The notes under the pieces were generated by a model. The model saw only the letters and a list, made by a program, of their open reading frames with translations. It did no database searches and was not told where the DNA came from. A program made the translations under genes and the position numbers. 64,000 nt of DNA from Acidobacteriota bacterium (GTDB lineage: Bacteria; Acidobacteriota; Thermoanaerobaculia; Gp7-AA8), in the NCBI GenBank assembly GCA_021781455.1, contig JAJXWV010000078.1, positions 3,991 to 67,990 of the forward strand, given 5' to 3'. Below, one piece after another: positions 1-64,000 of this stretch. How positions within the stretch are numbered: position 1 is the stretch's first letter; every line of letters begins with the position of its first letter.

Positions 1-11
1 CGTCGCTCCGC

Positions 12-1517
<1,506 letters not shown>

Positions 1518-1877
1518 CGACCGCGGGCCTCCGTGCCCGAGACCGAAACGACCTGTGGTGGCTCTCCGGAGGGGCGGACGCAGCCCGGGTTGCGTACGCC
1601 GGCCGGCGATTGCAACCCTGACTACGTCGCTTCAGTCGTTGGTGATCGCTGATACTTCAGCGATCGCTGATACTTCGTGCGAGGTTACATGAAGACGAAG
1701 AGTCTCAGAATGTCAGAATTTGCTTCTTTTTCGTAACACAATGTTGCAATCGCGACACGGGAGCGTTACAGAATCGCCTTAACGAGCGTGTGCCCCCCTG
1801 GTTCGAGTCCGCGCGGGCTGTCCGGAGGGCAGCGCGCCACCGGGATGATCTGCCCGCGTTTCGCCGCCCGCAGCCTC

Positions 1878-2240
1878 TCAGCGCGTCCGGGTTTCCGGGT
1901 GTGCTGCAGCCTCGATCAGTCCCTGATGCTTGAGGCAGTACGGCGCCCAGGGGACGGCCTCGAGCCGTTTGGCCTCGATCGGCCCGCCGTCCACGAGACA
2001 TTTTCCGAATGTCCCGGCGTCGATGCGGCTGAGCGCCTCTCGCACCTGTTGGAGGATCGTCAGATCGAGCTCCGCCTGGGTGAAATCATCGTCGGCGGCG
2101 ACATCGGCCACGCTGGAATCACCGACGTCGTGCGCGGAATCGATGAAGTGCCCACGGCTGTCTTCGATCTCCCGCCGCGTGTGGGAAGAGAGGGTCTTCT
2201 CCATGTCGAGCAGGCGTTTCTTGTAGTGCTTGACGTTCAC
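1878..2240 (-). CDS. DksA/TraR-family zinc-finger transcription factor
   Basis: The C-terminal ~110 aa (…TQAELDLTILQQVREALSRIDAGTFGKCLVDGGPIEAKRLEAVPWAPYCLKHQ) has a DksA/TraR-like coiled-coil plus C-terminal Cys finger, with only 2 of 4 Cys retained. Start placed at a GTG preceded by AGGAGG. The long N-terminal extension in the ORF track (through the SQFSILN repeat) is rejected. Confidence 0.6.
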   Translation of the reverse strand: MNVKHYKKRLLDMEKTLSSHTRREIEDSRGHFIDSAHDVGDSSVADVAADDDFTQAELDLTILQQVREALSRIDAGTFGKCLVDGGPIEAKRLEAVPWAPYCLKHQGLIEAAAHPETRTR

Positions 2241-2278
2241 AATCGCCTCCTGTCGCTGGCAATGGGAGGGTACTACGG

Positions 2279-2341
2279 GAGAATTGAGAATTGAGAATTG
2301 AGAATTGAGAATTGAGAATTGAGAATTGAGAATTGAGAATT
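2279..2341. repeat. Heptanucleotide tandem repeat (GAGAATT)9
   Basis: Nine perfect 7-bp units read directly, ~40 bp upstream of the dksA-like start. Not a CRISPR array, since there are no spacers. Confidence 0.95.
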
Positions 2342-2354
2342 GAGAAGGCGAACC

Positions 2355-2566
2355 CGCCCCCTCATCCGCCTTCGGCACCTTCTCCCCCGCTCTGGAATCC
2401 GCGAGTGCATGATCTGAGAACTCCGACGCGGGGGAGAAGGGTCTCCATTCTTGCTTTCTCGCGAGAACGAACATCGAGGACCTTCTCCCCCGCGGCCAAC
2501 CGCGCGAAGTGTGGTGCCGTCAGCAGCGGAGCGGGGGAGAAGGTGCCGAAGGCGGATGAGGGGGCG
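2355..2566. repeat. Nested inverted-repeat element built on the motif GGGGGAGAAGG
   Basis: Outer arms of ~38 bp: cgccccctcatccgccttcggcaccttctcccccgctc at 2355-2392 and its reverse complement at 2530-2566. Inner pair: cgcgggggagaagggtc at 2427-2443 and gaccttctcccccgcg at 2480-2495. The same core palindrome recurs at 27037-27075. Confidence 0.7.
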
Positions 2567-2623
2567 CCATGCGGGATTCCGCGCCGGGATCGCGGGACAT
2601 TCAGCACTCAGCACTTCGCCCGG

Positions 2624-4333
2624 CTACAAGGTCGGCCGGCTCTCCTGCGCCATCACTCTTCCGATCTCACGCCAGGTCACGAGCTTCACGCCGTTGACCT
2701 GGAGCAGGTCGCGGAAGGCGTCGCTCGTCAGGAAGTCGAAATCGCGCTGGCGCCAGGCCGAGCCCCAGTTCGGGTGATCGACCGTGACGGACCGCATCTC
2801 CTCGTCGTCGTATGCGATGTGCACGATGAGCTCCGTCACTCCTGGCTCGAGCTTGCGGATCACGCCGGCGTAGAAGTCCCCCCATCCTTCGGGCGCGACC
2901 TCGGGGCCGATCGTCACGAAGCGGTCGATGACCACGTCGTCCGCGGTGATGAGCGGACCAAGCGACGGATCCTCGAGGAAGGCCGCCGGGATGGCCGCCG
3001 GAATCCTCCACTCCCGCGAAACGCGCAGGAGCATTCCGAACAGCGCCGCGTTCAAGTGAAGCGTGCGCATGTGCGCGTCGAGGTGCGTCGGCCTAACGCC
3101 CGCTTCGCGCAGTTTTTCGATCTGCGCGCGCACCTCGGCCTCTGCTTCCCGCACGTCGGCATGCGCGGCGGCCTGGTCCTCGGTCGCGTAGAAGTTGCCG
3201 CTCGCGTCCAGCAGCGAACGGACGTCCGCCTTCGGCAGCACTCCACCCCATCGATATCCCTTCCATTCGGCGGTCAGGGTCAGGTGCACGCCGAGGTCGG
3301 CGTCGGGGTGCTGGCGCGCCCATGCGGCGATCTCCTCGAATGAGGTACAGGGGACCATGATGCTGGCCGAGCTCACGAGCCCGCCGGTAAGCGCCCTGGT
3401 CGATGCCGCGTTGACGGAGTGCGCCATGCCGAGATCGTCGGCATGAACGATGAGGAGCTTCGTGCCTGCCGGATATCCGAGCCGCTCGGCGAGAGGCGTT
3501 GGCGAGGCCGGCGCAGGACGGACGGGCGGCGGGAAGACCTCCATCAGCGTGAAATCGACCCAGAAGATCGCTTCGGTGTTCGGCACGGCGCCCAGCAGGG
3601 CCTGGCCGATTTTCTGCGGAGGATCGTCGAATCGGATCCACCAGGGGCGGTCCGCTCTGTACCCGATCTGGAAGGCGACGGGCGCCGGCGCGAGTGCGTG
3701 GCCCCACGCGGAAAATTCTTTAACCATCGAATCGAGATCGGGAAAGATCTGCCCGTCGTTGATGAACACAATGCCGTCGCGCTCGGCCGGCGGCATCTTC
3801 TCGACGAGCCAGTGCTTCAGGAAGAGCCTGTAGTTCGAGCCGTGGCGGCGGATCGCACGGACCCACGCCCGCGCCTGCTCGTCGCTGACCGGATCGCCGG
3901 CGTCGGGCGTGCTGGAGCGGTACCACTCCACGTCGATACCGAAGCCCTGCACCGAGCGATGGCCTCCGTAGCGGCTCAGCACGACGTCGATGAGCTCCTC
4001 GACTGAAGCATGCGAGGGCTCGACCTGCAGCCAGACGCGGTAGCCGAGGCGATCGAAGCGCGCCAGCGCAGCCTCGTTGGCGTCCTCGGAAGAACCGGTG
4101 ATGAGAGGATCGCGTGCCGTCACAGGAAAGTTGAGGAGAATGCCGTTCCCGTTCTTCTTGCCCACGATCCAGATCGCTTCGGGGACGGCGCCGTCGAAAT
4201 GCTTCGCCATTTCGACTCCGGTGCGCGCCCAGTATTCCGGTCCGGGGTCATGCGGGGGACCGTAGACCGAGTATCGGAAGCCGGCGCCCTTCGGAGGAGG
4301 CGACTGAAGGCCTGTTGAGGCACACCCTGCCAT
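2624..4333 (-). CDS. Predicted lipoprotein: N-terminal TIM-barrel-like carbohydrate-hydrolase-type domain fused to a C-terminal YdjC/ChbG-family carbohydrate deacetylase
   Basis: The C-terminal half (LLIVHADDLGMAHSVNAASTRAL…HLDAH…) matches the YdjC-family N-terminal DD-G motif region. The N-terminal ~270 aa has no domain I can name, though GFGIDVEWY resembles a glycoside-hydrolase barrel strand. The annotated Met is followed by AGCAS (lipobox-like). A better signal peptide lies upstream in an adjacent frame; see findings. Confidence 0.65.
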   Translation of the reverse strand: MAGCASTGLQSPPPKGAGFRYSVYGPPHDPGPEYWARTGVEMAKHFDGAVPEAIWIVGKKNGNGILLNFPVTARDPLITGSSEDANEAALARFDRLGYRVWLQVEPSHASVEELIDVVLSRYGGHRSVQGFGIDVEWYRSSTPDAGDPVSDEQARAWVRAIRRHGSNYRLFLKHWLVEKMPPAERDGIVFINDGQIFPDLDSMVKEFSAWGHALAPAPVAFQIGYRADRPWWIRFDDPPQKIGQALLGAVPNTEAIFWVDFTLMEVFPPPVRPAPASPTPLAERLGYPAGTKLLIVHADDLGMAHSVNAASTRALTGGLVSSASIMVPCTSFEEIAAWARQHPDADLGVHLTLTAEWKGYRWGGVLPKADVRSLLDASGNFYATEDQAAAHADVREAEAEVRAQIEKLREAGVRPTHLDAHMRTLHLNAALFGMLLRVSREWRIPAAIPAAFLEDPSLGPLITADDVVIDRFVTIGPEVAPEGWGDFYAGVIRKLEPGVTELIVHIAYDDEEMRSVTVDHPNWGSAWRQRDFDFLTSDAFRDLLQVNGVKLVTWREIGRVMAQESRPTL

Positions 4334-4443
4334 CGTAAGCGCAACGAGCAGCGCCGGGAAATCCAGGCTCGTCTCTTCATGGACCGATGCTAACGACGGT
4401 CCCGCCCCCTAACAGCCGCGTCCGTCACCTCCGGGTGTGGAGA

Positions 4444-4461
4444 GCGGACATAGCTGTCCGC
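4444..4461. promoter_or_regulatory. Perfect 7-4-7 palindrome GCGGACA-TAGC-TGTCCGC in the divergent promoter region between the deacetylase-fusion gene and the rhodanese gene
   Basis: Read directly. Operator-like dyad ~55 bp upstream of the rhodanese start. Confidence 0.3.
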
Positions 4462-4515
4462 GGCGGCCGCAGTCCATGCACGAGAGTTGCTGTGCTGTTA
4501 GAGAAGGAGGAGACG

Positions 4516-4946
4516 ATGGACCAGACTCGAGCGGTGACGAATTCCGAGGAGACTCCGGTCAATCGCGTGACGGTCGACGAGGTCAGGGCACGCCTCGACC
4601 GGCGTGAGCCGATCGTCTTCGTGGACAGTCGAAGCGAAAAGGCGTGGAACGGCTCCGAAGTGAAGATCCGGGGAGCGTTCCGAGTATCGCCGGAGCGCGC
4701 CGATGAGTTCCTGTCGCGCGTTCCGAAGGACCGCGGCGGCATCATCACCTACTGCACGTGACCGAACGAAGGATCAAGCGCCCGTGTGGCGCAGGTGCTG
4801 ATTCGTGCGGGGTTCAAGGACGTGCATGCGCTGCACGGCGGGTTGGAGGCGTGGCAGTCGGCCGGCGGCGCAGTCGAGCCGAAAGATGCGACCGCCGAAA
4901 TCCGCCCGCGCGACGAACAACGCCAGGACGAAGGACGGCGGGCCTG
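4516..4946 (+). CDS. Single-domain rhodanese (sulfurtransferase) interrupted by one in-frame TGA at 4759-4761 inside the active-site loop: candidate selenoprotein or nonsense-disrupted gene
   Basis: ATG at 4516 is preceded by GAAGGAGG. The first segment ends …RGGIITYCT then TGA. The same frame continues PNEGSSARVAQVLIRAGFKDVHALHGGLEAWQSAGGAVE… to a TGA at 4944-4946. Together the two halves form a complete GlpE-like rhodanese fold. A GC hairpin (GCGCC-CGUGU-GGCGC) begins ~16 nt after the internal UGA. Confidence 0.55.
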
Positions 4947-4954
4947 ACGTGTAG

Positions 4955-5614
4955 CTACGAGGGAAGCTCGAGACCGGTGTCGTCAAGTCGCGCCGGCGCG
5001 GGCAGGTCGCGGCTCGTGACCACGTCCACGCCCGCGGAGCGCATCTCGTCGAAGGCGCGCTCGATGTCTCCCCGTTCGAGCTCCACGCCGCGGCAGGCGT
5101 CGCGGATCACGTGCGTGCGGAAGCCCAGCCTCACCGCGTCACCCGCCGACCAGAGCACGCAGTAGTCGGTGGCCAGACCGCAGAGATAGACGTCGCTGAC
5201 TCCGTTCTTCCGCAGCTCGTCTTCCAGCCCTGTCGACTTGCGGCGGCCGTTGTCGAAGAAAGCGCTGTAGCTGTCGATCGAGGGATCGGTCCCTTTGCGC
5301 ACGATCCACTGGATCCGCGAGCGGACGAGATCGGGATGAAGCTCTGCGCCTTTCGTCCCCTGAACGCAGTGATCGGGCCAGAGGATCTGCTCGAGACCCG
5401 CGAGGTCGATGACTTCTCCCGGTTTCCTGCCGGGGTGGTTGGAGGCGAAGCTGCCGTGGTTCGCGGGATGCCAGTCCTGCGTGGCCACGACCAGCCCGAA
5501 CTGCGGCTGCAGGCGGTTGATGACCGGGACGACCTCGTTTCCACGCACGGTCGGCAACGCACCACCGGGCATGAAGTCGTTCTGAACATCGACGATCACG
5601 AGTGCGCGATTCAT
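4955..5614 (-). CDS. pncA: Nicotinamidase/pyrazinamidase (isochorismatase family)
   Basis: MNRALVIVDVQNDF…ATQDWHP…LCGLATDYCV carries the catalytic Asp/Lys/Cys and the metal-binding His pattern of PncA. AAGGAG lies upstream of the ATG. Confidence 0.85.
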   Translation of the reverse strand: MNRALVIVDVQNDFMPGGALPTVRGNEVVPVINRLQPQFGLVVATQDWHPANHGSFASNHPGRKPGEVIDLAGLEQILWPDHCVQGTKGAELHPDLVRSRIQWIVRKGTDPSIDSYSAFFDNGRRKSTGLEDELRKNGVSDVYLCGLATDYCVLWSAGDAVRLGFRTHVIRDACRGVELERGDIERAFDEMRSAGVDVVTSRDLPAPARLDDTGLELPS

Positions 5615-5743
5615 CGTCGGCTGCGTCTCCTTTCATCGTTGTGAGCAAGAGATCGGCCCGGTTCATTTCCTCTTGCCGCGGATCGCCTCTTGCACGCTGC
5701 TGGTGACTGGCCCGAGATCCAACGACCAAAAGGAGAAAAAGTC

Positions 5744-6349
5744 ATGGCACAAACGAGAGACGAACGAAGTGGCAGAGGTGACATCGAGCGAGCACAGCCG
5801 CTGCAGCGCGAGCAATCCGGACGTTCCGACGAGGGACGGCGAATTCCGGCGCGGCGCGAGGCGCGGGCGTTGAGCCCGTTAGATCCGTTCGGGCTCACGC
5901 GCTCGCTCCGCAGCGAGATGGACCGTTTCTTCGACAACCTCGGCCTCCGCGGCAGCCTGTTTCCGTCCCTCAGCTTCGAGCGCGGGTTCGACGAGATGGA
6001 GCGTGCCGTCTGGTCGCCGCAGATCGAGATGTACGAGAAGGACGGCAAGATACACATCTGTGCCGATCTGCCGGGCCTGAAGAAGGACGACGTGAAGATC
6101 GACCTCAAGGACGACGTCCTGACCATCCACGGCGAGCGCCGGCGTGAGCAGCGCGATGAGGAAGGCGGATGGACCGAGCGCAGCTACGGCAGCTTCCTGC
6201 GATCGATCCCGCTTCCCGAGGGGATCAACGCCGAGAGCGCCAGCGCCCTGTTCGAGAACGGCGTTCTCAACATCATCTTCGATGCACCGAAGCGGCAGGA
6301 ATCGAGAGGGAGGTCGATCGAGATCCGCGAGGGCAGCGTGAGGAAGTGA
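5744..6349 (+). CDS. Small heat-shock protein, Hsp20/alpha-crystallin family
   Basis: Alpha-crystallin domain (…PQIEMYEKDGKIHICADLPGLKKDDVKIDLKDDVLTIHGERR…SIPLPEGINAESASALFENGVLNI). Start chosen at MAQTRDE, preceded by AAAGGAG; the longer ORF-track start is rejected. Confidence 0.85.
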   Translation: MAQTRDERSGRGDIERAQPLQREQSGRSDEGRRIPARREARALSPLDPFGLTRSLRSEMDRFFDNLGLRGSLFPSLSFERGFDEMERAVWSPQIEMYEKDGKIHICADLPGLKKDDVKIDLKDDVLTIHGERRREQRDEEGGWTERSYGSFLRSIPLPEGINAESASALFENGVLNIIFDAPKRQESRGRSIEIREGSVRK

Positions 6350-6360
6350 AGTGAGCGATA

Positions 6361-6449
6361 GGTCCCAGAGGTCTCAGAGGTCCCATCTGTCCCATGTTTC
6401 CCATTCGACGGGACCTCTGGGACTGACGGGACCTCTGGGACTCGTGGTC
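6361..6449. terminator. Double hairpin (2x CCCAGAGGTC then 2x GACCTCTGGG) between convergent hsp20 and receiver genes; likely bidirectional terminator or REP-like element
   Basis: ggtcccagaggtctcagaggtccc … gggacctctgggactgacgggacctctgggac read directly. Confidence 0.5.
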
Positions 6450-6864
6450 ATGGGCGCAATGGTCGTGCGTTCCGCGCGCAGTCGCGCACGGCGTCGCTGA
6501 GCGCCTTACGCGCAAACGGCTTGTGCAGAACGCGAAAGACACCGGCATCATCGAGGCGCTGCACGAGATCGTCGTCGTTTTCCGTGGTCGCCGCCACGAC
6601 GTGCTGCAGTGCGTCTTCCGATCCCGCCAGGAAATCGAACACGGGCGCGAATCCGGCGACCGGGCTCGGCTCAACGACCACCACGGCATAGGCGATCGTC
6701 CTCAGCCGCGCGATGGCCAGGCGCGCATCCGACACTTCGTCCACGACAAAACCCTCATTGCGGAGAATGGATGCTGCCACCCCGCAGAAGTCGGGATTGT
6801 CGTCGACAATCAGCACCGCCTGCCGCAACGCGATCTCCTCTTCTCGACGCTCCTGGCTCGTCAC
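6448..6864 (-). CDS. Atypical single-domain receiver (CheY-like) with Glu at the phospho-acceptor position
   Basis: LIVDDN (acidic pocket), HVVAATT (Thr) and VLHKPF (Lys) are conserved, but the acceptor Asp position reads AVVVVEPSP. Last gene of the kaiC operon. Confidence 0.7.
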   Translation of the reverse strand: MTSQERREEEIALRQAVLIVDDNPDFCGVAASILRNEGFVVDEVSDARLAIARLRTIAYAVVVVEPSPVAGFAPVFDFLAGSEDALQHVVAATTENDDDLVQRLDDAGVFRVLHKPFARKALSDAVRDCARNARPLRP

Positions 6865-6884
6865 GGTGAGTCACCGTCGAGGAC

Positions 6885-8453
6885 TCATGCCGTCGCTTCC
6901 ACATCGATGTTGAATCTCCTGACGAAGATCTGCTGCAGCTCCTCCACGCGGATCGGCTTCGTGAGATGCGCGTCGAAACCGGCCGCCGTGGCCTTGTCCT
7001 TGTCGTCGGCCTGGCCGAACCCGGTCAGCGCGATCAGCAGGATCGGATCGGACAGGTCCTCCCGCACGCGCCGCGCCACTTCGTAACCGTCGAGGCCGGG
7101 CATGCCGATGTCGATGATGGCCACGTCGGGACGGCTCTCCGTGATCCGGCGCAACCCGCTGTGGCCGTCCGAGGCCGTTTCCACGAGGTGCCCGAGCTTC
7201 TTGAGCTTGAGCTGCAGCAGGTCGCGGATGTCGGCGTTGTCGTCGACGATGACGATGCGCCGGGTGGCGCAGACGAGCTCCGCCGCCGTCGGCCGCGAGG
7301 GCGCCGCCGCCGGCAGGACCGCCTGTTCTTCCGCCAGCGGAAGGGTGACCGTGAAGGTGCTCCCCTGGTCCAGCCCCGGGCTTCGAGCCTCGACCTCTCC
7401 GCCGTGAAGCTGCACGAGAGTCCGCACGAGATGCAACCCGATGCCCATGCCTCCCTGAGCGCGTCCGATGGCGTTCTCGGCCTGGCTGAACAACTCGAAG
7501 ATCGAGTCGATGCGCTGCCGCGAGATGCCCACGCCGGTATCCGAGACCACGATGGCCGCCTTCCCCTCGCGCTTTTCCGTCCGGACCGCGATGCGACCGC
7601 CGGCGGTGGTGTACTTGAGAGCGTTGGTGATCAGGTTCGTGATGATCTGCTCGACGCGCAAGGCATCCGCGTGCACGACCAGAGGCTCGTCGGCGGCCTG
7701 GAAGCTGAGGCCGATCTCGCGCCGGGAGCTGTCGCCCTGCTGCGACTCCACACATTGCCGGACCACGGAGCTGAGCTCGAGCAGGCCGAGCTTCAAGGCG
7801 ATCTTCCCGGTGGTGATGCGCGACAGGTCGAGCAGATCGTCGACCAGACTGGAGAGATGGTGGGCCTGCCGCTCGATGCGCTCGGCATGCTGGGCATCGA
7901 GGGTGGCCGTCAGGGGATCGACCATCTGCGCGGCCAGGACGATCGCGCCTAACGGATTGCGCAGCTCGTGCCCCAGGATCGCCAGGAAGCGGTCGCGCTC
8001 GGTGATGCGGTCCTCGAGCTTGGCCAGAAGGTCGCGGATCTCGTATTGACGCGTCCGGGCCCTGGCCACCGCCTGAACGATGCTCACCACGCTCTTCATT
8101 CGCACCGGCCGGTCGACCAGCGTGACGTTGGCGCGCGGCCCGAGCTCCTCGAGCCGGCGCAGATAGCGGTGATCCGAATCGGGCCCAGTAAAGATCACGA
8201 TCGGGAAGTCGGACCACAAGGGCTGGTCGTCGATGAAGCTGCGCAGCGTCCGCACCACCGGCGGAACGAGGACTTCCTCGGTCGTCAGAAGCGCCAGGGA
8301 TTCGTTCCCCAGCCCCCGCTCCAGCTGCGAAACGTGCGGCACTTCGCCGGACGCCACGCCCGCGGCCTGCAGCACCCCCTTCAACAGCTCCGCGTCACGA
8401 CGGACCGGAGTGCAGATCAGTGCGGGCGAAGAGTGGACCGCCTGTTCGATCAT
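6885..8453 (-). CDS. Hybrid sensor histidine kinase: N-terminal pseudo-receiver, HisKA, HATPase_c, C-terminal canonical receiver
   Basis: H-box ILGHELRNPLGAI. ATPase N/G boxes ITNLITNALKYT, VSDTGVGI. C-terminal receiver with DDN…VAIIDIGMPGLDG…LTKP. The N-terminal ~130 aa is receiver-like but has T in place of the acceptor Asp (LALLTTEE). Confidence 0.85.
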   Translation of the reverse strand: MIEQAVHSSPALICTPVRRDAELLKGVLQAAGVASGEVPHVSQLERGLGNESLALLTTEEVLVPPVVRTLRSFIDDQPLWSDFPIVIFTGPDSDHRYLRRLEELGPRANVTLVDRPVRMKSVVSIVQAVARARTRQYEIRDLLAKLEDRITERDRFLAILGHELRNPLGAIVLAAQMVDPLTATLDAQHAERIERQAHHLSSLVDDLLDLSRITTGKIALKLGLLELSSVVRQCVESQQGDSSRREIGLSFQAADEPLVVHADALRVEQIITNLITNALKYTTAGGRIAVRTEKREGKAAIVVSDTGVGISRQRIDSIFELFSQAENAIGRAQGGMGIGLHLVRTLVQLHGGEVEARSPGLDQGSTFTVTLPLAEEQAVLPAAAPSRPTAAELVCATRRIVIVDDNADIRDLLQLKLKKLGHLVETASDGHSGLRRITESRPDVAIIDIGMPGLDGYEVARRVREDLSDPILLIALTGFGQADDKDKATAAGFDAHLTKPIRVEELQQIFVRRFNIDVEATA

Positions 8454-8478
8454 GGCGCGGCTCTTTCTCCCCCGATGC

Positions 8479-9963
8479 TCAAGGCGCGCCCATCCCTAAC
8501 GGCGGGTTCACTTCTTCGATGACCGGCGTGCCGGAAAGGACGCCGCGGAATCGCGTGAGCGCCGAGCCGATCTTGATCCCGTGCGCGGTGATCTGCAGCT
8601 CGCGAATCGAGGTCTCGTGAGCGCCGCTCCGCTTCTTGATCACCGAAATCGCCTTCCGGACCTGCCCCTGCGCTTCGAAATACCGGAGAAGAACCACGGA
8701 GTCGGCCAGATAGCTGATGTCCACGGTCGTCATCATCTGGCTACCGAGAAGACCGTGCTGCGCGAACACGAGAATCGTGGCGATGCCGTGCTGTCCGAGA
8801 AACGCCAGCAGCTCGTGCAGGTGGAGAAGGAGGTACTTCTCCTCGGGCATGGCATTGAGATAGCCGTTCAGGCTGTCGATGATCAGGACGCGCACGTCGT
8901 GATGCTCGACGGCCTCGCGAACCAGTTGCGCGAACTCGCCCGGCTGCAGCTCCGCCGGATCGACCTGCTGCACCATGATCTTTCCTGCCGCCACGAGCTC
9001 GGTCAGGTTGTAGCCGATGGCGTCGGAGCGATTGAACAGCGTGGTCAGGCTCTCGTCGAACGTGAAGAAGGCCGCGCCCTCGCCGCGCTGTGCCGCCGCC
9101 ACCGCGTACTGAGTGGCCAGCGCCGACTTCCCCGATCCGGCCGGACCCATGATCAGCGTGCTGGTGCCGCGGTCGAGGCCGCCGCCGAGAAGCGAGTCGA
9201 CTTCCGGGATCCCGCTGGAGACGAAGCTCTGCATGACGCGCATGCGCGACTCCGCCGCCACCAGGCGCGGGTAAACGACGATGCCCCCGGTGATGATGTT
9301 GAAATCGTGGTAGCCGGCGCGGAACTTCAGTCCGCGCACTTTCACCATCTGCAGCCGCCGGCGGGCCATGCCGTAATTCGGAGTGAAGCGCTCCATCTCC
9401 AGCACGCCGTGAGGGACGCTCTGCAGCTGCATGTCCTTCACGTCGGAGGTGCGGTCGTCGAGCAGCAGCGCCGTGATCCTGCGGGAATCGAAGAACTGCT
9501 TCAGGGCCAGGATCTGCTTCCGGTAGCGCAGAGAGCTCTGCGCCAGCAGACGAATCTCGGAGAGCGAGTCGAGCACCACCCGGTCGGGCGCGGCCTCGTC
9601 GATGGCGTCGAGCATCTTCTTGACCGCCGGACCGAGCTCGATCTCCGAGGCCTGGAAAATCGTGGAGTCTTCCTCGGCCAGCTCGTCCTCTCCGACCAGC
9701 TGCTCGACGATCTGGATGGGATCGAGATTCCATCCGTGCGATCGGGCCACGGCCCGCAGGTCGCGTTCCGATTCCGACATGGTGATGTACAGACCCCGCT
9801 CGCCGTTCCTCGCTCCCTCGAGCAGAAACTGCAGGGAGAGCGTCGTCTTGCCGACGCCGGGGTCGCCCTGGACGAGGTAAATGTGATTGCGCGGAAAGCC
9901 GCCATTCAGGATCCGGTCGAGCCCCTCGATTCCGGTGGCGGCGGCGTCGTCTTCAAAAGACAT
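8479..9963 (-). CDS. kaiC: KaiC-family double-domain RecA-like ATPase
   Basis: Two tandem KaiC/RadA-like domains, each with a Walker A (GDPGVGKTTLSLQF; GPAGSGKSALATQY), Walker B and catalytic Glu. 494 aa. AAGGAG before the ATG. Confidence 0.85.
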   Translation of the reverse strand: MSFEDDAAATGIEGLDRILNGGFPRNHIYLVQGDPGVGKTTLSLQFLLEGARNGERGLYITMSESERDLRAVARSHGWNLDPIQIVEQLVGEDELAEEDSTIFQASEIELGPAVKKMLDAIDEAAPDRVVLDSLSEIRLLAQSSLRYRKQILALKQFFDSRRITALLLDDRTSDVKDMQLQSVPHGVLEMERFTPNYGMARRRLQMVKVRGLKFRAGYHDFNIITGGIVVYPRLVAAESRMRVMQSFVSSGIPEVDSLLGGGLDRGTSTLIMGPAGSGKSALATQYAVAAAQRGEGAAFFTFDESLTTLFNRSDAIGYNLTELVAAGKIMVQQVDPAELQPGEFAQLVREAVEHHDVRVLIIDSLNGYLNAMPEEKYLLLHLHELLAFLGQHGIATILVFAQHGLLGSQMMTTVDISYLADSVVLLRYFEAQGQVRKAISVIKKRSGAHETSIRELQITAHGIKIGSALTRFRGVLSGTPVIEEVNPPLGMGAP

Positions 9964-10063
9964 CGCTGTTTCTCCTTGTGGTGCGACCCGTTGGTGGTTC
10001 TCTTTTCAAAATCCCCGCCCACCGGCACGAGAGATGCTCTCGGAGATTTCGGGAGGCCGCCGG

Positions 10064-11002
10064 ATGGCGTCATCCACCGCAGTCAAAATTCAAAATCCAA
10101 GCCGACTCGACCTTTTGCGCGAGGCGCACCTTCTCGGACCTGCGAACGGCGAAGCCTTCGACCGGCTGACCCGGATGGCCTCGAGGCTTCTCGATGCGCC
10201 GGGCGCGCTGATCTACCTGGCCGGGGAAGGGCACGGGTTCTACGGAAGTGTCATTGGAGGCGTTGCGGCGCCGCATGCTGACGTCGGGGGCGAAGGCCTT
10301 CTGCAGCGGGCGATACGCTCTCCGGCTGCGGTGGCCATCGATGACATCCATGCGGCGGGGATCGTCTCCGATCCTCTGCTCGGCGACTTCCATGCGCAGG
10401 CCTTTCTCGGTGCGCCTCTCGTCGTTCGCGGAATCGCCCTCGGCTCGTTCATCGTCGTCGACGTCCGGCCGCGGCACTGGTCGGAGCCGGAGATCCGCCT
10501 GATCGGCAGGCTCGCGCAGTCGGCGGCCGGCGAGATCGAGCTTCGTCTGGCCGCAACGGCAGTGGAGAGCTCGCGCGAAGGGACGCCGAAAGAAGCCTCG
10601 GCGAGCAACCGCCGCCGCGTCCTCATTGCCGAAGACGACGCGCCGATGCGAAAGCTCATCGTGCACTGCCTCGCCGGCGACGATTACGAAATCGAGGAGG
10701 CCCACGACGGGCGGGAGACCCTGGAGATCCTCCGGAAGCAACGGGTGGACGCCCTGGTTCTCGACCTGATCATGCCCGATCTCTCCGGCTGGGACGTCCT
10801 GCAGAAGCGCACCGAGGACGAGCGTCTGCGCCAGATTCCGGTGATCGTGGTCAGCGGCCGGCGCGGCCCCGACATCGCCCGAGCCGTGGCCTTCGGAATC
10901 TCGGGACTCCTGCCGAAGCCGTTCGAGGCCGGCGACCTGCGCGAGCTGGTCCGGTCGTGCCTGACCGAGAATCGAGCCGGCGGCCGCATCGCGGCGCACT
11001 GA
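10064..11002 (+). CDS. GAF-domain response regulator (GAF + canonical receiver)
   Basis: N-terminal GAF-like region (…GALIYLAGEGHGFYGSV…FLGAPLVVRGIALGSFIVVD…) followed by a receiver with AEDD…LVLDLIMPDLSGWD…LPKP. Start chosen at MASSTAV after GGGAGG; the ORF-track N-terminus would overlap kaiC. Confidence 0.7.
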   Translation: MASSTAVKIQNPSRLDLLREAHLLGPANGEAFDRLTRMASRLLDAPGALIYLAGEGHGFYGSVIGGVAAPHADVGGEGLLQRAIRSPAAVAIDDIHAAGIVSDPLLGDFHAQAFLGAPLVVRGIALGSFIVVDVRPRHWSEPEIRLIGRLAQSAAGEIELRLAATAVESSREGTPKEASASNRRRVLIAEDDAPMRKLIVHCLAGDDYEIEEAHDGRETLEILRKQRVDALVLDLIMPDLSGWDVLQKRTEDERLRQIPVIVVSGRRGPDIARAVAFGISGLLPKPFEAGDLRELVRSCLTENRAGGRIAAH

Positions 11003-11280
11003 TTCTTCAGGAGTCGTCGCGCGTCTTGTCGGGACGCACCGGGGACAGGCCGGGCAGATCGGGCATCATCGGCGGCAGTGGTGGTGGCTCCGGCGGAGGG
11101 AGCACCGGTTGCACGTCGGGACCGTCCGGTATGTTGAGGATGTCGATCTCCGGACCCTCGAATGGCCCAGGTCGACAACACCGTCGACGCAACCACGACC
11201 CTTCGCTCGATTCTGACGACGGCCGGCGTGCGCGATCGCTCCTCGCTCAAGGTGATCCAGCCCGAATAGCAGCGTCGCCG

Positions 11281-11345
11281 CCTGTCCCACCCGGGGGGCC
11301 TCTGAGGACAGGCTGGAAAGCCTGTCCCACACGGGGGGCACACGT
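11281..11345. repeat. REP-like element: GACAGGCT-GGAA-AGCCTGTC hairpin flanked by two CCTGTCCCACMCGGGGGG copies
   Basis: Read directly. A related element (CAGGCTGGAAAGCCTG x2 + CCCCACACGGGG) occurs at 49350-49410. Confidence 0.6.
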
Positions 11346-11399
11346 CAGTTTGTCCCCACGATGACCGGAGCGGTGGAAAGCGTCTAGCATCCTCAATCA

Positions 11400-13568
11400 A
11401 TGTCGTCCACGTCCGCCGGGATCCAGATCGTCGAGTTCATTGCTGCGCTTTCGCGCGCCTGGAAAAAGCTCGCCGCCTACCCGCCCGGCCATCCCGAGGT
11501 CGTCACCTCGCTCCAGGCGCTCAATCAACGGCTGGCCGAACTTCGCGGACCGGCCGGCGAAGTCGTTCTCGGCGTGGGCGCCGATGCGCTCGTCTACGGC
11601 GCCCTCGACATCACCTCCGCCGGCGCCCGGAAGCTCGCCCAGGCGCTCTACTCCCGCGGAGTGGCCGTGCTGCGCCTCGGAGCCGACACCAACATGCAGG
11701 AGATCGAAACGTTCCTGCGCCTTCTCGGCACGGGCGGCCCCGTTGATCCGAGGCGCGTGCTCTGGGAGGAGCTGACCGCCAACGGGGTGATCAACATCAA
11801 CCTGCAGCCGGTCAGTTACGGCACCGTCCAGGTCACGGACGGAGTGAGGGAACATCCGGAGAAGGAAGAAGAACGTTCGCTGTGGGACGAAGTGCTGAGG
11901 GCGCTCCTGAACAATCAGCAGTTCTCGGCGACATTGCGCGACCTGCCGCCGCACATCACTTCGGCCGACAAGCTGGCGAAGATGATCGCGGAGTACGCAG
12001 CGACGCCCGAGGAACAGGCCAGGCCGGTCGATGCGCAGGCCAGCTCCGGAATTCAGTTGCGCGAGCGCAGCGAAGAGGCCTTCCACCGCTTTTTCTTTCA
12101 GACCGTCGGCCACCACATTGCCACGATGACGGGGCAGAAAAAGCAGAACTCGCTGGAGCAGGCGGTGCAGTTGCTGCGCAGCCTGCCGGAGCAGCTCCGG
12201 CGTCCGCTGATCCGGGCCATCGCCGAGGCGCTGGCCTCGGACGACGGCTCGGCGGCGCTCCTGCGCGATTTCGCGAGTGAGCTTCCGAACGACGAAGTGC
12301 TCGACGCCCTTCGCTATCTCTCCTCGATGGACAAGCTGTCCAATCAGTCGCTGACGCTGCTGCATTCGATGTCGACGACGGAGGCCTCGCGGACCCAGGC
12401 GGCATCGAAAGAAGTGCTCGCGGATGTCATTCGTTTGTTCGGTGAAGACGACGTCGCTCGATTCAACCCCACCGAGCACGATGTGACGTTGAAGAGGATC
12501 TCGGTCGAGATTCCAATCGTTCCACCCGAAGCGATGCAGGGAATCGAGCCGGCCGGCGACCGCATCGATCCGGCCGCGAATGTCGAGATCCTGCGGCACT
12601 TCTTGGACGTGCTGCTCCTCCTCCTGGTGGGCCGTGACACGACGGCACCGCCCGCGACGACTCTGGCCCATCTGGAAGGAATCTTCCCGCCCCTTCTGGC
12701 AGCCGAGGAATACGACCATCTCGGGATCGTGGTGCAGCGCCTTCTCGGAGTGGCGACGTCGACTCCAGACGAGGAAGTGAAGACCGCCGCGCACGCATCG
12801 CTCCGCCGCATCAGCGACCTGATCGTCGAGCAGGCCACGGGTGCGTCGGACGAAGGCCTCACGAAGATGCAGCGGCTGATCGCCGCGCTTGACGTTCATG
12901 CGCGCCAGAGCTTCCTGGAAAAACTGGCACTGGAGAGCAACCGCTCACGACGACGGCGGCTCTTGAACTACATCGCCGCGCAGGGGACGTCGATCGTCCC
13001 TCAGGTGATCGCCTATCTGAACGACGAGCGATGGTACGTCGTGCGGAACATGATCGTGCTGCTCCGTGCGGTGAAGGACCAGACCTCGCTGCCCGAGATA
13101 CGCAGGCTGGCGCGCCATTCCGATCTTCGCGTGAGGATGGAGGCGCTGAAGAGTCTTTTCGCCATGGACGCGAACGTCCCGCCGACTCTCCTGGACAACC
13201 TCTTCAACGACACCGATCCGAAGGTCGGACAGACCGCGGTCGCACTGGCCGGAAACTACGCCATCAAAGAAGCCGTCGACCCACTCCTGCGGATCATCCA
13301 GGACCACGATTACCTCGGCGCCAGGCGGCCGTTGCGCGTCAAGGTCATCAGCGCACTCGGCGAAATCGGCGATCCGCGTGCCCTCGCGGCGATGCAGAAG
13401 TTCTTCACTTTCTCTTTCCTCCCCTGGCCGCCGCGGGAGGAACGCTATGCGGCCTGGCAGTCGCTCGCCGGATATCCGCCGGAAGCGCGGAAGCCACTCG
13501 TGGAGTCCGGGCTCAAGTCGTCTGACGGTCATGTGCGCGAGATCTGTTCGCGGATGAGGAACAGCTGA
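11400..13568 (+). CDS. Large protein with a novel N-terminal 'YPPGHP' domain, central helical region and C-terminal HEAT/PBS-lyase-like repeats
   Basis: 722 aa. The C-terminus has tandem HEAT-like repeats (…DLRVRMEALKSLFAMD…DPKVGQTAVALAGNYAIKEAVDPLLRII…RVKVISALGEIGDPRALAAM…). The N-terminal ~110 aa aligns with the N-terminus of the next gene. Confidence 0.6.
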   Translation: MSSTSAGIQIVEFIAALSRAWKKLAAYPPGHPEVVTSLQALNQRLAELRGPAGEVVLGVGADALVYGALDITSAGARKLAQALYSRGVAVLRLGADTNMQEIETFLRLLGTGGPVDPRRVLWEELTANGVININLQPVSYGTVQVTDGVREHPEKEEERSLWDEVLRALLNNQQFSATLRDLPPHITSADKLAKMIAEYAATPEEQARPVDAQASSGIQLRERSEEAFHRFFFQTVGHHIATMTGQKKQNSLEQAVQLLRSLPEQLRRPLIRAIAEALASDDGSAALLRDFASELPNDEVLDALRYLSSMDKLSNQSLTLLHSMSTTEASRTQAASKEVLADVIRLFGEDDVARFNPTEHDVTLKRISVEIPIVPPEAMQGIEPAGDRIDPAANVEILRHFLDVLLLLLVGRDTTAPPATTLAHLEGIFPPLLAAEEYDHLGIVVQRLLGVATSTPDEEVKTAAHASLRRISDLIVEQATGASDEGLTKMQRLIAALDVHARQSFLEKLALESNRSRRRRLLNYIAAQGTSIVPQVIAYLNDERWYVVRNMIVLLRAVKDQTSLPEIRRLARHSDLRVRMEALKSLFAMDANVPPTLLDNLFNDTDPKVGQTAVALAGNYAIKEAVDPLLRIIQDHDYLGARRPLRVKVISALGEIGDPRALAAMQKFFTFSFLPWPPREERYAAWQSLAGYPPEARKPLVESGLKSSDGHVREICSRMRNS

Positions 13569-13571
13569 GCC

Positions 13572-14657
13572 ATGGAACGCCTCGCCAGCATCATCGCCGC
13601 GGCCATCAACATGGTGGCACTGTATCCGCCGAATCACCCACGTGTGCAGCACGCCATCCTGGAGGTTCTGCAGGCCTTTCGAGAAGCGCTGCAGACCACG
13701 GGGGAGGAAGCGGCCTCGTATCTGCTCGTCGGCGACGACCTGCTGGCAGCCAACCAGGTGATCCGCGAAACGACACTTCCGGTCCGCGAATTCATCGGGG
13801 TGCTGAAGCAGCGTGGAGTGGAGAGCCTGGCACTCCTGCCGGGCGCCGATGAGCAGGAGATCATGCACCTGGTCACCGGCCTGGCCACGGGAGAAGCGCT
13901 GGAGTCGTCCACGCACGTCCAGCTCGGCACCGTTCACCTGGTCATGGACGAGAAACCGAAGGACGAAGAGCTGCGGCAGGACCTCGTCACGCAGTTCGAG
14001 CTCATGCGAGAGGCCTGGGCGCGCTTTCGCGTGGAACGAAAGCTTCCCGTCGATCAGCTGGAAGAGCTGGTGTGGAGCCTGATCGATTCGGTGGGGTCCA
14101 CGGCCCGGGCCATGTTGCCGCTGGCGAGATTGAGAGAGCTCGACGAGTACACGTTCGTCAACGCCATCAACGTTTCGCTGCTGGTCCTCGCCCAGGCCCG
14201 CTCACTCGGGATCTGGGGGCCCATGCTGCACGCCTTCGGCATGGCCGGCCTCCTCCACGACATCGGCAAGATGTCGATTCCGCCGAGCATTCTGAACAAA
14301 GCCGGCAAGCTGGACGACGACGAGTGGAAGGTCATGATGAGCCATCCATCCGAGGGAGCGTCGTACCTGTTGCAGATGGAGGGAGCGCCGCCGCTGAGCA
14401 TCATCGTGGCGTTCGAGCACCATCTCCGGCATGACGGCCGGCCCAACTACCCGCTCATCCGCGGGCGTCACAGTCCGCACCTGGCCAGTCGCATGACGGC
14501 CATCGCCGATGCCTACGACGGCATGTGCGCGACGCGGCCGTATCAGACCTCGGTCAGCCGCACCGCGGCCATGGAAGTCCTGAAGGCCAGGGCCCAAACG
14601 TTCTACGACCCGATGCTCGTAGCGAATTTCATCCGGATCGTCGGCGCAAACGCCTGA
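13572..14657 (+). CDS. HD-GYP domain c-di-GMP phosphodiesterase with the same novel N-terminal 'YPPxHP' domain
   Basis: HD-GYP signature HDIGK…EHHLRHDGRPNYP. The N-terminus (IIAAAINMVALYPPNHPRVQHAILEVL…) is homologous to the N-terminus of the preceding gene. Only 3 bp separate it from the upstream stop. Confidence 0.8.
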   Translation: MERLASIIAAAINMVALYPPNHPRVQHAILEVLQAFREALQTTGEEAASYLLVGDDLLAANQVIRETTLPVREFIGVLKQRGVESLALLPGADEQEIMHLVTGLATGEALESSTHVQLGTVHLVMDEKPKDEELRQDLVTQFELMREAWARFRVERKLPVDQLEELVWSLIDSVGSTARAMLPLARLRELDEYTFVNAINVSLLVLAQARSLGIWGPMLHAFGMAGLLHDIGKMSIPPSILNKAGKLDDDEWKVMMSHPSEGASYLLQMEGAPPLSIIVAFEHHLRHDGRPNYPLIRGRHSPHLASRMTAIADAYDGMCATRPYQTSVSRTAAMEVLKARAQTFYDPMLVANFIRIVGANA

Positions 14658-14665
14658 ACGAGATC

Positions 14666-14770
14666 GCAGATCACAGATCGCAGATCGCAGGTTTCCTCTC
14701 CGGCGAGCTGCGAACTGAGACCTGCGACCTGAGAGTCGAGACCCGCGACCTGAGACCCGAGACCTGCGAC
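14666..14770. repeat. Two short tandem-repeat arrays upstream of glgX: ~3x CAGATCGCAGAT-like and ~4x GAGACCYGCGACCT-like
   Basis: gatcgcagatcacagatcgcagatcgcag … gagacctgcgacctgagagtcgagacccgcgacctgagacccgagacctgcgacc read directly. They end 15 bp before the glgX RBS AAAGGAG. Confidence 0.6.
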
Positions 14771-14787
14771 CTTCAAAGGAGACGACG

Positions 14788-16914
14788 ATGACCACGACTG
14801 AAATGAGTCCCGTCCCTGATCATGCGCTCAGGACGGAAGCCCCGCCGCGTCAGCACGCCGTCGGGGCCGGACATCCTCACCCTCTCGGCGCGCGTGTCGA
14901 TCGGCAGGGCGTCAACTTCTCAGTCTTCTCCCAGAACGCCACGGGAGTCGAGCTGCTGCTCTTCGAGGGGCACGATTCGCCGCAGCCGTACCAGACGATC
15001 CGCCTCGACCCGGTGCAGAACCGCTCGTACGGCTTCTGGCATTGCCACGTGGCCGGGCTGAAGGCCGGCGCCCATTACGCCTATCGCGTCGAAGGGGAGT
15101 GGTCGCCGGAAGCGGGCCATCGCTTCAACCGCAACAAGGTCCTGATCGACCCGTGGTCCTTCGGCAATAGCAACACGCTCTGGGTCCGCGGAGACGCCTG
15201 CAGCATGGACGACAACGTCGCCACCTCGATGCGCAGCGTGGTCATCGACGCCGGCTCCTACGACTGGGAGGGCGATCGTCCGCTGGACCGCCCCATGCGC
15301 GAATCGATCATCTACGAGATGCACGTCCGCGGCTTCACGCGATCGGCGCGCATCGCCCATCCCGGAACCTTTCGCGGCGTGATCGAGAAGATTCCTTATC
15401 TGCGAGAGCTCGGCATCACCGCCGTGGAGCTGCTCCCGATCATGGAGTACGACGAGAAGGAGATCCTCCGCCTGGCGCCCGACGGCACTCCCCTCACCAA
15501 CTACTGGGGCTACAGCACCATCGGATTCTTCGCGCCCACCAGCAACTACTGCGTCTCTTCGGAGGCCGGCGGCCAGCTCGACGAGTTCCGCGACATGGTC
15601 AAGGCCCTGCATAAGGCCGGCATCGAAGTCATCCTCGACGTCGTCTTCAACCACACCAGCGAAGGCAACCACCTCGGGCCGACCATCAACTACAAGGGCT
15701 TCGCCAACTCCATCTACTACCACCTCTCGCCGTTGAACCGCGCTTACTACATGGATTACAGCGGCTGCGGCAACACGATGAACTGCAATCACCCGCTCGT
15801 GCAGAAACTGATCGCCGAGAGCCTGGAGTTCTGGACGCGCGACATGCACGTGGACGGCTTCCGCTTCGACGAGGGATCGATCCTCTCCCGCGGTGAAGAC
15901 GGCGCCCCCATGGCCCACCCGCCCATCATCTGGCGCATCGAGTTCGACGAGGCCCTGGCGGACACGAAAGTCATCGCCGAAGCGTGGGACGCGGCCGGCC
16001 TTTACCAGATCGGCTACTTCCCGGGGTTGCGCTGGGGCGAGTGGAACGGCCGCTATCGCGACGCCATCAGGCGCTTCGTGGCCGGCCAGCCCGGTATCGT
16101 CGGCGAGGTGGCCACGCGCATTGCCGGGAGCTCCGATCTCTACCAGCAGAACGGTCGCGCGCCTGCAAACAGCGTCAACTTCATCACCTGCCACGACGGC
16201 TTCACGCTCAATGACCTCGTCAGCTACAACGACAAGCACAATGAGGCCAACGGCGAGGACAGCCGCGACGGAGTCAACGAGAACTGCAGCTGGAACTGCG
16301 GAGTCGAAGGGCCGACCGAGGATCCTGCCGTCGAAGCCCTGCGCAACCGGCAGGTGAAGAACTTCGCGGCCATCCTGCTGCTGTCCGAAGGCGTGCCCAT
16401 GATCCTCGGCGGAGACGAGATCCGCCGGACCCAGCACGGGAACAACAACGGTTACTGCCAGGACAACGAGACCAGCTGGTTCGACTGGCGACTGTTGAAC
16501 GAACACTCCGACGTCTTCCGCTTCTTCAGCCACATGATCGCCTTCCGCAGACAGCAGGTGCCCCTCAAGCGCCTCTCGTTCTTCACCGGTCGCGTCAACG
16601 AGCGCGGTCTTCCCGACATCGCCTGGCACGGCTGTGCGCTCGGCAGTCCCGGATGGCACGACCCGTGGTCCCGCGTGCTCTCCTACACCATGGGCGGCGA
16701 GGGGAACGACCTGGACCTGCACGTCATCCTCAACATGTCGGACGAGACCCTCGACTTCGAATTGCCGAAACCCGGAAAGCGCTCGTGGCATCGCTTCGTC
16801 GACACCTCTCTGCCGTCGCCGCATGACATCTGCGAGCCGGGCCAGCAGCCAGTCGTGCCGGATGGCAAGGTCGCCGTCACGCCGCGCACGGTGGTCGTGC
16901 TCGTGTCGCGGTGA
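14788..16914 (+). CDS. glgX: Glycogen debranching enzyme (isoamylase-type GH13)
   Basis: N-terminal CBM48-like region plus GH13 catalytic motifs (DVVFNHT, GFRFDEG, EAWD, CHDGFTLND). 708 aa. Strong RBS. Confidence 0.85.
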   Translation: MTTTEMSPVPDHALRTEAPPRQHAVGAGHPHPLGARVDRQGVNFSVFSQNATGVELLLFEGHDSPQPYQTIRLDPVQNRSYGFWHCHVAGLKAGAHYAYRVEGEWSPEAGHRFNRNKVLIDPWSFGNSNTLWVRGDACSMDDNVATSMRSVVIDAGSYDWEGDRPLDRPMRESIIYEMHVRGFTRSARIAHPGTFRGVIEKIPYLRELGITAVELLPIMEYDEKEILRLAPDGTPLTNYWGYSTIGFFAPTSNYCVSSEAGGQLDEFRDMVKALHKAGIEVILDVVFNHTSEGNHLGPTINYKGFANSIYYHLSPLNRAYYMDYSGCGNTMNCNHPLVQKLIAESLEFWTRDMHVDGFRFDEGSILSRGEDGAPMAHPPIIWRIEFDEALADTKVIAEAWDAAGLYQIGYFPGLRWGEWNGRYRDAIRRFVAGQPGIVGEVATRIAGSSDLYQQNGRAPANSVNFITCHDGFTLNDLVSYNDKHNEANGEDSRDGVNENCSWNCGVEGPTEDPAVEALRNRQVKNFAAILLLSEGVPMILGGDEIRRTQHGNNNGYCQDNETSWFDWRLLNEHSDVFRFFSHMIAFRRQQVPLKRLSFFTGRVNERGLPDIAWHGCALGSPGWHDPWSRVLSYTMGGEGNDLDLHVILNMSDETLDFELPKPGKRSWHRFVDTSLPSPHDICEPGQQPVVPDGKVAVTPRTVVVLVSR

Positions 16915-16942
16915 AGATTCGAGGCGGCGTAGCCGCCGACAC

Positions 16943-17124
16943 AATTTAGCGGCGGCCGTCAGGCCGCCGCCCGCTCAGACAGCCCTTGGTCCGAGCGCGC
17001 GAAGCACGCGACAGATCCTCGTGTCTGTTCCTCCAGACTGCTGTCGGACACTTCGTGCCCTCGTACGCTGGGTGCGATTGCTTATTCCGGCGGCCTGACG
17101 GCCGCCGCTAAATTCTGGCGGCGG
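16943..17124. mobile_element. MITE-like non-coding element: 27-bp perfect terminal inverted repeats (AATTTAGCGGCGGCCGTCAGGCCGCCG) around a 128-bp core
   Basis: Arm 1 at 16943-16969 and arm 2 at 17098-17124 are exact reverse complements. Additional short GC hairpins flank at 16921-16936 and 17127-17139. No ORF inside. Confidence 0.4.
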
Positions 17125-17149
17125 CTTTGCCGCCTATGCGAATGCGGCA

Positions 17150-17215
17150 GCGCACAGCAGTGATAGCACTCAGGACTCAGCACTCAGCACTCAGCACTCA
17201 GGACTCAGCACTCGT
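17150..17215. repeat. Tandem CTCAG(G)ACT / CAGCACT-type repeats upstream of the molybdenum hydroxylase operon
   Basis: ctcaggactcagcactcagcactcagcactcaggactcagcactcg read directly. The same motif forms a hairpin at 36420-36480. Confidence 0.6.
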
Positions 17216-17310
17216 CACCGCATCGCATCGGCTGGTGACGATCGTTACGACCTCGACCGCGCCACGGGCGAACCATGGACGTGCATTCCATCGTCCGATC
17301 GGAGGTCCTC

Positions 17311-17946
17311 ATGTCGGATTCCACCAAGGGAGTTTCCCGCCGCGGATTCCTCAAGGGCGCGGGGAGCGCCGCCGCCGCCACGGCGCTGCTCGACTCGGCG
17401 GTCCTCACGGTGCGTGAGGCGACCGCGCAGATCACCGGTCCTCCGGTCTACGGCCCCGGCCGCACGGAACTGGCGCTCCACGTGAACGGTTCCGAGCGCA
17501 CCGTTCTCGTCGAGCCGCGCACCACCCTCGCCGCCGCCTTGCGCGACGAGCTCGATCTGACCGGCACGAAGGTGGTCTGCGATCGCGGCGCCTGCTCGGG
17601 ATGCACGGTCTGGATCGACGGCCTTCCGGTGGCCTCCTGCATGACCCTGGCGATCGACGCCGCCGGCAGGAAGATCACGACGATCGAGGGTCTGGCCACG
17701 GGCGACAAGCTGCACCCGGTGCAGGAGGCCTTCATCGAAAAGGACGCCATGCAGTGCGGCTTCTGCACTCCCGGCATGGTGATGACCGCGGCGGCGCTGC
17801 TGGAGCGGAATCCCGATCCCACGCTCGACGACGTGAAGGAGGCCGTGAGCGGCAACCTCTGCCGCTGCGCGGTCTACCCGCAGGTCTTCGAGGCCACTCT
17901 GGCCGCGGCGAAGAAGCGGAAGGCTAGCCAGATCGCAGGTAGCTAG
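17311..17946 (+). CDS. Molybdenum hydroxylase (xanthine dehydrogenase/aldehyde oxidoreductase family) small [2Fe-2S] subunit with Tat signal peptide
   Basis: The twin-arginine motif SRRGFLKG follows MSDSTKG. There are two [2Fe-2S] Cys clusters (CDRGACSGCTV; QCGFCTPGMVM…CRC). GGAGG RBS. The earlier ORF-track Met is rejected. Confidence 0.85.
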   Translation: MSDSTKGVSRRGFLKGAGSAAAATALLDSAVLTVREATAQITGPPVYGPGRTELALHVNGSERTVLVEPRTTLAAALRDELDLTGTKVVCDRGACSGCTVWIDGLPVASCMTLAIDAAGRKITTIEGLATGDKLHPVQEAFIEKDAMQCGFCTPGMVMTAAALLERNPDPTLDDVKEAVSGNLCRCAVYPQVFEATLAAAKKRKASQIAGS

Positions 17947-18008
17947 TGCGCTTTGCCAAAGACTTGCGCTCCGCCCTCTGCGCTCCAGACATCGAGGAGT
18001 GACCGATC

Positions 18009-20324
18009 ATGACCGAAGAAACAAGCAGGAAGACCCGCCCCGAGACGCTGACCGTCGGGATCGCGGGATCGAGGCTCACCACGACGCAGCGGGAAGTCCC
18101 AGCCAACGATCCGCCACCGCTGCCGCCTAACAGCGATCTCCACGTCGTCGGCAAGCGCGTTCCGCGCATCGACGGCGCCCGCATCGTCACCGGCGCGGCC
18201 CGATACACAGCCGACATCCGGCTGCCGGGCATGCTCTACGCGCGGATGATCACCTCGCCGCATCCGCACGCGCGCATCGCCTCGATCGACACCGCGGCCG
18301 CTGCGGCCTGTCCTGGAGTGCGCGCCGTGCACGTGCTCGATCGCTACGAGAAGGATCCCATCGTCCGTTATGCCGGACAGCCGGTCGCCGCCGTCGCTGC
18401 CGTCTCGCAGGCGGCGGCCGACGAGGCCGCGCGCCTGGTGCGGATCGCCTGGGAGCCGCTCCCCTTCGTCGTCGACGTCGAGTCTGCACGCGCCGCCGAT
18501 GCTCCGCTCGTCTATCCGCCGAATCCCGACGACAAGGTGCCGCGCAAGGGCAATGTCCGCGGTCCGGTGAAGCGAGGACCGCGCGGCAAGCCCGCCGGAG
18601 ACGCCCTCGACGCTCTCGCCAATTCCCCCGTCGTCGTCGACCACACCTATCGCACGCAGGTCCAGACGCACGCCACGCTCGAGACTCACGGCGTCGTCGC
18701 CGACTGGCAGCCCGGCTCCGCGATCGTCTACGCATCCACGCAGGCCACGGTCGCCTTTCGCGACGAGCTCGCCGAGGTGTTCGGAATCCCCAAGGCCCGC
18801 ATCCGCATCATCACCGAGTACATGGGCGGCGGCTTCGGCTCGAAGCTCGGAATGGGACCGTATGGCGTGCTCGCCCTTCATCTCTCGAAAAAGGCGGGCA
18901 GGCCGGTCCGCCTGATGCTCGATCGGCGCGAGGAGCAGCGCTGCACCGGCAACCGCCCCAGCTCCGTCCAGCACCTCCGCCTCGGCGCAACCAGAGACGG
19001 CAAGCTGACGGCCATTCACCTGTCGAGTTACGGCACCGGCGGCGTGGGCGGCGGCGCCGGCAGCGCCGGCCCCGCGCAGAACATGTACGACTGCCCGAAC
19101 GTCGAGACCGAAGAAGCGGACGTGTTCACGCACGCCGGCCCGTCGGCGGCCATGCGCGCTCCCGGCCATCCGCAGGGTTGCTTCGCGCTCGAACAGTCGA
19201 TCGATGCAGTGGCCGAGAAGCTCGGCATCGACCCTCTGCGACTGCGCGACCTCAACGACAGCAACGCCGCCCGCCGCGAGGAACGGCGCATCGGCGCCGA
19301 GATGATCGGCTGGTCTGCCCGCCACAAGCCGGGCGCCGACAAGGGAACCATCCGGCGCGGCATCGGCGCCGCGCAGTCGATCTGGTACCGCTTCGTGCGG
19401 CTCGACTCCGCCTGCGAAGTGCGGCTGGACCGCGAAGGGTCGGTGGAGATCGTCAGCGCCGTCCAGGACATCGGCACCGGCATCCGTACCGTCCTCGCGC
19501 AGGTCGTGGCCGAAGAGCTGGGCATCGATCCGCGCGGGGTCATCGTCAGGATCGGCGACACCTCCTTCCCCGCCGGACCCTCGTCGGGCGGCAGCCTGAC
19601 CACGGGCTCGATCACGCCCCCGGCGCGCAACGCCGCTCACGGCGTGCGCACGCAACTCCTCGAGGTCGCCGCTCCGCTGCTGAAGGCGGATCCTGCCCAT
19701 CTCGACCTGCGCGAAGGACGCGTGGTGGTCAAGAGCGACCCCTCGCGCAGCATCTCCCTGCGCGAGGCGGCGGCGAAGATCGGCCCCGACCAGATCGCCG
19801 TTCGCGCGCGCCGAAGCGAGGATTACGGCACCCCGCCCCTGCCGCCCGGTCAGACCTCCGGAATGGGCCTGGAGATCTACGGCGGCGTCCAGTTCGCCCA
19901 GGTGGCCGTCGACACGGGAACCGGCGCGATCAAGGTGGAGCGGGTGGTGGCGGTGCACGACTGCGCGCGTCCGATGAACCCGCTCACCATCGAGAGCCAG
20001 ATCAAGGGCGGCATCATCCAGGGAATCTCGTATGCCCTGTTCGAGGACCGCACGCTCGACGCGAACGCCGGGCTGATGGTCAATCCGAACCTGGAGATGT
20101 ACAAGATCGCCGGCTCGCGCGAAACGCCGGTCATCGACGTTCACCTGCTCGAGGAATACATCGGCCGCACTTCGACCGACGCCGGCGGCATCGGCGAGCC
20201 CGCCACGATTCCGACGGCCGCGGCCGTGGCCAACGCCGTCCACAACGCCCTCGGCGTGCGCATGCTGGAGCTGCCGATGACCCCTGACCGCGTGCTCAGT
20301 GCACTGCGCACCGTGAGGAGCTGA
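18009..20324 (+). CDS. Molybdenum hydroxylase large molybdopterin-binding subunit
   Basis: 771 aa with N-terminal a/b-hammerhead and MoCo-binding regions typical of the XDH/CoxL/PaoC family (GKRVPRIDG…, GGGFGSK…, catalytic Glu region …DCARPMNPL…). Confidence 0.85.
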   Translation: MTEETSRKTRPETLTVGIAGSRLTTTQREVPANDPPPLPPNSDLHVVGKRVPRIDGARIVTGAARYTADIRLPGMLYARMITSPHPHARIASIDTAAAAACPGVRAVHVLDRYEKDPIVRYAGQPVAAVAAVSQAAADEAARLVRIAWEPLPFVVDVESARAADAPLVYPPNPDDKVPRKGNVRGPVKRGPRGKPAGDALDALANSPVVVDHTYRTQVQTHATLETHGVVADWQPGSAIVYASTQATVAFRDELAEVFGIPKARIRIITEYMGGGFGSKLGMGPYGVLALHLSKKAGRPVRLMLDRREEQRCTGNRPSSVQHLRLGATRDGKLTAIHLSSYGTGGVGGGAGSAGPAQNMYDCPNVETEEADVFTHAGPSAAMRAPGHPQGCFALEQSIDAVAEKLGIDPLRLRDLNDSNAARREERRIGAEMIGWSARHKPGADKGTIRRGIGAAQSIWYRFVRLDSACEVRLDREGSVEIVSAVQDIGTGIRTVLAQVVAEELGIDPRGVIVRIGDTSFPAGPSSGGSLTTGSITPPARNAAHGVRTQLLEVAAPLLKADPAHLDLREGRVVVKSDPSRSISLREAAAKIGPDQIAVRARRSEDYGTPPLPPGQTSGMGLEIYGGVQFAQVAVDTGTGAIKVERVVAVHDCARPMNPLTIESQIKGGIIQGISYALFEDRTLDANAGLMVNPNLEMYKIAGSRETPVIDVHLLEEYIGRTSTDAGGIGEPATIPTAAAVANAVHNALGVRMLELPMTPDRVLSALRTVRS

Positions 20325-20326
20325 CC

Positions 20327-21295
20327 ATGGATCGCTTCGAATACGTGAGCGCAACGACGGTGGCCGAGGCTCTGGCCCAGCTCGGTGAAGGACGCCAGGT
20401 GAAAGCCGGCGGGATCGACCTGCTGGACCGGATGAAGGAAGGCCTCTCCTCGCCGAAGCGGATAGTCAACATACGTACTATCTCGGAATTGGACGGCGTG
20501 GAGATCGACGCCTCCGGCCTGACGATCGGGCCGACCACCACCCTGGCCACCGTGGCCGCGCATGAGCCGCTCCGCGATTCGTATCGGGCCATCGCCGATG
20601 CGGCGCGCGCCGCCGCCACGCCCCAGATCCGCAATGTGGCCACGGCAGGGGGCAACCTGCTGCAGCGGCCGCGCTGCTGGTACTTCCGCGAACGCGATTT
20701 CGATTGCCTGCGCAAGGGCGGCCAGGGATGCTTCGCGCAGGACGGAGCGAACCGCTATCACGCCATCTTCGGCAACGACCTCTGCGCGATGGTGCATCCG
20801 TCCGACCTCGCCGTTCCTCTGACCGCCTTTGACGCCGTTCTCGACCTGACCAGCGCCAAAGGAACGCGAAAGGTTCCGATCTCCACGTTCTACGTCGGGC
20901 CGGAGACCGATCCCACGCGCGAGACCGACCTGCACCGCGACGAGCTCCTGACGGCCATCCGCGTCCCGGCACCACCGCCCGGCACCCGCTCCGCCTACTT
21001 CAAACAGAAGGAAAAGGAGAGCGCCGATTGGCCGCTCGCCGGCGTGGCGGTGGCGCTGCAGATTTCCAGCGGAGTCGTCCAGCGCGCCTCGGTCGTCCTC
21101 GGCGCGGTGGCCGCCACTCCCTGGAGATCGAAACCCGCCGAAGCCGCGCTGACCGGGCGCGCCATCGACGAGGCCGCGGCGAGGCGCGCCGCAGCAGCGG
21201 CTGTCGCGGATGCGAAACCGCTCGCCTGGAACGGATACAAAGTCGCGGTCCTCGAGACCATCATCCGCAGAACCATCCTGGAGGCGGCATCGTGA
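20327..21295 (+). CDS. Molybdenum hydroxylase FAD-binding (medium) subunit
   Basis: CoxM/XdhB-like FAD-binding domain (…AGGNLLQRPRCWYFRE…) followed by a CO-dehydrogenase-flavoprotein C-terminal-like domain. 3 bp after the large-subunit stop. Confidence 0.8.
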   Translation: MDRFEYVSATTVAEALAQLGEGRQVKAGGIDLLDRMKEGLSSPKRIVNIRTISELDGVEIDASGLTIGPTTTLATVAAHEPLRDSYRAIADAARAAATPQIRNVATAGGNLLQRPRCWYFRERDFDCLRKGGQGCFAQDGANRYHAIFGNDLCAMVHPSDLAVPLTAFDAVLDLTSAKGTRKVPISTFYVGPETDPTRETDLHRDELLTAIRVPAPPPGTRSAYFKQKEKESADWPLAGVAVALQISSGVVQRASVVLGAVAATPWRSKPAEAALTGRAIDEAAARRAAAAAVADAKPLAWNGYKVAVLETIIRRTILEAAS

Positions 21296-21498
21296 GTGAA
21301 CCTGTCTGTCGTCTGCTGCGCACGAAGAGCGAGCAACCCCTGCCGTCGGGCGATGAATGGCTTCCGTGGACGAGCGGCGAATCGTCGACGGCCACGTACT
21401 GGTGCCTGGCGACCATGGAGGCGGCCGGTCCCGACGGCGAATTCGCGCACCCGCACGTCTGCGCCATGAAGCGCGCCTGTTTCGAGCGCAAGGAGTGA
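21289..21498 (+). CDS. Small Cys-rich protein translationally coupled to the hydroxylase operon (GTG start overlapping the upstream stop)
   Basis: VSEPVCRLLRTKSEQPLPSGDEWLPWTSGESSTATYWCLATMEAAGPDGEFAHPHVCAMKRACFERKE. It has 4-5 Cys/His in a CxxL…WCL…HxHVC…AC arrangement. No recognised family. Confidence 0.3.
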   Translation: MVSEPVCRLLRTKSEQPLPSGDEWLPWTSGESSTATYWCLATMEAAGPDGEFAHPHVCAMKRACFERKE

Positions 21499-21507
21499 AT
21501 CACCCGA

Positions 21508-21584
21508 TCTGAGATTTGAGATTGATGATTGATGAACCGAAGCGGATTTTGGACTTCGGTTCATCAATCATCAATCTCAAATCA
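21508..21584. repeat. ~75-bp perfect palindromic element (GAGATTGATGATTGATGAACCGAAG … CTTCGGTTCATCAATCATCAATCTC)
   Basis: Read directly. A second copy of the same arms is at 51121-51187. Confidence 0.75.
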
Positions 21585-21692
21585 CAAATCCGACGGCGCC
21601 GTCTGCGTTACCATTTCTGCGGGCACACGCGTGTCGTCATCACGCGCGAACAACTGGCCCGCACCATCGAGCAGAGCTGTAAGGAGGCAATG

Positions 21693-21758
21693 ATGGCCAA
21701 AGGCACCAGTCAGCATAAGGAAAAGAAGAAACCGAAAAAGGACCCCAAGAAGAAGTAG
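21693..21758 (+). CDS. Candidate 21-aa Lys-rich peptide (MAKGTSQHKEKKKPKKDPKKK) after a strong SD
   Basis: TAAGGAGG lies 5 nt upstream of the second ATG. The ORF is short and could be incidental. Confidence 0.25.
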   Translation: MAKGTSQHKEKKKPKKDPKKK

Positions 21759-21831
21759 CCCGCCACGCCGCCGCGCGGAGACATCCCGGCCGTGTCCAGC
21801 CGGGCCCGCGCGGCGGCGGCTCCACTCCCCC

Positions 21832-22020
21832 ATGCCTGCAACTCTCCCCATGAGCTGTCCCTACTGCGGGGAGCTCGTCGAACTGGGCATCGATGAAGAC
21901 GGCGGGAGCCGTCAGGAATTCGTGCAGGACTGTCCGGTATGCTGCCAGCCGTGGCAGGTCGCGGTCAGGCGCGACGCCGACGGCGTCTGGAGCGCCTCGC
22001 TCCGGACCGCCGACGAGTAG
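21832..22020 (+). CDS. Cysteine-rich CPxCG-family small protein
   Basis: CPYCGE…DCPVCCQPW matches the CPXCG zinc-ribbon-like small protein family. Confidence 0.6.
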   Translation: MPATLPMSCPYCGELVELGIDEDGGSRQEFVQDCPVCCQPWQVAVRRDADGVWSASLRTADE

Positions 22021-22094
22021 ACCTGACCGATTCGAGCAGGAGCAACGATGAGCTCACGGCGGCTCGTCCGATGAAGTGACCGCTGCGGTCGCGC

Positions 22095-22919
22095 TCAAGG
22101 CGGCGCGACGAGCTGCAGGCGCGACCGCACGATCTGCTGCCAGCGTGAGCGCTGATTCATCGGATCGCCGGCTGCGATCAGAGGAGTGAGTCCATCGCGG
22201 CGAAGGATCGACTGGTGGCGCGCCAGTTCGGCTTCGAGGTCGCTGGCGGACCGCAACGGATGGGTCCGAACCTCAGGATCGAACAGTCGCTCGAGAAGGG
22301 CGACGGCCTTCTGCAGCGCCCGCGTACGCCACAGCGGCGTCGCAGCCACGGTGGCGACCTCGACGAGCTCGGCGTCGTCGATCGTCCACGAGCGGAACTT
22401 CGCCAGGATCGGGCCGAACGACAGCGCCGCGTCGAGGTTCCCGACGAGGTCCAGCCAGATGCCCGACGGATGGACGAACGTGTCAACGCAGCGCCGGCTC
22501 CCTTGTGACGCATCCGAGCAGTCGCGCATCAGCAGAGTAAAGCCGAGGTCGGTGGCCGCGGCGCGGTAGGGAGCAAGCTTCGCGCACATCAGGGCCGCGC
22601 CGTTGTTGCGGCACAGGGCCGCGCGATCAGGGCCGTTGGCCCGGCCTTCGATGTCTTTCGGAAGTGCGCTCATGACGCCGGTCGCAACCTCTGTGGCAAA
22701 TATTGGCTCCCATCCTATTGATGTCAATGCAATAAGGAACAGGCGGCACCGCCGCCGTAGAAATTGAGGGTACGGAGTGCCCGGCATACCAGGGTCATCT
22801 GTCGCGCGCTTGGTGTGCACGGCGCGACTCCGGCGGGCGGACGCCGGCCTGACAGGCTCAGCAGATCGCGGCGGCGGCGCCTCCGACGCCTCGCAACGAG
22901 CGCGACAGCATGACACCAC
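22095..22919 (-). CDS. Hypothetical protein (start uncertain; likely begins near MSALPKD, ~22700)
   Basis: Good coding composition in the C-terminal ~200 aa. No recognisable domain. Confidence 0.4.
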   Translation of the reverse strand: MVSCCRARCEASEAPPPRSAEPVRPASARRSRAVHTKRATDDPGMPGTPYPQFLRRRCRLFLIALTSIGWEPIFATEVATGVMSALPKDIEGRANGPDRAALCRNNGAALMCAKLAPYRAAATDLGFTLLMRDCSDASQGSRRCVDTFVHPSGIWLDLVGNLDAALSFGPILAKFRSWTIDDAELVEVATVAATPLWRTRALQKAVALLERLFDPEVRTHPLRSASDLEAELARHQSILRRDGLTPLIAAGDPMNQRSRWQQIVRSRLQLVAPP

Positions 22920-23001
22920 GTAAGATGCTTATTAGAAATGACTTACATGGGCAGTAGCCTGGTATCCCCTTCGCAATGACTCATGCCAGGAGGTCAGGAC
23001 A

Positions 23002-23286
23002 ATGACATCAGGAATCATGCATAAGATTGGTGCTGTCGTGCTCAGCTCGAGCCTGTTGCTGACGGCCGGAAGCGCATTCGCAAACCAGTGGTCGAAGCCG
23101 CATAGCCGTACCCGCGGCGCGGTCATCGGCGCAGCGGCCGGCGCAGTGCTCGGCCCTCCCGGGATGATCGCCGGCGCCGCGATCGGCAACGGCGTCCAGG
23201 CCGCGCGTCACTCGCAGGCTAAACATCACACGTATCGAACCGCGAGGCGCCACTACCGGCATTACCGGCGTCACCGGTCGTACTGA
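23002..23286 (+). CDS. Small secreted glycine-zipper protein with His/Arg/Tyr-rich C-terminal tail
   Basis: Signal peptide (…LLLTAGSAFA). Glycine-zipper segment GAVIGAAAGAVLGPPGMIAGAAIGNG. Tail HHTYRTARRHYRHYRRHRSY. AGGAGG RBS. Confidence 0.6.
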   Translation: MTSGIMHKIGAVVLSSSLLLTAGSAFANQWSKPHSRTRGAVIGAAAGAVLGPPGMIAGAAIGNGVQAARHSQAKHHTYRTARRHYRHYRRHRSY

Positions 23287-23307
23287 CGTGACTTCGTGAA
23301 CGCATTC

Positions 23308-23346
23308 AGCGGCCGGCGCGCCACAGCGCCGGCCGCTTTTTTTTGC
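23308..23346 (+). terminator. Rho-independent terminator (GCCGGCGCGCCACAGCGCCGGCCGC + T8)
   Basis: GC-rich hairpin followed by TTTTTTTT, directly after the 23002-23286 gene. Confidence 0.75.
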
Positions 23347-23659
23347 GCGGAGACGGACTACATCATCACGCCGCCGACCTTCCAACGCCTTGGCGTTCGG
23401 GCCATCGAGACCCAAAAACACGCTCAGGAAGCGCCGATGCCTCGCTGGCGCCAAGGGTCTCAGCCGCTGGCGGAAAGCATTCCCCGGGAAACGTTTCGCG
23501 CCGGCCAGTCAATCCGGCGCTCAGGACATGAACCCGCGGACGGTCCGTTTGTAAAGGGACAGCATTCCCGTCCCGCCGCGCTGAACGGATGAGCTCCGCT
23601 CGGCGCCGTGCCCGCGGTTCTGGACGGGATTACAATCGCATCGCACGACGGAGGATCTC

Positions 23660-24265
23660 ATGGTGTCGAAACGCGTGTTGGCCGCCCTGTTTCTCTCGCA
23701 AGCGATCGCCGCGGTCGCCTTCGCCCAGAGTGCGGTAACGCCGGCGAGCGCGCCGGACGCCGCTGTCGCCGCTCCCGACGAGTTCGGCCGCGTCTCGGGC
23801 GGAGAGCTCAATGTCATCACGAAGCACAGCGACCGGTTTTCGGGCTCTTTCGGCATCGGGATGTCGAGATCGCAGATGCCGTTCGCGACCGGCACCAGCG
23901 GATCGTTGAACCGCTACAACGCCACTCTGGGCGGCACGATCGTCCCCGACCGGGCCTGGTTCTTCGCCTCCGCGGAGAAGAGCAATTCGCTGTTCTCCCC
24001 TCCCTTCGCCTCGGCGCTCCCTCAGAGCATGAGAGCGGACACTCGCCGGATCGATACCAACATGAGCGCGCAGATCGGCGACCGGCAGAGCCTCGCCGCT
24101 TCGTTTGCTTCGGGACAGTATCCCGGCGTCACGACCGCCACTCTCCCTACGTCATTCATGTCACTGCACTACACGGGTGTCGTTTCGCCCAACAGTTTCT
24201 TCAGCGCGACGTTCTCCCGTACCAGCGGCGCGCAGCAGGAGATCTTCGCCATTCCCCCGCGATAG
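23660..24265 (+). CDS. Secreted protein resembling only the N-terminal part of a large outer-membrane (TonB-receptor-like) protein; possibly a truncated remnant
   Basis: Signal peptide MVSKRVLAALFLSQAIAAVAFAQ. The segment RYNATLGGTIVPDRAWFFASAEKSN resembles plug/N-terminal segments of large OM barrels. Only 201 aa. Confidence 0.35.
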   Translation: MVSKRVLAALFLSQAIAAVAFAQSAVTPASAPDAAVAAPDEFGRVSGGELNVITKHSDRFSGSFGIGMSRSQMPFATGTSGSLNRYNATLGGTIVPDRAWFFASAEKSNSLFSPPFASALPQSMRADTRRIDTNMSAQIGDRQSLAASFASGQYPGVTTATLPTSFMSLHYTGVVSPNSFFSATFSRTSGAQQEIFAIPPR

Positions 24266-24276
24266 AGCTCCGAACC

Positions 24277-24340
24277 ACAGGGGCACAGAGCGAACAGAGG
24301 ACTCAGCGATTTCTCTGTGTGCTCTGTGCCTCTGTGGTTG
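24277..24340. terminator. Near-perfect 25-bp inverted repeat hairpin (CCACAGGGGCACAGAGCGAACAGAG / CTCTGTGTGCTCTGTGCCTCTGTGG) just after the stop codon
   Basis: Read directly; 2-3 mismatches between arms. Confidence 0.5.
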
Positions 24341-24488
24341 ATTGTCGTCTCGCGATCTCCTCATCCGCAGACATGCCGCGTGTGACGAAACCGTGTCCCC
24401 TTCAACAGAATCGCGGTCCCGTCGTTCTTCGCTATGAGGCCCGGGGTGTGCTCGCGAAACATCGACACGCCGCCGGCGTCTTAACGAC

Positions 24489-25241
24489 ATGTCCAGATCC
24501 CTCTTCGTGAAAAAGCTATCCGTGCTCGGGGTCGCCCTGCTCCTCGCACTGCCGGCGTTCGCCCAGTCAAGGCGCGGAGTCGGGCAACGAAGCCGGTCGG
24601 CACCGGGAACGGGCGACCCGGAGTCGGATCTAGCTCCGTGGCTGTACATCGAGAAGGGAGCGACGCTGCCGATCACCACGCCGCTCGTCCTCTACTGGCT
24701 TCCGGCCTCGAGCGAAGAGATGGAGCGCTCTCCACTGCTGACCTCGCGCGCTCTCATCGCAGATTCCGCGAGCTGCGTCGCGCTCGAGGCGGTCGTTCCG
24801 GACAACGAGGCCATGGCCGCGAAGCTCGGCGCGGCAGGCAGGCTGCCGATGGCCGTCCTGACCGACCGACATGGCAACGTGGTCCGGCGCGTGGAGAACG
24901 TGGGAGGCGCTCTCCGCCAGCCCGCAGTCGAGCAGATGGTGGCGGACGAGCTCAGCGCCCGCAATGAAGCGATGTACCACGACATCACCGAGGCCAGACG
25001 TCGAGCCGGCACCGGCAACAAGCAGGGCGCCATCGACCGCTACCAGAAGATCTGGGACGACCGCTGCCTCTTCCCGCTGGCGGGAGAGGAGGCGAAGAAG
25101 GCCTTGAAGGCACTCGGTGTCGTCGTTCAGGAACCGGCCGCCACCCTCGCCAGCGATCCGTACCTCAACGCTCCTCCCTCCGCGCTTCCAGAATCGAAGC
25201 AAGCTCCCGGCAAGTCCAGGAATCCGCCCGGGTCGCAATAG
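24489..25241 (+). CDS. Secreted hypothetical protein
   Basis: Signal peptide MSRSLFVKKLSVLGVALLLALPAFAQ. Coding-like composition. No recognised domain. Confidence 0.5.
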   Translation: MSRSLFVKKLSVLGVALLLALPAFAQSRRGVGQRSRSAPGTGDPESDLAPWLYIEKGATLPITTPLVLYWLPASSEEMERSPLLTSRALIADSASCVALEAVVPDNEAMAAKLGAAGRLPMAVLTDRHGNVVRRVENVGGALRQPAVEQMVADELSARNEAMYHDITEARRRAGTGNKQGAIDRYQKIWDDRCLFPLAGEEAKKALKALGVVVQEPAATLASDPYLNAPPSALPESKQAPGKSRNPPGSQ

Positions 25242-25283
25242 ACGATCGAAAACCCGGGGCATCAGGAGACGCAGAAACCCTCC

Positions 25284-25529
25284 ATGCCGCCCGCTCCGCA
25301 GACCTCGGCGCGCACGCTCGTCGCGTTCTTCGCGCTGACGTTCGCGGTCACCTGGTCGTTTTTCATCACCGCCGGAACGCTGACAGGGCTCATTCCCGGA
25401 GCGCTCCGGATGCTCGTGATCATGCTGGGAGTGTTCACTCCCGCGATGGTCGCGCTCCTGTTCACCGCGCGGGCCGAGGGATCGACGGGAGTGCTGGCCC
25501 TGCTCGGCCGCAGGGCTGTGACGATCTGA
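25284..25529 (+). CDS. Small hydrophobic membrane protein (2 predicted TM helices), unknown function
   Basis: 81 aa, hydrophobic. Could be a gene fragment. Confidence 0.3.
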   Translation: MPPAPQTSARTLVAFFALTFAVTWSFFITAGTLTGLIPGALRMLVIMLGVFTPAMVALLFTARAEGSTGVLALLGRRAVTI

Positions 25530-25610
25530 TGGCGCTCGTGATCCCGGTCACGGAATGCGGCGGATTCGCGCCCTAGGTTGCTGCGCAAAGCACAATCCGG
25601 CCAGGAGGCA

Positions 25611-25645
25611 CAAAAAAGGGGGCGTACCGCCCCCTTTTCTTTTAT
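25611..25645. terminator. Bidirectional intrinsic terminator (A5-GGGGGCG-TAC-CGCCCCC-T4CT4)
   Basis: aaaaagggggcgtaccgcccccttttctttt read directly. Confidence 0.7.
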
Positions 25646-25712
25646 CCCCGTGACGACGCGCGTGTGCGTGTCGCGTTCCGACGACCCAGTCAACCAAGGA
25701 GGTCTTTTGCCC

Positions 25713-26969
25713 ATGCGTAGAGGATTCACGATTCCGTCAACGGGAGGAAACCATCTCAGTAACAAGCGCCCCGCGGCAGGCCGCTGTTCGGGCCAGGACG
25801 GCTTCACGCTGGTCGAGCTGCTGGTGGTCATCGCCGTCATCGCCATCCTGATCGGGCTGCTGCTGCCGGCGGTGCAGAAGGTACGCGAGGCGGCCAACCG
25901 CGCCGGCTGCTCGAACAACCTGCGCACCATCGCGAACGCCGAGATGAAGTACTTCGCGACGCATCGCACGTATGCCAGCTCGTTCGACAGCCTCGGGCTC
26001 TCCGACCAGTTTCCGAACAATCAGAACGGCGGCTACGAGTTCGCGATCAACGGCAACGAGACGCGGTTCCTCGCCACCGGCACGCCGGCGGCTCCGGGTG
26101 TGACCGCCTCCGTCGATTGTCAGATCGATCAGGGCAATCGGGTGGTTTGCGGGCCGAATCCGAAATCCGACATGGGCCGCCGCCGGATGTTCGCGGCCGT
26201 CAACAGCGAGGCCGCTCACAGCATTGCCATGCTGCTGGCGCAGATGCCCGATGCTCTGAAGCAGGTCGTTCCCGCGCTGCAGGGCAATCACGCCGTCAGC
26301 GACGTCTTTCACCGGCTGGACCTCAACGGCGACGGCTTTGTCAGTCCCGCCGAGATCGTCAGCGCCCAGGGAGCGGACACCACCGGCGCACTCGGAGAGC
26401 TGCTGCCGGCCGTTCAGCGCGACCTGCAACTCGGCCTCGCCGGCGAAAACCTCTCGAAGCTGCCGGGCGTGAGTCTGGCCATGCTCACCTCGGCCGCGCC
26501 TAACAGCAATTCCTCGGTCAACCTCAACGGCGACCTCGGAATCGTCAGGAGCACGACTCCTCTCACCAACGGGAACGTGGTCTCTGCCATCGAGCTGGCC
26601 GGTTTCTGTGACGGCAGTGTGCGGCCCGTTGAGGGCGGCAGCAATCAGCTCAACGGCCGCAGCACTGGTTTCTTCTCTCCGCTCGCATCGGCCGATCCGA
26701 AGAATCAGTCGTGGTCGGGACCGATCACCTTTACGGCCCCGAACGGCAACATACTCGACGGCGTCCTCATCGGCCTGCTCCTGCCTGCGGTGAGGATCGG
26801 TGGTGCCGGCGGGCTGAGCGGGCTCGTGATCATCACCGACGGTACCTCGAACACTCTGCAGGGAGCGTTCGGCCCGGCAATGATCGGAGGCCTCACATCG
26901 ACGGACCCGAACTTCCAGAGCTCCTCGTTCCGCCTGAAATCGTTCGCAGTTTCGTCCGGCGGCGATTGA
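25713..26969 (+). CDS. Prepilin-type N-terminal cleavage/methylation-domain protein (DUF1559-like pseudopilin-like family)
   Basis: [34 protein letters not shown] is a class III signal/pilin N-terminal helix. The C-terminal region contains [19 protein letters not shown]. The upstream ORF-track extension is rejected. Confidence 0.75.
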
Positions 26970-27036
26970 CCGAAGCACTTGTGACGACGGACAGGCTGAG
27001 AACCTGTCGTCCACGTGTTCTTTCCGGGATTGAAGA

Positions 27037-27075
27037 CCCTTCTCCCCCGCGCGCAACGGGGGAGAAGGTGCCGGC
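27037..27075. repeat. Palindromic REP-like element CCCTTCTCCCCCGCGCGCAACGGGGGAGAAGG (same core as 2355-2566)
   Basis: Read directly. Lies between convergent genes. Confidence 0.65.
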
Positions 27076-27081
27076 AGGATT

Positions 27082-28062
27082 TCAGACGAACATCGCGTCG
27101 GCGAGCCGCTGCAGCATCGGCAGGCCTCGAATCTCGGTCTCGTACAGCGGCACGATGGCGCGGACGCTTCCGTCGAACTTCTGCCACACGGTGCGCATGT
27201 GCTCTTCCTGCATGGTCACGCGATTCTTGACGAAGTCCGCGGATTGCGCGTCGAGTGAGCTCTTGTCGATGAGCATGTTGACCAGGACGCCTCCCACCGG
27301 AATCCCGAAATCGTGGAACCACTGGATGAAGCGCGTGATGACGGCGATCGGAAGCGCTTCCGGCAGCGCGACGAAGAAGAACGAGGTCTTCTCGGGATCC
27401 GTGAGCAGCACGCGACCGTGCTCCATGCGGTCGCGGAAGGAGACCAGGTAGTCCATGAGGGGATCCTGCTGCTTCTTCTTGGTGAAGGAGAGCAATTCGC
27501 GCAGGGTTCTCGCCTCCTCGCGGCTCTTGAGCATCTTGTTGACCCAGAGCGAGTAGACCTTCGACATCCCGAGAAGACGGCGTGCGTTCGCCGTGGGAGC
27601 AGTGTCGAAGACATAGACGTCGTACTCGTTCTTGAACATGAGATCGATCATGTTCTCGAACATCGCCGACTCCTCGAAGGCCGGGTTCATTGTGGCCGAG
27701 GCGACGAAGTCTTCGGCCTTGGTGGAGATGTCCGCGAATTTGAGGAACCACTGGATCTTTTCGCGAATCTCGGTCTTCGAGCGCTCGATCGTGTCCTTGG
27801 TCTCGATCTCGTAGGCCCAGAGGTTGGGCACTCCGTCCACAGCTGTGTGTTTGCCGAGGACGTTCTGACCGAGAAGACTGGTGAGGCTGTGGACCGGGTT
27901 GGTCGAGGCGAGCATCGTCCGGCGTCCCTGCCTGGCCAGCCAGACCGCGGTGGCCGCGGCGAAGACCGTCTTTCCGACGCCGCCCTTGCCCCCGAAGAAG
28001 ACGAACTTGAGATTGCCGTGCGCCTTCAGGTAATCGCGCATGGATGTCTGAATGTCGGGCAT
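27082..28062 (-). CDS. ArsA/Get3-family ATPase (deviant Walker A; signature degenerated to DTAPTA)
   Basis: FFGGKGGVGKT P-loop. STNPVHSL matches the STDPAHS(L) region. DTAPTANARRLL sits in place of DTAPTGH. 326 aa, single-domain (Get3-like size). GGGGGAGGG RBS. Confidence 0.8.
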   Translation of the reverse strand: MPDIQTSMRDYLKAHGNLKFVFFGGKGGVGKTVFAAATAVWLARQGRRTMLASTNPVHSLTSLLGQNVLGKHTAVDGVPNLWAYEIETKDTIERSKTEIREKIQWFLKFADISTKAEDFVASATMNPAFEESAMFENMIDLMFKNEYDVYVFDTAPTANARRLLGMSKVYSLWVNKMLKSREEARTLRELLSFTKKKQQDPLMDYLVSFRDRMEHGRVLLTDPEKTSFFFVALPEALPIAVITRFIQWFHDFGIPVGGVLVNMLIDKSSLDAQSADFVKNRVTMQEEHMRTVWQKFDGSVRAIVPLYETEIRGLPMLQRLADAMFV

Positions 28063-28079
28063 GGTCTTACCCTCCCCCG

Positions 28080-29072
28080 TTAGCGGGCCGTGACGAGCGC
28101 CTCGCCATACATGATTCCGGCGAGTTTCTCGATCATCGGCAGGCCGGTGACGTCGCGCTCCAGTTCCGGAACGTAGGCCAGAACGTCGTTGCCGAACGTC
28201 GCGCGGATGGTGTCGAGGTACTTGTCCTGCATCAGGATGCGATTGCGCAGATAGTCGGGGATGGACTGTTTGAGCAACTCGTGGGGAATGACGCGATTCA
28301 CCACATAGCCCCCAATGGGGACGTCGAACTGCGCGAACAGCTTTGCCGCCTTCTGAGTGTCGATGATGATCATGTCCTCGGGCACGACCACGAAGAAGAA
28401 AGCCGTCTTCGCCTTGTCCGTAAGAATGGAGGACGAGGCATTGATCCGTCCCTTGATGTAAACGAGCTCATTGAGGATCTCGTCCTGTTCCGTCTGTTTT
28501 TCTCTCTTGAGACGGCTGACCATCTCTTCGTACTCGCGCATGTCCTCGCGCAGCTTGGTCACCTTGTTGATCCACTCGTCGTAAACCTTGGCCATGCTCA
28601 GGTAATACAGAGCGTGGCCGAGAGGAACGAGGTCGTAGATGTAGTAGTCATAGCTGCCCTCGACCACGACGTCCACCACGGCGTCGAAAATCGCGCTCTC
28701 CTCCATGGCCGGTTCTGCACTGGCCGCCTGGATGTAATGCTCGATCTCCTCCGGCACTGACGGGAGGCCGTAGCGGTCGCGGATCTTCGCCCGAATCTCC
28801 TCCTGGTACGCCTTGATGTGCGAGTCGGCGTCGATCTCCTGGGCCCAGAGGTTCTCCATGATTTTCACGGGGCCTTTTCCGAAGATGTCGCGCTGGAAGA
28901 TATCGGTGAGCGACGCCTGCGGGTCGACCGAGAAGACCAGGACCTTCTTGCCCTGCGCGGCGAGCCAGTAGGCCGTGGCGGCCGAGAAAGTGGTCTTGCC
29001 GAGACCTCCCTTGCCGCCGAACATGATGTAGCGACGATCGGGGTTCTGTTGAAAAACCTCTTTCATCCCCAT
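28080..29072 (-). CDS. ArsA/Get3-family ATPase, second paralog (signature DLVPLGH)
   Basis: MFGGKGGLGKT P-loop. VDPQASLTD. DLVPLGHALYYL. 330 aa. Its stop is 18 bp from the downstream paralog. Confidence 0.8.
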   Translation of the reverse strand: MGMKEVFQQNPDRRYIMFGGKGGLGKTTFSAATAYWLAAQGKKVLVFSVDPQASLTDIFQRDIFGKGPVKIMENLWAQEIDADSHIKAYQEEIRAKIRDRYGLPSVPEEIEHYIQAASAEPAMEESAIFDAVVDVVVEGSYDYYIYDLVPLGHALYYLSMAKVYDEWINKVTKLREDMREYEEMVSRLKREKQTEQDEILNELVYIKGRINASSSILTDKAKTAFFFVVVPEDMIIIDTQKAAKLFAQFDVPIGGYVVNRVIPHELLKQSIPDYLRNRILMQDKYLDTIRATFGNDVLAYVPELERDVTGLPMIEKLAGIMYGEALVTAR

Positions 29073-29117
29073 TGAGTCCTCACTCTCTATGTCCTAATGC
29101 CTTCGTTTTCTCGCGCG

Positions 29118-29402
29118 TTAGAACATGGCATCGGATACGTCCTTCTCGCGGAGCATCCGGCGCTTCCATGTCGCAATCTGCGGGACGACATAGGGCAGCA
29201 ACCTGAGGCTGTAATAAGGAGGGAGAATGGGGATTCCGAGCATGTCGCCCATGGTGATGAGGATGAACAGGTGCTCCATGGAGGCGCGTGTCCGTAGGGC
29301 GGCTCGGCTCATGTCGTGTGCCGACATGCCGTAAATGGTTTCCTTGAAGCCGCTCCATAATCCCTTGAAGCCGCCGGGCCTTTCCAATTTCTTGTCTGTC
29401 AC
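29118..29402 (-). CDS. Small hydrophobic protein, paralog A (partner of the Get3-like ATPases)
   Basis: 94 aa, GTG start after AAGGAG. Core RASMEHLFILITMGDMLGIPILPPYYSLRLLPYV…WKRRMLRE. Clearly paralogous to the next gene. No recognised family. Confidence 0.6.
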   Translation of the reverse strand: MTDKKLERPGGFKGLWSGFKETIYGMSAHDMSRAALRTRASMEHLFILITMGDMLGIPILPPYYSLRLLPYVVPQIATWKRRMLREKDVSDAMF

Positions 29403-29419
29403 TGCTGTCTCCTTTGGCC

Positions 29420-29676
29420 TTACACACCGTGAAGGTGATGTTCGTGTTCGTCTCCCAATTGGTGTTCGCGAAGCATCCGCCGTTTCCAGCCCTTGACTGA
29501 GCCGGCGACATACGGAAGCAGACGAAGGGCATAATAGGGTGGCATGACGGGCACGCCGATCATGTCGCCGAAGGTGACGAGGATGAAGAGCCGCTCCATT
29601 GAGGCGCGTATCTCCAGGGCCTGCTGCGCGGTCTCGTATCCGAACATGCCATACAGGAATTCGCGGAACGCCTTCA
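29420..29676 (-). CDS. Small hydrophobic protein, paralog B
   Basis: 85 aa from MKAFREFLYGMFGYE…RASMERLFILVTFGDMIGVPVMPPYYALRLLPYV…WKRRMLRE, with a His-rich tail. The ORF-track N-terminal ~200 aa is rejected because the opposite strand is coding there. Confidence 0.55.
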
Positions 29677-29725
29677 TCCAGCTCCCGTGCTTCACCGCCG
29701 GACCGCTGCCTCCCGGAGGACGACG

Positions 29726-30364
29726 GTGAATGCGGCCGTGATCATCGTCGTGGCTGTTGTCATGGGCTGGTTCGCCGTCGGCAGCATCTGGAACGTCCGC
29801 AGGGGAAACGCCGTCCTGCGCTGGCTGCAGGATGGGCTCCCGCTTGTCGGCGAGCGCACCACAGTGCGCTGGCTCGGCACTACGTCCGTGGAGATGGTGA
29901 TCGGCCAGGCCAGGAAACCGTTCGATCAGGTGACGCTGGTGGTATTCCTCGAGCCGAGAGACGTGCCGTGGATCTGGGGCCCATCTCGCCTGCGGGGCCG
30001 GCGCGACACCCTGATCTTCCGGGCTCGCCTCGGAACGACGCCGGTCGTCGATCTCGAGGCATTCGACCCCGCCAGCTGGTCGGGGCGCGAGGCCCGCTCC
30101 CGGACCACCGCCGAACGATGGACCCTGCGCGAGCCGAAGCGCGCCGGCGACCTGCCCCTCTACTACAAGCTCGAAGGAGGGATGGCCATCGCCGACGCCC
30201 TCCTCGGGCTCGCACGCGAAGGCGGAATGACGGTGCGCCGCCTCTCCGTCCGTCGCGCCGAGCCCCACCTGCAGCTTCATGTCGATCTTCCCCCCGCCTC
30301 CGCCCCTGCGGCGGAGTTCTTCGGTACTCTGCGTGCCCTCGGCGAGACCGCGGCACGCTGTTAG
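29726..30364 (+). CDS. Membrane-anchored hypothetical protein (N-terminal TM helix + ~190-aa soluble domain), divergent from the small-protein/ATPase operon
   Basis: GTG start after GGAGGA. Strong GC3 bias. AAVIIVVAVVMGWFAVGSIW helix. No known domain. Confidence 0.5.
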   Translation: MNAAVIIVVAVVMGWFAVGSIWNVRRGNAVLRWLQDGLPLVGERTTVRWLGTTSVEMVIGQARKPFDQVTLVVFLEPRDVPWIWGPSRLRGRRDTLIFRARLGTTPVVDLEAFDPASWSGREARSRTTAERWTLREPKRAGDLPLYYKLEGGMAIADALLGLAREGGMTVRRLSVRRAEPHLQLHVDLPPASAPAAEFFGTLRALGETAARC

Positions 30365-30377
30365 GCGCCCCTTCTCC

Positions 30378-32297
30378 TCATGCGTGCACCGGGGCCGCTG
30401 GCGCCGGGACTGCCGGCGTCGCGGAGTAGCGCCGATAGGCCTTCAATCCATCCCACCCGATCACGATTGCCGCGACCAGCAGCAGCGCCGCGACCACGAT
30501 CATGGCCCAGGCACCGGCCACCGGAAGCCCGCTCATCTTCGGATTCGCGGCGATGGTCACATAGAGATTTCGAGCCGTGACGATCGTGGCGAACAACGTG
30601 GTGAAGTACATGAACAGCATCGGATAGAGGGCGTAACTCGGATTCCGCTTCTCCGACTTCAGCCAGACCGAGACCACCAGCAGGCTCAGCGCCGCCATGA
30701 GCTGATTCGAGGCGCCGAACATCTGCCACAGGTACACCCACGTCCCGGTGAGCACCAGGGCCATGGTGAGCAGCATCGAGATGATGCTCGAGACGTGCAT
30801 GTTGCGGACGAGAGGAATCGTCTCGCCGACCCATTCGGTCAGCGTCACGCGCATGACGCGGAAGACCAGCTGCGTCACGGTGAGCACGATCATGACGAAG
30901 GCACCGAACCCCAGGGCCGTGCCGAAGACCTCGGGGATGACCGTGAACGTGCCGGCGTAGATCAGTTTGCCGACGCCTGCTGCGAAACGGCCGCCACCAC
31001 CGCCCGCACCCGCGATGGAGACTGCCATCAGCGAGAGAAGGGCCAGCGTGTACTCGCCGAACATCGAGCCGGCGCCGACCGGAAGGCCATCGGTCTCGTA
31101 CTCGAGCTGCCGGGCGGTGCCGACCGATCCGACCAGAGCATGCCAGCCGGAGATCGCGCCACAGGCGATCGTCACGAACAGCATCGGCCACAGCGGCTGC
31201 CACGCCGCTCCGGCCTGCGGCCAGGCGAACCCGAGGTTCTTCACAGCGGCCAGAGCAAAGGCGCCGATCGTGTTCCCGGCCGAGTCCACCACCCCGGTCA
31301 GCGGTGCGACGAGAGCACCGATGGCGCTCAGAACGATCGTAATGAGCATCACCCAGAATCCGATGTAGTTGACCGGCTGCGCGAAACGCCAGATGGGCAT
31401 GTTCGCGCCCATGTACGAGAAGACGAACAGGAACAGCATCCACAGGAGATAGTTCGGAAGCGTCTTCACCAGTCCGGTCGCCGCGTCGTAGGCAGACGTG
31501 GTCGGCCGCTTGCCGTCCTTGCCCGGGACCGGGACGCGCGGATCGGAGTTCGTGGGATCAACGATGCTGATGAGAGGTTGTTTGTCCGAGATCTTGTCCA
31601 CCGTGGCATTCAAGCCGGCGATGGCGCGGCCGACCGGCCCCTGCACAAGGGCACCGTTGGCGTCCTTGTGCTGCCCCATCGGACCGACGGCCATGGCCGC
31701 GAGCGTCACCGCCACGACGATCCCGGTGACGACGATCAGGTCCATCTTCCACCGGTACATCATCTGGCCCGCGAGCAGGCCCATGAGAGCCAGCATGATG
31801 ATCCCCAGAGGAACGTCGGGACGGGCCGAAAGGATGGCCGCCAGGATTCCGACGAACGCTCCGGCCAGCAGCATCAGATAGAAAAAGATGAAGACGAAGA
31901 GAATCGTCCGGGTGCGCGGAGCGATGAGTTTGTGCGAGATCGCACTCAGGCTGTTTCCGTCGTTGCGGACGGCAACCATGATGGCCGAGTAATCGCTGAC
32001 CCAGCCGATGAAGCTGACCCCGATGACCAGCCACAGCAGCGAGGGAAACCATCCCCAGATGTTCGCCGCGGTGATGACCCCGACGATGGGCCCTGCCGCG
32101 GCAATCGACTTGAAGTGGTAGCCGTAGAGGACGTTCTTGCTCGTCGGCATGAAGTCGACACCGTCCATGTACATGGTGGCCGGCGTTGCGCGTTTGACGT
32201 CGGTCTGGATGACGCTTCGGTCGATTCGACGCGCGTAGTAGTTGTAGGCCACATAGATGACGATCACCGCGATGACCACGATCCACAACGTGTTCAT
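30378..32297 (-). CDS. cstA: Carbon starvation protein A (peptide/pyruvate transporter family)
   Basis: 639 aa polytopic protein with the CstA N-terminal signature (…YGYHFKSIAAAGPIVGVITAANIWGW…). AGGAGG RBS. Confidence 0.9.
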   Translation of the reverse strand: MNTLWIVVIAVIVIYVAYNYYARRIDRSVIQTDVKRATPATMYMDGVDFMPTSKNVLYGYHFKSIAAAGPIVGVITAANIWGWFPSLLWLVIGVSFIGWVSDYSAIMVAVRNDGNSLSAISHKLIAPRTRTILFVFIFFYLMLLAGAFVGILAAILSARPDVPLGIIMLALMGLLAGQMMYRWKMDLIVVTGIVVAVTLAAMAVGPMGQHKDANGALVQGPVGRAIAGLNATVDKISDKQPLISIVDPTNSDPRVPVPGKDGKRPTTSAYDAATGLVKTLPNYLLWMLFLFVFSYMGANMPIWRFAQPVNYIGFWVMLITIVLSAIGALVAPLTGVVDSAGNTIGAFALAAVKNLGFAWPQAGAAWQPLWPMLFVTIACGAISGWHALVGSVGTARQLEYETDGLPVGAGSMFGEYTLALLSLMAVSIAGAGGGGGRFAAGVGKLIYAGTFTVIPEVFGTALGFGAFVMIVLTVTQLVFRVMRVTLTEWVGETIPLVRNMHVSSIISMLLTMALVLTGTWVYLWQMFGASNQLMAALSLLVVSVWLKSEKRNPSYALYPMLFMYFTTLFATIVTARNLYVTIAANPKMSGLPVAGAWAMIVVAALLLVAAIVIGWDGLKAYRRYSATPAVPAPAAPVHA

Positions 32298-32669
32298 GGA
32301 ACGCTCCTCCTATCGTTCGGGTGAGATGGCCGATGTGCGGTCGCGGGGCGAGAGGGGACCGGGCCAGAGCGTTCGTGTTCAGACCCGATACCGAGTCATC
32401 GAAGCGACTGCGTGATTGCTGCTCAATTACCACTTTTCCAGCGGGAATGCCGTGATTCAGAGATAACGATATCAGGTGTTCTTGCTCCGCGCTCCGCCAG
32501 AGGCCGTGCTCCTGCGCGAAGCACTCTGGAGTGCGGCGCCTTGCTGCCGCTTTGCCATGCGTAGCCGAAATGGATGCACCAAACGGCGACCGGCATTCCG
32601 AGGGCGCGCTCTTCATGTTCGCCTGAGCGTCAATGCGCCTTAGAATCAGCGGGTTCGCACCGCGGCCGA

Positions 32670-34436
32670 ATGGAGACTGCCCTCCTCCTCCGGCCTCTGA
32701 TCCCTTTTGAACCCGCCATGAACGACAAGCGAAATCTCATCGCCCAGTGGGCGTTCGACACGCGGCCGCTCCTGCTGCGTTTTCACCTCTGGCTCGAAGA
32801 CGTGGAGGTGGAGCGCGCGCAGGACGGTCCCGTCTCCGCCGTCACCTTCACGCCGCGCGGCATCGCCCGCTGCCTGGCCATGACCTCCGCCGCCACCGCC
32901 CTCGGCACACGCCTCTTCGGCGATTTCGGAGCTGGAGCGGGCAAAGACAAGGTGACCTACAACCAGTTCAAGAAGTCGGCTGACGCCATCAGCGCCTACG
33001 CGATGAGCGAAGGGCTGTGGAGCCTCACCCGCACGCTTCCGGAAAACCACGCCATCATGGTGTCGCTGGGCGAAGGGCTCATGCCGAAAGCGGGGGAGAC
33101 CCCGGAGATGGGGGCCAACCCGCTCCTCGGATTCGGCCGCGTCTACGCTCGTCCCGAAGTGGCGAAGACCGTCGATCGCCGGGTGCGCCGGCTGCTCAAC
33201 GAGCCGGGACACACGTTCGAGCAGTTCCACGGATGGCTGAAGAATCGCGGCATCACGCTGTGGGGCGCGGCGGTCGACACGCTGGAGTGCACATCGCGCT
33301 TCGCCGAAGGAAAGGCGACCGGGCCGATGACGGTGTTGCACCTGTTCGACTCGCCGCTGAAGATGGCGCGGCCGTACGAGTCGTACATCGGCTGCCTGAC
33401 CGTGCCGCGACGCGTGACTGCCGCCGCCGAGGCGGCGTCGGTGCTGCTCGATTACCGGACGCCGCGCAAACAGGTCGTCGAGTGCATCGAGAAAGCCTAT
33501 CCCGGCATCCACCGCGAGAACATTCACGTCTGGACCCTTCGCGGGAAGAGCCGTGAGACGCGGCTTCGGCCGCTCTGGGACGAATGGACGGCACTGGGCG
33601 TGAATCTCGTCGACGACGGATGGAAGACGCCCTCCGGCATCGCCGTCTTCACCGACTCCGGGACGTACGCGCCGACATTCCTGGTCGGCTCATTTGCAGC
33701 GAACGGGCAGACACACGTCTTTCTCTGCGACGGCTATGCCGCGTCGGCCGAGGCAATGCAGGCGGCCAGTCTGTGCGAGGTGCTCGACGTCGACGCCACC
33801 ATGCAGGTCTTCTCGTCGACCTTCGAGCTGCCGATCGCGGCCGAAGCGCGGGCCATGGCCGGCGATGGCGATTTCGGCGGCGACGCGAAGATGGCCGAGC
33901 GCTACCGGCAGGCCATCCGCGATGCCGAGCTCTCCAACGTCCCGCTGCGCAAGCGCGTTCTCCGCGCGGATGATTTCCTTCCCGAGAAGGATTGGAGCGT
34001 GCTGGCGAGCGTGGGCTACATGTGCGATGACCCGTACACAGGCGCGCCCGGCGTCGTCCAGGTCGGCGACGGCGTCTACAAAGTGACGACGCGCCTGGCC
34101 ACTCGCAGGGCGTCGTCGAAGATCACGTTCACGCTGCGGCTCATGGAATCGCTCGAGCAGGCCCGCCAGGTGTTCAGCCCTCTGCTGGTGCGCTTCTTCT
34201 CCGGCGTCGATCACACCCGCCGGCCGGTCAAGATCTCCGACTCCGGCAGAATCCGCAACGAGCTGCAGACGATGCTCTCGCAGGCGCTCGAACACCACGG
34301 CGAGATGATCCGCGTGCACTTCGACCGCATCGACCCGCAGGTGCTGCCGATCGAGAAGCAGAATTCAATCCGCACCGTCCTCGAGTGGTACAAGCGCGAG
34401 CACCCGGTGTGGTTCGACTGGCTGGAGATCGGGTAG
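32670..34436 (+). CDS. Hypothetical ~590-aa cytoplasmic protein, no recognised domain
   Basis: Long ORF with consistent codon bias. Start ambiguous between METALL at 32670 and MNDKRN at 32718. Confidence 0.45.
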   Translation: METALLLRPLIPFEPAMNDKRNLIAQWAFDTRPLLLRFHLWLEDVEVERAQDGPVSAVTFTPRGIARCLAMTSAATALGTRLFGDFGAGAGKDKVTYNQFKKSADAISAYAMSEGLWSLTRTLPENHAIMVSLGEGLMPKAGETPEMGANPLLGFGRVYARPEVAKTVDRRVRRLLNEPGHTFEQFHGWLKNRGITLWGAAVDTLECTSRFAEGKATGPMTVLHLFDSPLKMARPYESYIGCLTVPRRVTAAAEAASVLLDYRTPRKQVVECIEKAYPGIHRENIHVWTLRGKSRETRLRPLWDEWTALGVNLVDDGWKTPSGIAVFTDSGTYAPTFLVGSFAANGQTHVFLCDGYAASAEAMQAASLCEVLDVDATMQVFSSTFELPIAAEARAMAGDGDFGGDAKMAERYRQAIRDAELSNVPLRKRVLRADDFLPEKDWSVLASVGYMCDDPYTGAPGVVQVGDGVYKVTTRLATRRASSKITFTLRLMESLEQARQVFSPLLVRFFSGVDHTRRPVKISDSGRIRNELQTMLSQALEHHGEMIRVHFDRIDPQVLPIEKQNSIRTVLEWYKREHPVWFDWLEIG

Positions 34437-34628
34437 GCATCACGAGACCGCGGAAAACACGAGATACACGAACAATGGAGAGCATGAGGCGGACAGACGA
34501 GAGAGAGCCTGCGCCTCGTGCTCTGACCCCTTTCGTGTGTTTCGTGGTTTGTGCATCGCCATTGCACGCCGCTATCATCATGCCACCCGTACAACTGAAT
34601 ACGACCTGACGCCCCGACGGAGGATCTG

Positions 34629-35057
34629 ATGAAGAACCTTTCCGACGTTCTGAAAGCAAAGGGGACGACCGTGTTTTCCGTGCGCCCGACCGACAACGTG
34701 CACGATGCCGTGAAACTGATGGACGAGAAGGGGGTGGGCGCTCTGCTCGTCGTCACGGAAGACGGCCTGGCGGGCATCCTCTCGGAGCGCGATGTGGCGC
34801 GCAAGATCACGCTCACCGGAAGGATCGCCCGGCAGACGCCGACCTCGGAAATCATGACCGACCACGTCACCTGCGTCGCTCCCGACCTCGACATTCACGA
34901 GGCCATGGCGATCATGACCGAACAGCGGGTGCGCCACCTCCCGGTGCTCAACGGTAAACAGCTCGTCGGCGTCGTCTCGATCGGCGATCTGGTGAAGGCG
35001 ATCATCGAAGACCAGAAGTTCACGATCGAGCAGCTGCAGAACTACATCACGTCGTGA
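34629..35057 (+). CDS. CBS-domain pair protein
   Basis: Two CBS motifs (…VHDAVKLMDEKGVGALLVV…; …IHEAMAIMTEQRVRHLPVLNGKQLVGVVSIGDLV…). GGAGGA RBS. Confidence 0.85.
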   Translation: MKNLSDVLKAKGTTVFSVRPTDNVHDAVKLMDEKGVGALLVVTEDGLAGILSERDVARKITLTGRIARQTPTSEIMTDHVTCVAPDLDIHEAMAIMTEQRVRHLPVLNGKQLVGVVSIGDLVKAIIEDQKFTIEQLQNYITS

Positions 35058-35059
35058 GC

Positions 35060-35280
35060 GGCTGAGGGCAGGGCCGCCCCCGTCACTCTGAGCCGGCGGA
35101 GCCGCGGGGAAGGGTGGTTGGGTGGAGCGGCGCAGCGCGGCGAAGAGTCTCAAAATTGCACGATCGCGGTGAGCCTGCTGTCACACGCGATCCGCTCCCG
35201 CCTAACCATCGTCCCGGTAAGAGACTCTTCGCCGCGCTCCACCGCCCCCGCCCATCCACCACCCCCGCGGTTTGGGTTTG
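35060..35280. repeat. ~220-bp structured non-coding region with a 25-bp inverted repeat (GGTGGAGCG(GCGCAG)CGGCGAAGAGTCTC … GAGACTCTTCGCCGCGCTCCACC) and flanking G/C-tract pairings
   Basis: Arms at 35118-35150 and 35220-35243 read directly. Part of a ~520-bp ORF-free stretch. It begins with the GCCCCCGTCACTCTGAG motif also seen at 52056 and 63117. Confidence 0.45.
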
Positions 35281-35577
35281 CTCGTGTTCGCGGAAACCGC
35301 GTGGTTCCCAGGGACTTCGTGGCCTCGATTTCCGTGACCGACAAGGAGCTCCGCGCTCGCGATTTCATCTCCAGCTTCGCCGGCATCTGCCGCACGATCA
35401 CGCCGATTGCCCGCTTCGTGGCGCGGGCACTCGACATGGCGTGGTGAAACGGAGAGCGGAACTCCGTTCCGCAGTCGCCGGCGGTCCCTCGCCGGCGACT
35501 TTCGCGCGGCGATCGCCGAGGTCGGCCGCGGAGACCGCGGCCGACTGCGGGTCGGGAGACCCGCGCTCCACTCGCGA

Positions 35578-36420
35578 CTAGCCCAAGACCGGAGACGCGA
35601 CCGGCGAAGCGGCCAGACCGCTCAGCGAATCTGCACTCCGTCGGCCTGCGACAGATCCAAAGCACTCGGTGCATCGCGCGTGCCCCACGTGTAGTACAGG
35701 CCGAGGTAGCTGACCCGTGTGATGCTCGCCGGCGACGGAGTGGCCGCCCATGAACAGCAGGCTGAGGGTGCCGCGGAGCGTGTAGTAGCCGCCGGCGTCG
35801 AGCAGCGTCGACCCGCGCGAGTCGATGCTCGGCGCCCCCTGATGGAACACTTCCCCGCCTAACGTCAGCCGGTTCGAAAGCTGGCGCTGCAAGAGCCACC
35901 CGGCGAAGGGCGCATCCTTCATCCCCGGCGCGCGGTTGATCACGTATCCGCCGCCGCCATAGGTCGTCCATGGTCCGTTGCTCTTCTGAAGCCAGATCGG
36001 GAGCCTCGCCCAGAGGTGGCCGTTGCCGAGGCCGCGGGAAGCATTGCCGGTCGGAAGCTCGAGCATCGGGAAAGCCCCGATCTGCGGCCGAACCTTCGTT
36101 TCTTCGACGAAGCGGTACTTGATTCCGAGCTCGATGTCGCCGAGGCCATGCGAACCGTCCGGACTCACACCAGCGACGGGCACGACGATGTGGAATTGAA
36201 GGTTCGGCGCGAAGCCGGCGTTGAACTCGAACGCGGGCCACGCCGTTGTCGTGACGTCCGATCGATCGGCGGTTCCGAACAGATAGGCCTCGAAATGGCG
36301 ATACGGCACCGGTTCGGGGTCGTCAGTCTGGAAAGGCGGACCGGCGAGAGCGCCCGTGGCGCTGCATAGAAGCGTGAATGCGAAGAGCAGCCGCGCGAAT
36401 CTCGTGAAAGCGAGAGACAT
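35578..36420 (-). CDS. Outer-membrane beta-barrel protein (MetA-pathway/phenol-degradation-like 'transporter' family) with an apparent frameshift near the 3' end
   Basis: Signal peptide MSLAFTRFARLLFAFTLLCSATGALA followed by GPPFQTDDPEPV, typical of this OM family. After …GGHSVAGEHHTG the annotated frame reads non-barrel sequence. The +1 frame reads VSYLGLYYTWGT…GVQIR* with a stop near 35622, which looks like a barrel terminal strand. Confidence 0.5.
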   Translation of the reverse strand: MSLAFTRFARLLFAFTLLCSATGALAGPPFQTDDPEPVPYRHFEAYLFGTADRSDVTTTAWPAFEFNAGFAPNLQFHIVVPVAGVSPDGSHGLGDIELGIKYRFVEETKVRPQIGAFPMLELPTGNASRGLGNGHLWARLPIWLQKSNGPWTTYGGGGYVINRAPGMKDAPFAGWLLQRQLSNRLTLGGEVFHQGAPSIDSRGSTLLDAGGYYTLRGTLSLLFMGGHSVAGEHHTGQLPRPVLHVGHARCTECFGSVAGRRSADSLSGLAASPVASPVLG

Positions 36421-36480
36421 ACCGAGTGCTGAGTCCTGAGTCCTGAGGTCGCCCCACTCAGGACTCAGCACTCAGGACTT
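36420..36480. repeat. Hairpin built from the CTCAGGACTCAGCACTCAGG motif (inverted copies)
   Basis: accgagtgctgagtcctgagtcctgagg … ccactcaggactcagcactcaggac read directly. Related to the tandem array at 17150-17215. Confidence 0.6.
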
Positions 36481-36495
36481 CTAAGAGGGCGGACA

Positions 36496-36672
36496 TTACT
36501 CGAGATCTTCAGGTTCGTTGTCCGCGAGCTCGTCGAGCAAGTCCTCCGGATCCCGTGGCGGATTCTCGCCACTGTGCTCCTCCCGCCCTGCCCCTTCGTA
36601 GCCCAGAGCTTCGGATCCGACAATGGCATCGATTGTCTTGTCGTCTTCGGTCGGCCGTTTCTCGTCACTCAT
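36496..36672 (-). CDS. Candidate 58-aa highly acidic small protein (MSDEKRPTEDDKTIDAIVGSEALGYEGAGREEHSGENPPRDPEDLLDELADNEPEDLE)
   Basis: Uninterrupted frame found by manual translation. Below the ORF-track size cutoff. No obvious SD. Confidence 0.25.
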   Translation of the reverse strand: MSDEKRPTEDDKTIDAIVGSEALGYEGAGREEHSGENPPRDPEDLLDELADNEPEDLE

Positions 36673-36742
36673 GCTTTCGAACGCAGCAAGGGGCGCGCCG
36701 GAAAAAGAGCCGGCGGTCGTCCTGGAGAGGAATTTCCGGTCG

Positions 36743-39700
36743 TCACTGCGTTCCCGCTCGCAGCTCGGTGAGCTGTCCCGCCTTGATCACCGTGAGCGTT
36801 GCCGAGACGGTGCCGTCGGTGTAGCTGAGTGTGGGTAGCCCGATTGTCGATCGTGCACCATCGAGTGCAGCGCGGAGCTCGGTAAGGTGCAGGCGTTTGA
36901 TCGTCGTGCTCCCCGCCGAGAGAGTCGAATCCGTGAAGGCGGCCGGCGCTAGTCCGGCTGCCGCGCGCATCGCGTTGACTGCCGTGCGCAGTTGCGTGAT
37001 GTGCACAGCCTTGATCCAAACACCGCTGAGAACGGCGTCGTCGAAGACGGTCGTCGTGGCGGGGTCGATGGCCGTGAACGCCGACGTGCCGCCAGCGACT
37101 GTCGCGCGAACCTTGTAGAGATAGGTCGTGTCTGTGGCGAGCCCGCTGTCGGTTTCCGACGTTCCCGCAGGACTGGAGACGAGGGTGTATGGACCGTTGA
37201 GTGAGCTTCGCCAGACCTCGTAACCCGTCGCATCGGTGACGGTGGACCAGGTCAGATCCACCTGCGAGCTGCTCGTCGCCGTGGCGGAGAGCGATGCTGG
37301 CGCATTGAGGGCGTAGTACGTGAAGCCATTCACTGCTGTGGCGCTGCCGCCACTCCCAGCAACGACGACGTCCACGGCGCCCACCGCATGCGCAGGAGTC
37401 GTGAACGTCGCCGTCGTGTCCATCGTGCTCGTCATCGCCGCTGCGTTGCCGCCGATCGTCACGCTCGCCTCCGAGAGGGCGTAGCCCGTGATCGTGACCT
37501 GGTCCCCTCCTGCCGCGCGGCCATTGCTCGGGTTGATGCTGATGATCGTGGGAGCGGCGTTCCCTGTGATCAGCACGAGGCGCTGGATGCTCGGAATGGC
37601 GTTCGTAACGATCGTGGCGCGATAGCAGCCGTTGGCGAGCCCCGCCAGCCGCGGCGTGCGGAAGAACTGATCGCTCCATGGCCCCCCCGGACCGACGAAC
37701 AGCGTCTGGTCGTTGTCCACGCGCTGCAGTTGGAGGAGGGGGTAGTTCGTTGGGGAACTGTTGAACGAACCGTTGGACGATTCGAAGCCTCCGCGGAAGC
37801 CGTTGCCGAAGAGCATGATCGTAGCCGGCTGGGAAAAGCCCCAATCTACGGCAACGATGACGGGGCGCATGGAATCGGCAAAGCCGGCACCCGCGTCGTA
37901 GAGCTCGGCCGTCACGGAGCCGTCGCCTGTGTTCCCACCTGCAATGAGTACCTTCCCGTTCGGCAGCAGCGTCGCCCCGTGGGCGTCGCGTGACGTGCCG
38001 AGACTTCCAGTGGCGGCGAACAACCCGCTTGCCGGGTCGTACAACTCGGCCGACGACAGGCGTCCGGCGGTTCCGTCCCCGCCGGCGAACAGCACCTTGC
38101 CGTTCGCGAGCAACGTCGCCGTACCGCTGCCGCGTCCTTCGACCAGGTTTCCGGTATTGCTGAACGAGCCGCTCGTCAGGTCGTACAACTCGGCCGAAGC
38201 CCGATAACCGCCGGGGCCGCTTCCACCGGCGATCAGCACCTTCCCGTTCGGCAGCAGCGTCGCCGTATGGAGATACCGCGCCGTCGCGAGACTGCCTGTG
38301 GCTGTGAACGTCCCGCTCACCGGATCGTATAGCTCTGCCGATGTCGTGTACCCCGGACCATAGCCGCTCGCAATGAGCACCTTGCCGTTCGGCAGCAGAG
38401 TCGCGGTGTGGTGGCCGCGTGCTGTGATCAGGCTGCCCGTCGCTGTGAACGTGTGGTTTACCGAGTCGTACACCTCGGCCGACGACAGGTAGACGTCTGT
38501 GTATCCGCCGGCAATGAGCACATTCCCGTTTGGCAACAGCGTCGCCGTGTGGAGCTGCCGGCCCGTGGCGAGACTTCCGCCCGCTGTGAACAAGCCGGTG
38601 AACGGGTCGTACAGTTCGGCCGAGGTCGCGTACCCGGTTGCGCCAATGCCGCCGGCAACGAGAACCTTCCCGTCGGTCAGTAGCGTCGCCGTATGCGAGA
38701 TGCGTCCGGTGGCCAGGCTACCCGTGGCCGTGAATGTCCCGGTCGACGGTTCATACAGCTCGGCCGAAGCGAGATACCCGCCGCTGCCGAAACCGCCGAC
38801 GACCAGGACTCTGCCGTCCGTCAGCATCGTCATCGTCGGATACTGCCGGCCCGCAGTGGGACTTCCCGTGCCCGCAAACACGCCCACGGCCGGGTCGTAC
38901 AGCTCGGCCGATATGGAGGACCCGCCGGCAATCAGCACCTTCCCATTCGACAACAAGGTCGCCGTCGCAATACCACGCTCGCCCGCGAGAGTTCCGGCGT
39001 TGCTGAACGTTCCGCCTACCGGGTCATACAGTTCGGCCGAGGTCAGGGGCGAGCCGAGCCTGACGCCGCCGGCAAAGAGCACTGTACCGTTCGGCAGCAG
39101 CGTCGCCGACACGTAGTAACGCGCGATGGCGAGACTTCCCGTGTTGCTGAACGTGCCCAACTCAGGGTCGTAGAGTTCAGCCGAGGTCAGGCCGGCGTAG
39201 CCGCTGGCGGCGTTTCCACCAGCGATCAGCACCTTTCCGTTCGCCAGCAACGTTGACGAATGGAGATACCGCGCCGTGCCAAGGCTTCCCGTGGCGCTGA
39301 ACGTGCCGCTCGCCGGATCGTAGAGCTCGGCCGACGCCAGGACAGTGGTTGTGTAACCAGCACCCTGCCCACCGGAGATCAGCACCTTCCCGTTGGCAAG
39401 CAGCGTTGCCGTGTGCTCGAACCTCCATGTGGTCATGTCTCCCGTGGCGCTGAACGTGCCGCTCGTCGGATCGTACAACTCCGCCGACTTCAAGAGCGCC
39501 GTCCTTCCTTCCCCGCCAGCGATCAGGACCTTCCCGTTCGGCAGCAGTGTCGCCGTATGGCGGTCCCGGCTGAAGCCCATGGTCCCGGTGACGCTGAACG
39601 TCCCTGTCGCCGGGTCGTACAGTTCTGCCGACTGTCCGACGATCAGCACCTTCCCGTTCGGCAGCAGCGTTGCCGTGTGGTAGGCCCGAGCCCCGCTCAT

Positions 39701-40654
39701 GCTTCCGGTGGCGCTGAACGTGCCGGTTGCCGGGTCGAACAACTCGGCCGACGCCAATGGCTCGATGTTGCCGTCGTATCCGCCGGCGATCAAGACCTTC
39801 CCATTCGGCAGCAGTGTCGCCGTATGGGTCCCCCTTGCAGTGCCAAGACTTCCTGTGACGCTGAACGATGGATCAACGACCAGCGGATATGCGAGTCCCT
39901 CCGTGCTCAGCGTCATGCGAAGGGTCTGCGTGGCCTTTCCATCGCCGACGAGCGTCCACTTCGCATGTGACTCGGAACGCCGCCCCGCCGCATCGACCAC
40001 CCACGGCCGGTCGATCTGCAGGATGGCGGGCAACTGACTGAACCGCCCTGACGCGATTGTGGTGGAAACTTTACTCGTCTTGGGCAGAAAGCGGATGGCT
40101 CCTCCGTCCATCACCACGGCGCTTACCCCGCGCATCTCCACGATTTCGTAGTCGTAGACGAGCGGTGCGCTCTTGTCATGCAGCAAGAGCAGCTCTTCGC
40201 TGCGTCCGCTGTCCGGAATTTCGAGAACATCGACCGAGCCGTACGTGCCCTGATAGATCAGCTTTCCGTTTGTGGCCTCCGCCAGCGCGCCGCGGGCGTC
40301 GACAGCGCGCAGAACAACGCGTTGGCTACCGAGCGTGACGACCAGAGGATCCTTGTAGAACCGGGGCCAGGTTATGTGCAGCGTCGTTGCGGCGTCCGCG
40401 AGTGCCGTTGGGTCGGGAATTCCGGGCAGATCAGCTCTTGACGAAGCTTGCTCGAAGTGTGCGCGCAAGCCTGACACGACAGCACGGCCAACCGTCTCCA
40501 CGGCTGGTTCGAATGTCGCCGAAGTCTGGACTGGCACGGAGGGGAACTCGTCGCGCAGCTGCCGCTCGACCGGATGCATCGGCGCAGCGTCGAGCGTCAG
40601 GGCCGCGCAGAACAGCAGCATGGAACTCGCAGGGACCGATCTGGCAGACCGCAT
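36743..40654 (-). CDS. Very large secreted Kelch-repeat protein with IPT/TIG and fibronectin-III domains
   Basis: Signal peptide MRSARSVPASSMLLFCAALTLDAAP. About 20 tandem Kelch motifs (…TATLLPNGKVLIAGG…AELYDP..GTFS.TGS…). Then IPT/TIG-like segments (APTIISINPSNG…VTITG…; AVDVVVAGSGGSATAVNGFTY) and an FN3 domain (…LTWSTVTDATGYEVWRS…TTYLYKVRA…). Confidence 0.8.
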   Translation of the reverse strand: MRSARSVPASSMLLFCAALTLDAAPMHPVERQLRDEFPSVPVQTSATFEPAVETVGRAVVSGLRAHFEQASSRADLPGIPDPTALADAATTLHITWPRFYKDPLVVTLGSQRVVLRAVDARGALAEATNGKLIYQGTYGSVDVLEIPDSGRSEELLLLHDKSAPLVYDYEIVEMRGVSAVVMDGGAIRFLPKTSKVSTTIASGRFSQLPAILQIDRPWVVDAAGRRSESHAKWTLVGDGKATQTLRMTLSTEGLAYPLVVDPSFSVTGSLGTARGTHTATLLPNGKVLIAGGYDGNIEPLASAELFDPATGTFSATGSMSGARAYHTATLLPNGKVLIVGQSAELYDPATGTFSVTGTMGFSRDRHTATLLPNGKVLIAGGEGRTALLKSAELYDPTSGTFSATGDMTTWRFEHTATLLANGKVLISGGQGAGYTTTVLASAELYDPASGTFSATGSLGTARYLHSSTLLANGKVLIAGGNAASGYAGLTSAELYDPELGTFSNTGSLAIARYYVSATLLPNGTVLFAGGVRLGSPLTSAELYDPVGGTFSNAGTLAGERGIATATLLSNGKVLIAGGSSISAELYDPAVGVFAGTGSPTAGRQYPTMTMLTDGRVLVVGGFGSGGYLASAELYEPSTGTFTATGSLATGRISHTATLLTDGKVLVAGGIGATGYATSAELYDPFTGLFTAGGSLATGRQLHTATLLPNGNVLIAGGYTDVYLSSAEVYDSVNHTFTATGSLITARGHHTATLLPNGKVLIASGYGPGYTTSAELYDPVSGTFTATGSLATARYLHTATLLPNGKVLIAGGSGPGGYRASAELYDLTSGSFSNTGNLVEGRGSGTATLLANGKVLFAGGDGTAGRLSSAELYDPASGLFAATGSLGTSRDAHGATLLPNGKVLIAGGNTGDGSVTAELYDAGAGFADSMRPVIVAVDWGFSQPATIMLFGNGFRGGFESSNGSFNSSPTNYPLLQLQRVDNDQTLFVGPGGPWSDQFFRTPRLAGLANGCYRATIVTNAIPSIQRLVLITGNAAPTIISINPSNGRAAGGDQVTITGYALSEASVTIGGNAAAMTSTMDTTATFTTPAHAVGAVDVVVAGSGGSATAVNGFTYYALNAPASLSATATSSSQVDLTWSTVTDATGYEVWRSSLNGPYTLVSSPAGTSETDSGLATDTTYLYKVRATVAGGTSAFTAIDPATTTVFDDAVLSGVWIKAVHITQLRTAVNAMRAAAGLAPAAFTDSTLSAGSTTIKRLHLTELRAALDGARSTIGLPTLSYTDGTVSATLTVIKAGQLTELRAGTQ

Positions 40655-40876
40655 TCCGTCGCCTCCGTTGGCTGTTCGTGCAAGAGGGCCGGCGCGCGCG
40701 TAGTGGACGCCAGGACGAATCGGACGATCAGCGGGATCATCGACCACGTGTTGTGGAGTGCGATCACGCTGTCAGCTTTGCCACTAGAGGGCCGTGACCC
40801 GCGCCACCGGTCACTGTTCGACGAGAGAGGCGATTCCTTGTGGAGATGCGCCGTGTCGCGTCAGACACCTCCAAAC

Positions 40877-41614
40877 TCATGAGTTCCTCGCCAGATCGAG
40901 ATTCTGATCGAGGAACGGAGCCGCACCGCTCGCCAACACGCCGCGTGAGCCGGCAGCGCGCCGCAGAACACTCGGCGAACAGACTGCGATCGTGACCGTG
41001 TCGAGCAACACGTAGAGAAGCCCGACGCCGCTCGGTGGATTGGCGGAGTGCAGGCCCACGAACGGAACTTGAGCAGTCCAGTGCCAGTTGCCAATCGACG
41101 TGCCGAGCCATTCGAGAAGCATCGTGGCGATGAAGGCCATCGACAGAAGAAGCTGATTGCGCGAGCGCATCACACAGACAGCCGCGGCGATCCACCAGAC
41201 GAGGCCCCACTGATCGTTGAACGCAGCGAAGCCGACTGCAGCGATGAGGCTGCCGGCGACGAGGACGCCGCGGGTGATCCGCCGTTCCAGTCGGCAGAGC
41301 GCCGGCTGCCTCGCGCTCTCGGCGGCGAGCGCATAGAACACGCCGTGGCCGAACGGCACGTAGAGTGGGATCAGGGCGTTGCGATAGCTGTAGAGTCCCC
41401 AGCCGAGCGAGAGGAGCACCTCGCCCGTCGTGGCAATGAGGATCGCCGCACCGATCCGGCTCGCTTCGTTCGATCCCCGCGCGAAGAGCCAGAGGAATGC
41501 GGCGGTGGCCGCGCCGAGTGCCAGCTGCGGGATCAGACCGCGCCTGTCGGCGATGAGAAGCAGCGGAATGAAGAACGCCGCCGCCCCGGCAAAAACGATG
41601 AAATGCCTCTGCAC
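40877..41614 (-). CDS. Polytopic membrane protein, unknown function
   Basis: 245 aa with ~7 hydrophobic helices. No motif recognised. Confidence 0.45.
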   Translation of the reverse strand: MQRHFIVFAGAAAFFIPLLLIADRRGLIPQLALGAATAAFLWLFARGSNEASRIGAAILIATTGEVLLSLGWGLYSYRNALIPLYVPFGHGVFYALAAESARQPALCRLERRITRGVLVAGSLIAAVGFAAFNDQWGLVWWIAAAVCVMRSRNQLLLSMAFIATMLLEWLGTSIGNWHWTAQVPFVGLHSANPPSGVGLLYVLLDTVTIAVCSPSVLRRAAGSRGVLASGAAPFLDQNLDLARNS

Positions 41615-41764
41615 GCGTCATTGTCGCCGATCATCAGGAGCGCGGGTGCCGATGCGTGAAGAACCACCCTCACGATCTACCTGAGGCAAGAAATGACGCG
41701 AGTTGCGGACGCGCTGCTGCGCGTCCCTACCTGCCCTGGTTTCGTGGCTGCGCAAATCTCACGA

Positions 41765-44700
41765 TCACATGCCGCTCGTCGACGGCTCGGGCCTGATCAC
41801 GATGTCCGCTCCGGCACGCCTTCTCCGCCGGGCACGCAGCCACTCCAGGCCGTCGTCGACGAGGCTGTATCCCGCCGGCACGACGAACAGCGTCAGCAGC
41901 GTGGACACGGCCATCCCGCCGATCAGTGCCATGGCCATCGGCCGCTGCACCTCGGCGCCGGGGCCGATCGCGAGCGCAGGAGGAATGGCCCCTGCGATCG
42001 TGGCGATGGACGTCATCAGGATCGGCCGCAATCGGATCGGACAAGCCTGCAGCAGCGCTTCGTGCTGCGGCACTCCCTTGCCGCGGATCTGATTCGTGAA
42101 GTCGACCAGCATGATCGAGTTCTTCTTCGCGATCCCCACCAGCAGGATCAGCCCCAGCATGCTGTAGACGTTGAGGCTCTGGTTGCCCAGCAGGAGCGCA
42201 AAGAGAGCGCCGCTGATCGAAAACGGCAGGGCCAGCAGCACGACGACGGGGTGCCAGAAAGAGTTGAACTGCGAGGCCAGCACCATGTACGCGATCAGCA
42301 GGCCGAGGCCGAACGCGAACCAGAGGGACTGGAACGAGTCGCGGAAGGTTTTCGTGCTGCCCGAGATCACGGCGCGGTAGCCGTCGGGGAGCACGGCCCG
42401 GGCGATGGCCAGCGAGTTGTCGACGGCCGCGGCCTGCGAAGCGCCGGGAGTGACGTTCGCGAAAATCGTGATGGCTCGCTCACGGTCGCGGCGCGTGACA
42501 GCCTGCAGCGTCGGCGCCTGGTCGATCCGGACCAGCTCGCCCAGACGAACCAGCTCGCCGTTCCCCGTCCTGACCAGCAGGCGCTGAATGTCCTCGGGCC
42601 TTTCGCGCTGCGGAGCCAGCAGCCGCCCGCGGATGTCGAAGCGCCGCCCCTTGTCCTTGAACTTGCCGATGCGCGCGCCGCCGATGGCCGCGTTCACGGT
42701 CTCGCCGATGGCGCTCATGCTCACGCCGAGATCCGCCGCACGGTCGCGGTCGGGAACGACCTGCACTTCGGGCATGCCCACCTGATAGTCGGTGTCGACG
42801 TCGGTGGTCAGCCCCGACTGCCGCATCCGCTCGGCGATCTCGCGCGCCGACTTCGCCAGCACGTTCCAGTCGGGACCGCGCACGTTGAACTCGATCGGGA
42901 ATCCGCCGCCTCGCGACGGGCTGAAGCCGGTCTGGGAGATGTCCTGCAGCACGACGCGACCGCCGGGAATCGTGTTGGCGTACTTGCGCACCACGTCCAT
43001 GAACTCGAGCTGCGTCATGCGCCGGCCGAGCTTCTTGTCGATCGGCCGGTCGCGCGGCTCTTTCATGTTCACGTAGGCCTGGCCGGAATTGACGTCACTT
43101 CCGCCTCCCACACTTCCCGCAAACAACGTGACCTCAGGTCGGGAAACCAGGAACTTCTCGATCTGCCGGAAATAGCGGTCCGTGGCGTCGAGGCTCGTCC
43201 CGACCGGCGTCTGGAACCGGATGGTGAAGCGGCTCATGTCCTGGCTGGGCATGAACTCCTGGCGCAGCAGGAAGATCGTGCCGAGGGAGAGGACGAAGAA
43301 GACGAACGATCCGGCGAGCACCAAGCCGCGGTGGCGCAGGACGGGCTCGAGTGCGCGGAGGTAGAACTCCGACAGCCGCTTGAAGAGCGAGTCCATGGTG
43401 CGGCCGACGCGGCCGCGGTGCTCCATCTCCAGGAACTGCGAGCAGCGCATCGGTGCGAGAGTGAGGGCCTCGAGCAGCGAGAGCGCCACGGCCACGGAGA
43501 TGGTCACACCGAACTGGAAGAAGAACTTCCCGATGATCCCTTTCATGAAAGCCACCGGCAGGAAGATCGAGACGATGGCCAGGGTGGTGGCCGCGGCGGC
43601 GAAGGTGATCTCGCGCGCGCCCACCGAGGCGGCCCTGACCTTCCCCTCGCCCATCTCCCGGTGCCGGTAGATGTTTTCCAGCACCATGATGGCGTCGTCG
43701 ACGACGATGCCGACGACGAGCGTCAGGCCTAACACCGTGTACGTGTTGAGCGTGAAGCCGAAGGCGTAAATGACGATGAACGTGCCGAGAATCGAGGTGG
43801 GAATGGCCAGCAGGATGTTGACCGTCGTCGACCACGAGCCGAGGAACAGCCAGCAGACGAAGCCCGTCAGGAGCGCGGCCAGGAACAGCGTGAAGAGGAT
43901 CTCGTGGATGGAGCGCTCGATGAAGGTGGTGGTGTCCCAGTTGATGTTGAGCTTGAGCCCTTCCGGCAACTGCGACTGGAGGACCTTCATCCTCTCCTTG
44001 ACGTCGCGCCCCACCTGCACCGCGTTCGCACCGCGCAGCTTGGTGATGCCAAACCCGATCGAAGTCTCGCCCATGGCCCGCATCAGGCGGCGCCGGTCCT
44101 CCAGCCCGTCTTCGACGACAGCGACGTCCTTGAGCCTGACGGGCGCGCCGTTGACGTACCTGACGACCAGATTGCGGAAGGCCTCCATGTCGATGGCCTC
44201 GCCCTGGGCGCGCACGTTCATCTCGCGTGCTGCGCCTTCGATGCGGCCGGCCGGAACTTCCTGATGCTCGCGGGCGATGGCGTTGTTGACATCGAGGACT
44301 GTCAACCCGTGCGCCTCCAGCCGCGGCGCGTCGTACCAGACACGCACGTTGCGGTCGCGGAAGCCGAAGACGTGGATCTCGCCCACCCCGTCGATCATCT
44401 GCAGCTGTGGGCGGATCACGTTGCGGACGTAGTCGGCGAGGAAGATCGGCGACCGGTCACCCGACAGCGCCAGGTTGATGATCGACTGATCCTCGGGATT
44501 GCGCTTCGAGATCGACGGCGGGTCGATCTCGCGGGGAAGATCGTGTACGGCCTGCGAGACCTTCGTCTGCACGTCCTGCAGGGCGGCGTCGATGTTGCGG
44601 CCGATGTCGAACTCCAGGGTGAGGTTCGCCGAGCCCTGGCGCGCGGTGGACGACATCTGCTGCACGCCTTCGACCGTCGAGAGCGAATCCTCGAGAACGT

Positions 44701-44974
44701 CGACGACGTCGGTCTCCATGATCTCGGGCGAAGCGCCCGGCCATGAGATGCCGACGTTGACGATGGGGAAGTCGACGTCGGGATTCTGGCTGATGCCGAG
44801 GCCGCGGAAGACGGTCCCGAATCCCGTGTAGCAGAGGACGCCGAAGCCGATCAGGGCCACCATCAGGATCCAGGCGAAAACGTGGTTGCGGATGGAGATG
44901 TCCGCCAGCGTCATGCCCGTGGCAATCGTCTTGGGATCCTCGACGGGGGCGGGCGCTCCGTGAAATTCGCTCAT
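41765..44974 (-). CDS. RND-family efflux transporter (AcrB/HAE1-like inner-membrane pump)
   Basis: 1069 aa with 12-TM RND architecture and N-terminal signature …IRNHVFAWILMVALIGFG…PIVNVGISWPGASPE…. 4-bp overlap with the upstream adaptor gene. Confidence 0.9.
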   Translation of the reverse strand: MSEFHGAPAPVEDPKTIATGMTLADISIRNHVFAWILMVALIGFGVLCYTGFGTVFRGLGISQNPDVDFPIVNVGISWPGASPEIMETDVVDVLEDSLSTVEGVQQMSSTARQGSANLTLEFDIGRNIDAALQDVQTKVSQAVHDLPREIDPPSISKRNPEDQSIINLALSGDRSPIFLADYVRNVIRPQLQMIDGVGEIHVFGFRDRNVRVWYDAPRLEAHGLTVLDVNNAIAREHQEVPAGRIEGAAREMNVRAQGEAIDMEAFRNLVVRYVNGAPVRLKDVAVVEDGLEDRRRLMRAMGETSIGFGITKLRGANAVQVGRDVKERMKVLQSQLPEGLKLNINWDTTTFIERSIHEILFTLFLAALLTGFVCWLFLGSWSTTVNILLAIPTSILGTFIVIYAFGFTLNTYTVLGLTLVVGIVVDDAIMVLENIYRHREMGEGKVRAASVGAREITFAAAATTLAIVSIFLPVAFMKGIIGKFFFQFGVTISVAVALSLLEALTLAPMRCSQFLEMEHRGRVGRTMDSLFKRLSEFYLRALEPVLRHRGLVLAGSFVFFVLSLGTIFLLRQEFMPSQDMSRFTIRFQTPVGTSLDATDRYFRQIEKFLVSRPEVTLFAGSVGGGSDVNSGQAYVNMKEPRDRPIDKKLGRRMTQLEFMDVVRKYANTIPGGRVVLQDISQTGFSPSRGGGFPIEFNVRGPDWNVLAKSAREIAERMRQSGLTTDVDTDYQVGMPEVQVVPDRDRAADLGVSMSAIGETVNAAIGGARIGKFKDKGRRFDIRGRLLAPQRERPEDIQRLLVRTGNGELVRLGELVRIDQAPTLQAVTRRDRERAITIFANVTPGASQAAAVDNSLAIARAVLPDGYRAVISGSTKTFRDSFQSLWFAFGLGLLIAYMVLASQFNSFWHPVVVLLALPFSISGALFALLLGNQSLNVYSMLGLILLVGIAKKNSIMLVDFTNQIRGKGVPQHEALLQACPIRLRPILMTSIATIAGAIPPALAIGPGAEVQRPMAMALIGGMAVSTLLTLFVVPAGYSLVDDGLEWLRARRRRRAGADIVIRPEPSTSGM

Positions 44975-46107
44975 CGCCCCGCCGCCGCCTTTGCCGGCCG
45001 GGCGCTCTTCGCGTCGACGCTCTCGACGTCGATTCCATCGGAGAGACGGTCGGAGCCTTCGATCACGATCGTCTCCCCCGCCTTCAACCCGCCGATGATC
45101 TCGACGGTTCCGCCACCGGTGCGCAGTCCGATCTGGACGGGGCGCTCCCTCGCTTTTCCGTTCTCCACGACATAGACGACGAAACCGCGTTCGCTGGCCT
45201 GGATCGCGCTCTCGGTGACCACCACGGCGTTCTTGTTCGTTCCCGTCGCCAGAGTGACCTCGGCGAAAAATCCAGGCTTGAGATCGCCCGGGTTGTCGAC
45301 CCAGGCGAGCACCTCGACCTGGCGCGTCGCCGGGTCGGCGACCTTGTTGACGTGGTAGACGCGCGCCGCGAACTCCTTTTCGCCGAGCGACGCCACGCGG
45401 AAGGTCACGACCTGCCCTTCCTGCGCCTTCATCGACTCCGATTCGGAGATCTTGAATCGAAGGCGCAGCCGGCGCGGATCGAGGAGCGTCGCCACGAGAG
45501 TGCCGACCTGCACGAACTGGCCGGTCTCGATGGTCCGCGTGTTGATCTGCCCGGCGCGCGGCGCACGGACGGACGAGCGTTCCAGATTCTGCTGCGCAAT
45601 TTTCAGCGCGGCGTCTGCCGCGGCCGCATCAGCCGCCAGACGCTCGGTCTCCTGGCGGGAACGGTTCAGCTCCTCGACGGCCACCAGCTGGCTCTTGGCG
45701 AGCTCGTCGCGCCGCGCCAGATCGGATTGGGCGCGCTTCCAGTCGGCGATCGCGCGCCGGTGCGCGGCCACGGCCTGCTCGACCTGCAGCCGGTACCGCT
45801 CAGGGTCGATGCGTGCCAGAACCTTCGCCGGCCACACGCGGTCGCCGGCCTGAAACGACACTTCCTTCGCCGCCCCGCTGACCTCGGCCGTGATCTGAAC
45901 CAGTTCCTCCGGCTCCAGCGATCCGAGCGCCTTGACCTTATAAACGACGTCGTGGGCGGCGACCGTGGACGTGCGTACCGCGAGACCTCGGCCACGCTTG
46001 CTCGCCGTCGCCGAGCTGTTTGCGTCTCGGCAGGCGAAGGAGACAGCGGAGACAAAGGCAGCGGCGAGTAGCACTTTGGCAGTTGCTGGTACGGGATGCC
46101 TCATCAT
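44971..46107 (-). CDS. RND efflux periplasmic adaptor (membrane fusion protein, HlyD/AcrA family)
   Basis: Lipoyl/beta-barrel MFP core (…VQITAEVSGAAKEVSFQAGDRVWPAKVLARIDPERYRLQVEQA…). Lipoprotein-like N-terminus …AFVSAVSFAC. Confidence 0.8.
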   Translation of the reverse strand: MMRHPVPATAKVLLAAAFVSAVSFACRDANSSATASKRGRGLAVRTSTVAAHDVVYKVKALGSLEPEELVQITAEVSGAAKEVSFQAGDRVWPAKVLARIDPERYRLQVEQAVAAHRRAIADWKRAQSDLARRDELAKSQLVAVEELNRSRQETERLAADAAAADAALKIAQQNLERSSVRAPRAGQINTRTIETGQFVQVGTLVATLLDPRRLRLRFKISESESMKAQEGQVVTFRVASLGEKEFAARVYHVNKVADPATRQVEVLAWVDNPGDLKPGFFAEVTLATGTNKNAVVVTESAIQASERGFVVYVVENGKARERPVQIGLRTGGGTVEIIGGLKAGETIVIEGSDRLSDGIDVESVDAKSARPAKAAAGR

Positions 46108-46196
46108 GAAGAAACAAGGATCGCGTGATCTCGCTTCGACGGACGCGGCGGTTCTCGCGCAGGCGTGTAGTCAGGGACACGAGGCGGGGTGATGGG

Positions 46197-46303
46197 CGGT
46201 TGCGCGGTTACGCGGTTACGCGGTTGCGCGGTTGCGCGGTGTTCGAAGCGATCGATCCGTCGATGCACCGCGGGACCCCGTAACCGCGCAACCGCGTAAC
46301 CAA
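46197..46303. repeat. Octanucleotide tandem array (GGTTRCGC x5) forming a long hairpin with a downstream inverted copy (GCGTAACCGCGCAACCGCGTAACC)
   Basis: ggttgcgcggttacgcggttacgcggttgcgcggttgcgcgg at 46197-46240 and its complement at 46278-46303. Lies just after the stop of the minus-strand ICMT gene and upstream of the RND operon. Confidence 0.7.
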
Positions 46304-46317
46304 CGTCTGATGACAAG

Positions 46318-46911
46318 TCAAACGATGTACGGGATGAATCGCTTGCGGCTCTTCATGAACGCGGCGTAGGGCTCGCCGATCGCCTCGACCAGCGCGCGCT
46401 CCTCGACCGACACTCGATAGGAGTACACGGCGAAGGAACCAGCGATCAGGATCACTGCGCTGGCCCAGCTGCCGAGGGCGATGCCGATGCCGGTGAACAT
46501 CAGGATGCCGGCGGTGTACGAGGGATGGCGCACGAACCTGTATGCGCCGCGGTCGATGACCGGCTGATCGGCGCGAGCGCGGACATCCCCCGTGAAGTAC
46601 TCGCCCAGGATGCGGAAGCAGTGCCGGCGAAGAAGGCTTGCGGCGATCAGAAGCGCGACACCGGCGCTGAAGGCCGGGACCTGCGCAGCGGCGGGAAAAC
46701 GAAAGAGGCGGAGCGACGCCGCCGGAAAGGCGAGCAACATCCCCAGGAATTGCCCGATCATGATCACGCGGATGGATCCGGCGTCCTTCGAGTCGGGAGC
46801 GGCGGCTGAGCGCCGTCCCCGCTGGACGATCATGAATTCGACGGAGAACGCCCAGAACAGCACCAGCCAGAAAACGACTGCATAAGGCCAGACGAAGACC
46901 AGCGGTCGCAT
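46318..46911 (-). CDS. Isoprenylcysteine carboxyl methyltransferase (ICMT)/phospholipid methyltransferase-family membrane protein
   Basis: C-terminal signature YRFVRHPSYTAGILMFTGIGIALGSW…EERALVEAIGEPYAAFMKSRKRFIP typical of the ICMT/PEMT fold. 4-5 TM helices. Confidence 0.8.
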   Translation of the reverse strand: MRPLVFVWPYAVVFWLVLFWAFSVEFMIVQRGRRSAAAPDSKDAGSIRVIMIGQFLGMLLAFPAASLRLFRFPAAAQVPAFSAGVALLIAASLLRRHCFRILGEYFTGDVRARADQPVIDRGAYRFVRHPSYTAGILMFTGIGIALGSWASAVILIAGSFAVYSYRVSVEERALVEAIGEPYAAFMKSRKRFIPYIV

Positions 46912-47324
46912 GCGCCCTCCGAGTCCGTGTTATGTCGAGGCGAACAGGTTAAGCATCCGCCGGCGGGAGGGCAACTGCGGTCACTCCGCGGCCACGGCGC
47001 CACGGCTCTGGTGGCGGGGCCGGCGAAGCAGAAAGACGAACGGGACCATCGCCACGAAGACGACGGCGATGGCGCGGAAGGCATGGAGAAAGGCCGTGAT
47101 TTCTTCAGGCTCTCTACGCTGCAGGGAGGTGCAGCAGCGTGTCCGCAACCTTCGTCACTTCCTCGACCGTCACTTCCGCGCCCCGACCAGAGATTCGGGC
47201 GCACTGCTGCGCGTCCCTGCCCACTCTTGGGCCTGCTTCAACGCCCTTGATTCAGGCTGAAGAGTCGCGGTCGTCACGACTCTTGCAATCGCCCCAATGC
47301 GTCTTCGTGATTTCCGGCCCGGTG

Positions 47325-49343
47325 ATGTCCTCTCGCGAAATGAAAGAGCCCGTTCCGATTGCCCGCGATCAGCGGGCCGCACGCCAGCGCCATCAGCTCG
47401 AGCGGGAAGGTGTGCCTTACAAGCTCCTGATCGATTCGGTCAAGGACTATTCGATCTTCATGCTCGACCCGACGGGCCAGATCGTCTCGTGGAACGCCGG
47501 CGCCGAGCGAATCAAGGGCTACACGGCCGACGAGGCCATCGGCCGCCATTTCTCGATCTTCTACACGCGCAAGGACCTCGAGAACGGAAGGCCGCAGCGC
47601 AATCTGGAGGACGCGCGATCGTTCGGCCGCACCGAGGACGAGGGCTGGCGAGTCCGCAAGGACGGCACGCATTTCTGGGCCAACGTGACCATCACCGCGC
47701 TGCGCGACCGCGAAGGTACGCTCGTGGGTTTCGCCAAGGTCACGCGCGACCTGACCCTGCGCCGCGAGGCGGAACGGCACCTGCGCGAAAGCGAAGAGCG
47801 ATTCCGCCTCCTTGTCGAATCCGTGAAGGACTACGCCATCTTCATGCTCGATCCCGCCGGCCGCATCGTCTCCTGGAACAACGGCGCCGAGAAAATCAAG
47901 GGCTACAAGGCCGACGAGATCATCGGCAAGCACTTCTCGATTTTCTACACGCCCGAGGACATCGCTCGCGCCAAACCGGAAAAGGAGCTGCGCGTCGCCG
48001 TCGAAGAAGGACGGGTGGAAGACGTGGGATGGCGCGTGCGAAAGGACGGCACGCGTTTCAAGGCCGACGTCATCATCACGGCCGTGTGGGACGAGGGCGG
48101 AGGTCTGCGCGGGTACGCCAAGATCACCCGAGACATCACCGACCAGGAGCGCGCCGAGGCAGAGCGGTCCACGTTGCTCGAGGCGCGCGTCCGCGCCGAC
48201 GAGACCAACCGCGCCAAGGATGAATTCCTGATGACGCTCTCGCACGAGCTGCGCACGCCCATGACCTCGATCATGGGATGGGCGCGCATGCTCGCTGACG
48301 GCCATCTCTCACCCGAGGAGTCGCGAACCGCGGTGAACTCGATTCTGGAGAGCTCCCTGGCTCAGTCCACCATCGTCGACGACGTGCTCGACGTGTCGCG
48401 GCTGATGACCGGGAAGCTGAAGCTTCACATCAGCGTGGTGGAGCCGGAAAAGCTGGCCGCCGATCTCGTGGCCGCCCTGACCCCCGCGGCGCGAGCGAGG
48501 CAGATCGATCTCGTCGCCGACATCGCCCCCGACATCGGCGTGGTGCCGGCCGACGCCGACCGCCTGCGACAGGTCATCTGGAATCTCCTCTCCAACGCCA
48601 TCAAGTTCTCGCCCAAAGGCCGGCCGGTGGTTCTGCGCATGAGCCGCGCGGGATCGAATCTCGACATCCGCGTGGAAGACCGCGGACCGGGAGTGCCCGC
48701 CGAAATCCTCCCCTCGATCTTCCAGCCGTTCGTACAGGCCGACAGCTCCTCGACGCGCCGCCACGGCGGGCTCGGCCTGGGCCTCACGATCGTGCGCAAT
48801 CTCACCGAGCTGCACGGCGGAAGCGTCGGCGTGAAGAACCTTCCGGAGGGAGGGACCTGCTTTCAGGTGCTCATCCCCATCGCTGCACTGCATGCGGTCG
48901 CACCGCCTTTGCCGATCGCCCGCGAAGCGGAAGCTCGTGAGAAGAGCAACAGCATCCGCCTCGACGGGGCCAAGATCCTCTTCGTCGACGATCACGCCCA
49001 GTCACGCGAAGTGGTCACCGCGATGCTCTCGCACGCAGGTGCCTCGGTCCTGGCCACGGCCTCGGTGGCCGAGGCGCTCGACGTGGTCAACGGGCTGCAG
49101 CCCGACCTGATCATGACCGACATCGCCCTCCCCGAGTCGGACGGCTTCGAGCTGGCCCGCGAGGTGCGGGAACGACAGCGCACGGGAGCCCTGCAACGCG
49201 CGCGCGTCATCGCCTTCACGGCATTCCGGCGTGCCGGAGTCTCGAATCCCGACGCGGACACCCTGTTCGACGACTGGCTGCTGAAGCCTCTCGATCCCAC
49301 CGACCTGATCACCGCGGTGGTCCGGAACCTCGGCCGCATGTGA
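47325..49343 (+). CDS. PAS/PAC sensor hybrid histidine kinase (2 PAS, HisKA, HATPase_c, C-terminal receiver)
   Basis: Two near-identical PAS blocks (DYSIFMLDPTGQIVSWNAGAERIKGY…; DYAIFMLDPAGRIVSWNNGAEKIKGY…). H-box MTLSHELRTPMTSI. ATPase boxes. Receiver with KILFVDDH…DLIMTDIALPESDG. Confidence 0.85.
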   Translation: MSSREMKEPVPIARDQRAARQRHQLEREGVPYKLLIDSVKDYSIFMLDPTGQIVSWNAGAERIKGYTADEAIGRHFSIFYTRKDLENGRPQRNLEDARSFGRTEDEGWRVRKDGTHFWANVTITALRDREGTLVGFAKVTRDLTLRREAERHLRESEERFRLLVESVKDYAIFMLDPAGRIVSWNNGAEKIKGYKADEIIGKHFSIFYTPEDIARAKPEKELRVAVEEGRVEDVGWRVRKDGTRFKADVIITAVWDEGGGLRGYAKITRDITDQERAEAERSTLLEARVRADETNRAKDEFLMTLSHELRTPMTSIMGWARMLADGHLSPEESRTAVNSILESSLAQSTIVDDVLDVSRLMTGKLKLHISVVEPEKLAADLVAALTPAARARQIDLVADIAPDIGVVPADADRLRQVIWNLLSNAIKFSPKGRPVVLRMSRAGSNLDIRVEDRGPGVPAEILPSIFQPFVQADSSSTRRHGGLGLGLTIVRNLTELHGGSVGVKNLPEGGTCFQVLIPIAALHAVAPPLPIAREAEAREKSNSIRLDGAKILFVDDHAQSREVVTAMLSHAGASVLATASVAEALDVVNGLQPDLIMTDIALPESDGFELAREVRERQRTGALQRARVIAFTAFRRAGVSNPDADTLFDDWLLKPLDPTDLITAVVRNLGRM

Positions 49344-49349
49344 GCCGCC

Positions 49350-49410
49350 GCCCATCGTGCAGGCTGGAAAGCCTGCGCACGCGAAGGGCAGGCTGGAAAG
49401 CCTGCCCCAC
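49350..49410. repeat. REP-like element: two CAGGCTGGAAAGCCTG hairpins (GGAA loop) plus CCCCACACGGGG; between convergent genes
   Basis: gcaggctggaaagcctgcgcacgcgaagggcaggctggaaagcctgccccacacggggcgg read directly. Same family as 11281-11345. Confidence 0.65.
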
Positions 49411-49419
49411 ACGGGGCGG

Positions 49420-49839
49420 CTAACTCCGGGAGCGCTTCTTTCGTCGCGGGCGGCCGTAGAGGTCGCGCAGCTCGTCCTTGGCGCGTTCCAGCCGATTTCG
49501 CTGCGACGCAGAGAGCTGCCTGCCGGCGCGGTCGATGTAGAAGCTCAGCATCGACATCGCCGAGCGGAACGGTTCGCTCTTCCGGCGATGGCTCTGCTCG
49601 GCCGAACGCTTCAGCGACCGGGCGATGGCCCGCGGATCGGAGCGCGAGAAGACTCCCACTCCCGAGCGCCGCGCCTTCGACAGACCGATGGCGATGGCCT
49701 GCTTCGTGGAGCGCGCGCCGTGCTTCCCCTGCCGCACGTGCTCGATCTCCTCGCGAACGAATTCCCCCGCCTGCGTCGAGGGAGCCTTCCCTTCGCTCCT
49801 GTCGCGTCTCGCTCTTCTGATGGTGTCTCTTTCGGCCAT
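49420..49839 (-). CDS. Small basic hypothetical protein
   Basis: 139 aa, Arg/Lys-rich (…STKQAIAIGLSKARRSG…). No named domain recognised. Confidence 0.4.
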   Translation of the reverse strand: MAERDTIRRARRDRSEGKAPSTQAGEFVREEIEHVRQGKHGARSTKQAIAIGLSKARRSGVGVFSRSDPRAIARSLKRSAEQSHRRKSEPFRSAMSMLSFYIDRAGRQLSASQRNRLERAKDELRDLYGRPRRKKRSRS

Positions 49840-49920
49840 TTGCGCTCCTTCGGTCCCGACGCGTTAAAGGTGCAACCCGCTGGCCAGAACGAGATCCGCC
49901 GGAGGTGGCGGCGCGGCGCC

Positions 49921-50565
49921 TTACTTCGCTGCGGCGTCGAGCGGTACGGCGGCAGCGGCGCCGGTCTGGAGGGTCACGCCGCGGGCGACGAGCTCCGGCC
50001 AGGGATCGACCGCAACGCCCTTCCACCACTGGCCGCCCGGAGGAAGAACGCCGATCGCGAAGTGGAGGTGCGGCGTGTTCGCCGGAGCGTTTCCGGTCGT
50101 GCCGACGTATCCGATGACCTCGCCCTGCCTGAGCTGCTCGCCCTCCGCCAGACCGTCGCGGTAATGGTCGAGGTGCGCGTAGTAGTAGACGCGCCGCGAT
50201 GCGACGTCGAACTCGTAGATCGTCAGTCCTCCGGCCCGGCTCGTGAAGAGCTTGCGAACGCTCCCGTCGACGGCTGCCAGCACAGGAGTGCCGCGCGGAG
50301 CCAGGATGTCGATGGCCTCGTGCGTACGTCCGCCCGAGCGGCGGCCCTCGAAGCTGTCGCGCAGCGCCTCGCGCCGGACGCCGGCCACCGGAATGACCAT
50401 CGTCGCGGAACCAGGCGACTGGAGCGCGGAGCCGTCTGCCGGTTTCGGCAGCACGGGCCCGGAGTGCGCGCCCATCGCATAAACGAGCGCCCCGCCGACC
50501 ACCCAGCCGGAGAGCAGGATCATCGAGGTTCTCACGGCAATGAGAAGGAGCACTCGCCGAGCCAT
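49921..50565 (-). CDS. Peptidase M23 family (LytM-type metalloendopeptidase) with signal peptide
   Basis: HEAIDILAPRGTPV…DGSV…GLTIYEF and YAHLDH…GYVGTTGNAPANTPHLHFAI match the HxxxD…HxH zinc motifs. Start chosen at MARRVLLLIAV; the ORF-track extension is rejected. Confidence 0.8.
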   Translation of the reverse strand: MARRVLLLIAVRTSMILLSGWVVGGALVYAMGAHSGPVLPKPADGSALQSPGSATMVIPVAGVRREALRDSFEGRRSGGRTHEAIDILAPRGTPVLAAVDGSVRKLFTSRAGGLTIYEFDVASRRVYYYAHLDHYRDGLAEGEQLRQGEVIGYVGTTGNAPANTPHLHFAIGVLPPGGQWWKGVAVDPWPELVARGVTLQTGAAAAVPLDAAAK

Positions 50566-50802
50566 CTTCCTGGCGGACACGGCCGTAGCCGGCGGGCTCA
50601 GCGGCGGAGATCTCACGGACGACAGTCTTAGCACATCAGTTCGGGTCGCTCCGTGACCTGGATGCCGGCGATTGTGGAACAGGAGAAGGAGACGCGCAGC
50701 CTCGACGATTGCCATGCGGGATGACGACTGCGCTGTCTCAAGTCTAAGCAACGAAGGCCGGCGACGAGCCGGCCTTCATCATGACTGCATGACCGCGAAG
50801 GG

Positions 50803-51046
50803 TTAGAACACGACGCGCATGGCGTCGAACAGGTCGCGCCGCTCCCACGAGCCGTTCACCGAAATGTGGTCACCGCGATGAGCATTGATTCGGTACCGCG
50901 GGTCGAGGTGGCGGGTGTCGATCTTGACCGCCGCGCCGCTCGCGTCATCGCGCATCCAGACATAGCCGAGGCGCTGAGCTGACCAGCAGCACGAAGGCGA
51001 TGACCATCGCGAACCGTGCCGCAAACCACTTGTTGTATCCCATCGA
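50803..51046 (-). CDS. Candidate small secreted protein split by a 1-nt frameshift (signal peptide in one frame, mature part in the next)
   Basis: AGGAGG lies 8 nt before ATG MGYNKWFAARFAMVIAFVLLVSSA…, which hits a stop at 50945. The adjacent frame continues QRLGYVWMRDDASGAAVKIDTRHL…DLFDAMRVVF* to 50803. Confidence 0.3.
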
Positions 51047-51120
51047 ATAGCCTCCTATTGTGAGCTCGACTTCACAGCGAATACTCGCAAAGGAATTGCC
51101 ACCTTCGAACGAATTTAGGA

Positions 51121-51187
51121 GCTGAGATTGATGATTGATGAACCGCAGCGGCCGTCTTCGGTTCATCAATCATCAATCTCAAATCCA
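51121..51187. repeat. Second copy of the GAGATTGATGATTGATGAACC…GGTTCATCAATCATCAATCTC palindromic element
   Basis: Arms identical to 21508-21584; the central loop differs. Confidence 0.75.
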
Positions 51188-51350
51188 AGATCGTAGGAAT
51201 GACCGCTTTCCGTGACGCACTGTCCTCCCACGGAGATACCCGCTGGCCGGCCGGAATCACCGGTCCGCCGCAAAGTGCTGAAAACACGAGAAGCATCTCT
51301 GGCGCACCGATCGCACAAATACCGTCGGGCCCGTTCGTCCGGAGGTGCCG

Positions 51351-52028
51351 ATGAAACGACTGCTCTGCCTGGCGCTCTTTCTTTTCTGCGCCGCTCCATT
51401 GTTCGCGATCCAGACGAACCTCATCGATGACGTCATCCGCATGTCGCGATCGCACGTCGCCGACGAGACCATCATCGAGTTCGTCCAGAGCAGCCCCGAG
51501 CGCATCTCCGTCACCGCCGACGACATGATCGCCATGACGAGCGCGGGCGTGTCGCAGCCAGTCATCAACGCCGTGCTCGAAAAGGCGAAGACCGCCGCTC
51601 CGACGGACGCGGTACCATCGACGTCGACGCAGTCCCAACCGGCCGCCGCACCAGCTCCCGAAACGACCGGGCAGACTCCTCCGCCCGACCAGGGCGGCTG
51701 CCTCACGTTCGATCCTCCGGTCTCCCTCGTCTTTCCGTTCTACGGGACTTTCATCCCGCCGCAGTTGTGGGACCCGTACTGGTACCAGCCACGGCTCGAC
51801 ATCCGCGGAGGCCCGCCGGTCGCGAGAGCACCCGGGCAGCAGGTGGCTTCGCCGGTCGTGAATCGTCCTTCCGTGGAAGCGCAAAGTCCGCGCGAATCCG
51901 GTGATCGCGGGTCGACAGGCGCCCGAGCGCCGCGTCCTGCCGAGCGCTCCGGCGGTGGTGGCTCCCCATCGCGGTCCGGCGGCAGCAGACCCACGGCGGG
52001 TGGCCACTCATCCGGGCGCAGGCAGTGA
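51351..52028 (+). CDS. Secreted Pro/Gly-rich hypothetical protein
   Basis: Signal peptide MKRLLCLALFLFCAAPLFA. N-terminal ~80-aa folded region, then a low-complexity P/S/G/R tail. Confidence 0.55.
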   Translation: MKRLLCLALFLFCAAPLFAIQTNLIDDVIRMSRSHVADETIIEFVQSSPERISVTADDMIAMTSAGVSQPVINAVLEKAKTAAPTDAVPSTSTQSQPAAAPAPETTGQTPPPDQGGCLTFDPPVSLVFPFYGTFIPPQLWDPYWYQPRLDIRGGPPVARAPGQQVASPVVNRPSVEAQSPRESGDRGSTGARAPRPAERSGGGGSPSRSGGSRPTAGGHSSGRRQ

Positions 52029-52285
52029 TCCGGACTCGCTGACTCAGGGCAACGAGCCCGTCACTCTGAACTAAGCAGATGATTCTTCGCGCGGTGCGCA
52101 GATTTCCTTGCCCCAGGTGACAGTGCAACCGGTCCCCGCCCCGCGGACGGCTTCAATGATCGCCACGCGAAAGTCGCCTCCGCCCCCTCATCCGCCTCCA
52201 TGTTGCGTAAGTTCGCACCGTTCTCTATTTCTGCTCAGCCTCTGAGCAGGCGGAGACGGAACCCCGTCACCCGGCCTAACAAGCG

Positions 52286-53011
52286 CTAGGCAACGCGCTC
52301 CAGCAGCGTCGCCAGGTAGAAGGCCCGGCGGCGCTCCGCCGCGGGCTCGAGGCCGGGAGTGGCGCGAAAGATGTCGTGGATCCGCCGCGTCATCCGCGAC
52401 GGCGGATCGACTGCGAAGAAGAAGTGATCGACCACGAGCAGCAGCCCGCCCGGCTCCAGGATGCCGGCGATCCTGGAAGCCAGTGCGCCCACCACGCCAT
52501 CGTCGAGCGGCAACAGGTAGTAAAGGACGTCCGCCAGAACCACGAGGTCGAACCGCGAGCCTTCGGCCAGCGTGGTGATGTCCGCCTGGACGTACTCGAT
52601 GTTCGGCTGGCCCTGCGACAGCGATCGCGCCTGCGCCGCGGCCTCTGCCGAGAGGTCGATGCCGAGAACGTGATCGGCGTGGGGAGCGAGAAGGCGCGTG
52701 AAACCGCCCAGACCGCAGCCCACGTCGAGAGCACGCCTGTACGGCCGCTTCGGGAGCATGGACAGGAGCGCCTGGTATTTCCGGCGCTGGTATCGGAACT
52801 GCGGGGCCACGCTGGCGTAGGGATCGCTGCCGGCAGCGTAGAGCTGATCGAAAGCCGCAGCCGACGCTCCGTTCGACCGCAGCCTGGCCAGCGCGGCGTC
52901 GGTCCGCGCGCTTCGAATCCAGAAGGCGATGTCGCGCAGAGTCATGAAAAAGTCCCGCGGCTCTTCGCAAAGCGTCTGCCCGGGCACGGGATTCTTGGCG
53001 CTCCCCGACAT
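52286..53011 (-). CDS. Class I SAM-dependent methyltransferase (NodS-like)
   Basis: Motif I ALDVGCGLGGFTRLLA, motif II RFDLVVLADVLYY, motif III LLEPGGLLLV. Start chosen at MSGSAKNP to avoid overlap with the Kdo-transferase gene. Confidence 0.7.
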   Translation of the reverse strand: MSGSAKNPVPGQTLCEEPRDFFMTLRDIAFWIRSARTDAALARLRSNGASAAAFDQLYAAGSDPYASVAPQFRYQRRKYQALLSMLPKRPYRRALDVGCGLGGFTRLLAPHADHVLGIDLSAEAAAQARSLSQGQPNIEYVQADITTLAEGSRFDLVVLADVLYYLLPLDDGVVGALASRIAGILEPGGLLLVVDHFFFAVDPPSRMTRRIHDIFRATPGLEPAAERRRAFYLATLLERVA

Positions 53012-53034
53012 GGCAGCATCGTACCTGACGGAAG

Positions 53035-54267
53035 TCACGACTGCGGCCGGAATCGTGACGCTGCCAGCTCCTCGATCCGGGTGGCACATGCCGCCGCCGC
53101 GCCGCTGCGGGCGACGGCAAACGCTCGTGCGTTTCCGGCCAGCCGGTCACGCTCCGCGCCGTCCCGGAGAAGCTCCTCGATCGTCGCTGCGAGATCGCGG
53201 GCGGTCGTCATCCGGAGCGCACCGGCGCTCTGCATTCCCTGGGCGGTCTCGCGAACTCGATCGACGCACGGGCCGACGACGATCGCGCAGCCGGCGCGCG
53301 CCGGCTCGAACAGGTCGTGGCCACCGACGCCGGCGAAGGTGCCGCCGATGACAGCAATGTCCGCCTGCGCATAGATCGCGGAGAGCGCGCCCATGCGGTC
53401 GACCACCTCCACCCGCCCCGCCGGCCAGAGGGAAGCAACGGTCCGCCGGACGTCGCGCGCCCGGCGCGGATGCCGCGGCACCAGCACGATCTTCGGGTCC
53501 GACCCGGGGGAAAGAGCACGACAGGCCTCGATGACGATCCTCTCCTCGCCCGGATGAGTGCTGGCCGCAACCACCACCTTTCCGGCACGTGAGCCGCGAC
53601 TGGAGCGGTCGTGCGCGATCAGGCAGGCATCGGCTTTCAGACTGCCGGAGATCGTCACCCGTTCCGACGGCGCGCCGATCGCGAGATAGCGCGCCTTCTC
53701 TTCCTCATCGACGGCGAGGATCGCTCCGGCCGTCGCCAGGATGGGCGCGAAGAAGCGGCGGAACAGCCGGTACCACCGCGCGGCAGGCGGATCGATGCGA
53801 CCCCCGGCGACGATCAGCGGAATGCCGCGTCTCCGGCACGCCAGGAAGAGGTTCGGCCAGATCTCCGTCTCGATCACGACCACCGCGTCGGGTCTGATCG
53901 CTTCGAGCCATCGATCGACGCCGCCGCGGCGGTCCCAGGCCCAGGCCGTGATGCGCTCGACCTCAGGATGATGTTGATGGATCCGGAGCGCAGTCCGGCG
54001 CGCGTCCTCGTTGCCGGCGCTGATCGCGAACGACCAGCCGCGTGCCGCGAGCTCGTGCACGATCGCGGAGGCGGCATTCATTTCCCCCGCGGAAACGGCG
54101 TGCGCGAGGAGCCGCGGTCCTGACGGAGCCGGGCTCGGGTCGATGCGTCCCAATCTCTCGGCCAGCGTCCGCCACTTCGATGTCCCGAAGGCGATGCGCA
54201 CGATCTCGAGAGGAACGAGAGCGATCCACACCACGATCTCGATGGCGATCGAGTAGAAGAGGATCAT
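53035..54267 (-). CDS. waaA: 3-deoxy-D-manno-octulosonic acid (Kdo) transferase, GT30
   Basis: N-terminal TM anchor MILFYSIAIEIVVWIALVPL. GT30 N-terminal domain (…HAVSAGEMNAASAIVHEL…VVVIETEIWPNLF…) and C-terminal GT-B domain (…VDRMGALSAIYAQADIAVIGGTF..GGHDLFEPARAGCAIVVGP). Confidence 0.8.
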   Translation of the reverse strand: MILFYSIAIEIVVWIALVPLEIVRIAFGTSKWRTLAERLGRIDPSPAPSGPRLLAHAVSAGEMNAASAIVHELAARGWSFAISAGNEDARRTALRIHQHHPEVERITAWAWDRRGGVDRWLEAIRPDAVVVIETEIWPNLFLACRRRGIPLIVAGGRIDPPAARWYRLFRRFFAPILATAGAILAVDEEEKARYLAIGAPSERVTISGSLKADACLIAHDRSSRGSRAGKVVVAASTHPGEERIVIEACRALSPGSDPKIVLVPRHPRRARDVRRTVASLWPAGRVEVVDRMGALSAIYAQADIAVIGGTFAGVGGHDLFEPARAGCAIVVGPCVDRVRETAQGMQSAGALRMTTARDLAATIEELLRDGAERDRLAGNARAFAVARSGAAAACATRIEELAASRFRPQS

Positions 54268-54544
54268 GCCGAGGCAGCGGGAGGGCGCCAGGCGATGGCC
54301 ATCGTGGCGCGCTGGCGCATTGCAGACCGCAGCGACCGGCCGACCACGCCGCACTCACCGTTCAAGCGCATCGGTCGAATGGTACTGAATTCGCGCTCCG
54401 CTCGGGATCATCGAGTCGAACTTCGATGCCCGACGGTTTCACGGTCACTCTTCGCGCACAAGTCGGAAATGACGCATCGAGCATGATTGGGAAGGCTGCG
54501 GTATGCTGTCGAAAAATCGCAATCGGCCAACGAAGCGAGGTCCC

Positions 54545-55439
54545 GATGAAGATCACGAGGCTGTTGTCACTTGCCCTCTGTCTCGCCGCCGGCGTCATGG
54601 TCCCCTGCTCCTTCGGTCAAAGTCTGATCCCGGGCATGTTAGGCCCCTACAATGGAGCCACGGTAGACACCAACGGCGTTTCCACGGCGACGCCCGACGG
54701 TCCCTGTGCCGTTCCGTCGCGCAGCGGTACGAACCTCACGCTCTACACTCCCTGGAGCGTCGATCCGGTCAACGGCTATTTGTGCGGTCTCGACAGCGTC
54801 ACCGGGAAATACACGGCGATCTGCCGCACGACGCCCGGTGGGCTCTTCCAGATGATCGCCATCACCGGCTATTCCGCTTTTCGTCATGCTCCGGGCAAAG
54901 TCAGCACCTCCGCCGCGGGCTCCTTCCCCAGCACCTTCACGTACACGCAGAGCGGCGTCGGACCGCCGAAGAGCGGGACCGGCCAGCTCGTCGACCAGAA
55001 CGGCGACGGAATCTTCGACGGCATCACCCTGGCCGGACCGGGCCTGAACGTCACCCTGCCGTTCGTCTACGTCGACGTCAACGGCGACGGCTTTGCCGAC
55101 TTCATCAGTATCCCGTGGTCGCAGGCCGCGCTCGTCGGAGTGAACCCGAACAGCAGCGTTCTCACGCCAGGCGCGGGCGGTCCCAATCCACAGGTCTGGG
55201 TTCCGCTCGCCGACACGAACGGCGACGGGAAACCCGATTCGATCATGCTCGACCTCGACGGCGACGGGGTTCCGGACCCGGACGTGTTCTCGTCGCCCGC
55301 GCTCGGCCCGGTCTCCGCGCCGGCGACGCTGGCTCCGTCGACCCCGGTGCCGGCGTTCTCGGAATGGGGCATTCTCGCTGTCATTCTGGCGCTCGCGACG
55401 GTGGGGCTGTGGCAGGTGAAGGTACACAGTCACGTCTGA
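54545..55439 (+). CDS. Secreted Asp/Gly-rich (calcium-binding-like DxNGDG repeats) protein with C-terminal IPTL/PEP-CTERM-like sorting signal
   Basis: Signal peptide MKITRLLSLALCLAAGVMVPCSFGQ. Repeated DQNGDGIFDG / DVNGDGFADF / DTNGDGKPDS / DLDGDGVPDPD motifs. C-terminus PAFSEWGILAVILALATVGLWQVKVHSHV (motif + TM + basic tail). The ORF-track N-terminal extension is rejected. Confidence 0.6.
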
Positions 55440-55477
55440 ACGCCGCGGCGTCCGGCACGCTCACCACGGAAATCCCC

Positions 55478-55666
55478 ATGCGCAGGTGGCTCTCCACGAC
55501 GGCGATTCTGTTTGGCGGCCTGATGTTGACGACGGTCGTGATCCAGTTCGCCGCGATCGGCGTGCTGGACATCAGCTCCGGACGGCTCTTCGCCAGCTGC
55601 GGAGTGGCGGCCGCGCAGGCCATCGCCGTCGCGGCTCTTCTCAGGTACGCGGACGGCAGACAATGA
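55478..55666 (+). CDS. Small 2-TM membrane protein translationally coupled (ATGA overlap) to lpxB
   Basis: [62 protein letters not shown]. Its stop overlaps the lpxB ATG. Confidence 0.35.
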   Translation: MRRWLSTTAILFGGLMLTTVVIQFAAIGVLDISSGRLFASCGVAAAQAIAVAALLRYADGRQ

Positions 55667-56859
55667 ACGTGCTGGTGAGCGCCGGCGAAGTGTCGGGGGA
55701 CATCATCGGTGCCCTGATCGCGGAGGAGCTGCTGCGCCGCGATCCCTCCGTTCACGTGTGGGGACTGGGCGGCTCGCGAATGAGCGCCGCCGGAGTGACG
55801 GTCGCGGCGAGGACGAACCACCTCGGCCGCGTCGGCGTGAGCGAGAGCTTTTCCGCGATCCTGCCGCTGGTGCGCGCGTTCGCCGCGGTGCGCCGGGAGA
55901 TTCGCCGCGCCCGCCCCGATGTGGCAATCCTCGTCGCCAACGACCTCTTCAACGTCGTCCTGGGACGCTGGCTGCGCGCCCGGGGCATCCCCACGCTCGC
56001 GGTCTTCCCTCCGCAGGTCTGGATCTGGAAAGCGGCGGCTCGCGTCTTCAGCGGCAGCTGGGACGTCGTGGCGGCATCGTTCCCCGACGAACAACGCGTC
56101 TATTCACGCCACGTGCGAACGGTCTTCATCGGACATTACCTCGCCGACCGGCTGGGCCGCGCCACTCCGGCCGAGCGCGACGCGGCACGGGCCTCACTCG
56201 GCGCCGGCGGCGCGGTGGTCGGCCTCTTTCCGGGCAGCCGCGTTCACGAGCTGGAGATTCTCACGCCCCTGCTGCTCGACGCCGCAGCCCTGTTGTTGAA
56301 GAGCGATCCGTCGATGCGATTCGTCATGGCCATCGCGGAACGCGCCGATGAGCCGCGCATCGCCGCAGAGATCGCCAGGCGCGGGCTCACGGCAAACATC
56401 GCCCTCGTCCACGACAGCCACGCTGCCATCCGCGCCAGCGACCTTCTGCTGATGGCCTCCGGCACGGCCACGCTGGAGGCCTCGATCATCGGGACGCCGA
56501 TGATCGTGCTCTATCGCGTGCAGCGGATCACGATGTCGATCGTGCGCCTGGCCATCCGCCTGGGGTTGATGGATTCGGAGACGATATCGTTGCCGAACCT
56601 GATCCTGGAGGGGCCCGTGGTTCCCGAGGTCAGCCAGGAGCGGCTCTCGGCCGATCGCGTCGTGGAAGAGGCGAAACAGCTGCTCGCTGACCGCGAACGC
56701 CTGGCCGCGATGTCCGAACGGCTGTCCCGCGTCTCCGCGGCCGTGGACGGCCACGGCAGCGTGCAGCGCATCGCCGATCTCGTCGAAGAACTGGGATTGC
56801 GGCGCGCGCCGCTGTGTCAGGATCTTCCCGCGGTGGCTCTGGAAGGAGGCTCGGCGTGA
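55663..56859 (+). CDS. lpxB: Lipid-A-disaccharide synthase, GT19
   Basis: [13 protein letters not shown]…VWGLGG… N-terminal signature and GT19 architecture throughout. 398 aa. Confidence 0.85.
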
Positions 56860-57920
56860 CGGTGCAGACGCTCGGAGAGATCGCTCATGCGATCGGAGGA
56901 GTGGTGGACGGTGATCCTTCGCGGATCGTCGAACGGGTGCGCGGCATCGAGCAGGCCGGGAGGCGCGAGATCGCAGTCGTCTTCGACGCCCGGCATTTCC
57001 ACGCCATCGACAACTCGACCGCGGAGGCTCTGGTCATCCCCGCCGACTGCGCGACCACGCGTCGGAATGTCATTCGAACGTCCGACCCGCGCAAGAAACT
57101 GGCGCAGCTGCTGGCGCTCTTCAACGGCTCGGAGGACGTCGCGGCTGGCGTCAGCGCCCGTGCATTCGTGGCGCCGAGCGCAACGATCGGCCAGTCCGCA
57201 TCCATCGCGGCGGGTGCGTGGATCGGCGAGCACGTCGTCATCGGCGACAGAGTGCGCATTCACGCCAACGCCGTCGTCGGCGACTGCAGTGTGCTCGGCG
57301 ACGATTGCGTGATCCACCCGAACGTCACGATTTACGCGCAATCGCGCCTCGGCAAGCGCGTCGTCGTGCACGCCGGCACGGTGATCGGCAGCGACGGCTT
57401 CGGATTCGTGGAGGGCGAGAACGGCAGAGAGAAGATCCCTCAGGTGGGCTTCGTCGAGATCGGCGACGACGTCGAGATCGGTGCGAACTGCGCGATCGAC
57501 CGCGCCACCCTGGAGGTGACGCGCATCGGCGCGGGCAGCAAGATCGACAACCTCGTGCAGATCGGCCACAACAGCCAGATCGGTCCCGGATGCGTGCTCA
57601 TCGGCCAGGCCGGAGTGGCAGGAAGCGTCACTCTGGGCCCCGGCGTGATGATCGGCGGCCAGTCCGGCATTGCCGATCACGTCACCATCGGAGCGGGCGT
57701 GGTCATCGGGGCCAAGAGCGGTGTTCATTCCGATATCGCGGAAGGCGAGTGGCTGGGCAGCCCTGCCCTTCCCCGCGAGCGCGCCGGGCGGATGCTGGCC
57801 TTTCTCCCTCACCTTCCCGCATACCGGGAGCGAGTGCGCGATCTCGAAGCGCGCGTCCAGCAGCTGCAGAAGATGGTTGAGGGCCTTCTGGAAAGGAACG
57901 CCAAACGGACGGAGCCATGA
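56856..57920 (+). CDS. lpxD: UDP-3-O-acylglucosamine N-acyltransferase (left-handed beta-helix), with C-terminal coiled-coil extension
   Basis: GTG start overlapping the lpxB stop. N-terminal LpxD domain, then long hexapeptide-repeat region (…[32 protein letters not shown]…[37 protein letters not shown]…). Confidence 0.8.
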
Positions 57921-59017
57921 CTCGACGCATCGTCGTCACCGGAATGGGAGCGGTCACGCCGCACGGCGACCTCGCGCAATCGGTCGCCGCCGTCGCCGCC
58001 GGCCGGAGCGCCATCGGGCCGGTGCGGTCGTTCGAGACGAGCTCGTTCACGCAGACGCTCGCCGGCGAATGCCTGGTCTTCGATCCACGCCCCTGGTTTC
58101 GGCCGGCGAAGGCGCTGAAGCTGACCGACCGCAGAACGCGCTTCGCCGTCGCCGCTGCGGCCATGGCCGTCGCGGACGCAGGCCTCGATGCCGCGGCCGT
58201 CGAGCCCGCAGGCGTCGTGATCGGAACGAGCGGGTCCGATGTGCAGACCGAGGACGTCGGACGGGCTCTCGGCGGACCGGAGGAGGGCGACGCACGTGAC
58301 ATCGACTACTTCGCCGGGCGCGTCCTGCGCCGGCTCAATCCGCTCTGGCTCCTGGTGAATCTGGCCAACATGGCCAGCGCTCACGTGGCCATCCAGCTGG
58401 GAGCGCGCGGCCCGAACTCCACGATCACCACCGACTGGATCGCCGGACTGCAGGCCATCGGCGAAGCTGCCCGATGGATCGCCGGCGGCGAGTCCGATCT
58501 CGTGGTCGCCGGCGCGGCCGACAGCGGCGTGCTTCCGTTCGCGTTCGCCTCGTTCGAAGAGTCGGGATTTTTCGAAGGCGGCGAGCCGCGCTTCGTCCCC
58601 GGCGAGGGTGCCGCGGCGTTCGTCGTCGAGGAGCTCGGGCACGCCCGGGCGCGCGGCGGCCGGATCATCGCCGAGATCACCGGCTACGCGTCTGCCCAGG
58701 GCGATCTGGCCACCGCCGCGCGGCGTTCGCTCGATCAGTCCGGCACGGCCGGCGAGGACGTGGACGCGGTTTACGACGCGGCAGTTTTTACGCCGCGCCA
58801 TCGCCATCTCGACGACGCGGCCGCCGATGCGCTCTTCACCAACGCGCCCTCCCGATTCGAATGCAGCTCGCTCCTCGGCCACGCCCTCGCCGCATCGGCG
58901 CCCGTGGCCCTGGCCGTCGCTGCGGCCAGCAGGCCGCCCGGGACGATCCTGGTCAATTCCGTCGGTGCGTTCGGTCAGGCCGCGTCGATCGTGATCAAGG
59001 GAAGGGTGGCGGCATGA
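57917..59017 (+). CDS. Beta-ketoacyl synthase-like protein lacking the active-site Cys (chain-length-factor/KS-beta-like partner)
   Basis: Thiolase-fold KS homology ([15 protein letters not shown]…). The position of TACASG reads TTDWIAG, and the HGTGT and GHS His motifs are absent. Confidence 0.75.
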
Positions 59018-59019
59018 AG

Positions 59020-59412
59020 CCTCTGCCCGAGGATCTCGAGAAGAGCGTCATTGGCATCGTGGCGGAGGCGCTCAGCCTGGACCCTCGGGAAGTGAAACTG
59101 CATTCTTCCCTCATGGACGACCTCGGTGCGGAGTCCATCGACTTCATCGACATCGTCTTCCGCCTGGAGTCGGAGTACGACCTGATCATCCCGGAGCAGG
59201 AGCTGTGGGCCGGATCGATGGATATCGATGCAAACGACCCCGAGGCCATCGAGCGCGGCGTGGACGACCTGCGCCGGAAGATGCCCGATTTCGCCTGGGA
59301 GCGCTTTCCGGGCCCGGTCGGAAAGACCAACCTGCCGCGGCTCATCACCGTCAGCACGATCGTCGACTACCTGCGCAGGCGCGTCGACGCCGCCCCTGCC
59401 GGAGCGTCATGA
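59020..59412 (+). CDS. Acyl carrier protein (extended, 130 aa) with DLGAESIDFIDIV phosphopantetheine site
   Basis: ACP helix II motif LGAESID. Flanked by the KS-like and KS genes (3-bp gap, 4-bp overlap). Confidence 0.7.
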   Translation, partial: PLPEDLEKSVIGIVAEALSLDPREVKLHSSLMDDLGAESIDFIDIVFRLESEYDLIIPEQELWAGSMDIDANDPEAIERGVDDLRRKMPDFAWERFPGPVGKTNLPRLITVSTIVDYLRRRVDAAPAGAS

Positions 59413-60689
59413 CCCGGCGGGTGGTCGTGACGGGAATCGGCGTCATCGCGCCGAACGGACGCGACGTGAAGAGCTTCGCCAGCGCGCTCGCCGCAGGTCG
59501 CTCGGCAGTGCGCCCCATCCGCCGCTTCGCCACCAGCTCGTATCCGACGCGCATTGCCGCCGAGATCGACGATTTCGAATGGACCGAGCGCACCGAGCCG
59601 CCCGCCGGCTGGCGCACCTTCGACCGCATCACCCGCTTCGCCACCGCGGCGGCCGCCCAGGCCATCGCCGACGCACGGCTCGATCCGGCCGGCCTCGATC
59701 GCACGGGCGTCGTCATCGCTGCCGGCTTCGGCAGCTACGACCACGAGGAAGTCTTCACCTCGTGCGCCGCCGGGTTTGGTGGCGACGGAGAGTTCGACTG
59801 GACGGCCTTTCGCGAACAGTTCCGGCGCTCGGTCAAGCCGCGGCCTGCGGAGCGGAGGACGCCGGGCTCGGTGCCGGCCCTCGTCGCCAGCCACTTCGGA
59901 TTTCGCGGCCCGGTGATGGCGGTGATGACTGCCTGCGCTGCCGGGACGCAGGCGCTGGGCGACGGCGCTCGGTGGATCCGCTGCGGCGACGCCGACGTCG
60001 TGATCGCCGGCGGCGCCGATTCGGAGATCTATCCGATGGGGCTGGCCTCGTTCTGTCTGCTGCACGCGCTCTCGACGCGCAACGATTGCCCGGAACGCGC
60101 CAGCCGTCCATTCAGCGCGACGCGCGACGGCTTCGTCCTCGGCGAGGGCAGCGGCGTGCTCGTGCTCGAGGAGCTGGAGCACGCACGCGGGCGCGGCGCG
60201 GAGATTTACGCGGAGCTTCTCGGCTTCGGCTCGGCCTGCGATTCGTTCCGCGTCACCGATCCGCATCCGGACGGGATCGGTGCGGCCCTGGCCATGAAGC
60301 GTGCCCTCCACCAGGCCGGGCTGAGCACCGCCGATGTCGACTACGTCAACGCCCACGGAACCTCGACGCCGCTCAACGACCGCATCGAGTCGCGCGCAAT
60401 CCGCCAGCTGTTCGGCGACCACGCTTCCGGTCTGGCCGTCAGCTCGACGAAGTCGATGATCGGCCATCTCACCGTGGCCGCCGGAGCGGTGGAAGCGATC
60501 GCCACGATCATGGCCATCCGCGAGAACATCGCGCATCCGACGATCAACCTCGAGGATCCTGATCCGGAGTGCGATCTCGATTTCGTGCCCAATCGGGCCA
60601 GGACCATGACCATCGACGTGGCCCTTTCGAATTCGTTTGCGTTCGGAGGACAGTGCGCGAGCATCGCCATCGGGAGGTACGCGCCGTGA
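59409..60689 (+). CDS. Beta-ketoacyl-ACP synthase (FabF/KAS II-like, catalytically complete)
   Basis: Active-site Cys in MTACAAGTQA. His in NAHGTSTPLND and SSTKSMIGHLTVAAG. C-terminal NSFAFGGQCASIAIG. Confidence 0.85.
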   Translation: MTRRVVVTGIGVIAPNGRDVKSFASALAAGRSAVRPIRRFATSSYPTRIAAEIDDFEWTERTEPPAGWRTFDRITRFATAAAAQAIADARLDPAGLDRTGVVIAAGFGSYDHEEVFTSCAAGFGGDGEFDWTAFREQFRRSVKPRPAERRTPGSVPALVASHFGFRGPVMAVMTACAAGTQALGDGARWIRCGDADVVIAGGADSEIYPMGLASFCLLHALSTRNDCPERASRPFSATRDGFVLGEGSGVLVLEELEHARGRGAEIYAELLGFGSACDSFRVTDPHPDGIGAALAMKRALHQAGLSTADVDYVNAHGTSTPLNDRIESRAIRQLFGDHASGLAVSSTKSMIGHLTVAAGAVEAIATIMAIRENIAHPTINLEDPDPECDLDFVPNRARTMTIDVALSNSFAFGGQCASIAIGRYAP

Positions 60690-61378
60690 TGCGTCTGCAC
60701 TCCGCGGTCCGGCCGTTCGCGCTCGCCGCCGGACGCCTGTTTGCACTCTGGCTGCGATCGCTGCGCGTGCGCATGCAGGTGCACGGAAGCTGGATCGATC
60801 GTGCGGACTTCGTCGCCGGCAACGGCCTCTTCGCGTTCAGCGAGCGCGACCTCCTCGCGGTGGCCGCGGCCGCGGAAGGACGCCATCTCCTGGTTCTCGT
60901 CGACGCCAGCGCAGATGGCGACTGGGCCGTCGCAATCGCGTCCGCGCTGGGATGCCGGTTCGTGCGCGGCTCGAGCCTTCATCAGGGCCTCGGCGCGCTC
61001 CGCGATCTGATCCACGCGCTCGAAGGGAACGATCGCCCGGCGGCGTTCGTGGTGGACGGGCCGGTCGGTCCGGCCGGTGAAGCGAAGCCCGGCATCGCCG
61101 CATGCGCCGCACTGACCGGCAGGCCGATCGTGCCGGTGGCCGCGGCCGCACGGTGGCGGATCGCCTTTCCGCGAAGCTGGGCCGGTCATTATCTTCCGCT
61201 GCCGTGGTCGCGGGTGGCGATCGTCGTCGGCGAGCCGCTCGTGGTTCGCCGCGGTGCCTCGCGAGAGGAGATCGATGCCATGGCGCGGGCGATCACGATC
61301 GCGCTCGAGGACCTGCGCGCCAAGGCCCTGGCCGCACTCGCCGCTCCCGCGATGAGGATGGAGTCGACAGCCGCGTGA
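60689..61378 (+). CDS. DUF374-family protein (lysophospholipid acyltransferase-like; typically linked to Kdo transferase/lipid A genes)
   Basis: …LLVLVDASADGDWAVAIASALGCRFVRGSS…FVVDGPVGPAGEAKPGIAACAALTGRPIVPV matches the DUF374 consensus (…GSSSRGG…PDGPRGP…G…LA..sG.PI.P). Confidence 0.65.
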   Translation: MRLHSAVRPFALAAGRLFALWLRSLRVRMQVHGSWIDRADFVAGNGLFAFSERDLLAVAAAAEGRHLLVLVDASADGDWAVAIASALGCRFVRGSSLHQGLGALRDLIHALEGNDRPAAFVVDGPVGPAGEAKPGIAACAALTGRPIVPVAAAARWRIAFPRSWAGHYLPLPWSRVAIVVGEPLVVRRGASREEIDAMARAITIALEDLRAKALAALAAPAMRMESTAA

Positions 61379-62130
61379 AGCGATTCTTCCTGCTCTGGCT
61401 GATGCTCCTGGCGATCGAGACGGCGGCCGCGGTCGCGATCTCGGTCCTCATCCTCCACTCGGTGGACGCGCGGCTCGAGCCCTTCCTGACCGGACTGATT
61501 GCACCCGCGGTCCAGGCCGCTCTGCTCCTCTGGTTCTTCCCGCGTCTGCGTGACCGCGGGTTCGTGACGCCGGGTGAGGCGATCCGCTCCCGGCCGGTTG
61601 CCACGGCGGCGGCGGTCCTCCTCGGTGCGGGTGCGGTGCTGACGACGCTCGTGGTCGTGCGAGTCGCGCCGGCACGACTTTTCGACCTCGCCCGTGGCGC
61701 TGCCGCAGTGGCGGGCGCCGCGGCGTTCTTCATCGCCGGATGGCGGCGCACTCGCGGCGCCTTCTCTGCAGGTGCGATGCTCGTGATCATCGCCATCGCT
61801 ACCGGTCGCGCGGAAGCGATCTCCTCGCACGTTCTTCCTTCGCAGCCGATGGGCACCCGCTGGCTGGCCTTCGGTCTGATCTCGGCAGTGGTGGTGCTCG
61901 TGCTTCTGTTCCATGCCGTCACCGCGCTGCGCGGCTCATCGCCGCACGCCGCAACGTGGCTGGAGTGGTCGCTGGCTCCGGCGATGCTCGCCGCCCTGAT
62001 CATCCTGGCGAATTTCTACTCGCGGCCGTTGTTGACGCCCGCTTCGTCTCTGGCGGCAAACGCGTGCGGACTGGCCGCCGCGGGCCTGGCATTTCTCGCC
62101 TCGATCGCCTCGCTGCAGCGGAGCTCGTGA
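61375..62130 (+). CDS. Polytopic membrane protein of unknown function inside the lipid A cluster
   Basis: GTG start overlapping the upstream stop. ~7 hydrophobic helices. No motif recognised. Confidence 0.45.
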   Translation: MKRFFLLWLMLLAIETAAAVAISVLILHSVDARLEPFLTGLIAPAVQAALLLWFFPRLRDRGFVTPGEAIRSRPVATAAAVLLGAGAVLTTLVVVRVAPARLFDLARGAAAVAGAAAFFIAGWRRTRGAFSAGAMLVIIAIATGRAEAISSHVLPSQPMGTRWLAFGLISAVVVLVLLFHAVTALRGSSPHAATWLEWSLAPAMLAALIILANFYSRPLLTPASSLAANACGLAAAGLAFLASIASLQRSS

Positions 62131-63128
62131 TGGCCAGACGGCTGCTCGACCTCGTCATTTCGGTCCGCGACCTGTTGGCGGCGGTCGTGGTCGCGATCGT
62201 TCTCGCTCCGATCTGGTTCCTTCCCTGGCGGCCGGCGTGCTGGCTGGCGCGCCGCTATGGGTTCATCGCCTTCGTGTTCTGGGGCGAAGAAAGGCGCGCC
62301 GGCATGATCAACCTGCGCCGCTCGTACGGCGTCTCGATGTCGCGACACGAGGCCAGGCGCTCGATCGCAATCGTGTTCTCGAATCTCGCCCGGAGCATCG
62401 CCGAGGCCATGCAGTTCGTGCACAGGTTCGGCCGCGGCGAAGAATGGCGGACGATCTACCGCCTCGAGGATCCTGACCTCGCGCAGCGCATCCTCGACGA
62501 TCCACGTCCGAAGATCTTTGCCACCGCCCACCTCGGATCGTGGGAAGTGACCACGCTGATTCTGCAGCGCGCGCTGGGCTCGGGAGCCGGTATCGCACGA
62601 CGCATCGACAACCGCTGGCTCGACCGGCTGGTCAAGGCGGTGCGCCTCGATGACCCCTCGCAGTGGATCGAGAAGCGAGGAGGAGCGGCCGAGGCGCTGC
62701 GCCGGCTGCGCAATGGCCAGAGCGTGGTCATGCTCGTCGACGAGAACGGCGGATGGCGCGGACCGTTCGTCGAATTCTTCGGCCGCCCTGCCTCCACCCG
62801 GAAAACGCCGGCGCTGCTGTCGCTCCTCACCGGCGCGCCGATCGTCGTCGGTGCCGCCATCCGCGACGAGAGCGCGCCACAGCCTGCATTCATCTTCCGG
62901 CTCGCCATGATCGATGCAGCGGCCGAAGATCTGACGCAGCCCGACTCGCTCATCCCGCTCACGGCCAGGATTCAGGCCATCCTCGAAGCGTGGATTCGGG
63001 AGACGCCGCGTCAGTGGCGATGGATCCACTGGAGGTGGCGAACCCGGAGCGACGGCAGCGCGGAACGCTACACGCGCCGCGATCTGGACGAAGCGTTCGC
63101 TTCTCCCGCGCCCCCGCCGTCACTCTGA
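62130..63128 (+). CDS. Lipid A biosynthesis late acyltransferase (LpxL/HtrB/LpxXL family, LPLAT superfamily)
   Basis: N-terminal TM helix. HLGSWE is the Hx4D/E acyltransferase catalytic motif. Family-typical C-terminal W-rich region (…RQWRWIHWRWR…). Confidence 0.75.
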   Translation: MARRLLDLVISVRDLLAAVVVAIVLAPIWFLPWRPACWLARRYGFIAFVFWGEERRAGMINLRRSYGVSMSRHEARRSIAIVFSNLARSIAEAMQFVHRFGRGEEWRTIYRLEDPDLAQRILDDPRPKIFATAHLGSWEVTTLILQRALGSGAGIARRIDNRWLDRLVKAVRLDDPSQWIEKRGGAAEALRRLRNGQSVVMLVDENGGWRGPFVEFFGRPASTRKTPALLSLLTGAPIVVGAAIRDESAPQPAFIFRLAMIDAAAEDLTQPDSLIPLTARIQAILEAWIRETPRQWRWIHWRWRTRSDGSAERYTRRDLDEAFASPAPPPSL

Positions 63129-63481
63129 GAGGCTGTGCGGAAATCGAGAGCGGCGCGGACGCGCACACTTGTCATTCCGAGCGTCAGCGAGGAATCCGGG
63201 TGGGCTGGGGCGCGCTACGTTGAGCGGTTTCAGCACATTCAGGGGTCGCGGAGCCCTGCCTCTCCCTGAGAATTCGCCTGTGTTGAGCGCGGTTGAGGAG
63301 ATGTCGGGATGGCATCGAGCCGGGATGTCGTCCGACAATCGCAGATCTGTGAGACGATCCAGCGTCTGTTTGCGGGCCGTCGCACCTCGCGCGCCGGTAC
63401 GATCCTCGATGGGTCCCGGCTCAGGATGCGGTCCTGACGATCGCGTCCGCATATCTCAGCGACAAGAAAGAAGATTGATTC

Positions 63482-64000
63482 ATGCCCTTTTCCTCATTCG
63501 GACTTCACCCCGACCTGCTGCGCGGAGTCAGCGACCTCGGCTTCCAGCGGCCCACCCCGATCCAGAGCGAGTCCATTCCCCCGGCCGTGGCCGGCAAGGA
63601 CGTGCTGGCCTGCGCGATGACGGGCAGTGGCAAGAGTGCGGCCTTCCTGCTGCCGATCCTCAACCGGCTGCTCGCCAAGAAGCGCGGAACCACGCGCGCC
63701 CTCATCCTCACGCCGACCCGCGAGCTCGCCGCACAGATCGACGAGCATCTGCGCGACCTGGCCGTCCACACGCCGCTCTCCGGCGCAGCCGTTTATGGCG
63801 GCGTCGGAATGGGACCGCAGGAACACGCCTTCCGCAGCGGCGTCGACGTCATCGTGGCCACCCCCGGACGGCTGCTCGATCATTTTCAGCATCCCTATGC
63901 CAGGCTCGACGGGCTGGAGATCCTCGTCCTCGACGAGGCCGACCGCATGCTGGACATGGGATTTCTCCCCGACATCCGTCGCGTGCTGAAGCACCTGCCC
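63482..64000 (+). CDS. DEAD-box ATP-dependent RNA helicase (N-terminal part; runs off the window end)
   Basis: Q-motif (F…LG…PTPIQ). Motif I AMTGSGKSAAF, Ia TPTRELA, Ib, II LVLDEADRMLDMGF. Confidence 0.8.
   Translation, partial: MPFSSFGLHPDLLRGVSDLGFQRPTPIQSESIPPAVAGKDVLACAMTGSGKSAAFLLPILNRLLAKKRGTTRALILTPTRELAAQIDEHLRDLAVHTPLSGAAVYGGVGMGPQEHAFRSGVDVIVATPGRLLDHFQHPYARLDGLEILVLDEADRMLDMGFLPDIRRVLKHLP

Follow-up and report, generated by a model that had tools for sequence, protein, structure and literature searches.

Six adjoining genes in the window, i.e., the whole 64,000-nucleotide stretch of Acidobacteriota DNA that was analysed, form a conserved module that consists of a CstA permease, a CstY-like protein of about 212 aa, two small proteins and two ATPases. 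We see an even chance that these genes encode one membrane complex, in which CstA would be driven or gated by ATP. Permeases of the CstA type are regarded as plain proton symporters, and bacterial ATPases of the Get3/ArsA fold are mostly unassigned; should CstA prove to be energised or gated by the ATPase, this fold would have made a pump of a second carrier family, the first being ArsB. On any reading, the six genes are a well-defined unit that lends itself to testing, with a predicted catalytic and a predicted non-catalytic subunit and an unusually conserved 94-aa putative coupling protein. An earlier sequence-only reading had described a four-gene operon, and these four genes are real and lie on the minus strand as listed here, but they make up only two-thirds of the module.

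30378–32297, minus strand: CstA-family permease, 639 aa (PF02554, E = 2.4e-97)
29726–30364, plus strand: CstY-like single-pass membrane protein, about 212 aa, between cstA and the small genes (the mechanical ORF of 225 aa begins at 29687)
29420–29677, minus strand: small protein 1, 85 aa, DUF7990/'CstX'-like, 56% identical to its 94-aa paralogue (the mechanical ORF extends to 30280; the ATG at 29677 agrees with homologues)
29118–29402, minus strand: small protein 2, 94 aa, GTG start, DUF7990/'CstX'-like, with PF25952 homologues
28080–29072, minus strand: upstream ArsA/Get3-fold ATPase, 330 aa (PF02374, TIGR00345)
27082–28062, minus strand: downstream ArsA/Get3-fold ATPase, 326 aa (PF02374, TIGR00345)
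27038–27068, no strand: GC-rich perfect palindrome, 13 bp past the last stop codon of the operon

The spacers among the four minus-strand genes measure 17, 45 and 17 bp, and each contains a Shine–Dalgarno-like purine run.

Conservation of the module

All six genes are present near full length in 60 of the 83 loci analysed, and such loci were found in at least seven phyla (Acidobacteriota, Chloroflexota, Alpha-, Beta- and Gammaproteobacteria, Myxococcota, Actinomycetota and Binatia). The arrangement of two small genes and two ATPase genes singled out by the sequence-only reading does recur elsewhere, namely in each of the 80 genome loci that a search with the small protein retrieved, contig ends permitting, which is far above chance. 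A near-full-length CstA occurs in 67 of the 83 related loci, where every copy found adjoins other module genes; no other partner is as strongly conserved. The most divergent modules (L085, L087, L088 and L089), whose DUF7990 members are 33–49% identical to the 94-aa protein, are identical in gene content to the others. A few loci (L062, L063 and L070) contain the small genes and ATPases without an adjoining CstA, and in L086 the DUF7990 gene is an orphan; these loci were counted against an ATP-coupled CstA.

Clustering of neighbouring ORFs across the related loci revealed no additional conserved gene family, the only extra neighbour being a lineage-restricted CxxC protein of about 125 aa. The stated absence of arsenic partners was borne out, in that no ars family was found in a Pfam scan of the four flanking ORFs or among the conserved neighbours in related loci. 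Two putative fusions were also seen: an apparent CstA–DUF7990 fragment (P0172), which was not located on any contig, and a tandem DUF7990–DUF7990 protein (P0001), which comes from one 800-nt contig.

A scan of 185,579 species-representative genomes found the module in several hundred of them, commonly soil and groundwater MAGs. This distribution, together with the 76–95% identity of the 94-aa protein across phyla (median 83%), suggests that the module may have spread horizontally among soil and groundwater bacteria as an ATPase-coupled form of a carbon-scavenging transporter.

An asymmetric pair of ATPases

The two ATPases share 36% identity over 322 residues (E = 1e-71). They match PF02374, ArsA_ATPase, with E = 1e-66 and 2e-71 (225 and 241 bits; cut-off 24), and they score 216 and 227 bits on TIGR00345 (cut-off 135). 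Their nearest solved structures are the archaeal Get3 entries 3ug6 and 3zq6 (E = 1e-53 to 1e-64), with 3ug6 the nearest to the upstream ATPase (E = 9e-64). The upstream ATPase has the P-loop GGKGGLGKTT, the switch I motif SVDPQAS, in which the Asp is retained, and the switch II motif DLVPLGH, in which the GH is retained. The corresponding motifs of the downstream ATPase are GGKGGVGKTV, STNPVHS, with Asp replaced by Asn, and DTAPTAN, from which the GH is gone. DLVPLGH and DTAPTA are thus present as quoted in the sequence-only reading, but the signatures are not complementary as it had it: the downstream subunit has lost both the switch I Asp and the GH, whereas the upstream one has both and departs only in DTAP to DLVP. 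The quoted Walker A motif, GGKGGxGKT, is likewise present; KGGxGKT, however, is what ATPases of this class normally carry as their 'deviant Walker A', and it does not indicate degeneration.

This asymmetry is conserved. The P-loops with their signature lysine are conserved among orthologues; across the loci examined, the downstream ATPase always carries Asn at the switch I position and lacks the GH, and the upstream ATPase retains the complete catalytic set in every one. The same pattern persists in distant modules with 29–55% identity. In L087, the Walker A lysine of the downstream paralogue is also gone (GGKSSVGNTG), with the signature Lys retained. The two paralogues are always adjacent, which, together with the persistent asymmetry, strengthens the earlier idea of a heterodimer. 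From these motifs, the upstream ATPase is likely the catalytic subunit and the downstream ATPase likely the non-hydrolysing one. Neither window ATPase contains a cysteine, nor do 75 of the 76 upstream orthologues, showing that the ArsA metalloid site and the Get3 zinc bridge are missing; the residues IPDY and SADF align with CDFC of archaeal Get3.

The small proteins, the permease and the CstY-like protein

The two small proteins are paralogues, as had been proposed (56% identity over 75 residues, E = 7e-34). Although the sequence-only reading could not name their family, it is Pfam PF25952 (DUF7990) according to precomputed annotations, which record this match for all 120 homologues of the 94-aa protein among the matches listed, one of them 95% identical to it, and for both small-gene orthologues in L001 and L002. 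Scanned against a local Pfam set, which apparently lacks the PF25952 model, neither the small proteins nor the 225-aa ORF gave a match, and a PDB search with the small proteins gave none either. Of the curated small-protein models, only NCBIfam NF041419, cory-CC-star, was matched, with its hits in the conserved hairpin region (E = 1e-9 and 3e-8; 37.8 and 33.7 bits, below its cut-off of 80). Going by its name only, that family would end in Cys-Cys, whereas the window proteins end without Cys (HEHHLHGV in the 85-aa and DAMF in the 94-aa protein); cory-CC-star probably represents an actinobacterial offshoot that has diverged within the same superfamily as these proteins.

The 94-aa protein has 5266 homologues in 436 clusters at 50% identity and is the most conserved component of the module; the 85-aa protein is the less conserved paralogue, with a median identity of 63% across loci. 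An AF2 model of the 94-aa protein (pLDDT 71) comprises a helix at residues 11–54, a loop and a second helix at 62–84, so that the small proteins are modelled as helical hairpins with an invariant GD..G.P tip. The invariant residues concentrate at this tip (GD..G.P...Y.L.LLP), with a further set in a W-K-R-R..L-R-E helix, and this location, combined with the high conservation, fits an interface with multiple partners. The hydrophobic stretch has a KD19 of 1.5 and a summed apparent insertion free energy of +7 to +9 kcal/mol, and it contains an invariant Asp and several Pro; these values place it below what an ordinary transmembrane or tail-anchor helix requires. The suggestion that these proteins are tail-anchored clients is weakened by the same values, the Asp and the prolines.

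The permease is distantly related to CstA, the pyruvate/H+ symporter of E. coli, and scores 139 bits on the NCBIfam CstA equivalog, against a cut-off of 1188. It is described as an 18-TM protein, and a profile and sequence search of the PDB with it matched no solved structure.

The gene upstream of the small genes, noted earlier as a divergent gene for a membrane-anchored protein, is real (1357 homologues; AlphaFold model with pLDDT 92) and belongs to the conserved module; most bacterial modules have it, as a rule on the strand opposite to the other genes. Its product, the CstY-like protein, is predicted to have an N-terminal TM helix, with an invariant motif of W28, F29, G32 and N36, and a cytoplasmic alpha/beta domain of CCDC47/TtfA-like fold. 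The only significant structural matches of the model were CCDC47 and then mycobacterial TtfA. CCDC47 is a subunit of the PAT complex, a eukaryotic chaperone for membrane proteins, in which Asterix is its obligate partner and which binds the ribosome and Sec61. Neither likeness is detectable in sequence: 30 family members searched against Pfam gave no match even at E = 10, and the family profile matched no PDB sequence, CCDC47 included. The CstY-like protein matches CCDC47 in the fold of the TM helix and cytosolic domain but lacks its lumenal acidic domain, C-terminal coiled-coil and latch regions, and it is not known to associate with ribosomes. It resembles TtfA in architecture and fold. TtfA itself combines an N-terminal TM helix with an essential domain of about 200 aa that binds a multipass transporter; it is an accessory factor that binds MmpL3 and is needed for the function of this transporter, whereas the partner transporter of the CstY-like protein would be CstA.

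Relation to a published gene association

The sequence-only reading regarded the system as not described as such, but the gene association was already published: Castillo and Saier (Int J Microbiol 2010, PMC2963123) described, from genome comparison, cstA–cstX (~90 aa)–cstY (~210 aa)–arsA clusters and suggested the ATPase as the energy source of CstA, with CstX as the coupler. Their study covers 26 cases, in which CstA, CstX and ArsA homologues are associated and co-evolving, some genomes carry a pair of adjacent ArsA paralogues or a pair of CstX paralogues, and ars genes never co-occur with the cst clusters. These clusters resemble the present module in a CstA that adjoins single-domain ArsA homologues of about 330 aa, in the lack of ars genes, in the proteins of about 90 aa with one hydrophobic segment and of about 210 aa with a single TMS, and in the working hypothesis. 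The putative correspondence of DUF7990 to CstX and of the 212-aa protein to CstY is one of size, predicted TM segment and position; a search with a divergent, thermophile-like DUF7990 member returned no named archaeal proteins. CstY was reported there in five archaea only, whereas the CstY-like gene is found here in most bacterial modules. Beyond what could be drawn from that account, the present analysis adds the asymmetry between the ATPases, a hydrophobicity of the small proteins that lies below threshold, and the CCDC47/TtfA fold, which gives the module a modelled bacterial look-alike of CCDC47. In the searchable literature, no experiment was found on any module member or on ATP energisation of CstA, and nothing relevant on PF25952/DUF7990, cory-CC-star, CstA with Get3, or CCDC47 with TtfA.

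Proposed mechanism and alternatives

In the proposed complex, the CstA permease would be joined by the CstY-like anchor, two DUF7990 hairpins and the asymmetric ATPase heterodimer. Like ArsA and Get3, the dimer would close and open with ATP binding and hydrolysis; hydrolysis would fall to the upstream subunit alone, and the downstream subunit would bind or sense nucleotide and donate its signature lysine in trans. The movement would reach the permease via the two small proteins, whose invariant, hydrophobic, Asp-containing tips may dock in the permease/membrane interface or in the ATPase groove, and the conserved TM helix of the CstY-like protein would anchor the assembly. The outcome would be transport, driven or gated by ATP, of a substrate of the CstA type, which may be pyruvate, another small carboxylate or a peptide. 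The parallel is the established case of ArsA, which docks on ArsB and turns this carrier into an ATP-driven pump (summarised in PMC2963123). Both cases would place a soluble ATPase of the PF02374 fold and family on a secondary carrier, and the pseudo-dimer of non-identical ArsA halves resembles the two paralogous genes here. In contrast to ArsA, a fused protein of about 590 aa, the module has two single-domain ATPase genes, DTAPTGH is altered in both products, the metalloid-binding cysteines are absent, the carrier is CstA, which is unrelated to ArsB/Acr3, small subunits are added, and there is no ArsD, ArsR or ArsC. Counted in favour of an ATP-coupled CstA are the linkage, the equal content of divergent modules, the 2010 association, the ATPase asymmetry, the absent cysteines, the conservation of the 94-aa protein, the CstY-like TM motif with the TtfA likeness, and the ArsA–ArsB precedent.

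Counted against it is that the characterised CstA and BtsT proteins act alone as H+ symporters. The NCBIfam name likewise makes the characterised CstA homologues secondary symporters, which suits a reading that we hold to be rather unlikely, in which the ATPase pair is a nucleotide-sensing switch without energy coupling: the pair, mostly in a state of slow hydrolysis, would report ATP/ADP status and open or plug CstA via the hairpins under carbon starvation, and transport would stay proton-driven. One subunit is always degenerate (Asp to Asn, with the P-loop Lys also lost in L087), and in yeast Get3 the corresponding change, D57N, locks the protein closed with ATP bound; the soil and groundwater habitats are also those where starvation responses plausibly matter. 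Against such a switch stands the upstream subunit with its catalytic set intact in all loci examined, and the sequence evidence gathered does not separate a switch from true energisation. It is scarcely credible, however, that the ATPases are an ArsA-type arsenic/antimony resistance pair or a BagAB-type stress ATPase that merely adjoins CstA. Their membership in PF02374 and TIGR00345 allows it, and two neighbouring paralogues of half the size recall an ArsA divided in two, or mycobacterial BagA/BagB, which are likewise two adjacent, non-identical Get3-like ATPase genes, thought to be heterodimeric and to have no arsenic role. Yet the scores fall far under the equivalog cut-offs, namely 103 and 116 bits against 650 for ArsA (TIGR04291) and 36–56 bits against 400 and 521 for BagA/BagB (NF053622, NF053621), and the CstA linkage is kept across phyla. 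E. coli ArsA binds metalloid through Cys113, Cys172 and Cys422, and the lack of any cysteine here, with the equivalog scores, effectively refutes arsenic resistance; the absence of ars genes from the scanned and conserved neighbours, and from the clusters in the 2010 account, agrees with this. The BagA/BagB analogy drawn in the sequence-only reading therefore stands at the superfamily level and fails at that of the equivalogs. We know of no description of BagAB with CstA or DUF7990 partners.

The nearest ATPase structures, archaeal Get3, and the best fold match of the accessory protein, CCDC47, point to membrane-protein biogenesis over energy coupling. A Get3-like heterodimer would then capture a hydrophobic element, either the DUF7990 hairpins, as in the sequence-only reading, or late TM segments of the 18-TM CstA, and deliver it to the membrane, where the CCDC47-like protein would be the receptor or chaperone, in a prokaryotic analogue of the GET and PAT factors. 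We consider such a dedicated biogenesis or assembly system unlikely. The ATPases do resemble Get3/TRC40 in single-domain size, sequence, deviant Walker A with signature lysine and length of the helical subdomain, archaeal Get3 proteins bind tail-anchored proteins in vitro, and in DUF7990 the hydrophobic part sits close to the C-terminus, 18 residues following it. However, that part is sub-threshold for membrane insertion, and the conserved KRR motif after it would need to cross the membrane. Get3/TRC40 is a homodimer with a CxxC zinc bridge, whereas the window ATPases are a paralogue pair without CxxC, with one subunit devoid of the catalytic Asp, and their genes are linked to a permease. Their groove helices have fewer Met (4 and 8, against 13 and 14 in two archaeal Get3), although the overall hydrophobic fraction is similar. 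One-to-one genetic linkage with a single transporter is what subunits, more typically than chaperones, display, no Get1/Get2-type receptor or Asterix-like gene (Asterix being the partner of CCDC47) was recognised in the module, and the CCDC47 likeness is one of fold without a sequence signal. The earlier idea of a Get3-like membrane-protein system still stands in general and gains an unexpected hint from this fold, with its tail-anchored clients made less likely. If biogenesis is its role, the module would provide a compact bacterial genetic model for Get3-like and CCDC47-like factors. Distinctly improbable is the stronger form, in which the module would be the prokaryotic counterpart of the eukaryotic ER machinery for membrane-protein biogenesis, with the ATPase pair, the CCDC47-fold protein and the small hairpin proteins acting together as a chaperone that uses ATP to insert or assemble a multipass transporter; Get3-like and CCDC47-like factors would then share one bacterial operon, in contradiction to the statement that prokaryotes lack PAT components (PMC9630114).

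The downstream palindrome

The palindrome that follows the operon, called REP-like in the sequence-only reading, is a real hairpin with a 13-bp stem (−31.6 kcal/mol, z = −3.1). Its 12-nt arm, CCTTCTCCCCCG, recurs at 2378–2543 and has six exact copies in the window, against 0.66 matches expected by chance with one mismatch allowed; in view of this recurrence the label is fair, and the palindrome belongs to a REP-like repeated element of the source genome. A classical T-tract terminator was rejected at 27038–27068, which has no T-tract and was not called by a T-tract terminator scan. The palindrome may act as a terminator or an RNA-stabilising hairpin.

Gene content of the CstA module

The cluster in the window comprises the following genes:

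29420-29677, minus strand, ORF of the first small protein, 85 aa
29118-29402, minus strand, ORF of the second small protein, 94 aa, GTG start
28080-29072, minus strand, ORF of the upstream ATPase, 330 aa
27082-28062, minus strand, ORF of the downstream ATPase, 326 aa
30378-32297, minus strand, CstA-family permease (PF02554, E 2e-97)
29726-30364, plus strand, CstY-like opposite-strand gene, about 212 aa

The small-protein and ATPase genes are packed closely (gaps of 17, 45 and 17 bp), with a purine-rich ribosome-binding site at each, and form the four-gene minus-strand operon of two paralogous pairs proposed in the sequence-only reading: the 85-aa and 94-aa proteins are 56% identical (E 7e-34), and the two ATPases are 36% identical across 322 residues (E 1e-71). 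Each ATPase belongs over its full length to the ArsA/Get3/TRC40 family, with profile scores of 225 and 241 bits for PF02374 and of 216 and 227 bits for TIGR00345 (cut-off 135). The ATPase motifs quoted in that reading were found in the window proteins; KGGxGKT, however, is the form of the "deviant Walker A" that is usual in ATPases of this class and does not mark degeneration. The small proteins, for which no family could be named at that time, belong to Pfam PF25952 (DUF7990); the NCBIfam "cory-CC-star protein" also matches them, but under its cut-off. The neighbouring opposite-strand gene that had been pointed out does belong to the module, whereas the CstA permease went unseen. The claimed lack of arsenic genes nearby agrees with a scan of four flanking ORFs, which revealed no ars family.

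The suggestion that such a system had not been described as such did not hold, since the gene association was already reported, computationally only, by Castillo & Saier 2010 (PMC2963123). According to that study, which covers 26 genomes, single-domain ArsA homologues of ~330 aa co-occur and co-evolve with cstA and with cstX, the name given to a ~90-aa "single-TMS" gene, and cstY, a ~210-aa single-TMS gene, co-occurs in five archaea. The same study describes some genomes in which ArsA or CstX occurs as a pair of paralogues, adjacent in the case of ArsA, states that ars genes are never in these clusters, and proposes that CstA is energised by the ATPase with CstX as the coupler. No later papers on the cstA-cstX-arsA association were found in the literature search. 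The window cluster is typical of this previously published kind of gene cluster. DUF7990 is a candidate for CstX, and the 212-aa family, which is without a Pfam entry, for CstY, based on size, hydropathy and position.

Distribution of the module

Species-representative genomes were searched with the small-protein alignment, giving at least 587 matching stretches, the best 80 of which were kept; the window proteins were then mapped onto these loci and three fetched earlier (L001-L003), i.e., 83 loci. All six module genes (CstA permease, opposite-strand ~210-aa gene, 85-aa and 94-aa types, GH-type and Asn-type ATPases) were near full length in 60 of the 83, and most of the incomplete loci were interrupted by contig ends or frameshifts. 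The presence of a CstY-like gene in most bacterial modules is new as far as we found. The loci span Acidobacteriota (Thermoanaerobaculia), Chloroflexota, Alpha-, Beta- and Gammaproteobacteria, Myxococcota, Actinomycetota and Binatia, and the module content is unchanged even in four loci with far more divergent small proteins (L085, L087, L088 and L089). Exceptions among the related loci are L062, L063 and L070, which are without an adjacent CstA. The Armatimonadota locus L086 carries an orphan DUF7990 gene (8001-8261), with neither a CstA gene nor an ArsA-like one in the 8 kb around it; this orphan lies between a gene with a CcmE domain and one for a metal-sensing repressor of the CsoR type, with a P-type ATPase gene near. 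No further conserved neighbour gene family adjoins the module across the related loci.

DUF7990 diversity is small (436 clusters at 50% identity), and the 94-aa type is the most conserved module protein, with 76-95% identity across phyla (median 83%). The small-protein and ATPase genes (27082-29677) exhibit a G+C content of 57-60%, vs. ~66% (65.7%) for the whole window. This high cross-phylum identity, together with the lower G+C, suggests that the module was acquired or spread horizontally.

Several variations in layout were observed. Extra DNA of 0.9-2.4 kb, which may represent insertion elements, splits the module in three loci (L037 5442-7890, L072 10270-11172, L081 7345-9083), where it separates the small genes from the ATPases or one ATPase from the other. 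A ~125-aa protein with a CxxC motif (HCxHC), absent from the window, accompanies the module in 14 of the 83 loci (e.g., L027 7227-7607, L084 70-444, L085 7631-8014), in Chloroflexota, Actinomycetota and some Myxococcota; its gene usually either immediately precedes cstA or shares an overlap with a DUF7990 gene, and in three homologues (P0128, P0180 and P0216) the protein is apparently fused to the DUF7990 N-terminus. Anaerolineales-type modules possess a third DUF7990 gene directly 3′ of the downstream ATPase (L056 12371-12595; L061 7328-7555; L088 10715-10975; also L066, L075 and L081-L083).

Asymmetry of the ATPase pair

Among solved structures, the archaeal Get3 proteins 3ug6 and 3zq6 are nearest to the window ATPases (E 1e-53 to 1e-64). 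Identity with the ArsA, BagA or BagB equivalogs was rejected, the window ATPase scores lying far under the cut-offs. A motif census of about 76 orthologues per paralogue, with alignments to archaeal Get3, showed that the upstream ATPase keeps the switch I Asp (SVDPQAS) and the switch II GH (DLVPLGH), whereas in the downstream ATPase the Asp is replaced by Asn (STNPVHS) and the GH is lost (DTAPTAN). This split is also present in modules at just 29-55% identity, which fits the heterodimer idea of the sequence-only reading. From these motifs, we would expect the two ATPases to form an obligate heterodimer in which a single site hydrolyses ATP and the degenerate subunit still contributes in trans; such a conserved split into putatively catalytic and non-catalytic ATPases is new as far as we found. 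In one divergent downstream paralogue (L087 9319-10299), the P-loop reads GGKSSVGNTG, in which the canonical Walker A lysine is lost and the signature lysine is kept.

Neither window ATPase contains a cysteine, nor do 75 of the 76 upstream orthologues, and the archaeal Get3 CDFC aligns to IPDY and SADF in the window proteins. Because both window ATPases are without cysteine, an ArsA-type metalloid site and a Get3 CxxC zinc bridge are both ruled out.

The small DUF7990 proteins

Twelve positions were invariant or near-invariant in 42 diverse members (G25, G52, D53, G56, P58, Y64, L66, L68, L69, P70, W79 and E86). An AlphaFold model of the 94-aa protein, of moderate confidence (pLDDT 71), shows a hairpin, with helices at 11-54 and 62-84 joined by a loop at 55-61, whose tip would be formed by the GD..G.P...Y.L.LLP block; a fold search with this model returned generic hairpins only. 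In the best 19-residue window, the Kyte-Doolittle mean was 1.5 for the small proteins and 2.5 for the N-terminal helix of the 212-aa protein, and the position-independent Hessa insertion scale sum was +7 to +9 kcal/mol and −1.0 kcal/mol, respectively. The small-protein hydrophobic stretch is therefore unlikely to be a normal transmembrane or tail-anchor helix, a point that is new as far as we found, and the proposal of tail-anchored clients is disfavoured. Because of the weak hydropathy and the unfavourable insertion sum, we instead take the small proteins to be hairpins that are re-entrant or lie at an interface.

Two possible natural fusions were observed, i.e., P0001 (163 aa), with the 94-aa and 85-aa types in tandem, and P0172 (a 213-aa fragment), with the last CstA transmembrane helices joined to a DUF7990 domain. 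Each comes from one short or untraceable contig and may be an assembly or frameshift artefact; if real, they would support physical association.

The CstY-like protein

The 212-aa protein possesses an N-terminal transmembrane helix with invariant W28, F29, G32 and N36, and the basic residues that follow indicate that the remainder should be cytoplasmic. A model built from a 30-sequence alignment (pLDDT 91.9) gave three CCDC47 chains as the only significant Foldseek matches (E 4.5e-6 to 2.4e-4, prob 1.0), in one of two independent, concordant structure searches. No sequence-level likeness of this family to CCDC47 was found in Pfam or PDB-sequence profile searches. CCDC47 pairs with Asterix in PAT, an intramembrane chaperone of multipass proteins. 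PAT components were stated to be missing from prokaryotes (PMC9630114). TtfA, which consists of an N-terminal transmembrane helix and a ~200-aa essential region, binds the MmpL3 transporter, whose function requires TtfA (PMC6593404). The simplest functional analogy would be a TtfA-like role, in which the CstY-like protein serves a multipass transporter as an accessory subunit with one membrane pass. No paper naming CCDC47 and TtfA together was found in the literature searched, and the predicted CCDC47/TtfA fold of the CstY-like protein is new as far as we found.

The CstY-like gene is embedded in antisense orientation: cstA and the small genes on either side of it share one direction, and its start is 48 bp from that of the first small gene (29677-29726). 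The same layout is present in most loci, across phyla; in three Chloroflexota loci (L027, L028 and L042) the gene has the same direction as the others and lies 1.5-2.3 kb downstream of the ATPase genes.

Proposed mechanism and alternatives

The analysis shows the gene content and its linkage, the protein families and folds, and the asymmetry of the ATPase motifs. The best-supported reading, to which we give about an even chance, is a single ATP-driven or ATP-gated CstA membrane complex. In such a complex, whose formation, catalytic subunit, DUF7990 coupling and substrate we infer, an asymmetric Get3/ArsA-fold ATPase heterodimer would be coupled to the CstA permease via the two hairpin proteins, the CstY-like protein would anchor the CstA-ATPase assembly, and transport by CstA would be driven or gated by ATP, by analogy with ArsA-ArsB. 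The ATPase pair could instead be a pure regulatory switch on CstA, which sequence alone does not separate from energisation; we consider this unlikely. Slightly less probable again is a dedicated biogenesis or assembly system, to which the likeness of the ATPases to archaeal Get3 and of the accessory protein to CCDC47 would point, but the DUF7990 proteins are only weakly hydrophobic, the ATPases are without the zinc motif, and the module is linked one-to-one with a single transporter. Arsenic resistance is effectively excluded. The CstA module is widespread, compact and testable, and is unexpectedly linked by structure to factors of membrane-protein biogenesis in eukaryotes.

Repeat and other neighbours in the window

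The palindrome that follows the operon (27038-27068), previously described as REP-like, has a 12-nt arm, CCTTCTCCCCCG, that recurs near 2.4 kb in two more inverted pairs (2378-2440 and 2481-2543) with ~40-nt loops. With at most one mismatch, the arm has nine matches in the window vs. 0.66 expected, which bears out the earlier description; the repeat appears to be a REP- or MITE-like element specific to this genome. One further gene converges on the operon and appears to be unrelated to the module:

25578-26969, plus strand, type IV pilin-like/pseudopilin gene with an N-terminal methylation motif, a DUF1559-type region and an EF-hand match

Follow-up and report, generated by a model that had tools for sequence, protein, structure and literature searches.

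[quoted passage not shown] Among late acyltransferases, the DUF374 family corresponds to LpxJ, which in Helicobacter, Campylobacter, Wolinella, and Rickettsia adds the 3'-secondary acyl chain of lipid A and whose essential residues are known from mutagenesis of Rickettsia typhi LpxJ (PMC6148475). Pairs of an active ketosynthase (KS) and a Cys-less homolog are found in the type II polyketide synthase (PKS) KS/chain-length factor (CLF) systems for actinorhodin (1TQY) and ishigamide (6KXD) and in the aryl-polyene pair ApeO/ApeC (6SMO).

We analyzed a 64,000-nucleotide stretch of DNA (the window) from a genome fragment of a soil/sediment Acidobacteriota, in which a KS-like protein (KSL), an acyl carrier protein (ACP), and a ketosynthase (KAS) are encoded among lipid A genes. 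Our literature search found neither a published description of such a cluster nor a paper on acidobacterial lipid A. We read the locus, with a probability of about 60%, as a lipid A assembly operon of a Thermoanaerobaculia-type acidobacterium with a private fatty acid elongation module, the special acyl-ACP of which would be put on lipid A by a co-encoded late acyltransferase.

Gene content and coupling of the locus

Families were assigned by Pfam and NCBIfam profile searches with the NCBIfam cutoffs, and independent gene calls for the source contig are concordant with the resulting gene set. All genes named in an earlier sequence-only reading of this DNA are present at essentially the positions it gave, with strong family matches, as follows:

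52286 to 53011, minus strand: class I SAM methyltransferase, NodS-like (Methyltransf_11/25, ~2e-16; NodS, 3e-14)
53035 to 54267, minus strand: waaA, Kdo transferase (PF04413, 1e-38; NF004388, 202 bits, below the equivalog cutoff; gene call agrees)
54546 to 55439, plus strand: secreted 297-aa protein (weak FG-GAP_3, 7.8e-5, and IPTL-CTERM, 0.043)
55478 to 55666, plus strand: 62-aa two-span membrane protein (sequence and hydropathy)
55663 to 56859, plus strand: lpxB, lipid A disaccharide synthase (PF02684, 1.5e-63; TIGR00215, 202.9 bits, above the cutoff of 190.25)
56856 to 57920, plus strand: lpxD, UDP-3-O-acylglucosamine N-acyltransferase (NF002060, 345.8 bits, above 207; TIGR01853, 304 bits, above 242.5)
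57917 to 59017, plus strand: KSL (PF00109 only, 9e-27)
59014 to 59412, plus strand: ACP, 132 aa (PF00550)
59409 to 60689, plus strand: KAS, FabF-type (PF00109 and PF02801; NF005589, 472 bits, above 387; TIGR03150, 475 bits, just below 493.75)
60689 to 61378, plus strand: DUF374/LpxJ-like protein, divergent "type B" (PF04028, 2.4e-13)
61375 to 62130, plus strand: polytopic membrane protein, 251 aa (about six hydrophobic spans; no family match)
62130 to 63128, plus strand: LpxL-family late acyltransferase (PF03279, 1e-32; intact HX4E; N-terminal anchor)

Positions 55478 to 63128 hold a plus-strand chain of nine genes, running from the small two-span protein through lpxB, lpxD, KSL, ACP, KAS, DUF374, and the membrane protein to the LpxL-family gene. 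As read from the sequence, each stop codon overlaps the next start codon by ATGA, GTGA, or 1 nucleotide, and the nine genes are therefore expressed together. The small protein meets the lpxB start by an ATGA overlap, as had been proposed, and lpxD joins lpxB by a GTGA overlap, with a start that agrees with both the gene call and the sequence. The earlier claim that waaA, lpxB, and lpxD are followed by a translationally coupled trio thus stands for lpxB and lpxD, but not for waaA, which together with the methyltransferase gene lies divergently upstream of the chain. Genes for a dehydratase and an enoyl reductase are absent from the window cluster.

The ketosynthase pair and the enlarged ACP

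The best PDB match of KAS is Thermus thermophilus FabF (4.5e-118), and KAS exceeds the KAS II subfamily model while almost reaching the FabF equivalog threshold. The catalytic Cys/His/Lys/His/Phe set is complete in the window protein and retained in every family member. From these residues KAS is predicted to be a catalytically complete FabF-type ketosynthase, in agreement with the sequence-only reading. KSL has Trp174 at the Cys position, Ala in place of the first His, and no Lys. It had been described as lacking the Cys and both His residues, but it still has the second His, in the segment LLGHAL that aligns with T. thermophilus FabF SMIGHL, and the catalytic columns of the alignment show this His in about two-thirds of the KSL family. 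The family is large and well conserved, with an invariant motif block; no member has the Cys, the first His, or the Lys, and the conserved family motif reads [37 protein letters not shown]. An AF2 model of KSL (pLDDT 89) adopts the full thiolase fold, with a TM-score of 0.86 to FabF, and FabF is both first in a Foldseek search and the best sequence match class (2e-33). By sequence and modeled fold, KSL is a putative pseudo-ketosynthase derived from FabF.

The KAS and KSL family trees are congruent, and the two proteins have in common a cap insertion of 13 to 14 residues that neither E. coli FabF nor a neighboring third KS has, which together indicate an old, co-evolving pair of paralogs. As in KS/CLF systems, an active KS lies beside a Cys-less homolog, and the form of the acyl tunnel where the two subunits meet would be expected to depend on such pairing. 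In contrast to KS/CLF systems, however, KSL has Trp rather than Gln at the Cys position, and matches to the actinorhodin CLF (1e-18), ApeC (5e-12), and ApeO (2e-71, for KAS) are weaker than those to FabF. With FabF as the closest relative and the cap insertion common to KSL and its own KAS, the Cys-less partner therefore appears to have arisen independently. A grouping of the KS genes with polyketide or aryl-polyene systems, which would have contradicted the earlier proposal, was checked and rejected, as both proteins are closest to FabF by sequence and by Foldseek.

The ACP is dedicated, as had been claimed, but is 132 rather than 130 aa long. A conserved helical insertion of about 49 residues lies between helices III and IV, and conservation of this insertion and of the GAESID phosphopantetheine motif is seen across 15 loci and 49 database homologs. 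An AF2 model (pLDDT 87) places extra helices at residues 76 to 89 and 104 to 110, and PDB structures match the core only. Because of its length, its conserved and confidently modeled insertion, and its large family (at least 629 members, all of 119 to 152 aa), the ACP is clearly of a nonhousekeeping type. It was also compared with AcpXL and rejected as an ortholog: housekeeping AcpP matches far better (2e-10, versus 5e-5 for Rhodopseudomonas palustris AcpXL, 2kw2), and the AcpXL structure has no match to the insertion.

Late acyltransferase families and the adjacent membrane protein

The sequence-only reading listed the DUF374 protein without recognizing the family as that of LpxJ. The window copy resembles LpxJ in its PF04028 domain, the retained DG(D/E) and DGPxGP motifs, the block 4 Trp, and its lipid A gene surroundings, but it differs in having SERD in place of FWHD and SWA in place of SWD in the alignment. 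At the sites of the LpxJ-essential Trp60, His61, and Asp173, this protein has Glu, Arg, and Ala, and the "type B" DUF374 proteins in general have Glu, Arg/Gly, and Ser/Ala, whereas canonical FWHD/SWD copies are found in three related loci (L011 to L013). Judged by these residues, the window copy is a putative degenerate LpxJ-like protein without the LpxJ catalytic His and one essential Asp.

The LpxL-family enzyme shares with LpxL, LpxM, and LpxXL the PF03279 domain, an N-terminal membrane anchor (hydrophobic span at residues 8 to 26), and the HX4E motif (HLGSWE), which is conserved in all homologs. Unlike those enzymes, it scores below every cutoff of the NCBIfam LpxL/LpxXL-type models (best 97.5 versus 248) and is always paired with the polytopic membrane protein. 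Pfam and NCBIfam searches with the latter gave no match, and only 18 relatives were found among 1.84 billion representatives. Its gene always adjoins the LpxL-family gene, with positional homologs in L001, L007, L008, L010, and L016 to L018.

Related loci and the likely role of the module

The KSL/ACP/KAS trio is a conserved Acidobacteriota unit, present in all related loci long enough to show it. It occurs with waaA, lpxB, lpxD, DUF374, or LpxL-family genes in 12 of the 15 informative loci, in varying order and orientation; waaA homologs adjoin it in L006 to L008, L011 to L013, and L018. Ten related loci encode a FabZ-like dehydratase in which the DHFPG...E motif is intact, and at least six encode a short-chain dehydrogenase/reductase with FabL, an enoyl-ACP reductase, as its top model (260 bits, versus 169 for the next). 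Both genes score below equivalog cutoffs, and their carriers are more distant relatives of the window cluster. Their presence points to fully reduced chains. Together with the recurring linkage to lipid A genes, these enzymes support the proposal that the trio serves as an acyl-chain module dedicated to late acylation of lipid A. fabZ sits inside lpx operons in many bacteria, and these genes could also be housekeeping genes merely located in the lpx region.

Compared with the rhizobial VLCFA cluster, the acidobacterial loci likewise combine a dedicated ACP, two FabF-type genes, and an LpxL-family transferase, with a FabZ-type dehydratase in the window's relatives and a further oxidoreductase gene next to that of the transferase, so that the relatives' inventory is functionally that of the five-gene rhizobial cluster (PMC5613085). 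The earlier suggestion that the locus mirrors rhizobial logic therefore applies to the inventory but not to orthology, as none of the window proteins is an ortholog of AcpXL, FabF1XL, FabF2XL, or LpxXL and they fall far below the cutoffs of the corresponding NCBIfam models. Further differences are that the window cluster does not stand alone but is built into the lpxB-lpxD region, lacks a dehydratase gene, and includes the degenerate LpxJ-like gene and a membrane protein of no known family, and that the acidobacterial relatives have a FabL-like enoyl reductase where the rhizobial cluster has a Zn-ADH-type gene. Most likely, the module evolved independently as an as yet undescribed counterpart of the rhizobial system, analogous rather than orthologous to acpXL/lpxXL.

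In the mechanism that we favor, the active KAS would pair with its dead paralog KSL as a heterodimer, in the fashion of a KS and its chain-length factor, and would condense malonyl units onto an acyl chain borne by the enlarged ACP. Reduction and dehydration would be carried out by housekeeping FabG/FabZ/FabI-type enzymes in the window's genome and, in most related genomes, by the FabZ-like dehydratase and FabL-like enoyl reductase of the cluster instead. The saturated, nonstandard acyl-ACP would be taken up by the LpxL-family enzyme, probably in concert with the membrane protein encoded next to it and with the degenerate LpxJ-like protein, and the chain would be joined to Kdo2-lipid IVA as a secondary acyl group. 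We infer the heterodimer and the ACP-to-LpxL transfer from the gene neighborhood. The nonstandard nature of the chain is likewise a proposal, and a long or very long acyl group would be a plausible guess.

It is also conceivable, though unlikely, that the module supplies primary 3-hydroxy or 3-oxo acyl chains and that LpxD, not the late acyltransferase, uses the acyl-ACP made by KAS/KSL. In the window, the stop codon of lpxD and the start codon of KSL overlap, lpxD lies directly 5' of KSL in L001, L008, L010, L016, and L018, and with neither dehydratase nor enoyl reductase in the window cluster a 3-oxo/3-hydroxy product would be the default. However, L017 has no lpxD between lpxB and KSL, and in L007 and the rearranged L011 to L013 lpxD is kilobases away while the LpxL-family gene remains close. 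The ACP gene of L007 is separate from both KS genes and just downstream of the LpxL-family and reductase genes, the dehydratase and enoyl reductase of most relatives argue for fully reduced chains, and the window LpxD exceeds standard equivalog thresholds.

Unusual membrane-spanning lipids are a known feature of Acidobacteria, and the trio might build a chain, acyl or polyketide-like, for such a lipid or for another envelope lipid, such as an amino acid or pigment/aryl-polyene-like one, being merely co-located or co-regulated with envelope genes while LPLAT-type acyltransferases attach the chain elsewhere. In one subclade (L002 to L004) the trio lies far from lipid A genes, amid unrelated ones (DNA ligase, acetyltransferase, PAS kinase), and linkage is therefore frequent but not obligatory. 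The DUF374 copy is atypical, and the acyltransferase superfamily that includes PF03279 and DUF374 is broad, with acceptors other than lipid A as well (PatA comparison, PMC6148475). We nevertheless consider this explanation quite improbable, as the trio keeps turning up with lpxB, lpxD, and waaA in different classes even where the loci are rearranged, KAS and KSL are FabF-type and far weaker in their matches to ApeO/ApeC and PKS ketosynthases, the loci lack the starter-unit, adenylation, cyclase, thioesterase, and glycosyltransferase genes typical of such pathways, and the FabL-like reductase speaks against polyenes. That these are ordinary housekeeping genes in an lpx region, with KAS a general FabF and KSL a decaying duplicate without a role, would fit the near-threshold FabF score and the fabZ-containing lpx operons of other bacteria but is hardly probable, given a large, conserved KSL family whose motif block is invariant, a full-length KSL fold modeled with confidence, the co-evolution of KSL with KAS, the 49-residue ACP insertion, and a further KS nearby in L011 to L013.

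The methyltransferase gene lies 23 nucleotides downstream of waaA and has no homolog in any related locus compared; it is therefore lineage-specific, and its membership in the lipid A system is uncertain. Genes for proteins of 58 to 68 aa occupy the position of the 62-aa protein in L016 to L018. The secreted protein, which starts at 54546 rather than at 54545 as previously given and had been described as Ca-binding with an exosortase-type tail, has DxDxDG-type repeats and a C-terminal hydrophobic sorting tail; hydropathy indicates a signal-like N-terminal span and one C-terminal span, and the clusters of L001, L007, L008, L010, L011, L016, and L018 are likewise flanked by homologs.

Layout of the lipid A operon

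Pfam and NCBIfam scans recovered the gene block named by the sequence-only reading, and an independent round of gene calling on the source contig, a 72.7-kb metagenome contig from ENA, concurs with the gene models of the window.

Genes of the lipid A block in the window (coordinates, strand, identity)
52286-53011, minus: NodS-like class I methyltransferase (Pfam/NCBIfam scans)
53035-54267, minus: waaA (Pfam/NCBIfam scans)
54546-55439, plus: secreted protein with DxDxDG-type repeats and an IPTL/PEP-CTERM-like tail
55478-55666, plus: 62-aa two-span membrane protein; its stop overlaps the lpxB start
55663-56859, plus: lpxB (Pfam/NCBIfam scans)
56856-57920, plus: lpxD (Pfam/NCBIfam scans)
57917-59017, plus: KSL, ketosynthase-like protein without the active-site Cys (N-terminal ketosynthase domain match only)
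59014-59412, plus: acyl carrier protein (ACP), 132 aa (Pfam/NCBIfam scans)
59409-60689, plus: KAS, complete FabF-type ketosynthase (Pfam/NCBIfam scans)
60689-61378, plus: DUF374 protein (PF04028)
61375-62130, plus: polytopic membrane protein, 251 aa, family-less
62130-63128, plus: LpxL-family acyltransferase (PF03279)

The nine genes from the 62-aa protein to the LpxL-family gene are a single translationally coupled chain, and every boundary read at the DNA junctions is an ATGA, GTGA, or one-base overlap. The coupling previously proposed holds from lpxB and lpxD through to the LpxL-family gene, but waaA is divergently transcribed and lies outside the operon. The small membrane protein had also been correctly placed in translational contact with lpxB. 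Three details needed correction: the secreted protein starts at 54546 rather than 54545, the ACP has 132 rather than 130 residues, and DUF374, previously listed by domain name only, is the known family of LpxJ late acyltransferases. A promoter and terminator scan of this DNA (67% G+C) was uninformative.

Three of the genes at the upstream edge are worth recording. Genes for proteins of 58 to 68 aa occupy the position of the 62-aa protein upstream of lpxB in three other loci (L016 to L018), and the protein could be an unrecognized LpxB partner. The NodS-like methyltransferase follows waaA at a distance of 23 nt, is missing from every related locus, and appears to be a lineage-specific addition. 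In seven further acidobacterial loci, the secreted protein, which is FG-GAP-like, is likewise encoded beside the cluster.

The ketosynthase pair and the enlarged ACP

The KAS protein aligns end to end with Thermus thermophilus FabF (4.5e-118) and carries the motifs TACAA, NAHGT, STKSM, IGHLT, and FAFGG, so that the Cys-His-His triad, the Lys, and the gatekeeper Phe are all present. It scores 472 bits against the KAS II subfamily model NF005589 (cutoff, 387) and 475 bits against the strict FabF equivalog TIGR03150, slightly below the cutoff of 493.75. This agrees with its earlier description as a fully competent FabF-like enzyme. KSL had been described as lacking the active-site Cys and both catalytic His residues. 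The Cys is indeed replaced, by Trp174 (TTDWIAG), Ala stands in place of the first His, and the Lys is missing; the second His is nevertheless kept, with LLGHAL aligned to SMIGHL of T. thermophilus FabF. The substitution at the Cys position is characteristic of the family, with Trp in 33 of 37 members and Ala or Gly in the remainder. KSL has 1,776 database matches at an E value of ≤1e-5, the best 120 of which are 43 to 100% identical, and one block of 37 residues (not shown) is invariant across the family. The AlphaFold model of KSL has a full thiolase fold (pLDDT, 89), for which the nearest structures in a Foldseek search of the PDB are FabF enzymes (TM-score, 0.86). Given the family conservation and the confident fold, we reject the idea that KSL is the product of a decaying pseudogene.

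Across 16 loci, the catalytic set is complete in every KAS, and no KSL has the Cys, the first His, or the Lys. The two proteins are 37% identical, and their neighbor-joining trees are congruent. Both share a 13- to 14-residue insertion in the cap region that is absent from Escherichia coli FabF, whose sequence served as the ruler for this insertion and the catalytic columns and whose catalytic positions agree with the T. thermophilus FabF alignments. The insertion is likewise absent from a third neighboring ketosynthase. The uniform catalytic losses, congruent trees, and common cap insertion together mark KSL, by sequence comparison, as an ancient, catalytically dead paralog of KAS that has evolved alongside it. 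Strict co-occurrence and tree congruence are indirect evidence for a putative physical KAS:KSL heterodimer. The third ketosynthase (L011, 1502-2728; L012, 2375-3595) adjoins an MsbA-like gene about 5 kb upstream of the trio, has the motifs SACAT, NAHAT, and GGHAL, and is about 38% identical to KAS.

A resemblance of KSL to chain-length factors (CLFs) had been proposed. As in the ketosynthase/CLF pairs of type II polyketide synthases (PKSs), one partner lacks the active-site Cys; the CLF has Gln at this position, whereas KSL has Trp. KSL matches FabF at 2e-33, act CLF at 1e-18, and the aryl-polyene proteins ApeC/ApeO at about 1e-12 (ApeC, 5e-12), and it shares the cap insertion with its own KAS. 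KSL thus appears comparable to a CLF in function but is not one by descent. Since the matches to act CLF and ApeC/ApeO are weaker than those to FabF, the clustering with PKS or aryl-polyene systems that had been set out in advance as contrary to a lipid A interpretation does not occur. On the similarity ranking and the Foldseek neighbors, which are FabF enzymes, we reject an aryl-polyene or type II PKS origin.

The 132-aa ACP has an intact phosphopantetheine motif (DLGAESID) and an insertion of about 49 residues between helices III and IV (LW.GS...P.F.W.RFP...DLPRLITV), conserved in 15 of 15 loci and throughout an alignment of 49 homologs from the database. At least 629 proteins belong to the family, and all 120 matches listed are 119 to 152 aa long. 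In the AlphaFold model (pLDDT, 87), the four-helix ACP core is joined by extra helices at residues 76 to 89 and 104 to 110; a Foldseek search of the PDB matched the core and found nothing like the insertion. The ACP is not an AcpXL ortholog: the "specialized ACP" AcpXL of Rhodopseudomonas palustris (2kw2) matches at 5e-5 (26.5 bits), compared with 2e-10 (43.8 bits) for housekeeping ACPs, and ranks 44th by Foldseek. Against NF005079, which we assume to be the AcpXL model, the score is 33.5 bits (cutoff, 83).

Acyltransferases, genomic context, and the probable role of the trio

The acyltransferase at the end of the operon belongs, as previously reported and at the family level, to the LpxL group (PF03279, 1e-32), with an N-terminal membrane anchor and an HX4E motif; HLGSWE is conserved. 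The window DUF374 protein scores 49.9 bits against PF04028 (gathering score, 26.8). LpxJ enzymes, which make up the DUF374 family, add a 3'-secondary acyl chain to lipid A; the essential residues of Rickettsia typhi LpxJ are Trp60, His61 (the catalytic base), Asp86, Asp132, Trp172, and Asp173 (PMC6148475). An alignment of acidobacterial DUF374 proteins separates canonical copies in L011 to L013 (FWHD ... DGPxGP ... SWD) from a divergent type B in the window and seven other loci, which has (S/C)E(R/G)D and SW(A/S) but keeps the DG(D/E) and DGPxGP blocks. The window copy, aligned to these canonical copies rather than directly to the R. typhi sequence, has SERD opposite FWHD and SWA opposite SWD, replacing the counterparts of Trp60, His61, and Asp173, and keeps those of Asp86, Asp132, and Trp172 (ADGD, VVDGPVGP, SW). 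It thus has the LpxJ domain but fails a defining feature of LpxJ, and its acyltransferase activity is uncertain. The 64-kb window has no canonical copy elsewhere. The adjoining 251-aa membrane protein evolves fast: an exhaustive search of 1.84 billion representatives found 18 relatives, and a word-indexed search found 5 close homologs. A positional homolog abuts the LpxL-family gene in the window and in L001, L007, L008, L010, and L016 to L018; the three loci with canonical LpxJ lack one.

With one genome scanned per species, 13 loci were recovered, a lower bound because the search patterns were narrow, all within the Acidobacteriota (Thermoanaerobaculia, Solibacteraceae, and unclassified lineages); metagenome contigs added three further contexts. 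KSL adjoins KAS in every locus long enough to show both, with the ACP between them except in L006 and L007; the L007 ACP gene lies just downstream of an LpxL-family gene and a reductase gene. In various arrangements, 12 of the 15 informative loci have one or more of waaA, lpxB, lpxD, DUF374, and the LpxL-family gene no more than a few genes away from the trio. Ten loci (L007 to L013 and L016 to L018) encode a hotdog dehydratase that resembles FabZ and has its catalytic motif intact, and at least six encode a short-chain dehydrogenase/reductase that scores highest against the model for the enoyl-ACP reductase FabL (260 bits versus 169 for the next); both genes score below equivalog cutoffs. The window and its nearest relatives, L001 to L004, lack the dehydratase and the reductase, and neither the 64-kb window nor the tail of the contig has a FabZ-type homolog. 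Genes for an MsbA-like ABC transporter and for the FG-GAP-like secreted protein recur around the clusters. In extended clusters the transporter gene is followed by a conserved gene for a protein of 150 to 167 aa with no family match.

Conserved 150- to 167-aa protein (locus, coordinates)
L011: 4699-5097
L012: 5526-5933
L013: 4738-5163
L016: 2834-3286
L018: 2810-3313

The best-supported reading, to which we assign a probability of about 0.6, is that the trio is a private elongation module feeding LpxL-family secondary acylation of lipid A. KAS:KSL would elongate an acyl chain on the enlarged ACP, with the reduction steps carried out by cluster-encoded or housekeeping enzymes, and the product would be handed to the LpxL-family enzyme. 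This reading builds on the gene content, coupling, catalytic status, conservation, and synteny observed here; the heterodimer, the pairing of donor and acceptor, and the nature of the chain are inferred. An enlarged acyl cavity would fit the cap insertion in both ketosynthases and the additional helices of the ACP, which do not, however, prove a very long chain, and we consider such a chain a rather doubtful product of the module. Among other destinations, delivery of primary chains to LpxD is unlikely. Slightly less probable still is that the product is destined for another envelope lipid. In one Thermoanaerobaculia subclade (L002 to L004; e.g., L004, 8001-10784) the trio stands apart from every lipid A gene, in unrelated surroundings, with an aminoglycoside-acetyltransferase-like gene on one side and a PAS kinase/sigma-54 regulator pair on the other. 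Plain housekeeping genes are improbable: the KAS comes close to the FabF equivalog cutoff, but the conserved dead paralog and the ACP insertion speak against this reading.

Relation to the rhizobial acpXL system

The five-gene set acpXL-fabZXL-fabF2XL-fabF1XL-lpxXL is present in all bacteria known to make lipid A with very-long-chain fatty acids (PMC5613085), and its organization has been described (PMC11901934). The acidobacterial cluster has an equal functional inventory, including an in-cluster LpxL-family transferase that resembles LpxXL at the family level. It differs in being built into lpxB-lpxD; in its additional type B LpxJ-like protein, membrane protein, and FabL-like reductase; and, in the window, in lacking the counterpart of fabZXL found in ten related loci. 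The window encodes two FabF-type proteins, with scores of 344 bits against NF005076 (cutoff, 629) and 39.7 bits against NF005084 (cutoff, 320), models that we take, by matching lengths only, to represent FabF1XL and FabF2XL. By the NCBIfam model scores and the 2kw2 match, the acidobacterial cluster fails the orthology comparisons that were possible with its rhizobial counterpart. The acpXL parallel drawn by the sequence-only reading thus survives as equal functional inventory and not as orthology; its observations were confirmed, and its interpretation is partly supported. In a search of the plasmid collection with KSL and the LpxL-family protein, the Bradyrhizobium and Hyphomicrobiales matches inspected were neither of them an acpXL cluster. 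Our literature search found nothing on a C26-C34 (omega-1)-hydroxy fatty acid on this lipid A, no account of the lipid A of Acidobacteriota, and none of an lpx operon that contains a ketosynthase pair.

A broader and more tentative possibility is that Acidobacteriota lipid A carries an unusual chain, very long or otherwise not standard for fatty acid synthesis, made by a pathway that arose separately from rhizobial AcpXL. A FabF would pair with a Trp-plugged pseudo-FabF partner, the extra helical subdomain of the ACP would shelter or present the chain, and the LpxL-family enzyme, the lineage-specific polytopic membrane protein, and a catalytically remodeled LpxJ-like protein would form the transfer machine.

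To our knowledge, the only bacterial route to a private lipid A fatty acid is AcpXL/LpxXL of the Rhizobiales and a few pathogens. The chain it makes renders the outer membrane stiffer and is important in tolerating stress and interacting with a host. If real, a second system that evolved independently and is spread across the Acidobacteriota would show this strategy to be general, and it would include three new protein types: a pseudo-ketosynthase partner plugged by Trp, an ACP carrying an additional subdomain, and an LpxJ-like protein that lacks the catalytic His. Acidobacteriota are among the most abundant soil phyla, dominant yet poorly cultured, and the reading yields a concrete, testable prediction about their outer membrane, namely, an uncharacterized lipid A chemotype. 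Such a chemotype would bear on soil 3-hydroxy-fatty-acid and membrane-lipid proxies and on survival of drying and acidity.

Two genes outside the operon may also touch lipid A. A 197-aa ICMT/PEMT-family membrane methyltransferase (46318-46911, minus strand) is encoded roughly 6 kb away from the lipid A block, flanked by an RND efflux operon and a PAS histidine kinase gene; because the Leptospira lipid A 1-phosphate methyltransferase LmtA is ICMT-like, this protein could, by analogy, modify lipid A. A short distance downstream of the operon, after a DEAD-box helicase gene and about 1 kb past the window end, the source contig (L014, 17111-18310) encodes a PMT_2 (GT39, ArnT-like) membrane glycosyltransferase that may act in lipid A or core glycosylation, and L016 likewise has a PMT/PMT_2 gene beside its cluster.
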